A stretch of DNA of 64,000 bases. It comes from Escherichia coli. Its GTDB lineage: Bacteria; Pseudomonadota; Gammaproteobacteria; Enterobacterales; Enterobacteriaceae. The notes below the pieces were generated by a model, which ran no database searches, was not told where the DNA came from, and worked only from the letters and a program-made list of their open reading frames with translations. Where the stretch lies: NCBI RefSeq assembly GCF_001677475.2, contig NZ_CP015229.1. One strand, 5' to 3'. The position numbers and the translations under genes are program-made. Below are positions 1 through 64,000 of the stretch, one piece after another. Position 1 is the first letter of the stretch; every line of letters starts with the position of its first letter.

Positions 1-90
1 CGCATGATCCGGGTAAGACGGTAGAAGGTTATCCTGCGCCTAAACGCGCGGTACTGATTGCGCGCAAGCCATAAAGGTCTGGTATTACTT

Positions 91-189
91 CCGGATGCGG
101 CGTGAACGCCTTATCCGGCCTACAAAGCCTTTTTAATTCAATATGTTGCATGGACTATGTAGGTCTGGTAAGCATAGCGCATCAGGCAG
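91..189. repeat. REP/BIME-type palindromic units in the intergenic region beyond the torZ 3' end
   Basis: Imperfect palindromes of the GCCGGATGCGGCG...CGCCTTATCCGGCCTACA type, near-identical to those at 46105..46206. Confidence 0.6.
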
Positions 190-238
190 TTTTACGTTTG
201 CATAACCTCAGCGCCCGTTTCCGGGCGCTTTTCACGTC

Positions 239-2668
239 TTACGCCTGAACAGCTGGCTGATCAAACGCCGTTAACTTCGGTGCATTGCCCGTATATTTTT
301 CGATATACACCAGCGCAGAGTTACCGGCACAGGCATTTGCCAGCTGAGAGCTGGGGATATCCGCCGTTAACACGTTCGCACTGCCGTTTTTACACAAGCC
401 ATTTTCCAGATCTGGCCATGCACCTTCATGCACGCATACCACGCCTTTTTTGATCCCGTCAGTCACCACCGCGCCTGTCAGAATCTGACCACGTTTGTTC
501 CAGACACGCACCAGATCGCCATTCGCAATACCAAAGCGAGCAGCATCTTCGGTGTGAATAGTGATCGGTTCACGATCGGCAACCGCATATTTTTTACGCA
601 GTTCCGCATAGTTAAGCTGACTGTGTAAACGGTGTGCCGGATGTGCGGTCAGAAGCTGCAACTGCTTATCGTCGGCGGAACCTTTCCACTCATCAGGCGC
701 AAGCCAGGTTGGGTGTGCCGGGCAATCCTTATAGCCAAATTTTTCCAGCGTTTTGGAGTAAATCTCAATTTTGCCGCTTGGCGTACCCAGCGCATTTTTC
801 ACCGGATCGGCGCGGAAATCACCATAACGAACGTACTGTTCGTTCTTCTCGCTGCGGCGCATTTCGATCAGTTTATTTTGCTGCCAGAAAGCATTAAACA
901 TCGGCATAGTCACGCGTTGCGCACGCGCACCTTTCTGAGCGGCATCATAGAAAAATTTCAGCCACGCCATTTCATCTCTACCTTCGGTATAGATCTCTTT
1001 TCCGCCAGGTTTGAGTAATTCAGCAAGATCGGCAAACACGTCAAAATCGTTACGCGCTTCAAATTGCGCAGCGACAGCCTGCTTCATCGGTACAATATGC
1101 TGGTTGCTGTAATCACCGGTCATCGTCAAGTCATTGCGCTCAAACGATGTGGTGATCGGTAATACGATATCTGCATGTTTAGCAGCTGCGGTCCAGTAGC
1201 ATTCAGAAACGACGATCATCTCCGGTTTCTGCCATGCTTTAATCAGACGATTAGTATCCTGGTGATGGGTAAAGTTACCGCCACCCGCCCACCAGATCAT
1301 TTTGATATTCGGATACGTTTGTTCTTTACCGTTATGCTGATATTTGCCGCCAGGATTTTCCAGCGCATCGACGATACGGGCAACAGGAATCGCCGTCATT
1401 CCGCCATCATCAGCGGCCTCGCTGGCCTGTCCGGCAATCGCCGCAGACATTTCCGGCAGCACGCCGCCAACACGCGTCGGGTTGCCACCGTTTGAGTAAT
1501 GATAAGAGAAACCAAACCCGCCGCCCGGTGTACCAATCTGCCCTAACATCGCCGCCAGCGTCACCAGCATCCAGTGTTTCTGTTCACCATATTGCTGGCC
1601 CTGAATTCCCCAGCCAGCCATCAGCATTGTGCGATTCGCCGCCATCAGTTCAGCGAGTTTGACTATCTGCGCTTCCGGTACGCCAGTAATTTCCGCCGCC
1701 CAGGCCGCGCTCTTCGGGGTATTATCGCTCTTACCTGTCAGATACTCTTCAAACTGCGGATATCCGGTAGTGTATTTTTCAAGGAACACTTTATCGTGTT
1801 TGCCTTGTGTCATCAGGGTATGCGCGATCCCTAACATCAGTGCCACGTCGGTGCCCATATTCGGCGCGATCCAGGTGGCATTATCGCCAAAGAATTCGAT
1901 GGTTTCGGAGCGGATAGGATCAATGGCAATCACTGGTTTGCCAGATTTTTTCAGCTGATGGAAGTATTCCAGCCCTTGCTCATCGGTACTGCTCCAGGCA
2001 ATTTTTAAGGTATTCAGCGGGTTCATCCCCCACAGCACCACAACCTGGCTGTTTTCCAGAATCAGCGGCCAGGAGGTCTGCTGTTCATACACCTCTACAG
2101 AACCGACCACATGCGGCATGATCACCTGTGCTGCCCCGGTTGAATAATCGCCGCTATGCCCGGAATAACCGCCCGCCAGGTTCATATAACGTTGCAGTAA
2201 GGTTTGCGCTTTATGCAACACGCCAGAAGAGCGCCAGCCGTAAGATCCGGCAAAAATGGCCGATGGTCCGTTAGCTTTACGAATACGATCATGTTGCTCA
2301 TGAATCAGTTTTAATGCTTGTTCCCAGCTCACCTGTACATAGGTATCTTCGCCACGACCTTTTGCCGGTTGCAGTGGATTATCGAGATAGCTTTTTCTCA
2401 CCATCGGATGCTGAATACGCGCCGTGGTGTGTACCTGATCCACCGCCGTAGACTGTAAGGAGTTCGGTATAGTTTTCGCCAGCGCGCCTGTTGAAGAAAC
2501 AATCTTGCCGTCCTTCACTTCTACGTTCATCGCTCCCCAACGGCCAGCGGTGAGGATTTTACCGCCCTTCTCTTCTGCCCATGCGGGTAGCGGTGCAGCC
2601 GATGTCACCACCAGCGCCCCAGCGGCAATACCGCTGTGTTTAATAAATTCACGTCTTGTTAATGTCAT
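239..2668 (-). CDS. torZ: Trimethylamine-N-oxide reductase 2 / biotin sulfoxide reductase family molybdoenzyme TorZ (BisZ)
   Basis: 815-aa ORF; product recognised from translation; twin-arginine motif TRREF near N-terminus; start set at MTLTRREF (809 aa) inside the ORF. Confidence 0.92.
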
Positions 2669-2692
2669 AACTTCCTCCCTGATCAACGAGGA

Positions 2693-3793
2693 TCACTGTT
2701 TCTCGGTAATATCTTTGGCGTTGTACTGGAAGTACCGCGTCAAAATGTCCAGTTCGTTTTCGCTCATGCTGGTTCGCGCCCCCATTCCTTTGGCAATGGA
2801 CGGCCATGCATTGACGGTGTAATGGTCAGCGGCAATAGGCGCATGGCAACCAGCGCAATAGGTATCGTCAAGTTTTTCAGCGTATTGCCATAGCGGTTTA
2901 CGGTCCGCTAATGCGGGATCGGTAAGCGCACCCTGTAAAGACGCCTGACGCCATTGATTGCCGTATTCGTCAGCCTGCCATTCCCCGTTTACCGTGAGCG
3001 CCTTGATACCTTCTTCACTTAATGTGGCTAACGCCAGCCGTTGACCTGCCGCAAGGTAGAGCGTGTTTTCACTGCCCTGCATTTGATAACCCTGCAACAG
3101 AACGATCGGCTGTTTGCCACTGGCATCAACGACGGTGAGATCGGTACCAGGATTCACAGTAGCCAGTTCACCTATGCGAGAAGTTTTGAAAGGATAAATA
3201 TGTACGCCATTAGTCACTGAAGTAGCGGCCTGACTTTCCAGCTCATGCGCCGCGTTGTCATCCATTTTTATTTCTGGCGGAAAATGAGTAATGCCTTTAT
3301 GACAATCGATACAGGTTTCGCCGCCCTTTTGTGCTTTGTTATGCATTTTCTGCGCAGATTCACTTTGCGAGGCAATATCCATGGCATCAAAAGAATGGCA
3401 ACTACGGCACGTTGCAGAGTCAGTGGCTTTTAATTCTTTCCATACTGTTTCGGCCATTTCCTGGCGATGTGCTTCGAACTTATCGTCACTGTCTATTTTG
3501 CCGCTAACAAATTCATGATAAATATCTTTAGATGCTTTTAATTTAGCGAATAAATAATCCATCCCTGACTTTGGAATATGGCAATCGGCACATTCCGTAC
3601 GTATCCCTTTCTGGTTCGAAAAGTGGACAGTTCCCTGATATTCCTCAAAAGGTTTACTCATCGAGTGGCAGGAAAGGCAAAATGCGGTATCCGACGTTTT
3701 ATGTAAGACTTTTTGCGCCAGCAATAACCCGCCGCCACCCACCACTACTGCCATGAGCAGAAAAAATAACCAAATGCGTTTTTTCCCTCGCAT
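2693..3793 (-). CDS. torY: NapC/NirT-family multihaem c-type cytochrome TorY
   Basis: 366-aa ORF with several CxxCH haem motifs, 6 bp upstream of torZ (operon). Confidence 0.92.
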
Positions 3794-4087
3794 AGATTCC
3801 TCTAATTAAATTCCAGTACACCGAACTAGTTGTATAAATAAATACACAACGAATTAATAACTCACTAAATTCGGCACAACACTGCCTGAAATAATCGACA
3901 AAGAATATGATTTATTGCAATTTAACCATTAATTATTAAAGAAGAAAGCAGTCGTTATTTTTAATACATATTTGGTAGTTTTAATAATTTAAATTACATA
4001 GCTAATATGAATATATATAACATTTTAGCAGCATGAATTTTCGCACTATCACACGATAGCTGTTCATTTTTTATACTGTTCAAGGAT

Positions 4088-4120
4088 AAAAAAAGGCCCC
4101 TGTTGAATGGGCAGGGGCCT
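4088..4120 (-). terminator. Rho-independent terminator downstream of cutC
   Basis: GC-rich hairpin AGGCCCCTG...CAGGGGCCT followed by a T-run on the minus strand. Confidence 0.5.
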
Positions 4121-4166
4121 GGTACGAGCAAGCATCATATTGGGCGACATGATGCAACGGTAAAAA

Positions 4167-4922
<756 letters not shown>

Positions 4923-4926
4923 TTAA

Positions 4927-5493
4927 TTACGCCGACTGCTCGCTGGCAACGATCTCTTCAATGGACCACGGATGAAATTTAATGGTCGTTTTGCCATCGG
5001 TGACCGCCAGCGTCGGATTCGGTAATCGTTCATGCTCACCTTTTGGCGAACTGGTTTTAACTGAGATCCCCGGTAGGCTGAGTCCTTCATCAGAAAGCAA
5101 TGCCAGCGCACGGGCATTCAGCGTTTCTGGATCACCCGGCAGAACGATTTCAATATGTTCCCAACCTTCGTGCGGGTAACGTTTTTCCCCGGGCCACGGT
5201 AGCTCCACAATGGAAAACTGCCAGTGCGCAACCTGTACCGGTTCATGCAATTTAAACAGACAAATCGGTCTGCCATTGATCATATTTTCTGACAAAAGCT
5301 CGCCGCACTGTTCAAACCCGCGACGCCAGCGTTCAGCTGTGGCGTTTTGATGGCAACGCAAAGAAATGTGATCGGCAGTCAGCGGAGTGATATCCAACCC
5401 CAGACGGCGGGAAAGTTCATCTAATGCGTGGGTAAATCGCGGTAAATCCGATGCAATATCCTGCAGCTCGTCGATAGATTGCCAGTTCGCCAT
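4927..5493 (-). CDS. yecM: YecM (VOC-like fold protein)
   Basis: 190-aa ORF; start set at MANWQSIDEL. Confidence 0.85.
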   Translation of the reverse strand: MANWQSIDELQDIASDLPRFTHALDELSRRLGLDITPLTADHISLRCHQNATAERWRRGFEQCGELLSENMINGRPICLFKLHEPVQVAHWQFSIVELPWPGEKRYPHEGWEHIEIVLPGDPETLNARALALLSDEGLSLPGISVKTSSPKGEHERLPNPTLAVTDGKTTIKFHPWSIEEIVASEQSA

Positions 5494-5708
5494 AATCACT
5501 CTTCGTCTTTCAGTAAAAGCGTTAATTTACCCTGTTGCCCTGCGCCAACCAACCGCTGATTTCACGCCGCTTCTGATGCAATAGTGAAAACGGCAATACG
5601 CCACGCGCACGTTGCTGACGAAAACAGCCATTTGCAGTATACTCCCGCCCTAATTTCTTTAACTGGTGCGGGTAATTTTTGCTCGCTTCATCAATGTAAG
5701 GTATTCCG

Positions 5709-7442
5709 GTGAATATTCAGGCTCTTCTCTCAGAAAAAGTCCGTCAGGCCATGATTGCGGCAGGCGCGCCTGCGGATTGCGAACCGCAGGTTCGTCAGTC
5801 AGCAAAAGTTCAGTTCGGCGACTATCAGGCTAACGGCATGATGGCAGTTGCTAAAAAACTGGGTATGGCACCGCGACAATTAGCAGAGCAGGTGCTGACT
5901 CATCTGGATCTTAACGGTATCGCCAGCAAAGTTGAGATCGCCGGTCCAGGCTTTATCAACATTTTCCTTGATCCGGCATTCCTGGCTGACCATGTTCAGC
6001 AGGCGCTGGCGTCCGATCGTCTCGGTGTTGCTACGCCAGAAAAACAGACCATTGTGGTTGACTACTCTGCGCCAAACGTGGCGAAAGAGATGCATGTCGG
6101 TCACCTGCGCTCTACCATTATTGGTGACGCAGCAGTTCGTACTCTGGAGTTCCTCGGTCACAAAGTGATTCGCGCAAACCACGTCGGCGACTGGGGCACT
6201 CAGTTCGGTATGCTGATTGCATGGCTGGAAAAGCAGCAGCAGGAAAACGCCGGTGAAATGGAGCTGGCTGACCTTGAAGGTTTCTACCGCGATGCGAAAA
6301 AGCATTACGATGAAGATGAAGAGTTCGCCGAGCGCGCACGTAACTACGTGGTAAAACTGCAAAGCGGTGACGAATACTTCCGCGAGATGTGGCGCAAACT
6401 GGTCGACATCACCATGACGCAGAACCAGATCACCTACGATCGTCTGAACGTGACGTTGACCCGCGATGACGTCATGGGTGAAAGTCTCTACAACCCAATG
6501 CTGCCGGGTATCGTGGCGGACCTGAAAGCCAAAGGTCTGGCAGTAGAAAGTGAAGGCGCGACCGTCGTATTCCTTGATGAGTTCAAAAACAAGGAAGGCG
6601 AACCGATGGGCGTGATCATTCAGAAGAAAGATGGCGGCTATCTCTACACCACCACTGATATCGCCTGTGCGAAATATCGTTATGAAACACTGCATGCCGA
6701 TCGCGTGCTGTATTACATCGACTCCCGTCAGCATCAACACCTGATGCAGGCGTGGGCTATCGTCCGCAAAGCAGGCTATGTACCGGAATCCGTACCGCTG
6801 GAACACCACATGTTCGGCATGATGCTGGGTAAAGACGGCAAACCGTTCAAAACCCGTGCTGGCGGTACGGTGAAACTGGCCGATCTGCTGGATGAAGCCC
6901 TGGAACGCGCACGCCGTCTGGTGGCAGAGAAAAACCCGGACATGCCAGCTGACGAGCTGGAAAAACTGGCTAACGCGGTTGGTATTGGTGCGGTGAAATA
7001 TGCGGATCTCTCCAAAAACCGCACTACCGACTACATCTTCGACTGGGACAACATGCTGGCGTTTGAGGGTAATACCGCGCCATACATGCAGTATGCTTAC
7101 ACGCGTGTATTGTCCGTGTTCCGTAAAGCAGAAATTGACGAAGAGCAACTGGCTGCAGCTCCGGTTATCATCCGTGAAGATCGTGAAGCGCAACTGGCAG
7201 CTCGCCTGCTGCAGTTTGAAGAAACCCTCACCGTGGTTGCCCGTGAAGGCACGCCGCATGTGATGTGTGCTTACCTGTACGATCTGGCTGGTCTGTTCTC
7301 TGGCTTCTACGAGCACTGCCCGATCCTCAGCGCAGAAAACGAAGAAGTGCGTAACAGCCGTCTGAAACTGGCACAACTGACGGCGAAGACGCTGAAACTG
7401 GGTCTGGATACGCTGGGTATTGAGACAGTAGAGCGTATGTAA
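5709..7442 (+). CDS. argS: Arginine--tRNA ligase
   Basis: 577-aa ORF with class I HVGH motif (MHVGHLRS). Confidence 0.97.
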
Positions 7443-7456
7443 TCGCGTTATACGGC

Positions 7457-7490
7457 AAAAGCCGATGTCATAGCAGACATCGGCTTTTTT
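7457..7490 (+). terminator. Rho-independent terminator after argS (possibly bidirectional with flhE)
   Basis: AAAAGCCGATGTC...GACATCGGCTTTTTT hairpin with flanking A and T runs. Confidence 0.6.
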
Positions 7491-7494
7491 ATCA

Positions 7495-7887
7495 TTAACG
7501 ATAATTCACAATCACTTCATTCCGTTGTACCTTTAGCGGCGGAATTAACCGCCCACCGCCAGGCACTTCCCAGATAAATCGCAACGGTTCTATCGCCGGT
7601 ATACCGGAAAAGGCCACGGTGGTTCCACTCTGCCCTTCTAATTCGACACAACGAGATTGTGAACACAAGCGAACCCGCAGTCCTGCAGGTGTCGGGCCGA
7701 TAAGCTGATAACGCCACGCCACCAGCGTCATCAATCCTGCAGCAGGTTGTCGCGTAGAAAGAGGCGCTGACGACATCGACTCACCACGGTGATTCAGCGT
7801 AACGCCCACACTACTCGCCTGCCACATCCCCTCCCCGGCGGCTTGCACCAGCAGCGGAAACAATAATATTGCTAATAAGGTTCTCAT
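7495..7887 (-). CDS. flhE: Flagellar protein FlhE
   Basis: 131-aa ORF with signal peptide, last gene of flhBAE; start set at second Met (MRTLLAILLF). Confidence 0.9.
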   Translation of the reverse strand: MRTLLAILLFPLLVQAAGEGMWQASSVGVTLNHRGESMSSAPLSTRQPAAGLMTLVAWRYQLIGPTPAGLRVRLCSQSRCVELEGQSGTTVAFSGIPAIEPLRFIWEVPGGGRLIPPLKVQRNEVIVNYR

Positions 7888-9965
7888 CATTTACCGCCAA
7901 TTGTCGCCGTCATGCGGATATGTCGGTTATCAGATAGTTCCAGATTCGACAGCACCACTAACTGCGGCAGACTGCGGCGCAGAAAGCGAGACAATAATGG
8001 TCGCAGCGCGTGGTTCACCAACAATACTGGCGGCGCACCCAACATCTCCTGACGGGATAGAGCTTCCTGAGTTTGCGCCAGTAAACGATCCGCCAATCCT
8101 GGCTCCAGTCCTCCCCCGCCCTGCAGCGCCTGTAGTAACAAACGTTCTAGCGGTGTATCGAGGCCAATAACATGGACTTCATCTTTGCCAGGAAACCACT
8201 GCTGGGTAATCGCCCGTCCCAACGCCACGCGCACGACGGCGGTTAATTCATGTGGATCGCTTTGGATGGGCGCATGTTCCGCCAGCGTTTCGAGAATGGT
8301 GCGCATATCGCGAATCGGTACTTTTTCATCGAGGAGATTTTGCAGCACTTTATGCAGTGTGGTGAGCGTGACGACGCCAGGAACGAGATCTTCCGTCAGC
8401 TTTGGCATCTCCTGGGCGACGCGATCCAACAGCTGTTGCGCCTCCTGACGACCAAACAGCTCTGCGGCATGCTGGCTAATGAGGTGGTTAAGATGCGTTG
8501 CTACCACCGTGCTGGCCTCAACCACTGTGTACCCCTGAGTCTGCGCCTGTTCTTTTAGCGCACTTTCAATCCAGATAGCATTCAGGCCAAATGCCGGATC
8601 GACGGTCGCCTCACCAGGTAACGTCCCGGCAGCGGTACCAGGGTTAATTGCCAGCCAGCGCCCCGGATAAGCATCACCACTGCCAATCTCTACGCCTTTC
8701 ATCAAAATACGATAACGTGCCGGTTGCAGATCCATATTGTCGCGAATGTGCACCACCGGCGGCAAGAAGCCCATTTCCTGAGCAAATTTCTTACGAATAC
8801 TACGAATACGGCCCAGCAACTCGCCATCTTGTTGGAAATCAACCATCGGGATCAGTCGATAACCCACTTCCATTCCCAGAGAATCTTCCAGTTGTACATC
8901 GTTCCACGTCGCTTCGACAACGGTATTATTCTCTGCCATTTTTACCGGTTTGGGTTCGGCAGGCGCTTTTTGTTCGCGTCCGCGTATCCACCAGGCCAGC
9001 CCGAGCAATCCGGCAGTGAACAGCAAAAATACCAGGTTCGGCATTCCAGGCACCAGGCCGAGTAAACCGAGCACGGCGGCGCTTAACAACATAACGCTCG
9101 GGTTACTGAAAAGCTGATTCACCATCTGCTCGCCAACATCCTGATCGGTGCTGACACGCGTAACGATGACTCCCGCGGCGGTAGAAATCACCAGCGCCGG
9201 GATTTGTGCCACCAGACCGTCGCCAATGGTCAATAGCGTATAACTTTCCGCAGCGTGTCCCATGCTCATGCCATGTTGCAGCACACCGACCAGCAATCCG
9301 CCGACAACGTTAATGACCATGATGAGGATCCCGGCGATGGCATCGCCGCGAACAAACTTACTTGCCCCGTCCATTGAGCCGTAAAAATCGGCTTCCTGAG
9401 TCACTTCGGAGCGGCGTTTTTTCGCCTCATCTTCACCAATCAATCCGGCGTTAAGGTCGGCGTCAATCGCCATCTGCTTACCCGGCATACCATCGAGAAC
9501 AAAGCGCGCACCCACTTCTGCGATACGCCCGGCACCTTTGGTAATGACCATAAAGTTGATGATCACGAGAATGACAAACACCACGATACCGATAGCGAAA
9601 TTGCCACCAACGAGGAAGTGACCGAACGCTTCGACCACCTTTCCAGCCGCCGCCGCGCCGGTATGACCTTCCATCAAAATGATACGGGTTGAAGCCACGT
9701 TAAGTGCGAGACGCAACAGCGTGGTAAACAACAGAATGGTCGGAAACGCAGCAAACTCGAGCGTGCGCTGGGTAAACATCGCCACCAGCAACACCATGAT
9801 CGACAAGGCAATATTGAAGGTAAACAACAGGTCGAGTATGAATGCGGGCAGTGGCAGCACCATCATCGACAAGATCAGCAGGATCAAAATCGGTCCGGCA
9901 AGGATCTGCCATTGTGTCGATTTCAGGTTTGCAGGCAGGCGCAGCATCGCGGCCAGATTACTCAT
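7887..9965 (-). CDS. flhA: Flagellar export apparatus protein FlhA
   Basis: 717-aa ORF; start set at internal MSNLAAMLRLP giving 692 aa. Confidence 0.95.
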   Translation of the reverse strand: MSNLAAMLRLPANLKSTQWQILAGPILILLILSMMVLPLPAFILDLLFTFNIALSIMVLLVAMFTQRTLEFAAFPTILLFTTLLRLALNVASTRIILMEGHTGAAAAGKVVEAFGHFLVGGNFAIGIVVFVILVIINFMVITKGAGRIAEVGARFVLDGMPGKQMAIDADLNAGLIGEDEAKKRRSEVTQEADFYGSMDGASKFVRGDAIAGILIMVINVVGGLLVGVLQHGMSMGHAAESYTLLTIGDGLVAQIPALVISTAAGVIVTRVSTDQDVGEQMVNQLFSNPSVMLLSAAVLGLLGLVPGMPNLVFLLFTAGLLGLAWWIRGREQKAPAEPKPVKMAENNTVVEATWNDVQLEDSLGMEVGYRLIPMVDFQQDGELLGRIRSIRKKFAQEMGFLPPVVHIRDNMDLQPARYRILMKGVEIGSGDAYPGRWLAINPGTAAGTLPGEATVDPAFGLNAIWIESALKEQAQTQGYTVVEASTVVATHLNHLISQHAAELFGRQEAQQLLDRVAQEMPKLTEDLVPGVVTLTTLHKVLQNLLDEKVPIRDMRTILETLAEHAPIQSDPHELTAVVRVALGRAITQQWFPGKDEVHVIGLDTPLERLLLQALQGGGGLEPGLADRLLAQTQEALSRQEMLGAPPVLLVNHALRPLLSRFLRRSLPQLVVLSNLELSDNRHIRMTATIGGK

Positions 9966-11106
9966 GGGTCGGTTTCTCGTTAATAAAATCCAGGGCTTCC
10001 GGCACCGGAAGATGAGTAGGTTGTACAGGGCGCTGTCCACCAGCCAGACGCCAGCGTTTCAGTTGCCAGACCCAGGCCAGCACTTCCGCCACTGCGGCGT
10101 ACAGTTGACCCGGGATTTGTTGACCGATCTCCGCATGTCGATACAGCGCTCGCGCCAGCGGCGGCGCTTCAAGCGTCGGGACGTTATTTTCAGCGCCAAT
10201 TTCACGAATGCGCAGCGCGACCAGCCCTGCACCTTTAGCGACCACTTTCGGTGCGCTCATTTTGTTTTCGTCATACTGCAACGCTACCGAATAGTGGGTC
10301 GGGTTATTGACAATGACATCCGCTTTCGGCACATCGGCCATCATCCGACGCCGTGCAGCAGCTCGCTGCATCTGACGGATCCGTCCTTTAACATGGGGGT
10401 CGCCTTCGCTTTGTTTGAACTCATCACGAATATCCTGCCGCGACATTCGCAGCTTTTTCAGGTGGCTGAAGATTTGGAAAAAGACGTCAAATCCCACCAT
10501 TGGAATGACACCAAGCACCACCAGCAGTGCGCATAGCCCTACCAAATCCATCGCATTACCCATGGCGGTAATCGGAGACTCGGCCATTAAGCGCATCATC
10601 TGCGGCCAGTGATGCCAGAGAAAAAACCCCGTCACGCTGCCAACCAGGATGGTTTTCAAAATTGCTTTAAGTAACTCCGCGCCAGTCTGTGCCGAGAACA
10701 TCCGTTTAATGCCCGGTAGCGGGTTGAGTTTGGAAAACTTCGGCTGCAAGGATTTGCCGCTAAATACCAGCCCTCCCAGCATGACCGGAGAAATGAGCGC
10801 CACCAGCACCACGCCGCTAATCAGCGGCAGCAGCGCCAGCATGGCTTCTCTGATCAGCAGAATAATTTGCCCGAGGATCAGATTCGGGTCATTGATAATA
10901 CTGTGATCAAAATGCAGCCCAGCGGAGAGCATGCCCGACAATCGACGGGCCAGCGACACACCGCCAAACCAGATAACACTAACGCCTACCAGCAAAATCA
11001 GCAGTGAAGTCAGTTCACGGGAACGCGGGATTTGCCCCTCTTCCCGCGCTTTTTCTAGTCGGTGAGGTGTGGGGGCTTCTGTTTTGTCGTCGCTCTCGTC
11101 AGACAC
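9958..11106 (-). CDS. flhB: Flagellar export apparatus protein FlhB
   Basis: 382-aa ORF with NPTH autocleavage motif; 8-nt overlap with flhA. Confidence 0.95.
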   Translation of the reverse strand: MSDESDDKTEAPTPHRLEKAREEGQIPRSRELTSLLILLVGVSVIWFGGVSLARRLSGMLSAGLHFDHSIINDPNLILGQIILLIREAMLALLPLISGVVLVALISPVMLGGLVFSGKSLQPKFSKLNPLPGIKRMFSAQTGAELLKAILKTILVGSVTGFFLWHHWPQMMRLMAESPITAMGNAMDLVGLCALLVVLGVIPMVGFDVFFQIFSHLKKLRMSRQDIRDEFKQSEGDPHVKGRIRQMQRAAARRRMMADVPKADVIVNNPTHYSVALQYDENKMSAPKVVAKGAGLVALRIREIGAENNVPTLEAPPLARALYRHAEIGQQIPGQLYAAVAEVLAWVWQLKRWRLAGGQRPVQPTHLPVPEALDFINEKPTHE

Positions 11107-11236
11107 GTCGCCAATCCTGGAAAGAGTATTAAGCGTAAATGATGCCAGATCGCAAAGCGTTCAATGGTTTGAGTAAGGGGCAAAACAGGCGGGATTTAGG
11201 GCTTTTGCTGCCACACATCAAGCATAGTGTGCGTTT

Positions 11237-11266
11237 GTCGGATGCGGCGTCATCGCGTTATCCGAC
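11237..11266. repeat. REP-like palindrome in the cheZ-flhB intergenic region
   Basis: GTCGGATGCGGCG...CGTTATCCGAC inverted repeat. Confidence 0.4.
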
Positions 11267-11307
11267 CGCCTGATATGACGTAGTCACGCCACATCAGGCA
11301 ATACAAA

Positions 11308-11952
11308 TCAAAATCCAAGACTATCCAACAAATCGTCCACCTGATCCTGACTGGCTACCACACCGGCTTTGCTGGTATCGACCTGAGGTCCATTAAGCAA
11401 ACTCTGGTTTTCACGCTTTGGACGCGACTCCTGTTCCGGGATGTTTTCCAACAGCACCATCAGCAACTGGCGTTCGATCTCCTGAATGACATCCATCATC
11501 CGCTTAATGACCTGTCCGGTGAGATCCTGAAAATCCTGCGCCATCATGATTTCCAGCAGTTGCGCGTTAGTAAAGCTGGTATGCGCGGGGACATCTGCCA
11601 GAAATTGCCGCGTATCTGTTACCAGTTCACGGGCGTCGGCAAGGTCAATCGGATCGGCAAACCAGTCATCCCAACGTTGGGTTAACGCTTTTGCTGATTT
11701 CTCCATTTGATCCTGATGCGGTTGTGACGCCTCAACACTGTTCAGCGCCCGCTCCGCAGCCTGGGCGGTCATCTGCACAACATAGTACAAACGATCGCGC
11801 GCATCGGGGATGGCTTCCGCCGCTTCGGCAATGGCCTGATCCAGCCCCAGTTCCCGCAAACTGTCGCGCAGCATACGCGTCAGGCTGCCGATGCGCGCAA
11901 TGATATCGCCAGCTGAATACTCGTCAGCAGGTTTGATTGATGGTTGCATCAT
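11308..11952 (-). CDS. cheZ: CheY-phosphate phosphatase CheZ
   Basis: 224-aa ORF; start set at [10 protein letters not shown] (214 aa). Confidence 0.93.
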
Positions 11953-11962
11953 AGTCGCATCC

Positions 11963-13416
<1,454 letters not shown>

Positions 13417-13418
13417 CG

Positions 13419-14279
13419 TTAATCCTTACTTAGCGCATACACCGTCTGACCACGCAGCGTGAAGCGGCGCTCGAGGTGGCTAAAGTTTTCAGAGTGACCC
13501 GCAAACAGCAATCCGTCGGGTTTAAGGAGCGAAACAAAGCGGCGCAAAATCTCCTGCTGGGTAGTTTGATCGAAGTAGATCATGACGTTACGACAGAAGA
13601 TCGCATCAAACGGCCCCGGCACGGTGTACTGTTTCGCCAGTAGATTCAGCGGGGTAAAATCAACATAGTTCGCCAGCTCCTGACGCACGCGTACCAGCCC
13701 TTCATGCGGTCCCGTCCCTCGCATGAAATACCGTTGCAGTTGCTGCGGCGTCAGGTTTTTCAACTCTTCATGGCGATAAATAGCGCTTCTGGCTTTTTCC
13801 AGCACTTCGGTGTCGATATCGCTGGCAAACACTTTCCAGCGTCCGGGCGCTGTGCCCAATGTGTCAGCCAGCGTCATCGCAATGCTGTACGGCTCTTCGC
13901 CGGTCGAAGCCGCCGCGCTCCATACGCGATACTCGCCAGAACGGCGACGTGCGTGATCCGCGAGCAGAGGGAAATGATGAGCCTCACGGAAAAATGCTGT
14001 CAGATTCGTGGTCAACGAATTGATAAACGCCTGCCACTCACCGCTGTGCTGATTAGATTCCAGCAAGTTCAGGTAATGGCCGAAATCCGTCAGTCCCAGC
14101 GAACGCAAACGACGAACCAGTCGGTTGTAAACCATGTCGCGTTTATGATCGGCCAGGACGATCCCGGCTCGTTGATAGATCAATTGACTTATCCGCCGAA
14201 AATGCGCGTCGGAAAGCGCCAGGCGCTCGGTCATCTGTAACAATAAAGACGTTTGCCCACAGGGCAGAGATGAAGTCAT
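13419..14279 (-). CDS. cheR: Chemotaxis methyltransferase CheR
   Basis: 286-aa ORF, product recognised from translation. Confidence 0.96.
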
Positions 14280-14297
14280 AGCGCCTTCTCAATCACT

Positions 14298-15899
14298 TCA
14301 GGATACCACTGGCGCAATTTGTAACTGCGCCGACTCATGTCGTGCTACTTCATGTTCTTCAAGGGTAAATACCACCACACGCGACGAAAGATGGTCGGCC
14401 TGATTCGCCAGTTGTTCCGTTGCCACCGCCGCTTCTTCTACCAGCGAGGCGTTCTGCTGAGTCACCTGATCCATCTGGCTGACAGCCTGTGCAACCTGCT
14501 CAATCCCCCGCCGTTGTTCTTCCGACGCCGAAGCAATTTCTCCCATAATGTCGTTCACGCGGGTCACCGAACTGACAATATCGGTCATGGTCGCGGCGGC
14601 GTTATTCACCAGTTTCGACCCCTGCTGGACACGATTGACTGACTCTTCGATCAGCCCTTTGATCTCTTTTGCTGCCTGCGCGCTACGGCTGGCAAGATTG
14701 CGCACTTCACCTGCCACTACCGCAAAACCACGCCCCTGCTCTCCGGCGCGAGCCGCTTCCACTGCCGCATTCAGGGCCAGAATATTGGTCTGGAAAGCAA
14801 TTCCGTCGATAACGCTGATAATGTCGCCAATTTTTTGCGAGCTGGTGGCGATCTCCTGCATGGTGTGAGTCATGGTACTGACTTGAACACCGCCCGCCTG
14901 CGCCGTTGTCGCGGCATTTTTTGCCAGTTCCGACGCCTGTCGTGCGTTATCGGCGTTTTGCCCTACCGTGGCGGTTAATTGCTCCATACTGGCGGCCGTT
15001 TGTGCCAGCGATGCCGCCTGCTGTTCGGTACGACTTGAGAGATCGTTATTGCCTGCGACAATCTCCGCGATACCAATGTGCATCTCCTGGCTTCCCTTAC
15101 GCACATCACTCACCGTCCCACGCAAAGCCTGCTGCATGGTCTTCAGGCTGGCAAAAATGGCGGTGATCTCATTACGACCATATACCGCAATCGGACGCGC
15201 CAGATTACCCGCAGCAATGCTGTCAAAATGGCTACCGATAATGGCCAGTGGTTGAACAATCATCTTGCGCGTCCACCACAGCGCACTGCTGATGTAGATT
15301 GCCGCAACAATAATCATGCTGATAAACACCAGCGCCGAAATCTGATAGTTACGCTGACTTTGCGTACTGGCGGCTTCCAGCACATGGTTGATCTCCAGCT
15401 GCCAGGCCTCAAAGTTAACGTCAAACGCATTCTGTGATCCCTGCACCGGCGCAGTGAGGAAATCCGAAAGTTGATTACTTTCAAGCCAGGTCGCCTGATG
15501 TTCGAGATCGTTGTGCCAGCGGGCAAAACTTTTCTCCGTCTCTTTTTGCAACGCCCTGACGTGCTCGTTGCCCGCAGTCATCGCCATAAAACTTTTAAAC
15601 AGCGTGGTGGATTGCGTCAGACTGGCGCGCGCCGTCGTCATCAACGTTTTAATGTCATCCGCCGGATAGCTAAGCGCCGTCAGAGTGCCTGCTTTGTTCA
15701 GCGCGGTACTGGCCTGTAACATTACCGCCCGAGTTTGCGCTAATGCCGCACGTTGCTGATTGCTCTGCTCGACCTGATTCAGTCGTTGCAAATCGTCGCG
15801 AAATGCCCAAAAAGACATGCCGTTACTGCCAATCTGCAAGATCCCGCAGAGAATCAAAATTAAAAACAGCGTGGTCGAAATTCGAATACGATTAAACAT
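14298..15899 (-). CDS. tap: Methyl-accepting chemotaxis protein IV (dipeptide/pyrimidine chemoreceptor Tap)
   Basis: 534-aa ORF with conserved MCP signalling domain; start set at second Met. Confidence 0.92.
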   Translation of the reverse strand: MFNRIRISTTLFLILILCGILQIGSNGMSFWAFRDDLQRLNQVEQSNQQRAALAQTRAVMLQASTALNKAGTLTALSYPADDIKTLMTTARASLTQSTTLFKSFMAMTAGNEHVRALQKETEKSFARWHNDLEHQATWLESNQLSDFLTAPVQGSQNAFDVNFEAWQLEINHVLEAASTQSQRNYQISALVFISMIIVAAIYISSALWWTRKMIVQPLAIIGSHFDSIAAGNLARPIAVYGRNEITAIFASLKTMQQALRGTVSDVRKGSQEMHIGIAEIVAGNNDLSSRTEQQAASLAQTAASMEQLTATVGQNADNARQASELAKNAATTAQAGGVQVSTMTHTMQEIATSSQKIGDIISVIDGIAFQTNILALNAAVEAARAGEQGRGFAVVAGEVRNLASRSAQAAKEIKGLIEESVNRVQQGSKLVNNAAATMTDIVSSVTRVNDIMGEIASASEEQRRGIEQVAQAVSQMDQVTQQNASLVEEAAVATEQLANQADHLSSRVVVFTLEEHEVARHESAQLQIAPVVS

Positions 15900-15944
15900 C
15901 AACGCTCCCCATCAGGCGGCAATGACCGCGTTAGTAAATACTCG

Positions 15945-17606
15945 TCAAAATGTTTCCCAGTTTGGATCTTGTTCAGCAATTCGCAGTCGTGGCTGTGCCG
16001 GTGGTTGCTCACTGGCAGGACGGGATGATGTTTGCTGTTTATTGGTGAGTGGGCTGGCTGCCAGACGAAACGCGGAAACCGCTTGCGTTAAACGACTGGC
16101 CTGTTCTTCCAGCGCAGCTGCGGCGGCAGCTGATTCCTGCACCAGCGATGCGTTCTGTTGCGTGACGCGATCCATTTCCGAAACCGCCAATGCGACTTGA
16201 TCGATGCCACGGCTCTGTTCATCCGATGCCGATGCAATCTCGCCCATAATGTCAGTCACGCGAGTGACAGCATTGACGATATTGTTCATTGTTTCCCCAG
16301 CGCTTTCGACCAGCACCGAACCGGTATCAACGCGCGAGACGGAGTCTTCAATGAGGGCTTTGATCTCTTTTGCCGCCTGGGCGCTGCGACTGGCAAGATT
16401 ACGCACTTCACCCGCCACCACGGCAAAACCACGGCCCTGTTCACCCGCACGCGCGGCCTCAACCGCGGCATTCAGCGCGAGGATATTAGTCTGGAAGGCA
16501 ATACCGTCGATAACGCTAATAATGTCGGCGATTTTCTTCGAACTATCGGCGATCTCATGCATCGTTTTCACTACGCCATCCACCACTTTGCCGCCGTGCT
16601 GGGCGGTGTCGGAGGCACTTTGCGCCAGTTGCGAGGCCTGGCGGGCGTTATCAGCGTTTTGCTTCACTGTCGCGGTGAGCTGCTCCATGCTGGCGGCAGT
16701 TTCTTCCAGCGCGGATGCCTGCTGTTCAGTACGGGAGGAAAGATCGGTGTTGCCCGCCGCAATTTCACGGGTACCGGCATAGATGGCATCGGAACCTTCG
16801 CGCACATGAGTGACGGTGTCAGTCAAAGAGCGTTGCATATGTGAAACGCTCTGCGCCAGGTCGCCCATTTCACTGCGCCCGTCAATGGTCAGGGTATTCG
16901 CCAGGTTACCACCGGCGATTTCGCGAATATGAGCAATAATTTTTGCCAGCGGTGTAAGCAACATACGGCGAATGCCGTACCACGCCACCAGCAGAATCAA
17001 TACCACCACCAGCGCAATAACCGCCAGTTGCCACTGGGCAAATCGGTAATCATCTGCGTTGTCAGTGACGATATCGCGATACAGTTTTTCACTGCTGAGG
17101 GCGTACTGAGCAAACGCTTCGCCCATTGCATTTTGCATTCCCTGGGTTGGCTGAGCGAAATAAGCTCCAGTATTGCCATAATCAAGATAATCAATCAGTT
17201 CAGTTAACGCTGTGTGATAGTTTTTATATTTTTCATCAATATTACGACTGGTAGCGACCATTTCAGGTAACGGTGCCATGCTTTTGAATTTTTTATAATG
17301 AGTCGCTGCCTGGGCCAATGTTTTCCTGGCGCTATCGAGTAATTCAACTTTGGCGTTACTTTGTTGATTTGAGGAATCCATCATCATCCGTACCGCTGAA
17401 CGACTCAGGTTAATGCGCGTTTGCAGCATTAAATCCCAGGTTGACGTCAGCTCGCCCTGCTGTTCCCGTAATTGATTGGAAACCACAAAGCTCTTCTGGC
17501 TATGGTGAAGGGAAGAAAAAAACAGACTGCCGGAAATAAGCTGTAACAGTGCGAATACCCCCAGCACCATTACCAACAGCGTGACTACGCGGATACGGTT
17601 AATCAT
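15945..17606 (-). CDS. tar: Methyl-accepting chemotaxis protein II (aspartate chemoreceptor Tar)
   Basis: 560-aa ORF; start set at MINRIRVV, which has an AGGAAGG Shine-Dalgarno sequence upstream. Confidence 0.94.
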
Positions 17607-17637
17607 AAGGCACCTTCCTGAAAACAAGTTGATCTCG

Positions 17638-17664
17638 TTATCGGCAAGGAGGGGGGAAACTTTA
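17638..17664 (-). promoter_or_regulatory. Sigma-28 (FliA) promoter of the tar-tap-cheRBYZ operon
   Basis: Minus-strand TAAAGTTT-N11-GCCGATAA, perfect match to the sigma-28 consensus, about 30 nt upstream of the tar start. Confidence 0.8.
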
Positions 17665-17694
17665 TTGCAGATGCCACCTACCGCTAAATTGAAA

Positions 17695-17722
17695 TAAAAA
17701 ACCCGATGCGCAGATCATCGGG
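17695..17722 (-). terminator. Rho-independent terminator after cheW (end of motAB-cheAW operon)
   Basis: CCCGATG...CATCGGG hairpin followed by a U-run on the minus strand. Confidence 0.6.
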
Positions 17723-17750
17723 TTCATTTCAATTGAGGAAATCAGGAGAA

Positions 17751-18254
17751 TTACGCCACTTCTGACGCCGCGCTATCTAACAGCGCCATCTCTTCGCTGT
17801 TCAGCAGTTTTTCGATGTTCACCAGAATCAACATGCGGTCACCCAGTGCGCCCAGTCCAGTGAGATATTCTGTTGAAAGCGTCACGGCAAATTCCGGTGC
17901 CGGACGAATTTGCTCCGCCGTCAATGAAAGCACATCTGAGACGCCGTCAACCACGATGCCGACCACCCGCTGTCCGAGATTCAGGACGATAACTACCGTG
18001 TTGTCGTTATAGTCCACATCCACCTGGCTGAACTTAATTCGTAAGTCAACAATCGGCACAATAACGCCGCGCAGATTCGTGACGCCTTTGATAAACGCAG
18101 GCGTGTTCGCAATCCGTGTTACCTGATCGTAGCCACGAATCTCCTGCACTTTCAGGATATCAATACCGTACTCTTCATCACCAAGGGTAAATACCAGAAA
18201 TTCCTGGCCTGACGGCTCGCTGGCCAGCTTTGTTACATTCGTCATACCGGTCAT
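17751..18254 (-). CDS. cheW: Chemotaxis coupling protein CheW
   Basis: 167-aa ORF, product recognised from translation. Confidence 0.96.
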
Positions 18255-18274
18255 ATTGTTACCTTTTTACTCAT

Positions 18275-21166
<2,892 letters not shown>

Positions 21167-21170
<4 letters not shown>

Positions 21171-22054
21171 GCTTCCTCGGTTGTCGTCTGTTGTTGCGGA
21201 TTTTTCACCGCACGCACATGCTCTTCCAGTTCAATAAACGATGGACGTTCGCTGGAATAGAGCGTTTTGCGACCAAACTCAACGGCGATAGGCGGTGCGT
21301 AACCGTTCAGATTAGAAAGCAGTGTGACTTTGACGCATTGCATCATTTTGCTGGTTTCGGCGCTTTTCTGACGTAAAACACTCGCTAATGGGGAAATAAA
21401 TCCGTAAGCCAATAAAATACCGAGGAAAGTCCCCACCATCGCATGTGCGATAAGCGCCCCCAGCTCGGCGGCAGGACGATCGGCTGAACCTAACGCGTGA
21501 ACGACCCCCATCACAGCCGCGACAATACCAAACGCCGGAAGTGAGTCCCCGACCAGCGCCAGACTGTTCGCCGGGACTTCTGCCTCGCTTTCGTGCGTCT
21601 CAATCTCTTCATCCATCAGGGCTTCGATTTCGAAGGTGTTCATGTGACCGCTGATAATCAGGCGCAGATAATCGACGATAAAATCAAGCATGACGCTATC
21701 CGCGAGGATGCGTGGGTAGCTGGCGAAGATCTCGCTCTCACGGGGATTTTCAATATCACGTTCCAGCGAAAACATCCCCATCTGCCGCGATTTCGCCATC
21801 AACCGATAAAGCAGAGCCAGCAGATCCATATACATTGCTTTGGTGTATTTGGAGCGACGAAACAGCAACGGCAGCGCCTTCAGCGTGCCTTTAATCGCTT
21901 TGCCATTATTGCCGACGATAAACGACCCAATCCCTGCACCGGCAATAATCACCAGTTCAGCGGGTTGATAGAGTGCTCCAAGGCTTCCACCGGTCATCAA
22001 ATAACCGCCGAAAACTGTACCGAGAACAACCAGGTAACCTAATAAGATAAGCAC
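21167..22054 (-). CDS. motA: Flagellar motor stator protein MotA
   Basis: 295-aa ORF, 4-nt overlap with motB. Confidence 0.95.
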
Positions 22055-22122
22055 GACATCATCCTTCCACTGTTGACCATGACAGGATGTTCAGTCGTCA
22101 GGCGTTAACGCGCGATTGGGGC

Positions 22123-22154
22123 AAAAAAAAGCAGCGGTACGTCGTTACCGCTGC
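22123..22154 (-). terminator. Rho-independent terminator after flhC
   Basis: GCAGCGGTA...TACCGCTGC hairpin followed by a run of 8 U on the minus strand. Confidence 0.6.
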
Positions 22155-22180
22155 TGGAATGTTGCGCCACACCGTATCAG

Positions 22181-22759
22181 TTAAACAGCCTGTACTCTCT
22201 GTTCATCCAGCAGTTGTGGGATAATATCGGCACGATTCTGGGAAAGTTTACGTCTTTTTACTGCCCGGGATGGCGGTTGACATAAGCTGCAGGCAAAGCT
22301 GCCAACAGGCTGGTGAGCGTGGGTAATAAAATTGCCGCCGCAGCAGTTGCAGCTGGAAAGTTGCAGTAATCCACTTTCAACAAACCGCACCAATGTCCAG
22401 GCACGGGTTAATGCCAGCAGCGGTCCTTCTTTTGCTTGCGGGCACTGTTCAAGGTATAAACGGTAAGCTTTGATCACCGCATCGACGCCATTACACAAAC
22501 CGGTTTTCAGTAAAAACTGCCATGCATTACAGAACATCGAAGCATGAACATTTTGTTCCCAGGTCATAAACCAGTCGGTTGAGAATGGCAGCATGCCTTT
22601 CGGCGGTGGGCTTCCGCGCAGTTCTTTATAAAGTTTTATCAGGCGTCCGCGACTTAACTGTGTTTCGCTTTCCAACATCTGCAAACGAGCGCCCAGGGTG
22701 ATCAATTCCATTGCCAGCTGAATATCCCGCGCTTCCTGAACAATGCTTTTTTCACTCAT
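22181..22759 (-). CDS. flhC: Flagellar master regulator subunit FlhC
   Basis: 192-aa ORF with Cys-cluster zinc site. Confidence 0.96.
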
Positions 22760-22761
22760 GA

Positions 22762-23121
22762 TCAGGCCCTTTTCTTGCGCAGCGCTTCTTCAGGCTGATT
22801 AACATCATTCAGCAAGCGTGTTGAGAGCATGATGCCGGTATGAATTTGCTGGAGATCGTCAACGCGGGAATCTTGCGTCAACTGAGTAATCGTCTGGTGG
22901 CTGTCAAAACGGAAGTGACAAACCAGTTGATTGGTTTCTGCCAGCTTAACCATTTGCGGAAGAGTCAGTGCCGCTAACGTTGTCGCCATTTCTTCATTTA
23001 TGCCGAGACGAAACATTGCGGACGCTTTGTCCTGAACAATCAGACGCTGTGCAAGTAGTAAATATGACAAGTTGATGTCATAAATGTGTTTCAGCAACTC
23101 GGAGGTATGCATTATTCCCAC
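22762..23121 (-). CDS. flhD: Flagellar master regulator subunit FlhD
   Basis: 119-aa ORF; an alternative start at [12 protein letters not shown] would give 116 aa. Confidence 0.93.
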
Positions 23122-23892
23122 CCAGAATAACCAACTTTATTTTTATGCGGTCTCACCGCACCCCGTGATGTCGCCGGGAAGCCCCGGTAAAAAATAATTA
23201 GCATTAGAATAGTTGCGATAAGCTGCAATAGGCAGAGCCCCTTTTTGGGATTTAATAAGTCCTTACAAATAGAAGGGGTTCTTTACACTTATCTAAGATT
23301 TTTCCTAAATCGACGCAACTTTACTCGTCACTACACGCACATACAACGGAGGGGGGCTGCGATTTTCAATAATGTGTGATGCAGATCACACAAAACGCTC
23401 AATTACTTAACATAAATGTATAAGTCATACTTTTGTTTTGGGTGTATTTCAATCTGTTAAAAAGTTTTTCGCGACGCTAGCAAGCAAAAATGAAACAGGA
23501 ATAATCGAAATGGGATGTTGCGCACAGTTAAAATAACTCACCGTAAATAATCATCTGCTATAAATAATTGCTTTAATGCAATACCAGATAAGCTATTTTT
23601 AAACAGACACTTACCGCACAACAAACTAATTAAATACAAAGAAAGGCAACAATCAACTTAATGTTAATAAAATGTTTTACATATATTAACCACTTGTTTA
23701 ATATGGAGAATCAGTACATTATTTTCTTATAATTACAGTTGAAATCATATGATCACCGAGAGTGATTGATTAATTGTATTTACTAATAATCAGACTAATA
23801 TTTACCTGTTTGACTGAGTTGGGATTGCGTCGATTCTCCATTAGGAGTAAAGCTTTAATGTCACCTGAAGTTCACAGAATAAGGAACAGGTT

Positions 23893-24321
23893 ATGAGCTA
23901 TAGCAATATTCTTGTCGCTGTTGCGGTTACACCGGAAAGTCAGCAACTGCTGGCAAAAGCAGTATCTATCGCCAGGCCAGTAAAGGGACACATCAGTTTA
24001 ATTACTCTCGCTTCCGACCCGGAAATGTACAATCAATTAGCTGCGCCGATGCTTGAAGATTTACGCAGCGTGATGCAGGAAGAAACGCAAAGCTTTCTTG
24101 ATAAGTTAATTCAGGATGCGGGGTATCCCGTTGACAAGACGTTTATTGCCTACGGTGAGTTAAGCGAACATATTCTGGAAGTTTGTCGCAAATATCATTT
24201 CGATTTGGTGATTTGCGGTAATCACAATCACAGTTTCTTTTCGCGAGCATCCTGCTCGGCGAAAAGAGTGATTGCCTCTAGTGAGGTCGATGTGCTGTTA
24301 GTTCCACTTACGGGAGATTAA
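23893..24321 (+). CDS. uspC: Universal stress protein C
   Basis: 142-aa ORF, product recognised from translation. Confidence 0.9.
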   Translation: MSYSNILVAVAVTPESQQLLAKAVSIARPVKGHISLITLASDPEMYNQLAAPMLEDLRSVMQEETQSFLDKLIQDAGYPVDKTFIAYGELSEHILEVCRKYHFDLVICGNHNHSFFSRASCSAKRVIASSEVDVLLVPLTGD

Positions 24322-24327
24322 CCGCTC

Positions 24328-27680
<3,353 letters not shown>

Positions 27681-27694
27681 CATACTCTCCTTAC

Positions 27695-29209
27695 TCAGGC
27701 AACTGCCTGGCTGACTTTAGGCATCGCAAGGCTCAGTGCCTGACGCTCATCTGCCTGCTCGTGTAACAATTCACCGGCGATTTCGCCTTCCCGCATCACC
27801 ACAATCCGGTCGGCAACGCCGAGGACTTCAGGTAAGTCGCTGGAGGCAAACAGCACCGCCACGCCCTGCGCTGCCAGCGCATAAATCACGTTGTAAATTT
27901 CATGCTTAGCACCAACATCAATGCCGCGCGTAGGTTCATCCAGCAAAATGACCTTCATCTCTTCCGATAACCAGCGGCCCAGAATGGCTTTTTGCTGATT
28001 TCCGCCTGAAAGATTCATGATCAGTTGCTCTGCGCCCGGCGTTTTGATGTTGAGCGAACGAATGTGGTGATCGGCATTGTTTTCTTCCCAACCGTTGTTG
28101 ATTACACAACCGCCGAGCACATGTTTGCGTCTGGCACTGATGTTGATATTGTCGCGAACGGAGTGCACAGGAATAATGCCTTCCGCTTTGCGATCTTCCG
28201 GGCAGAGCATCATGCCTGCGGCAATAGCGTGGCTCGGTTTACGAATATCGATCGGCTGTTGGTCGATATAAACCTGACCGGCGGTGATTTGCGTCCCGCC
28301 AAACATGCCTTTCATTAATTCGCTACGCCCCGCCCCTACCAGACCAAACAGCCCAACAATTTCACCACTGCGAACCGCCAGACTTATTGGCGTACGCACG
28401 CCTGGTGCTTTCACAGCATCAAGACGCAGGCGCTCCTCGCCATAACTACGCGGTTGCCAGCCGTAGATATCGCCAATGTCGCGCCCGACCATCGCCTGCA
28501 CCAGCGCGTCGTGGTCAACCTGCTGCATATCGGTAAAGGTTTTGACATAACGTCCATCTTTAAAGACAGTGATGGCATCGCTGAGGGCAAATATTTCTTC
28601 CATACGGTGAGAAACGTATAAGATCACCCGCCCCTCTTTTCGCAGTTCACGAATAACGCGGAAAAGATTGTCGATTTCGCGGGCAGAGAGGGAGCTGGTT
28701 GGCTCATCAAAGGCGATAATTTTAGCGTTACGAGCCAGCGCTTTGGCGATTTCAACCATCTGCCACTGACCAATGGAGAGATATTTCAGCGGCGTGTCCG
28801 GGTCAATATCCATACCAAGATGTTTAAGTTGTAAACCCGCCTCATAATTCAGCAATGAGCGATTCACAATGCCGCCTTTATGCGGCAGCTGGCCGAGATA
28901 GATGTTTTCCGCGACGGTCATTTCCGGCACGAGATGCAGTTCCTGGTAAATAATCGCCACACCCGCGTTAAGTGCTGCGGTCGTGTCGGAAAAGGACATT
29001 TCCTGCCCATTAATCACTACAGAACCCGTGGTTGGCGCATAGTTGCCGCTGAGGATTTTTAAGAGAGTTGATTTTCCTGCGCCATTTTCACCCATCAACG
29101 CATGAACCTGACCGGCATAGCAGTCAAAACTAATATCCGTCAGCGCCTTAACGCCGGGAAACGTTTTACCGATGCCGCGAAATGAGAGATACGGGGTAGA
29201 CTGTTGCAT
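27695..29209 (-). CDS. araG: L-arabinose ABC transporter ATP-binding protein AraG
   Basis: 519-aa ORF with duplicated ABC ATPase domains; start set at [10 protein letters not shown] (504 aa). Confidence 0.93.
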
Positions 29210-29278
29210 AACGTCTCCGTGAATCACTGGTCGTTCACACCCCCTCTGCATCATGCAGAGGGGAATTTTTCCGGCAAA

Positions 29279-30268
29279 TTACTTACCGCCTAAACCTTTT
29301 TTCTCCAGTTCTTCTTTAAAGTTGTCACGCGTGATCAGCACCACGTCGGTAACTTCGGTGAATTTGGTCGGTTCAACACCTTTTGCTACCCAGTTGTAAA
29401 GCATTTCGCTGGACTTATAACCATGTACGTCCGGGCTTGGCAACAGGGAACCGTAGAAGCCGGTTGCCTGTGCCTTAGACAGTTCGCTCACCGCATCCAC
29501 ACCGTTAATACCGATACCGATGATATCGGCCGCTTTAAAGCCCTGACCTTCCGTCGCGCGTACGCCGCCCAGCACGGTGCTGTCGTTCATACCGACGATC
29601 AGCCAATGTTTAACTTCCGGATGTTGAACCAGCATTGAGTTGGCAGCGTCAAATGCCCCGGGGATGTCGTTAGATTTGGTAGGTACCTGATAAATTTGTT
29701 TTTCCGGGAATCCTGCAGCTTTCAGCGCATCCATAGAACCCGTAGTACGGCGACGAGCCGTATCCAGTTCGTTGGAGGTAATCGCCATCACCGCGCTTTC
29801 TTTGACATCCCAGCCACGTTTCTGCATCTCTTTATACAGTTCCTGGCCCTGACGTTCGCCAATTTTGGTCGCCGCCATCATCACCAGAGGAACGGTATCC
29901 ATTGGCTTACCTTTGGCGTTAACAAACTGGTCATCCACGGCAATGACTTTCATATCGTAGCCACGCGCTTTCGCCACGATGGCAGAACCGAGTTTGGGGT
30001 CCGGAGTACAAATAACGAAACCTTTTGCGCCACTGGCGGCCAGGCTGTCGATCGCGTTCAATGTTTTTTCGCCATCCGGCACGGCAATCTTAATAACTTC
30101 AAACCCTAAATCCTTCCCGGCTTTATCGGCAAACTTCCATTCGGTCTGGAACCACGGCTCTTCCGGTTGCTTCACCAGGAAACCGAGCTTCAGGTTCTCC
30201 GCCATAGCGGATTGTGACATAACGGCTGCCAGACCAATGGCTGCCAGGGCTTTAGTAAATTTGTGCAT
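29279..30268 (-). CDS. araF: L-arabinose-binding periplasmic protein AraF
   Basis: 329-aa ORF with signal peptide. Confidence 0.94.
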   Translation of the reverse strand: MHKFTKALAAIGLAAVMSQSAMAENLKLGFLVKQPEEPWFQTEWKFADKAGKDLGFEVIKIAVPDGEKTLNAIDSLAASGAKGFVICTPDPKLGSAIVAKARGYDMKVIAVDDQFVNAKGKPMDTVPLVMMAATKIGERQGQELYKEMQKRGWDVKESAVMAITSNELDTARRRTTGSMDALKAAGFPEKQIYQVPTKSNDIPGAFDAANSMLVQHPEVKHWLIVGMNDSTVLGGVRATEGQGFKAADIIGIGINGVDAVSELSKAQATGFYGSLLPSPDVHGYKSSEMLYNWVAKGVEPTKFTEVTDVVLITRDNFKEELEKKGLGGK

Positions 30269-31064
30269 GGTTCTCTCCAGCTTTAGTGTCGTTTTGTGTA
30301 GGGCAAAAACGAATGACTTTCGTTAAATTAATCGGAAAACAAAGCATTACCTTTTAACTAAAAGATAAGTGACCGTGTTGACATAGTTTTAGCGAGAAAT
30401 TAATTCTCCATAGGAGAGCAATATCACATCGCAGAATTACAGTGAGAACGTGCATAAATTTAGCGGGAAAAGACATAAGGGAAAGCCAATTTGTCAGACA
30501 AATTGTCGAATGCACAGCAGATTAATCCATAAGATTAGCTTGGAAATCCTTGTTGTCTTTGGTACCCATGCGGGATGTCTTCTTTTTAACCACTCAATAG
30601 GCCGCATTACCTGGTGTTGAGTTTTTGAAATGGTGTAATAACCGCAACTCAAAGATGTGGAAAATGCGCGTCATTCATTTCGCCATTAATTATCACCGTG
30701 CTCATTAATTAACAGAACACGTATACTGAGAGCCATATCGCAAAAATGAAAAAACGTTTTAAAAAATCATTGCTTCATCATGAATTCAAATACACCTATT
30801 AATATCAACAAGATACAAAAAGCACCATCATTAAAATTCATTGCAGTTACATTGATTTCATCAATGAAATGTAAAAATATATAAACTTGATGATTTAAGC
30901 ATTTTCTTATACCCGTTCAGACGTTATTCTTATTTCAGATCATCGTCAGAATTGACTCCACGATCACATTTCGGACCGGCAGAAAGGAATTATTCTGCAA
31001 ACAGTAATTATGGTGTTTTGATTTATCTTGCACCTCTCCACTTCTGGATATAAGGATATTAGGT

Positions 31065-31568
31065 ATGGCAACCGCTGGAATGCTTCTCAAACTCAACTCT
31101 CAAATGAACCGCGAGTTTTACGCATCCAATCTCTACCTTCACCTGAGTAACTGGTGTTCTGAACAGAGTCTTAACGGCACCGCCACTTTCCTTCGCGCCC
31201 AGGCACAAAGTAATGTGACCCAAATGATGCGCATGTTTAATTTTATGAAGAGTGTCGGCGCTACCCCCATCGTTAAAGCCATTGATGTTCCCGGTGAAAA
31301 ACTGAACTCTCTGGAAGAACTGTTCCAAAAAACGATGGAAGAATACGAGCAACGTTCAAGCACGCTGGCGCAGTTAGCCGATGAAGCGAAAGAACTGAAT
31401 GATGATTCAACCGTCAATTTCCTGCGCGATCTGGAAAAAGAACAGCAGCATGATGGCCTGTTGCTGCAAACCATTCTTGATGAAGTGCGCAGTGCGAAAC
31501 TTGCGGGTATGTGCCCTGTGCAGACCGACCAACATGTTCTGAATGTCGTGTCGCATCAGCTGCATTGA
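31065..31568 (+). CDS. ftnB: Ferritin-like protein FtnB
   Basis: 167-aa ORF, ferritin fold paralogous to ftnA. Confidence 0.9.
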
Positions 31569-31609
31569 TCATACATCGGCGCTAATGCATTGCGCCGATG
31601 AAGTTTTTG

Positions 31610-31648
31610 AGAAACCGCTGCCTCATCTTTTTGAAGCAGCGGTTTTTT
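31610..31648. terminator. Hairpin terminator between convergent ftnB and yecJ
   Basis: AAACCGCTGC...GCAGCGGTTTTTT with flanking A and T runs. Confidence 0.55.
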
Positions 31649-31898
31649 AATGGGATTCGCCCTGTGGGGTAAACTTGAGTTCAATCAGCGCGATGGCTTT
31701 TTGGATTGCCCGCATGGTGACCGGGTCTGCGGCGGCGGGATGGTTAGTAAAGTTGATATTCTTCAGCTGGCTGGACATTTTTTCGCGAACTTCAACGGGC
31801 GCGATTACATCGAGAACATCCAGAATTTGTTTGATAACCAACTGGCAAGCAACCACATCAGAAACCAGTTCCTGATCGGCATTCAGCGGCTGGGACAT
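31647..31898 (-). CDS. yecJ: Uncharacterised protein YecJ
   Basis: 83-aa ORF at the syntenic position. Confidence 0.8.
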
Positions 31899-32012
31899 CG
31901 TAAACTCCTGATAGCATTTTGAAAGCCGTTATAGTAGCGGCTTCACATCTTCAGCGATAGTCACATCCACCGTCATCAGGACACAAAAAAACCTGCCGGA
32001 GCAGGTTTTTTG

Positions 32013-32099
32013 TTATCGGAACATATTGCCTGGCGGTACGTCTTTGAACGTCTTGCAATAGTTATTGAACATACTTTTCAGGATTTTGCGCAGTTTCAT
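32013..32099 (-). CDS. azuC: Small protein AzuC (28 aa)
   Basis: Hand-translated minus-strand ORF MKLRKILKSMFNNYCKTFKDVPPGNMFR; too short for the supplied ORF track; hairpin terminator at 31985..32011. Confidence 0.85.
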   Translation of the reverse strand: MKLRKILKSMFNNYCKTFKDVPPGNMFR

Positions 32100-32361
32100 C
32101 GCGGCACTCCGACCATTTGTTATACAGGTGTTATTTTCTTTGCACTTATAATATGACAACCATCACAAAAATCAATCTTTATGTGATGTAAATCACATAA
32201 ATACCCCTTTAATGTTATAAAAATGATAATCAAAAAGCAGCACCCCCATTTCTGACACCTACAGATGGCAAGAAATAGCGCCTGCCAGGCGTCTTTTCCG
32301 GCCATTGTCGCAGCGCTGTAACACGTAAAATAGTGCTTTCTCTTACTCTTCTGGCTGGACC

Positions 32362-32685
32362 ATGAGACTTCTGATTCTGACTCTTTCATTAATAACGCTG
32401 GCGGGGTGTACGGTTACTCGCCAGGCCCATGTGAGCGAAGTTGACGCGGCAACAGGTATTGTACGGTTGGTTTATGACCAGGCTTTTTTGCAGCATGCCC
32501 ATACCGATCGTTATGTCAGTCGCGGGATCGCCGATCGCGCATGCCAGCAGGAAGGCTATACCCACGCTATCCCCTTTGGTCAGCCAGTAGGCAACTGTAG
32601 CCTCTTTGCGGGTTCCTTATGTTTGAATACGGAATTCACTTTGTCATATCAGTGCCATCATTCCGCCTTCCCTGTCTTTCTCTAA
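32362..32685 (+). CDS. yecR: Lipoprotein YecR
   Basis: 107-aa ORF with lipobox LAGC. Confidence 0.88.
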   Translation: MRLLILTLSLITLAGCTVTRQAHVSEVDAATGIVRLVYDQAFLQHAHTDRYVSRGIADRACQQEGYTHAIPFGQPVGNCSLFAGSLCLNTEFTLSYQCHHSAFPVFL

Positions 32686-32856
32686 ATGTTTTAATCAGCG
32701 AGGGGGATCTTCGCTGATTAAATAAATAGCGGTAATGCGTTTTATTCCCATTCGTATTTTTAATAAATGAAGTTTATATTTTACCTTTTGCAAATAATAA
32801 AATAACAAATTATAGTGACGCCACAGCAACAAATATAACCTTTGTGGAGCACTATC

Positions 32857-33354
32857 ATGCTGAAACCAGAAATGATTGAAAAACTTAATGAGCAGATGAA
32901 CCTGGAACTGTACTCTTCACTGCTTTATCAGCAAATGAGCGCCTGGTGCAGCTATCATACCTTCGAAGGTGCTGCCGCGTTCCTGCGCCGTCACGCCCAG
33001 GAAGAGATGACACATATGCAGCGTCTGTTTGATTATCTGACTGATACCGGCAACTTACCGCGTATTAATACCGTTGAATCTCCGTTTGCTGAATATTCCT
33101 CACTTGATGAATTATTCCAGGAAACCTATAAACACGAACAATTAATCACGCAGAAAATTAACGAACTGGCTCATGCTGCAATGACCAATCAGGACTACCC
33201 AACATTTAATTTCCTGCAATGGTATGTTTCTGAGCAGCATGAAGAAGAGAAACTGTTCAAATCGATTATTGATAAATTAAGTCTGGCAGGCAAAAGCGGC
33301 GAAGGTTTGTATTTTATCGACAAAGAACTCTCTACCCTCGACACACAAAACTAA
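32857..33354 (+). CDS. ftnA: Bacterial non-haem ferritin FtnA
   Basis: 170-aa ORF; start set at [10 protein letters not shown] (165 aa). Confidence 0.94.
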
Positions 33355-33391
33355 TGTTCTCCGGCGGCAGGTTTACTGCCGCCGTTTCAAA

Positions 33392-33631
33392 TCAGTGACG
33401 GCAAATCTTACTCTGATCGGTCGAAAAACCTTCTTCCGAAGGTATAAATTTGCCTTTTGCTGCCAGAAACGCTACCAGCTCTCCCGCTGTCATCCCTTCT
33501 GCCGAGCAGGTGTGAAAACGTGCCTGTTCACCAAAACGCGCTTTAATCGCAGCTTCCAGACTGGCATGCGTATATTGCTCACCTGATTCAATCATCATAT
33601 TTAACACTTCATGACCGTGAATAGAGTCCAT
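33392..33631 (-). CDS. yecH: Uncharacterised protein YecH
   Basis: 79-aa ORF at the syntenic position. Confidence 0.85.
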   Translation of the reverse strand: MDSIHGHEVLNMMIESGEQYTHASLEAAIKARFGEQARFHTCSAEGMTAGELVAFLAAKGKFIPSEEGFSTDQSKICRH

Positions 33632-33820
33632 CGTTCCTCCTCAAAAAAAGCTAGCGTAGCGATTGCCGTTTACCAAGACTTTGCGCCAGCGCAGGACTGA
33701 ATGCATTTTATTGTACATTTATATTTACACCATATGTAACGTCGGTTTGACGAAGCAGCCGTTATGCCTTAACCTGCGCCGCAGATATCACTCATAAAGA
33801 TCGTCAGGACAGAAGAAAGC

Positions 33821-35032
33821 GTGAAAAACAGAACTCTGGGAAGTGTTTTTATCGTGGCGGGAACCACAATTGGCGCAGGCATGCTGGCAATGCCGCTGGC
33901 TGCGGCAGGTGTTGGTTTTAGCGTCACGTTAATCTTGTTGATTGGGCTTTGGGCGTTGATGTGCTACACGGCGCTATTACTGCTGGAGGTGTACCAGCAT
34001 GTCCCGGCAGATACCGGTCTGGGCACGCTGGCAAAACGCTATCTGGGACGCTACGGTCAGTGGCTGACGGGCTTCAGTATGATGTTCTTAATGTATGCTC
34101 TGACTGCGGCATACATCAGCGGTGCTGGTGAATTGTTGGCCTCCAGCATCAGCGACTGGACAGGTATTTCAATGTCGGCAACCGCTGGCGTGCTGTTGTT
34201 CACTTTTGTTGCCGGTGGCGTGGTTTGTGTCGGAACTTCGCTGGTCGATTTATTTAACCGTTTTCTGTTCAGCGCCAAAATTATTTTTCTGGTGGTGATG
34301 CTGGTACTGCTACTTCCGCATATTCATAAGGTGAATCTTTTAACCCTGCCGTTGCAACAGGGGCTGGCACTGTCTGCAATCCCGGTGATTTTTACCTCGT
34401 TTGGTTTTCACGGTAGCGTGCCGAGCATTGTCAGTTATATGGATGGCAACATTCGTAAGCTACGCTGGGTGTTTATTACCGGTAGTGCGATCCCTCTGGT
34501 GGCATATATTTTCTGGCAGCTGGCGACGCTTGGCAGCATTGATTCAACAACCTTTATGGGATTGCTGGCTAATCATGCCGGATTAAACGGGCTGTTACAG
34601 GCGTTACGCGAAATGGTGGCCTCTCCGCATGTTGAGCTGGCGGTGCATTTATTTGCTGATTTAGCCCTCGCCACGTCATTTCTCGGCGTTGCGTTAGGTT
34701 TATTTGATTATCTGGCAGATTTGTTTCAGCGTTCAAATACCGTTGGTGGACGATTGCAAACTGGTGCAATTACCTTTCTGCCGCCGTTGGCGTTTGCACT
34801 GTTTTATCCACGAGGATTTGTGATGGCGCTGGGTTACGCCGGTGTGGCGCTGGCGGTACTGGCATTGATTATTCCTTCGCTGTTGACCTGGCAAAGCAGA
34901 AAGCACAATCCTCAGGCGGGTTACCGGGTGAAAGGTGGTCGTCCGGCGCTGGTGGTGGTGTTTCTCTGTGGTATTGCTGTGATTAGCGTGCAATTTTTGA
35001 TTGCGGCAGGGTTGTTACCAGAAGTGGGGTGA
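33821..35032 (+). CDS. tyrP: Tyrosine-specific transport protein TyrP
   Basis: 403-aa polytopic membrane protein ORF. Confidence 0.94.
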
Positions 35033-35093
35033 TCAGATAGCCTCAAATTCCTTATTGGGTGCCAGAATTAACGCTGACACCCAATTTGACCTC

Positions 35094-35759
35094 TTAATGC
35101 AGGCAGCACTGCTTAAATTTCTTACCACTGCCGCACGGACAAGGATCGTTACGCCCCGGTTTCTCTTCTGCTTTGATCGGTTGCTGAACAGCTTTTTCCT
35201 GCGGATGCGCCATCCAGTACGCATGTAGATCAAGCGCCGCCAGTCGAATGGCATCTACGCTCTCTTCAAACGCTTCTGGCGACATCTTCTCTACCCGCTC
35301 GAAGTTTTCCTCAGTACCGTGCAGCGCTATCGCCTCCAGCGCTGGTTTTAACGAATCGGGCAACGTTGACCAGTCAGAAAGTGCCACGCCCCGCATATAG
35401 CCAAAGCACCACTCCTCAACAATCGTCAGCTCGCTGCCATCGACTTCTCGCAAGCCGAATAACGGCTCAAACTGCTCCGGGAATTCGTTCAGACGCTCTG
35501 CGGTATCGGCCATATGTTGAAAGGCCAGGTTCATAAAGCGCGTCATCTCTTTCTCTGATGCCCAGCGCGGCACATAGTCAGCCCCACCCCACACGGCAAC
35601 CAGCCACTGTGCCGGTTCAATCTCTTGCGGAGAACTCAACACCGCCGTCAATAAACCGTCCAGCTCCGCCACATCAAGGATGGCGTGGTCAGTATTGTAT
35701 TTGGTCAGAATATCGTCCAGCCATTCCAACTCACTTTCGTTTAACGGTCCCGTTTTCAT
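35094..35759 (-). CDS. yecA: UPF0149-family protein YecA with C-terminal SEC-C zinc motif
   Basis: 221-aa ORF ending in [13 protein letters not shown]. Confidence 0.9.
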
Positions 35760-35954
35760 ACGCTTTTCCTTGTGGATCTCAACTCGCCAGCACCTATCTT
35801 ACATGCCGGTCCGTATCAGAGATACTTTTTGAGTGGCTTTGCCGGTGATTAAAAATCAAGGAGGGTGTAACGACAAGTTGCAGGCACAAAAAAACCACCC
35901 GAAGGTGGTTTCACGACACTGCTTATTGCTTTGATTTTATTCTTATCTTTCCCA

Positions 35955-36041
35955 TGGTACCCGGAGCGGGACTTGAACCCGCACAGCGCGAACGCCGAGG
36001 GATTTTAAATCCCTTGTGTCTACCGATTCCACCATCCGGGC
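35955..36041 (-). tRNA. leuZ: tRNA-Leu (anticodon UAA)
   Basis: 87-nt minus-strand sequence matches E. coli tRNA-Leu5 with CCA end; mapped by hand. Confidence 0.93.
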
Positions 36042-36053
36042 TCGGGAAGAAAG

Positions 36054-36127
36054 TGGAGGCGCGTTCCGGAGTCGAACCGGACTAGACGGATTTGCAATCC
36101 GCTACATAACCGCTTTGTTAACGCGCC
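36054..36127 (-). tRNA. cysT: tRNA-Cys (anticodon GCA)
   Basis: 74-nt minus-strand sequence GGCGCGTTAACAAAGCGG...CTCCA. Confidence 0.93.
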
Positions 36128-36180
36128 AAATTCTTCAGGCTTTTCAGCCAGACATCCGCTTACGCCGATGTCTTTTAAAC

Positions 36181-36256
<76 letters not shown>

Positions 36257-36407
36257 ATTCATCAAGCAATCAGTTAATCACTTGATTTTATTATCGTCTG
36301 GCAATCAGTGCCGCCGTTCGATGCGTTGCATTCTACTTACCTGGCGCGATGAGTCAACGATATTTTTCACCACTTTTGATCGTTTGCTGAAAATTGCGCC
36401 GAAACGA

Positions 36408-36956
36408 TCACTGATCAAGCAAATCTGCACGCGCAGCGCTCAAATATTGCAACATTGACCACAGAGTCAGTACCGCAGCCACAAAGAAAAGTGCAATACC
36501 GGCGTACTCAACCCAAATGTTCGGACGCCACAGCAGCCAGGCCAACGCCACCATCTGGGCAGTGGTTTTCACTTTCCCAATCCAGGAGACGGCCACGCTA
36601 CTGCGTTTACCCAACTCCGCCATCCATTCGCGTAGCGCAGAAATAATAATTTCACGGGCGATCATCGTTGCCGCCGGTAAGGTCACCCACCAGCTGTGAT
36701 AATGCTCGGTTACCAGCACCATGGCGATAGCCACGAGGACTTTATCTGCGACAGGGTCAAGGAAAGCACCAAACCGGGTACTCTGGTTCCAGCGGCGTGC
36801 CAGAAAACCATCGAACCAGTCAGTCACCGCCGCGACGCAGAAAATGAGCGCGGCGGCAAACGGCGACCAGGTGACAGGCAGATAAAAGACCAATACAAAG
36901 AATGGGATAAGGATGACACGGAACAGTGTAAGCAACGTAGGGATATTAAATTGCAT
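36408..36956 (-). CDS. pgsA: CDP-diacylglycerol--glycerol-3-phosphate 3-phosphatidyltransferase
   Basis: 182-aa membrane protein ORF. Confidence 0.95.
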
Positions 36957-37012
36957 AATGACGGGTAACTATCTGTTGTCAGTAAGATTACCCCTATGTT
37001 GCTACAGAGACA

Positions 37013-38845
37013 TCAATGTTTCAACGACCAGAAGATCTTTTCTGCCAGACCTTGCGAAATACCCGGCACTTTTGCAATTTCCTCGACGCTGGCGTTACGT
37101 AAACCTTGCAAACCGCCCATATATTTCAACAACATTTGCCGACGTTTTGGCCCGACGCCTTCAATGGTTTCCAGGGAACTGGTATTTTTGACCTTTGCCC
37201 GTTTTTTACGGTGCCCGCCAATCGCGTGATCGTGTGATTCATCGCGAATATGCTGGATAACATGCAGCGCGGGAGAATCTGGCGGCAAACTGAATCCCTC
37301 ACCTTCCGGCTCAAAGAACAGCGTTTCCAACCCTGCCTTCCTATCTGCACCTTTGGCAACGCCAAGTAGCAGCGGATGATTTTTATCCCATGAGACATCC
37401 AGTTCGGCGAAGACATTTTTCGCTTGCGCAAGCTGGCCTTTGCCGCCGTCAATAAGTATCACATCCGGGATCTTACTGTCGTCGATGGCTTTACCATAAC
37501 GCCGACGCAGCACCTGATTCATCGCCGCATAATCATCGCCCGGCGTAATGCCAGTAATGTTATAGCGCCGATACTCCGCACGCAGCGGGCCGTTAGCATC
37601 AAACACCACACAGGAGGCGACGGTTTGTTCACCCATGGTATGGCTGATGTCAAAGCATTCCATCCGCTTCACTTCCGGCAATTTCAACACGCTGGCAAGC
37701 GCTGTCAGCCGCTGGTGAACGGTAGATTGCTGCGAAAGTTTGCTGGTTAAGGCCGTCGCCGCATTGGTGCGCGCGAGTTTCAGATAACGCGCCCGATCGC
37801 CACGAGGTTTGGTTTGAACATTAATCTTGCGTCCCGCCAGTTCTGAAAGGGAATCGGCGAGCAGCGTTTTATCGCTAAGATTAAAATCGAGCAGGATCTC
37901 ACCCGGTAAGGTGCGCATCTGGCTGCCTTGTAAATAGAACTGACCTACGAAGGTTTCCACCACCTCGCTCAGTTCCGTACCGCCCGGCACTTTCGGGAAA
38001 TAGCTGCGGCTGCCGAGCACTTTACCCTGACGAATGAACAATACGTGGACACAAGCCATGCCCGCATCGAACGCCACACCAATAACGTCAAGGTCGTCGC
38101 CGGTATTGGACACAAACTGTTTTTCGGTGACGCGTCGCACCGCCTGAATTTGGTCGCGAATACGTGCCGCTTCTTCAAACTCCAGATTCTGGCTGGCAGT
38201 TTCCATACGGCTAATGAGTTGCGTAAGCACCTGATCATCTTTGCCAGACAAAAACAGGCGCACATACTCGACCTGCTGAGCGTATTCTTCTTCACTCACC
38301 AGTCCTTCAACGCACGGTCCCAGACAGCGCCCTATCTGATATTGCAGACACGGACGCGAGCGATTGCGATAAACACTATTTTCGCACTGGCGAATGGGGA
38401 AAATCTTTTGCAGTAGCGCCAGTGTTTCACGTACGGCATAGCCATTCGGGAACGGGCCGAAATATTCACCTTTGGCATGCTTCGCACCACGATGCATCGC
38501 CAGACGCGGGTGGGTATCGCCACTCAGGAAGATAAAGGGATAAGATTTATCATCGCGTAGCAAAACGTTGTAACGCGGCTGATAGAGTTTGATGTAGTTG
38601 TGTTCCAGCAACAGCGCTTCGGTTTCTGTATGAGTAACCGTTACATCAATTTGCTGGATCTGGGCGACCAGCGCTTCGGTTTTGCGCGAAGCGAGGTTGC
38701 TACGGAAATAGCTGGAAAGCCGTTTTTTCAGGTCTTTCGCTTTGCCGACATAGATAACCGTACCACCAGCATCGTACATGCGATAAACGCCTGGCTGGCT
38801 GGTTACGGTTTTTAAAAACGCTTTTGCGTCAAACTGATCACTCAC
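37013..38845 (-). CDS. uvrC: Excinuclease ABC subunit C
   Basis: 610-aa ORF with N-terminal GIY-YIG motif. Confidence 0.97.
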
Positions 38846-39498
38846 TGACTTGATAATGTCTCCGCATTACACAGACCATGGCGAATTGCCAGGTGAGTCA
38901 GCTCAACATCGCCATGAATGTTTAGTTTACTGAACATACGATAGCGGTAGCTGTTCACCGTTTTCGGACTGAGATTGAGCTGTTCTGAGATCTCATTGAC
39001 CTTCTGGCCCTTGGTGATCATCAGCATAATCTGCAATTCACGTTCAGACAAACTGGCAAATGGGCTTTCTGTTTTTTCTGGTTCGATCTGGCTTAACGCC
39101 ATTTGTTGAGCGATGTCAGAAGCAATGTAACGCTGCCCTGAATAGACAGAACGGATCGCACTCACGACTTCCTGCGGAGCCGCGCCTTTGCTGAGGTAGC
39201 CCGCAGCACCGGCCTGCATGACTTTCGCTGGTAAAGGGTTTTCTGTATGGACGGTAAGCATGATGATTTTGACATCAGCTGTGGAACGCGCGATTTTACG
39301 CGTCGCCTCAAGACCGCCAATGCCCGGCATACTCATGTCCATTAGCACCACGTCAACGGCATTTGCCCGGCACCACTTAACGGCGTCTTCACCGCACGAT
39401 GCCTCACCGACGACTTTTATACCCTTTATATCTTCCAGAATGCGTCGTATCCCTGCGCGCACCAGTTCGTGGTCATCAACAAGTAGAACGTTGATCAA
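38842..39498 (-). CDS. uvrY: Response regulator UvrY (BarA partner, LuxR-type HTH)
   Basis: 218-aa ORF, 4-nt overlap with uvrC. Confidence 0.96.
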
Positions 39499-39957
39499 AG
39501 GAATATCTCCAGAAATAGGGATAACGCTACTGATAGTTAGTCATTCGTATATTAGCGGTTTTTATTGCAACTTTGAAACGTTAAAAATGGTGGGTATTCG
39601 ATTTTTCTCTCGTTTTTGTAAATTCGATTGTCCACAGTTATGGTCACGCCCGTCACCAACGGCTTCCGGGATCGTTTCACAGTAAGCCCTGCGATGAAAT
39701 GTGACAAAAATTGACTTTATTCAGCAAAAATGAAAATCAGCCCGCTGAATATGTAACATTAATTAACCCGAACAATACGGGCAAAAAACATTCATGATAA
39801 AAATATTTATTGGTCATTATATTAACGTATTTTATAGCACTGCCGATATCACGCTCAAAAAACAACCACTGCTATTTTTAGCAAAGCTTATGGTATACTC
39901 CGCCGCCTTAACATTTTTCACCGCAAATTTTTCATTGCAACATGACGAGGAAAATAA

Positions 39958-40182
39958 ATGAGTACGCCTGATTTTTCTACTGCCGAGAATAATCAAGAAC
40001 TGGCAAATGAAGTCTCCTGCCTGAAAGCGATGCTGACGCTGATGCTGCAGGCGATGGGACAAGCTGACGCGGGCCGCGTGATGTTAAAGATGGAAAAACA
40101 GCTTGCGCTGATCGAAGACGAAACCCAGGCTGCAGTATTTTCCAAAACGGTTAAGCAAATTAAACAAGCCTACCGTCAGTAA
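39958..40182 (+). CDS. yecF: Uncharacterised protein YecF
   Basis: 74-aa ORF at the syntenic position. Confidence 0.85.
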
Positions 40183-40185
40183 TAT

Positions 40186-40221
40186 AAAACCGGCTGAGAG
40201 CGTGCCTTTCAGCCGGTTTTT
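40186..40221 (+). terminator. Rho-independent terminator after yecF
   Basis: CCGGCTGA...TCAGCCGG hairpin followed by a T-run. Confidence 0.6.
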
Positions 40222-40248
40222 GCATCTGACATGCAGAAAGAAAAGAGA

Positions 40249-40971
40249 TCAAATTAAGCCAGTAGCAGCCGCGTAACAGGCAACCTGCGTCTTATTCGGT
40301 GCATTGATTTTTTTCTGCATGTTTTTCTGATGAAAATTGACCGTATTCTCAGAGATTGACAAAATCATCGCTATCTCTGCTGATGTCTTCCCTTCCGCCG
40401 TCCATTTCAGAATTTCTTTTTCGCGCTTGCTGAAATTCATCTCTGGCGTCATCACTATTTCATCATTTAAACGCATCAGAGCCATCAGACTTTCGCGCAC
40501 CAGTAACTGCATTTTTAATTGCAGTTCATCACTAAGAATGGGTATTTCGCGCGCGCTGCTACGGGAAAAGGACAAAAAGCCCAGCGCCCGGTTTGGCAGC
40601 ATTAAATACTGAGTGACACCGCGGCGTAAACCATGTGCGCGCGCGGCTTCCCATAACGGCTGTGCTTCGCTGAATAAGTCATCATTCCACATTAAATGGC
40701 CCTGACTAAAGTTTTCAGGATTCAGCACCGGATCAATTGCGAGAAAGTTTTTTGCCTGATAATAACTAACCCACGCCTCAGGGTAATTGGTGTAGAAAGC
40801 CACTTTAGGTCGCGTGAATGGTACCGGGTGGCGAACACATAACGAATAGTAATCGTACTCCAGCTGCTGAGCCTGAAGCTCTATTTCATGGTAGACCTCT
40901 TCTGCGGCCTCCATCCTCTGAAAACGCAACAGCATCGTGCGACGCCAGCTGAAAAAATCCGTATCCTGCAT
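40249..40971 (-). CDS. sdiA: LuxR-family orphan quorum-sensing regulator SdiA
   Basis: 244-aa ORF; start set at MQDTDFFSWR (240 aa). Confidence 0.95.
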   Translation of the reverse strand: MQDTDFFSWRRTMLLRFQRMEAAEEVYHEIELQAQQLEYDYYSLCVRHPVPFTRPKVAFYTNYPEAWVSYYQAKNFLAIDPVLNPENFSQGHLMWNDDLFSEAQPLWEAARAHGLRRGVTQYLMLPNRALGFLSFSRSSAREIPILSDELQLKMQLLVRESLMALMRLNDEIVMTPEMNFSKREKEILKWTAEGKTSAEIAMILSISENTVNFHQKNMQKKINAPNKTQVACYAAATGLI

Positions 40972-41200
40972 AGTAAACCGCAACGCCCCTGAGAGTGAGT
41001 ATCATTTATAATGATAATTCAAACTATCACATAAATAAGATTTATATATAATTTATATTATTCAGGCAATGAATTACTTTTGCAAGCCATCGCATTCTCT
41101 TATGTTATTAATGAGTTATGCTGATTTGTTAAGCAGTTTTATCTCGCTTGAAATGGCGTCCCGCCCCGACAGGTGAATCGTCGGGGCTGATTTTTTCTTA

Positions 41201-41953
41201 TTATTGCAGCAGAAACTTCTCGAGGAACTGGCGGGTGCGAGGCTGCTGGGGATCGGCAAATAACGCTTTTGCTGCCCCCTGCTCGACTATCCGCCCCTGG
41301 TCCATAAAAATCGCCCGGTCCGCAACATCCCGGGCAAAGCTCATTTCGTGCGTCACAATCACCATCGTGCGCTTTTCCTGCGCCAGCTGACGGATGGTGT
41401 TCAGGACTTCGCCCACCAGCTCTGGATCCAGCGCCGACGTTGGCTCGTCAAACAAAATCACTTCAGGACGCATTGCCAGCGCTCGCGCAATCGCGACACG
41501 CTGCTGTTGACCGCCAGACAAACGGCGCGGATAGCTGGTTTCTTTACCGGCCAGCCCAACTTTCGCCAACAGCTCGCGAGCGCGCGCCGTGGCCTCTTCT
41601 TTTGGTTCGCCTTTGACGATCACCGGCCCTTCAATAATGTTTTCCAGCACCGTACGATGCGGAAACAAATTAAAGTTCTGGAAGACAAACCCGACGTGCT
41701 GACGCAACTGGCGAATCAGCGATTTTTGCTGACTTAATGAACGTGCAGTATCAATAGTGATATCGCCAACGGTGATGGTTCCCGCTTCCGGTTGTTCCAG
41801 CAGATTTATGCTGCGTAGCAACGTGGTTTTGCCGGAACCACTTGGACCGATAATTGCCACTACTTCGCCAGGCTTCACCTCAAGGTCGATACCGTGCAGC
41901 ACCGTCTGACCGTGGAATTTTTTCACCAGGTTCTTAACTTCAATGGCACTCAT
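41201..41953 (-). CDS. tcyN: L-cystine ABC transporter ATP-binding protein TcyN (YecC)
   Basis: 250-aa ORF with Walker A GPSGSGKTT and signature LSGGQQQR. Confidence 0.93.
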   Translation of the reverse strand: MSAIEVKNLVKKFHGQTVLHGIDLEVKPGEVVAIIGPSGSGKTTLLRSINLLEQPEAGTITVGDITIDTARSLSQQKSLIRQLRQHVGFVFQNFNLFPHRTVLENIIEGPVIVKGEPKEEATARARELLAKVGLAGKETSYPRRLSGGQQQRVAIARALAMRPEVILFDEPTSALDPELVGEVLNTIRQLAQEKRTMVIVTHEMSFARDVADRAIFMDQGRIVEQGAAKALFADPQQPRTRQFLEKFLLQ

Positions 41954-42618
41954 TTTGGTTCTCTCTCCTGGCGATTAAGTTGATTCTCAAAATGGTTCTG
42001 CAACGTCGATAACACTGTCGCCATGATCCAGTAGATGAGCGAAGCCGCCAGGTACATGGTGAACACCTCCAGCGTGCGTGAGGTAATCAACTGCGCCTGA
42101 CGGAACAGCTCCGGCACCTGGATTGTCGCGGCCAGCGACGTATCTTTTACCAGGCTGATAAAGCTGTTCGACAGCGGCGGCAACGCCACCCGCGCCGCCT
42201 GTGGCAAAATCGCGCGACGCATGGTCTGCCACGGCGTCATACCAATACTGGCAGCTGCTTCCCACTGACCTTTATCAATAGAAGAAATGGCGGCGCGCAG
42301 TGTTTCGGCGGCATAGGCGGCAGTGTTGAGCGACAGACCAATCATTGCTGACGGAATGGGATCTAATTCGATACCAAACTGCGGCAGGCCGTAATAGATC
42401 ATAAACAGTTGTGCGATGAGCGGTGTACCACGAAAAATAGAGATATAAAAACGCGCCAGCCAGCGCACGGGCCAGATGGGCGACAGGCGCATCAGCGCGA
42501 GAATAAACCCTAGCAGTAAGCCAAAAAACATGCCGCCGATACTGAGTTGCAGGGTATACCCTGCCCCTTTCAACAGGAACGGCAAGGAATCAATAACCAG
42601 TTGTATACTTTCTTGCAT
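41950..42618 (-). CDS. tcyL: L-cystine ABC transporter permease TcyL (YecS)
   Basis: 222-aa membrane protein ORF, 4-nt overlap with tcyN. Confidence 0.93.
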   Translation of the reverse strand: MQESIQLVIDSLPFLLKGAGYTLQLSIGGMFFGLLLGFILALMRLSPIWPVRWLARFYISIFRGTPLIAQLFMIYYGLPQFGIELDPIPSAMIGLSLNTAAYAAETLRAAISSIDKGQWEAAASIGMTPWQTMRRAILPQAARVALPPLSNSFISLVKDTSLAATIQVPELFRQAQLITSRTLEVFTMYLAASLIYWIMATVLSTLQNHFENQLNRQEREPK

Positions 42619-42632
42619 GAGCGTTCCCGAAG

Positions 42633-44524
<1,892 letters not shown>

Positions 44525-44611
44525 ATTCACCCCGAATGTTGTTATGTCTGTTTGCAGTGTAGAGCCATTGTTTGTAAACACAAAAACAACTCCGCTACAT
44601 CTTATTCTTAT

Positions 44612-45163
44612 TTAATATATATCAGAAGCAGGCAGGCTGGAGGATTTCTGCACAAGTCCGGTACACGTTTGACGCTGATAGTGTTGATACTTCCGTAACG
44701 CGATGCGGTAATTGTTGGTGCTGGTGGAGGGCAGCCATGGGGTGAGGATTTCATCAAGGAAACCGTCCTGCAGCTGATCGAGGGTAATATTTTGCTCGTG
44801 AAGATGATTCCCCAAACGGCGCAGACGAACGACATATTCACGCACCGTACCTGGGCTCATTTCAGTTTGCTCAAAAAGAAATTGCTTAAAGCCGATAATA
44901 TCGAAAAAATCACTCTGCGTTTTGCAGTGTAAATCACCGCAAAATCGGCACAATGCCGCCCATGATTTTTGTTCCGTTTGCCAGCCATTTTCATCAAGCA
45001 GCGTGTCCAGGCGGGAAATCTCGATTTTATTCACTATTTTGCCGTCGCGAACGAGGGTAATGCGATCGAGTAATTTACGGCAATGCGCGCAATGAGTCTG
45101 GCTGTGTTTAAAGTCTTTAAGATAGCGGCTTAATGGCCGTCTTTTCAGGTGCTGCACCATCAT
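44612..45163 (-). CDS. fliZ: Regulator FliZ
   Basis: 195-aa ORF; start set at MMVQHLKRRP (183 aa). Confidence 0.92.
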   Translation of the reverse strand: MMVQHLKRRPLSRYLKDFKHSQTHCAHCRKLLDRITLVRDGKIVNKIEISRLDTLLDENGWQTEQKSWAALCRFCGDLHCKTQSDFFDIIGFKQFLFEQTEMSPGTVREYVVRLRRLGNHLHEQNITLDQLQDGFLDEILTPWLPSTSTNNYRIALRKYQHYQRQTCTGLVQKSSSLPASDIY

Positions 45164-45208
45164 TAAGAACTCCTGGTAGTCAAAGTTAAAGTGCGGCATT
45201 TACTGACG

Positions 45209-45928
45209 TTATAACTTACCCAGTTTAGTGCGTAACCGTTTAATGGCCTGGCTGTGTAACTGACTGACCCGCGATTCCCCGACCTCCAGCACCGCGCCAA
45301 TCTCTTTGAGATTCAGCTCTTCCTGGTAATAGAGGGTTAATACCAGTTTTTCGCGCTCCGGCAACGTTTCGATGGCTTCCATCACCCGCTGGCGCAGATT
45401 ACTGTCCAGCAGTTGTTGTAGCGGGTTTTCTCGCTGATGATCATCAGTAACCAGTTCGATGCTATCGCCGTGCTCTTCGCGCCACTCATCGTAGGAGAAG
45501 AGCTGGCTGTTATTGGTGTCGAGCAACATTTGGCGATAATCGGCAATATCGATCCCTAAACGTTCCGCTACCTCAGCTTCCGTGGCGTTGCGGCCAAGTT
45601 CCTGCTCCAGTTGCCCTATTGCCTGTGCCACTTCACGCGCGTTGCGTCGCACGCTGCGCGGCACCCAGTCACGGCTGCGAAGTTCATCCAGCATAGCGCC
45701 ACGGATACGCTGCACTGCGTAAGTTGTAAATGCCGTTCCTTGTAGGGCGTCATAGCGTTCGACGGCATTAAGTAACCCAATGCCGCCCGCCTGTAGCAGA
45801 TCGTCAAGTTCCACGCTCGCGGGCAGTCGAACCTGCAGGCGCAATGCTTCGTGACGCACCAGCGGGACATAACGCTGCCATAGCGAGTGTTTATCCATTA
45901 CACCTTCAGCGGTATAGAGTGAATTCAC
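45209..45928 (-). CDS. fliA: Flagellar sigma factor sigma-28 (FliA)
   Basis: 239-aa ORF with sigma-70 family regions 2-4. Confidence 0.97.
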   Translation of the reverse strand: MNSLYTAEGVMDKHSLWQRYVPLVRHEALRLQVRLPASVELDDLLQAGGIGLLNAVERYDALQGTAFTTYAVQRIRGAMLDELRSRDWVPRSVRRNAREVAQAIGQLEQELGRNATEAEVAERLGIDIADYRQMLLDTNNSQLFSYDEWREEHGDSIELVTDDHQRENPLQQLLDSNLRQRVMEAIETLPEREKLVLTLYYQEELNLKEIGAVLEVGESRVSQLHSQAIKRLRTKLGKL

Positions 45929-46104
45929 GATAAACAGCCCTGCGTTATATGAGTTATCGGCATGATTATCCGTTTCTGTAGAGGATTTAATCGGATGAAT
46001 AGTGGGTGAAATGGGGGGTTATTTGGGGGTTACCGGTAAATTGCGGACAGAAAAAACCCCGCCGGTGGCGGGGGAGCACGTTGCTGACAAATTACCATTC
46101 ATGT

Positions 46105-46206
<102 letters not shown>

Positions 46207-46247
46207 TTTGGCGTTGCCGTCAGTCTCAGTTAATCAGGTTACGACGA

Positions 46248-64000: not shown

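Follow-up and report, generated by a model that had tools for sequence, protein, structure and literature searches.

The flhDC promoter is activated by CRP (PMC5425062, PMC5493358), and H-NS, QseB and MatA are also listed among the positive regulators of flhDC (PMC5425062). The negative regulators LrhA, OmpR, RcsAB, Fur, IHF and YjjQ bind the AT-rich region (PMC5425062, PMC5493358). It has been reported that insertion of an IS upstream of flhD raises motility of K-12 (PMC11237407, PMC5493358, PMC8652233, PMC11836070), and that transcription of flhDC and of the whole flagellar regulon is higher in K-12 carrying such an insertion (PMC11237407, PMC8652233). IS-activated flhDC has reported costs to acid survival and stress resistance (PMC11237407, PMC8652233). 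In a Keio strain, IS5 lies 516 bp upstream of the start codon, and the IS1H of MG1655 was also used to turn the non-motile strain NCM3722 motile (PMC11836070). Motility is poor in IS-free K-12 strains, BW25113 being an example, and it varies among natural isolates (PMC5493358, PMC11836070). In K-12 stocks, cells that carry the IS coexist with cells that lack it, and re-streaking can yield IS-free clones (PMC11237407). A preliminary description of the DNA analysed here had stated that IS1 or IS5 upstream of flhD raises motility in K-12. This agrees with the literature cited above and with the RefSeq annotation of IS1H in MG1655 and of IS5 in W3110.

Here we describe the flhDC upstream region in a stretch of 64,000 nucleotides (hereafter the window), which is a segment of the Escherichia coli chromosome. 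The interval between flhD and uspC is almost certainly the ordinary uninterrupted wild-type flhDC-uspC region of the E. coli chromosome. An IS-free flhDC upstream region is already known biology and is not a discovery; the finding serves as a useful annotation sanity check, has little wider importance and opens no new question.

Layout of the flhD-uspC locus

The gene order on one side of the interval is torYZ, cutC (with MicL), argS, flhEAB, cheZYBR, tap, tar, cheWA, motBA and flhCD. Past the interval, uspC is followed by otsAB, araHGF, tRNA genes for Leu, Cys and Gly, uvrCY, sdiA, fliAZY, fliC, fliDST and amyA. The ORF list and the annotations of homologous loci show that motBA-flhCD is divergent from uspC-otsAB, and flhD and uspC are thus found back to back. 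The three genes next to the interval were assigned by the ORF list, homologous-locus annotation, protein comparison and coordinate mapping. flhC is located at 22181-22759 on the minus strand and encodes 192 aa, with two substitutions relative to K-12 FlhC (E110K and P176R). flhD is located at 22762-23112 on the minus strand and encodes 116 aa from an ATG at 23112, and its product is identical to K-12 FlhD. uspC is located at 23893-24321 on the plus strand and encodes 142 aa, with three substitutions relative to K-12 UspC (H62Q, H99R and H101Y).

The same 116-aa FlhD, starting from the ATG, is annotated by RefSeq in MG1655 (NP_416406.4), strain 746 and ST2747. Because RefSeq FlhD starts at the ATG at 23112, the true interval is 23113-23892, 780 bp. 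The preliminary description had named the flanking genes, flhD and uspC, correctly. Its boundary at 23122, giving 771 bp, was taken from a GTG at 23121 that opens a 119-aa ORF, and is 9 bp off. The entire interval is single-copy and IS-free and has a GC content of 34.9%. That it is AT-rich, as had been proposed, is borne out by the composition: GC is 34.8-34.9% for the interval versus 49.9% for the whole window, and is lowest, at 25-30%, in 23500-23800. The distal AT-rich upstream DNA (23419-23892, GC 25-38%) is common to the divergent flhD and uspC promoters, as judged from composition and the literature (PMC11237407, PMC5493358).

Small RNAs were found at their expected places, namely MicL inside cutC (356 bits) and C0465 between tar and cheW (97 bits). 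A segment homologous to MotR at the 3' end of flhC has one difference from K-12 in 95 nt. The positions given for small RNAs in the window are 4088-4395, 17654-17731 and 22123-22217, the last being the MotR homologue. An Rfam search of 22000-24400 at E<=1 gave no match.

Insertion sequences and the prevalence of the uninterrupted interval

The preliminary description had proposed that the interval has neither a transposase ORF nor IS termini. No transposase-like ORF was found in the interval. Its ORFs reach at most 44 aa, and the seven of at least 30 aa gave no match to a Pfam family above threshold. The IS1 terminal inverted repeat is absent from the entire window with up to 3 mismatches allowed. 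The sole site in the window similar to the IS5 inverted repeat is a 3-mismatch match at 33542, which is at chance level, and no such site is present in the interval. Among 5426 complete E. coli genomes, the interval behaves as single-copy DNA in 5421: the median is one place per genome, no genome has more than two, and only two of the places are plasmid-borne. Being single-copy, the interval cannot contain mobile repeated DNA. It also aligns to strain 746 without gaps. ORF, Pfam, inverted-repeat, copy-number and alignment evidence thus all uphold the proposal. IS terminal repeats in the interval were named beforehand as the observation that would speak against it; those of IS1 and IS5 were looked for and none was found.

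The inverted repeats in and around the interval raise the question of a decayed IS remnant, a solo terminal repeat or a MITE that carries no ORF. These repeats are up to 22 nt long and 71-100% complementary. Among the weak pairs are one of 22 nt with 77% complementarity (23239-23260 with 23625-23646) and a perfect one of 11 nt (23308-23318 with 23825-23835). They are, however, chance-sized and ordinary for AT-rich DNA, and none is an IS1 or IS5 inverted repeat. The perfect pair depends on A at 23833, a base that is private to the window among nine genomes compared and was found in none of the others; this repeat is probably due to chance. Together with the single-copy status of the interval in the genomes that have it, and its gapless collinearity with thousands of genomes, this makes a remnant exceedingly improbable.

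The two insertion points known from K-12 adjoin in window coordinates. The IS5 target TTAA, where W3110-type K-12 strains carry IS5, is at 23407-23410, and the IS1H target CATAAATG, where MG1655 carries IS1H, is at 23411-23418. IS positions were taken from RefSeq annotation and the cited papers. Because TTAA and CATAAATG each occur once there, both are clean empty sites. None of the features of the IS-activated alleles, which have IS1, IS5, IS3, IS30 or another IS upstream of flhD (transposase ORF, terminal repeats, target duplication, a size of at least ~1.5 kb, multi-copy DNA) is seen for this region of the window. Conversely, all tested sequence-level features of a wild-type IS-free flhDC region were found, namely divergent flanks, full-length collinearity and promoter landmarks.

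How common the uninterrupted state is was examined in a sample of 5426 complete E. coli genomes. A 771-bp query was covered to at least 80% by one place in 5271 of them. This query is blind to IS1, as the search joins pieces up to 885 bp apart; 400-bp probes and junction probes were therefore used in its place. Three overlapping 400-bp probes were used with a join distance of 700 bp, and an MG1655 derivative with IS1, strain 2F_0, was split correctly as a control. The probes were uninterrupted in 96.7-99.0% of genomes: 5372 of 5426 for 23040-23439, 5246 of 5426 for the central probe 23280-23679, and 5371 of 5426 for 23520-23919. The central probe failed in 180 genomes, and by count about 112 of these match the two K-12 laboratory alleles. 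The MG1655-type IS1 junction was found in 55 genomes; those listed are K-12/MG1655-type, most of them documented laboratory strains. The W3110-type IS5 junction was found in 57 genomes, and all among the matches listed are K-12 laboratory derivatives. Overall, ~97% of genomes are uninterrupted, ~2% have the K-12 laboratory IS junctions and ~1% have other interruptions. An IS at the flhD-uspC interval is therefore a rare state and mostly a laboratory one, and these population counts put the K-12 IS alleles in perspective. Because ~97% of genomes look alike, an uninterrupted interval is expected and carries almost no information. The finding is an absence, to which "more than chance" is inapplicable, and ~97% is the relevant base rate.

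The other ~1% of interrupted genomes includes natural isolates outside K-12 in which different events have occurred. The human isolate Z1323HEC0422 has ISEc20 (IS110 family) between flhD and uspC, and strain CX05 has IS30 in the flhD-uspC interval. In the human faecal isolate 2017.17.01CC, IS1 abuts a deletion of flhE through flhD.

An empty site could also be secondary, if precise excision had removed an ancestral IS or if recombination had put an IS-free allele in its place. IS-free clones can indeed be recovered from K-12 stocks in which IS-bearing and IS-free cells are mixed (PMC11237407), and a 640-bp segment (23040-23679) is 100% identical to ST2747 while its flanks differ by ~1.6%, as would be consistent with a recombination patch. 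There is, however, no footprint, and each target sequence is present once. The mosaic polymorphism extends across the whole window, beyond the interval, and the IS-free state is the overwhelming norm, so that IS-free ancestry is more parsimonious. We regard a secondary loss as very unlikely.

It can also be asked whether the assembly reports an IS-free path although all or part of the population carries an IS. Cultures of K-12 are documented to be heterogeneous for IS at this locus (PMC11237407), and at least one IS3-family element is indeed present elsewhere in the window, at 57033-58261. However, the window forms one contiguous sequence that stays collinear with other genomes for more than 40 kb, and the known hot spots show no trace of a join in the sequence. 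An artefact of this kind thus has very little probability. In principle, one assembled sequence is compatible with IS-bearing subpopulations such as those known from K-12 stocks. The preferred reading remains that the assembled, uninterrupted interval is the genuine wild-type region, and no part of the sequence speaks against it.

The window strain is not IS-free overall. The IS3-family element has 38-nt imperfect inverted repeats, orfA at 57920-58204 and orfB at 57051-57863, and is part of a ~5.3-kb islet between a yedN-like LRR gene (55513-56631) and fliE. The islet spans 56818-62219 and has at its ends 141-nt direct repeats (56818-56958 and 62079-62219) that share 79% identity and match perfectly over a core of 19 nt. 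The islet also has an intact tyrosine integrase (60932-62233), a second SRAP/yedK-like ORF, which is truncated (58428-59018), and an ORF of 272 aa that weakly matches HEPN (59015-59833). Window positions 52000-64000 are not covered to 80% or more by any complete E. coli genome.

Over 24 kb (12000-36000), the best identity among the 5426 complete E. coli genomes is 98.6%, and mismatches are evenly distributed at ~1.5%. Exact-protein matches showed that OtsA and FliC of the window are widespread protein alleles. Among 163 variable sites in 4.2 kb, the window has 9 private ones, similar to the other genomes compared. An artificially altered sequence was considered and rejected, as the private sites number only 9 of 163, a count like that of the other genomes. 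From its sequence, the lineage looks like an ordinary under-sampled mosaic E. coli rather than a divergent species.

Promoter and leader landmarks and the control expected for flhDC

Promoter landmarks were placed in the window by coordinate mapping from MG1655. The flhD transcription start site of K-12 (TSS; 1978395), taken from K-12 annotation and the literature, maps to 23311. By the mapped TSS and alignment, the flhD 5' leader is located at 23113-23311 on the minus strand and has 199 nt, versus 198 nt in K-12. Its first 41 nt are the same as in K-12, and the final 117 nt before the ATG have one difference from K-12, at 23152. A region homologous to the antisense RNA AsflhD (b4839), an ncRNA of NC_000913.3, is located at 23091-23311 on the plus strand, with 8 differences in 220 nt. 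The hexamer TAAAGT, read directly from the sequence at 23318-23323 on the minus strand, lies at -12 to -7 from the mapped TSS, and this position suggests that it may be the -10 element. K-12 and most strains have TACAGT instead. The C-to-A change at the third position of the hexamer (23321) is common to the window, 746 and ST2747. A CRP-site core, TGTGA-N6-TCACA, is located at 23375-23390, as seen in the sequence, the alignment and the variant table, and is centred at -71.5 relative to the mapped TSS. In one half-site K-12 stands apart with TCACG; T at 23375, which gives the consensus TCACA, is present in the window and in eight of nine comparison genomes.

A scan for consensus promoters and terminators missed the flhD promoter and found sites no more often than in shuffled sequence. 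The promoter assignment therefore rests on K-12 homology. At the level of sequence, the K-12 landmarks (TSS region, CRP site at -71.5 and leader) are conserved, and the motifs presumably function as they do in K-12. The preliminary description had proposed that the strain has the native regulatory architecture for the operon. Collinearity with ~97% of the 5426 genomes, together with the conservation of the landmarks in sequence, speaks for this proposal.

The leader differences cluster at 23231-23279, about +33 to +81. The window, 746, ST2747 and L011 have the haplotype GAACCCCUU...AAGGGGCUC, and K-12 and others have GACCCAUUU...AAGGUGGUUC, the second of two main E. coli haplotypes. The changes lie on opposite strands of a predicted stem around an AAGGA motif and look compensatory in this model. 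The z-scores obtained on folding the leader's 5' part were not significant.

From these features, the following picture of flhDC control can be proposed. The interval would contain the class-I flagellar promoter, and the 199-nt leader would be a target of post-transcriptional control. As a wild-type region of this class, it would be active and regulated by CRP, H-NS, LrhA, OmpR, RcsAB, CsrA and small RNAs. The mapped promoter region is contiguous with ~480 bp of AT-rich upstream DNA, which in K-12 binds repressors and nucleoid proteins. In K-12 laboratory lineages, IS1, IS5 and other IS insert ~100-520 bp upstream, as counted from the promoter or from the start codon; they relieve the repression, and the cells become hypermotile. 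With no IS, remnant or target-site duplication in the window and with the upstream DNA contiguous with the promoter, the operon would be expected to be under full native control. Expression of flhDC in the window strain would accordingly be at a "native" level. Here, "native" refers to architecture only and makes no prediction of the motility level of the strain. The strain keeps the hot spot where an IS could insert under selection for motility.

Comparison with described flhDC alleles

The IS-bearing alleles of K-12 differ from the window by their insertions. The MG1655 allele (NC_000913.3) has a 768-bp IS1H and an 8-bp duplication of CATAAATG, which are its sole length difference from the window; its flanks and target site are the same as in the window. 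The W3110 allele (NC_007779.1) has a 1195-bp IS5 and a duplicated TTAA, neither of which is present in the window, and again its flanking sequence is the same. The preliminary description had suggested alignment to MG1655 and to an IS-free reference as a check; these alignments showed that IS1H is absent from the window and that strain 746 is collinear with it. It should not be taken for granted that results from IS-activated K-12 strains, such as MG1655 or W3110, hold quantitatively for the window strain.

Like the window, the BW25113-type allele of K-12 is IS-free, and the two are collinear. They have in common FlhD, the TSS region and two leader segments, namely the first 41 nt and the RBS-proximal part. 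The K-12 allele is 96.2% identical to the window, with ~30 positions differing. It has TCACG for TCACA, TACAGT for TAAAGT, a 198-nt leader and the other haplotype at 23231-23279. As the window allele differs at the -10 region, the CRP half-site and the leader, its expression may differ quantitatively from that of IS-free K-12. It could further be supposed that the window haplotype, with its consensus CRP half-sites, the -10 C-to-A change and the 23231-23279 leader variant, sets a basal flhDC expression unlike that of IS-free K-12, but we regard this as rather doubtful. If it were true, natural cis-regulatory alleles, not IS insertions, would tune the investment in motility among wild E. coli.

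The closest relatives of the window allele are IS-free natural isolates. An allele at least 99% identical to that of the window is present in about 300 of the 5426 complete genomes. The probe 23520-23919 has no 100% match among complete genomes, the best being 99.5%, and an exact 80-mer with the two rare SNPs has no match among GTDB species representatives. ST2747, with the identical flhD promoter allele, has flhB truncated or frameshifted, cheY frameshifted and no cheZ; the window has intact ORFs (11028-11926). Relative to the natural isolates ST2747 and 746, the window has two substitutions upstream of uspC, A at 23778 and the A at 23833 that creates the 11-nt inverted repeat. ST2747 (CP007393) is IS-free and 100% identical to the window over 23040-23679, and strain 746 (CP023353) is 99.6% identical over the whole 771 bp. 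In both natural isolates, the gene order, the interval length and the allele of the IS-free region are as in the window.

What the first reader, a model, noticed from the sequence alone, without database searches (positions are those of the whole stretch)
32013..32099. 28-aa AzuC coding sequence missed by the ORF track, within the ferritin-paralog cluster
Hand translation of the minus strand gives MKLRKILKSMFNNYCKTFKDVPPGNMFR with a stop and an intrinsic terminator, matching the known small protein AzuC. It is below the length threshold of the supplied ORF list. It shows that short genes in other intergenic gaps of this window would also be invisible to the track.
Basis: partly seen in the sequence, partly recalled or inferred. 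Interest (0 to 1): 0.25.

Follow-up and report, generated by a model that had tools for sequence, protein, structure and literature searches.

The report
Known E. coli small gene azuC
The 28-codon reading frame is real and is the well-studied E. coli gene azuC, carried on the short dual-function RNA AzuCR, so the finding is correct but ordinary.

Summary
Window 32013..32099 (minus strand) translates without interruption to MKLRKILKSMFNNYCKTFKDVPPGNMFR plus a stop. The 87 bases are identical to azuC (b4663) of E. coli K-12. The peptide scores 75.9 bits against the NCBIfam equivalog "stress response protein AzuC" (cutoff 30). It sits between yecJ and yecR, flanked by ftnB and ftnA, as in annotated E. 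coli genomes.

All published parts of the 164-nt AzuCR RNA are intact:
- two CRP boxes
- a sigma-70 promoter
- the FnrS pairing site
- a GGAG ribosome-binding site
- a stretch that pairs with the cadA start region
- an intrinsic terminator

As a check independent of the literature, I found the same module upstream of yecJ in five other enterobacterial genera. Substitutions there concentrate at third codon positions (4/6/17), and pN/pS is 0.14 in frame against more than 2 out of frame.

[quoted passage not shown] Its wider point also holds: the K-12 small gene yecU lies in one of the gaps it proposed to scan.

Novelty: already known. Interest: low.

The parts
32013..32099 (-). azuC coding sequence, 28 codons plus TAA stop
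   Evidence: Translation. 100% nucleotide identity to K-12 b4663. NCBIfam NF033642 at 75.9 bits against a cutoff of 30. pN/pS 0.14 across six genera.
31978..32141 (-). AzuCR transcript. It is 164 nt per Raina et al. 2022; RefSeq annotates azuR as 159 nt, which maps to 31983..32141.
   Evidence: The +1 of K-12 (position 1988001, PMC8915982) maps to window 32141 through alignment A1 and BLAST. The only difference from K-12 inside the RNA is C to A at +6.
32148..32175 (-). Sigma-70-type promoter: -35 TTGATT (32175..32170), 16-nt spacer, -10 TATTAT (32153..32148). The -10 ends 7 nt upstream of +1.
   Evidence: Consensus scan. TTGA of the -35 and TATTAT of the -10 are invariant across six genera.
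32182..32197 (.). Distal CRP box, a perfect TGTGA-N6-TCACA
   Evidence: Pattern search. The GTGA and TCAC half-sites are largely conserved across six genera. CRP repression of azuC is published (PMC8915982).
32152..32167 (.). Proximal CRP-like box (TGTGATGGTTGTCATA, one mismatch), overlapping the spacer and the -10 hexamer
   Evidence: Pattern search. The half-sites (TGTGA and TCATA) are near-invariant across six genera, while the central 6-nt spacer varies. Its position fits repression by promoter occlusion, which is my inference.
32124..32130 (-). FnrS pairing site CACCUGU, 25-31 nt upstream of the ATG
   Evidence: Position given in PMC8915982. It is complementary to the FnrS 5' end GCAGGUG read from K-12. 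The block AACACCTG is invariant across six genera.
32107..32110 (-). Shine-Dalgarno GGAG, 7 nt before the ATG
   Evidence: Read from the sequence. Conserved as GGAG or GGGG across six genera.
32028..32061 (-). Predicted AzuR seed region (RNA nt 81-114, codons 13-24) that pairs with cadA -16..+18
   Evidence: Windowed duplex scan against K-12 cadA. Duplex energy -32.6 kcal/mol. This agrees with the published statements that pairing is near the cadA RBS and lies inside the azuC ORF. The exact published coordinates are in figures I could not read.
31985..32011 (-). Intrinsic terminator: A6, stem CCUGC, loop UCCG, stem GCAGG, U7. It is symmetrical, so it could act in both directions.
   Evidence: Fold. 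The stem and U-run are invariant while the loop varies across six genera. It also accounts for the sub-threshold Rfam STnc370 and rsmX hits.

Best explanation
This is the E. coli azuCR locus. A CRP-repressed sigma-70 promoter drives a transcript of about 164 nt that ends at an intrinsic terminator. The transcript is translated into the 28-residue, cationic, amphipathic protein AzuC. [quoted passage not shown] The same RNA, as AzuR, base-pairs through a stretch inside the ORF with the cadA and galE mRNAs and represses them, so translation and pairing compete. The sRNA FnrS pairs with the 5' UTR and lowers AzuC synthesis under anaerobiosis.

Shown here: sequence identity, integrity of every cis element, synteny, and protein-level purifying selection.

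Taken from the literature, not tested here: GlpD binding, membrane localisation, target repression and the regulation.
For: - Exact translation. The CDS is 100% identical to K-12 azuC and the RNA has a single 5'-UTR difference.
- NCBIfam equivalog hit at 75.9 bits against a cutoff of 30.
- The exact peptide is AZUC_ECOLI and occurs on at least 1000 contigs, the tool's counting cap.
- The region matched 5419 of 5426 complete E. coli genomes, and all 15 listed hits annotate azuC there.
- Promoter, two CRP boxes, FnrS complementarity and terminator are all present.
- An extended predicted duplex forms with the cadA start region.
- The module is conserved next to yecJ in Enterobacter, Kosakonia, Kluyvera, Leclercia and Pluralibacter.
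- Variable columns by codon position are 4/6/17. Mean pN/pS is 0.14 in frame, against 2.9 and 2.1 in the shifted frames.
- The helical hydrophobic moment of residues 1-20 is 0.53, against 0.24 +/- 0.12 for shuffles (1.3% reach it). Net charge is +6.
- Function and regulation come from PMC8915982, PMC10746267 and PMC12612679.
Against: I found nothing substantive against it.

Minor points:
- The local Pfam scan returned no family, although the precomputed tables list PF28150:AzuC for the orthologues.
- No Rfam family covers the RNA.
- My duplex scan could not single out one galE site.
- The published 7-bp FnrS site is not the top unconstrained duplex.
- Expression in this particular strain is inferred, not measured.
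Confidence: 0.97

Rival explanations
1. The locus makes only a non-coding sRNA (the original IS092/IsrB annotation), and the 28-codon frame is a chance ORF that is not translated into a functional product.
For: The RNA was first described as an sRNA and does act by base pairing (PMC8915982). ORFs of 20-50 codons are very common by chance in this region: 86 ORFs of at least 20 aa in 5 kb.
Against: Across six genera, substitutions concentrate at third codon positions and pN/pS is 0.14 in this frame only. A GGAG lies at the correct spacing. Tagged and untagged protein and ribosome footprints have been reported for the identical K-12 sequence (PMC8915982; PMC10746267).
Confidence: 0.02
2. The real gene is the longer 48-aa ORF that starts at the TTG at 32159, as the mechanical ORF list reports it.
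For: the ORF listing gives 32013..32159 as one ORF from the first in-frame start codon.
Against: The TTG lies 18 nt upstream of the mapped transcription start at 32141, inside the promoter spacer. The 5' UTR carries indels that are not multiples of three in the other genera, so the extension is not conserved as a reading frame. The GGAG sits in front of the ATG at 32099.
Confidence: 0.01

Closest known systems
AzuC / AzuCR (IS092, IsrB; b4663/b4434) of Escherichia coli K-12
   Same: The coding sequence and peptide are identical. The neighbours are the same (yecJ, yecR, ftnB, ftnA). The promoter, CRP boxes, FnrS site, RBS, pairing stretch and terminator are all the same.
   Different: Within the RNA there is one substitution (+6 C to A), and one more lies just upstream of +1. 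The host is a non-K-12 E. coli about 98% identical to MG1655 across the window. I saw no functional difference.
AzuC orthologues of other Enterobacteriaceae (Pfam PF28150 in the precomputed tables)
   Same: They have the same position directly upstream of yecJ and the same cis-element layout. The peptides are 81-93% identical, with KILK, YC, and TFKDVPPG..MF invariant.
   Different: Most are 27 aa, with TGA where E. coli has the Arg28 codon CGA. Kluyvera has a 2-codon insertion. An MFS transporter gene and an rpiB-like/DUF3666 gene lie between azuC and yecR in those genera and are missing in E. coli. Synonymous changes fall inside the stretch that pairs with cadA in E. coli.
Other dual-function RNAs: SgrS/SgrT and Spot 42/SpfP (E. 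coli), VcdRP (Vibrio cholerae)
   Same: Each is a short transcript that both encodes a small protein and base-pairs with mRNAs. They act on carbon metabolism, and Spot 42 and VcdRP are also CRP-repressed (PMC8915982; PMC12612679).
   Different: There is no sequence relationship. In AzuCR the pairing region lies inside the ORF, so the two activities compete, and the protein activates an enzyme rather than inhibiting one.

Membership tests
AzuC small protein (NCBIfam NF033642 equivalog; UniProt AZUC_ECOLI) | Sequence matches the family model above the curated cutoff | tested here: met
   75.9 bits against a cutoff of 30, E = 1.3e-21, covering model positions 1-26 of 26. The exact sequence is named AzuC by NCBI and UniRef. 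The local Pfam copy gave no hit.
AzuC small protein (NCBIfam NF033642 equivalog; UniProt AZUC_ECOLI) | Orthologous position: minus strand between yecJ and yecR, in the ftnB-ftnA cluster | tested here: met
   The K-12 and strain A14 annotations and BLAST mapping of the K-12 features onto the window agree.
AzuC small protein (NCBIfam NF033642 equivalog; UniProt AZUC_ECOLI) | Reading frame maintained by selection (a real coding sequence) | tested here: met
   Six genera: variable columns 4/6/17 by codon position, and pN/pS 0.14 in frame against more than 2 in the shifted frames.
AzuC small protein (NCBIfam NF033642 equivalog; UniProt AZUC_ECOLI) | Amphipathic helix compatible with peripheral membrane association | tested here: met
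   Hydrophobic moment 0.53 at 100 degrees for residues 1-20, reached by 1.3% of shuffles; net charge +6. This is a sequence property only. Localisation is published for K-12.
AzuC small protein (NCBIfam NF033642 equivalog; UniProt AZUC_ECOLI) | Protein is made, binds GlpD and raises dehydrogenase activity | not testable with these tools
   Known only from experiments on the identical K-12 sequence (PMC8915982; PMC10746267).
AzuCR/AzuR dual-function sRNA | Discrete short transcript: own promoter, +1 at the K-12 position, intrinsic terminator | tested here: met
   Promoter hexamers correctly spaced from the mapped +1. Terminator hairpin plus U7. All are conserved in six genera. The transcript itself was not observed.
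AzuCR/AzuR dual-function sRNA | CRP binding sites at the promoter | tested here: met
   A perfect box at 32182..32197 and a one-mismatch box at 32152..32167. Only 3 such matches occur in the whole 64-kb window.
AzuCR/AzuR dual-function sRNA | FnrS pairing site 25-31 nt upstream of the ORF | tested here: met
   CACCUGU at 32124..32130 is complementary, with one G-U pair, to FnrS nt 1-7 GCAGGUG.
AzuCR/AzuR dual-function sRNA | ORF-internal stretch complementary to the cadA ribosome-binding region | tested here: met
   RNA nt 81-114 pair with K-12 cadA -16..+18 at -32.6 kcal/mol. I used the K-12 cadA because the strain's own cadA is outside the window.
AzuCR/AzuR dual-function sRNA | Complementarity to a site inside the galE coding sequence | tested here: inconclusive
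   Four candidate duplexes of similar energy (-24 to -26 kcal/mol) and none stands out. The published site is in a figure that is not held.
AzuCR/AzuR dual-function sRNA | Match to a curated RNA family model | tested here: not met
   No Rfam 15 family reaches its threshold. There are only sub-threshold, terminator-driven hits to STnc370 and rsmX. No hit covers the body of the RNA, so Rfam gives no evidence for or against identity.

The most novel reading that the evidence does not exclude
The protein-coding function may be the older and more strongly constrained one, and the AzuR-cadA pairing may be a later addition specific to Escherichia. The whole module (CRP boxes, FnrS box, ORF, terminator) is shared by at least six genera. 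Yet synonymous third-position changes fall inside the stretch that pairs with cadA in E. coli. Predicted pairing of the other genera's RNAs to E. coli cadA drops from -32.6 to between -19 and -27 kcal/mol. The comparison is one-sided because their own cadA leaders were not examined, so compensatory changes are not excluded.
Probability: 0.3. Interest if true: 0.3.

Novelty: already known. Interest (0 to 1): 0.06.

Why it matters
It matters little as a discovery. azuC was identified as an sRNA gene in 2002 and as a small-protein gene in 2008. It was characterised as a dual-function RNA in 2022, and RefSeq annotates it routinely. Its value here is as a positive control: the first-stage reader can recover a true 28-codon gene from raw sequence. 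It also confirms that length-thresholded ORF tracks hide real genes in this window; yecU is a second case. The comparative data bear slightly on the open question, raised by the authors, of how the two activities of AzuCR evolved.

Tried and rejected
By their stated minimum of 30 residues, the search of protein representatives, structure prediction and the look-up of encoding contigs cannot take it either, so I did not try them. I went through the neighbour YecJ instead (then 10 contig look-ups).
- The local Pfam scan gave nothing.
- The paper's supplement, which holds the conservation and FnrS figures, is not held as text.
- An unrestricted RNAduplex run gave meaningless full-length duplexes. 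I replaced it with a 26-nt windowed scan.
- The simple terminator scan missed the azuC terminator. I confirmed it by folding.
- I searched the araF-ftnB gap and the azuC-yecR gap for remnants of the DJ-1/PfpI, MFS and rpiB-like genes found in other genera. There were none.
yecU escapes that scan because it runs past the gap boundary.
- I considered and rejected three alternatives: the 48-aa TTG-extended ORF, an sRNA-only reading, and an inactivated allele.

Full report
**Observation.** There is no frameshift. Two bases after the stop begins AAAAAACCUGCUCCGGCAGGUUUUUUU, which folds into a terminator hairpin followed by a U-run. The consensus terminator scan did not report it. I think the A/U extension of the stem absorbs the T-run, but I did not test that. 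With a 20-aa threshold, the mechanical ORF list shows the frame only as a 48-aa ORF extended to a TTG at 32159.

**Identity.**
- A 501-base query around the ORF matches 5419 of 5426 complete E. coli genomes, and all 15 listed hits annotate azuC and yecR under the match.
- In strain A14 and in K-12 MG1655 the local gene order is araF, ftnB, yecJ, azuC, yecR, ftnA, yecH, tyrP.
- The window's CDS is 100% identical in nucleotides to K-12 b4663.
- The peptide hits the NCBIfam equivalog NF033642 "stress response protein AzuC" at 75.9 bits, against a cutoff of 30.
- The exact sequence is AZUC_ECOLI and is seen on at least 1000 contigs, the tool's counting cap.
- The window as a whole is a non-K-12 E. 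coli, collinear with MG1655 from about 1.954 to 2.014 Mb at roughly 95-98% identity.

**Anatomy of the locus.** K-12 annotates an overlapping ncRNA, azuR (b4434). Raina et al. 2022 (PMC8915982) describe a 164-nt transcript, AzuCR, starting at K-12 position 1988001. Through the alignment, +1 is window 32141, the 159-nt RefSeq feature is 31983..32141, and a 164-nt RNA ends at 31978.
- **Promoter.** A -35 TTGATT and a -10 TATTAT lie at 32175..32148, and the -10 ends 7 nt before +1.
- **CRP boxes.** A perfect box (TGTGA-N6-TCACA) lies at 32182..32197. A one-mismatch box at 32152..32167 overlaps the -10. These are two of only three such matches in the 64 kb. This fits the published CRP repression.
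- **FnrS site.** The paper places it 25-31 nt upstream of the ORF. That is CACCUGU at 32124..32130, complementary to the FnrS 5' end GCAGGUG read from K-12.
- **RBS.** GGAG (32110..32107) precedes the ATG by 7 nt.
- **Differences from K-12.** Inside the RNA the only difference is C to A at +6.

**Base-pairing region.** The paper says AzuR pairs near the cadA ribosome-binding site, and inside galE, through a stretch within the azuC ORF.
- A 26-nt windowed duplex scan against K-12 cadA places the best RBS-proximal duplexes at RNA nt 81-114 (window 32061..32028), pairing with cadA -16..+18. The duplex energy for the 34-nt stretch is -32.6 kcal/mol.
- For galE, several sites score alike and I could not single one out.

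**Independent test of coding.** Direct protein searches refuse a 28-aa query, so I searched with the neighbour YecJ and fetched ten loci from other genera.
- An azuC orthologue lies directly upstream of yecJ in Enterobacter, Kosakonia, Kluyvera, Leclercia and Pluralibacter. In Pluralibacter no gene was called and tblastn found it.
- None is present beside yecJ in the Salmonella, Citrobacter portucalensis, Yokenella, Buttiauxella or Cedecea loci.
- The six-genus alignment conserves both CRP boxes, TTGA of the -35, the -10, the AACACCTG FnrS box, GG.G of the Shine-Dalgarno, the ORF and the terminator stem. The terminator loop and the downstream sequence vary.
- In the ORF, variable columns fall 4/6/17 on codon positions 1/2/3. 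Mean pairwise pN/pS is 0.14 in frame, against 2.9 and 2.1 in the shifted frames.
- Indels in the 5' UTR are not multiples of three, which rules out the TTG-extended 48-aa reading. That TTG also lies upstream of the transcription start.
- Residues 1-20 have a helical hydrophobic moment of 0.53, reached by 1.3% of shuffles, and net charge is +6. This is consistent with the published amphipathic, membrane-associated protein.

**Mechanism.** For the identical K-12 sequence, the literature reports the following.
- AzuC localises to the inner membrane, co-purifies with GlpD and increases dehydrogenase activity, probably by promoting GlpD membrane binding.
- AzuR represses cadA and galE by direct pairing, as shown with compensatory mutations.
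- Translation and pairing compete.
- FnrS represses AzuC synthesis.
- Ribosome profiling shows azuC among the sORFs most strongly induced under severe acid stress, alongside glpD.

I shown here only that every sequence element needed for this is intact in the window. The biochemical steps are inferred by identity.

**Comparison and novelty.** This is the gene itself, not a relative, so it is already known. It omitted the sRNA function, which is also published.

Its wider point, that short genes are invisible to a length-thresholded track, is right in at least one further case: K-12 yecU (58 aa) maps to 39794..39971, inside one of the three gaps it named. The other two gaps contain no K-12-annotated small protein. 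My crude scan there found nothing convincing.

**Residual novelty.** The paper asks how the two activities evolved. In my alignment, synonymous changes fall inside the cadA-pairing stretch, and the other genera's RNAs pair less well with E. coli cadA. This hints that protein coding is the dominant, older constraint. The test is one-sided because the other genera's own cadA leaders were not examined, so I rate this reading at about 0.3.

Noticed in passing
window 39794..39971 (+): The orthologue of K-12 yecU (b4752, 58 aa) overlaps the start of yecF. The window allele has one extra T in a T-run (about 39928-39932). This shifts the frame near the end and gives a 55-aa product with a different C-terminus. 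I do not know which allele is the common one.
   Followed up: partly
window 7445..7485: K-12 yecV (14 aa) and yecT are absent. About 770 bp of K-12 sequence between argS and flhE is replaced by about 40 bp.
   Followed up: no
window about 23411..23418: There is no IS1 upstream of flhD, unlike MG1655, which carries IS1H there. The BLAST blocks abut with an 8-bp overlap, consistent with the undisrupted target site. A perfect CRP box lies at 23375..23390 in the flhD-uspC intergenic region.
   Followed up: no
window 46520..47381 and 57002..62104: Two stretches have no megablast match to the K-12 region. The first is the central part of fliC, presumably a different flagellin type. The second is about 5.1 kb where K-12 has yedN/intG.
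   Followed up: no
window 4088..4394(-), 22123..22217(-), 23091..23311(+), 35888..35954(-), 41060..41196(+), 46051..46242(-): Six other K-12-annotated small RNAs map into the window at 95-100% identity: MicL, MotR, AsflhD, 3'ETS-leuZ, SdsN and FliX. An ORF track would not show these either.
   Followed up: partly
L018 2833..2916 (Pluralibacter metagenome contig): An intact 28-aa azuC orthologue (MKLRKILKSMFDNYCNTFKDVPPGNMFR), with promoter and terminator, was not called as a gene in the source annotation.
   Followed up: yes
L009, L010, L014, L016, L017 (upstream of yecJ): azuC is absent beside yecJ in the sampled Salmonella, Citrobacter portucalensis, Yokenella, Buttiauxella and Cedecea loci. 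This indicates patchy loss, or gain, within Enterobacteriaceae.
   Followed up: partly
L010-L013, L015, L018 compared with window 32100..32361 and 30269..31064: In other genera an MFS transporter gene and an rpiB-like/DUF3666 gene lie between azuC and yecR. In several of them (Salmonella, Citrobacter, Kosakonia, Kluyvera, Leclercia) a DJ-1/PfpI gene lies in the interval that in E. coli separates ftnB from araF. E. coli lacks all three, and no remnants are detectable in the window.
   Followed up: partly
window 32013..32018 (codon 28 and stop); alignment A2 columns 201-206: E. coli and Pluralibacter have an Arg codon (CGA/AGA) followed by TAA. The other four genera have TGA at that codon. A single C/T change therefore toggles the protein between 28 and 27 residues.
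   Followed up: yes
window 31953..32017 (+): There is a sub-threshold Rfam hit to Salmonella sRNA STnc370 (33.4 bits against a gathering score of 54) on the opposite strand. The alignment rests almost wholly on the symmetrical terminator hairpin, so I treat it as an artefact.
   Followed up: partly
window 32013..32099: The tools disagree here. The local Pfam-A scan finds no family for AzuC, whereas the precomputed tables attach PF28150:AzuC to the orthologues.
   Followed up: no
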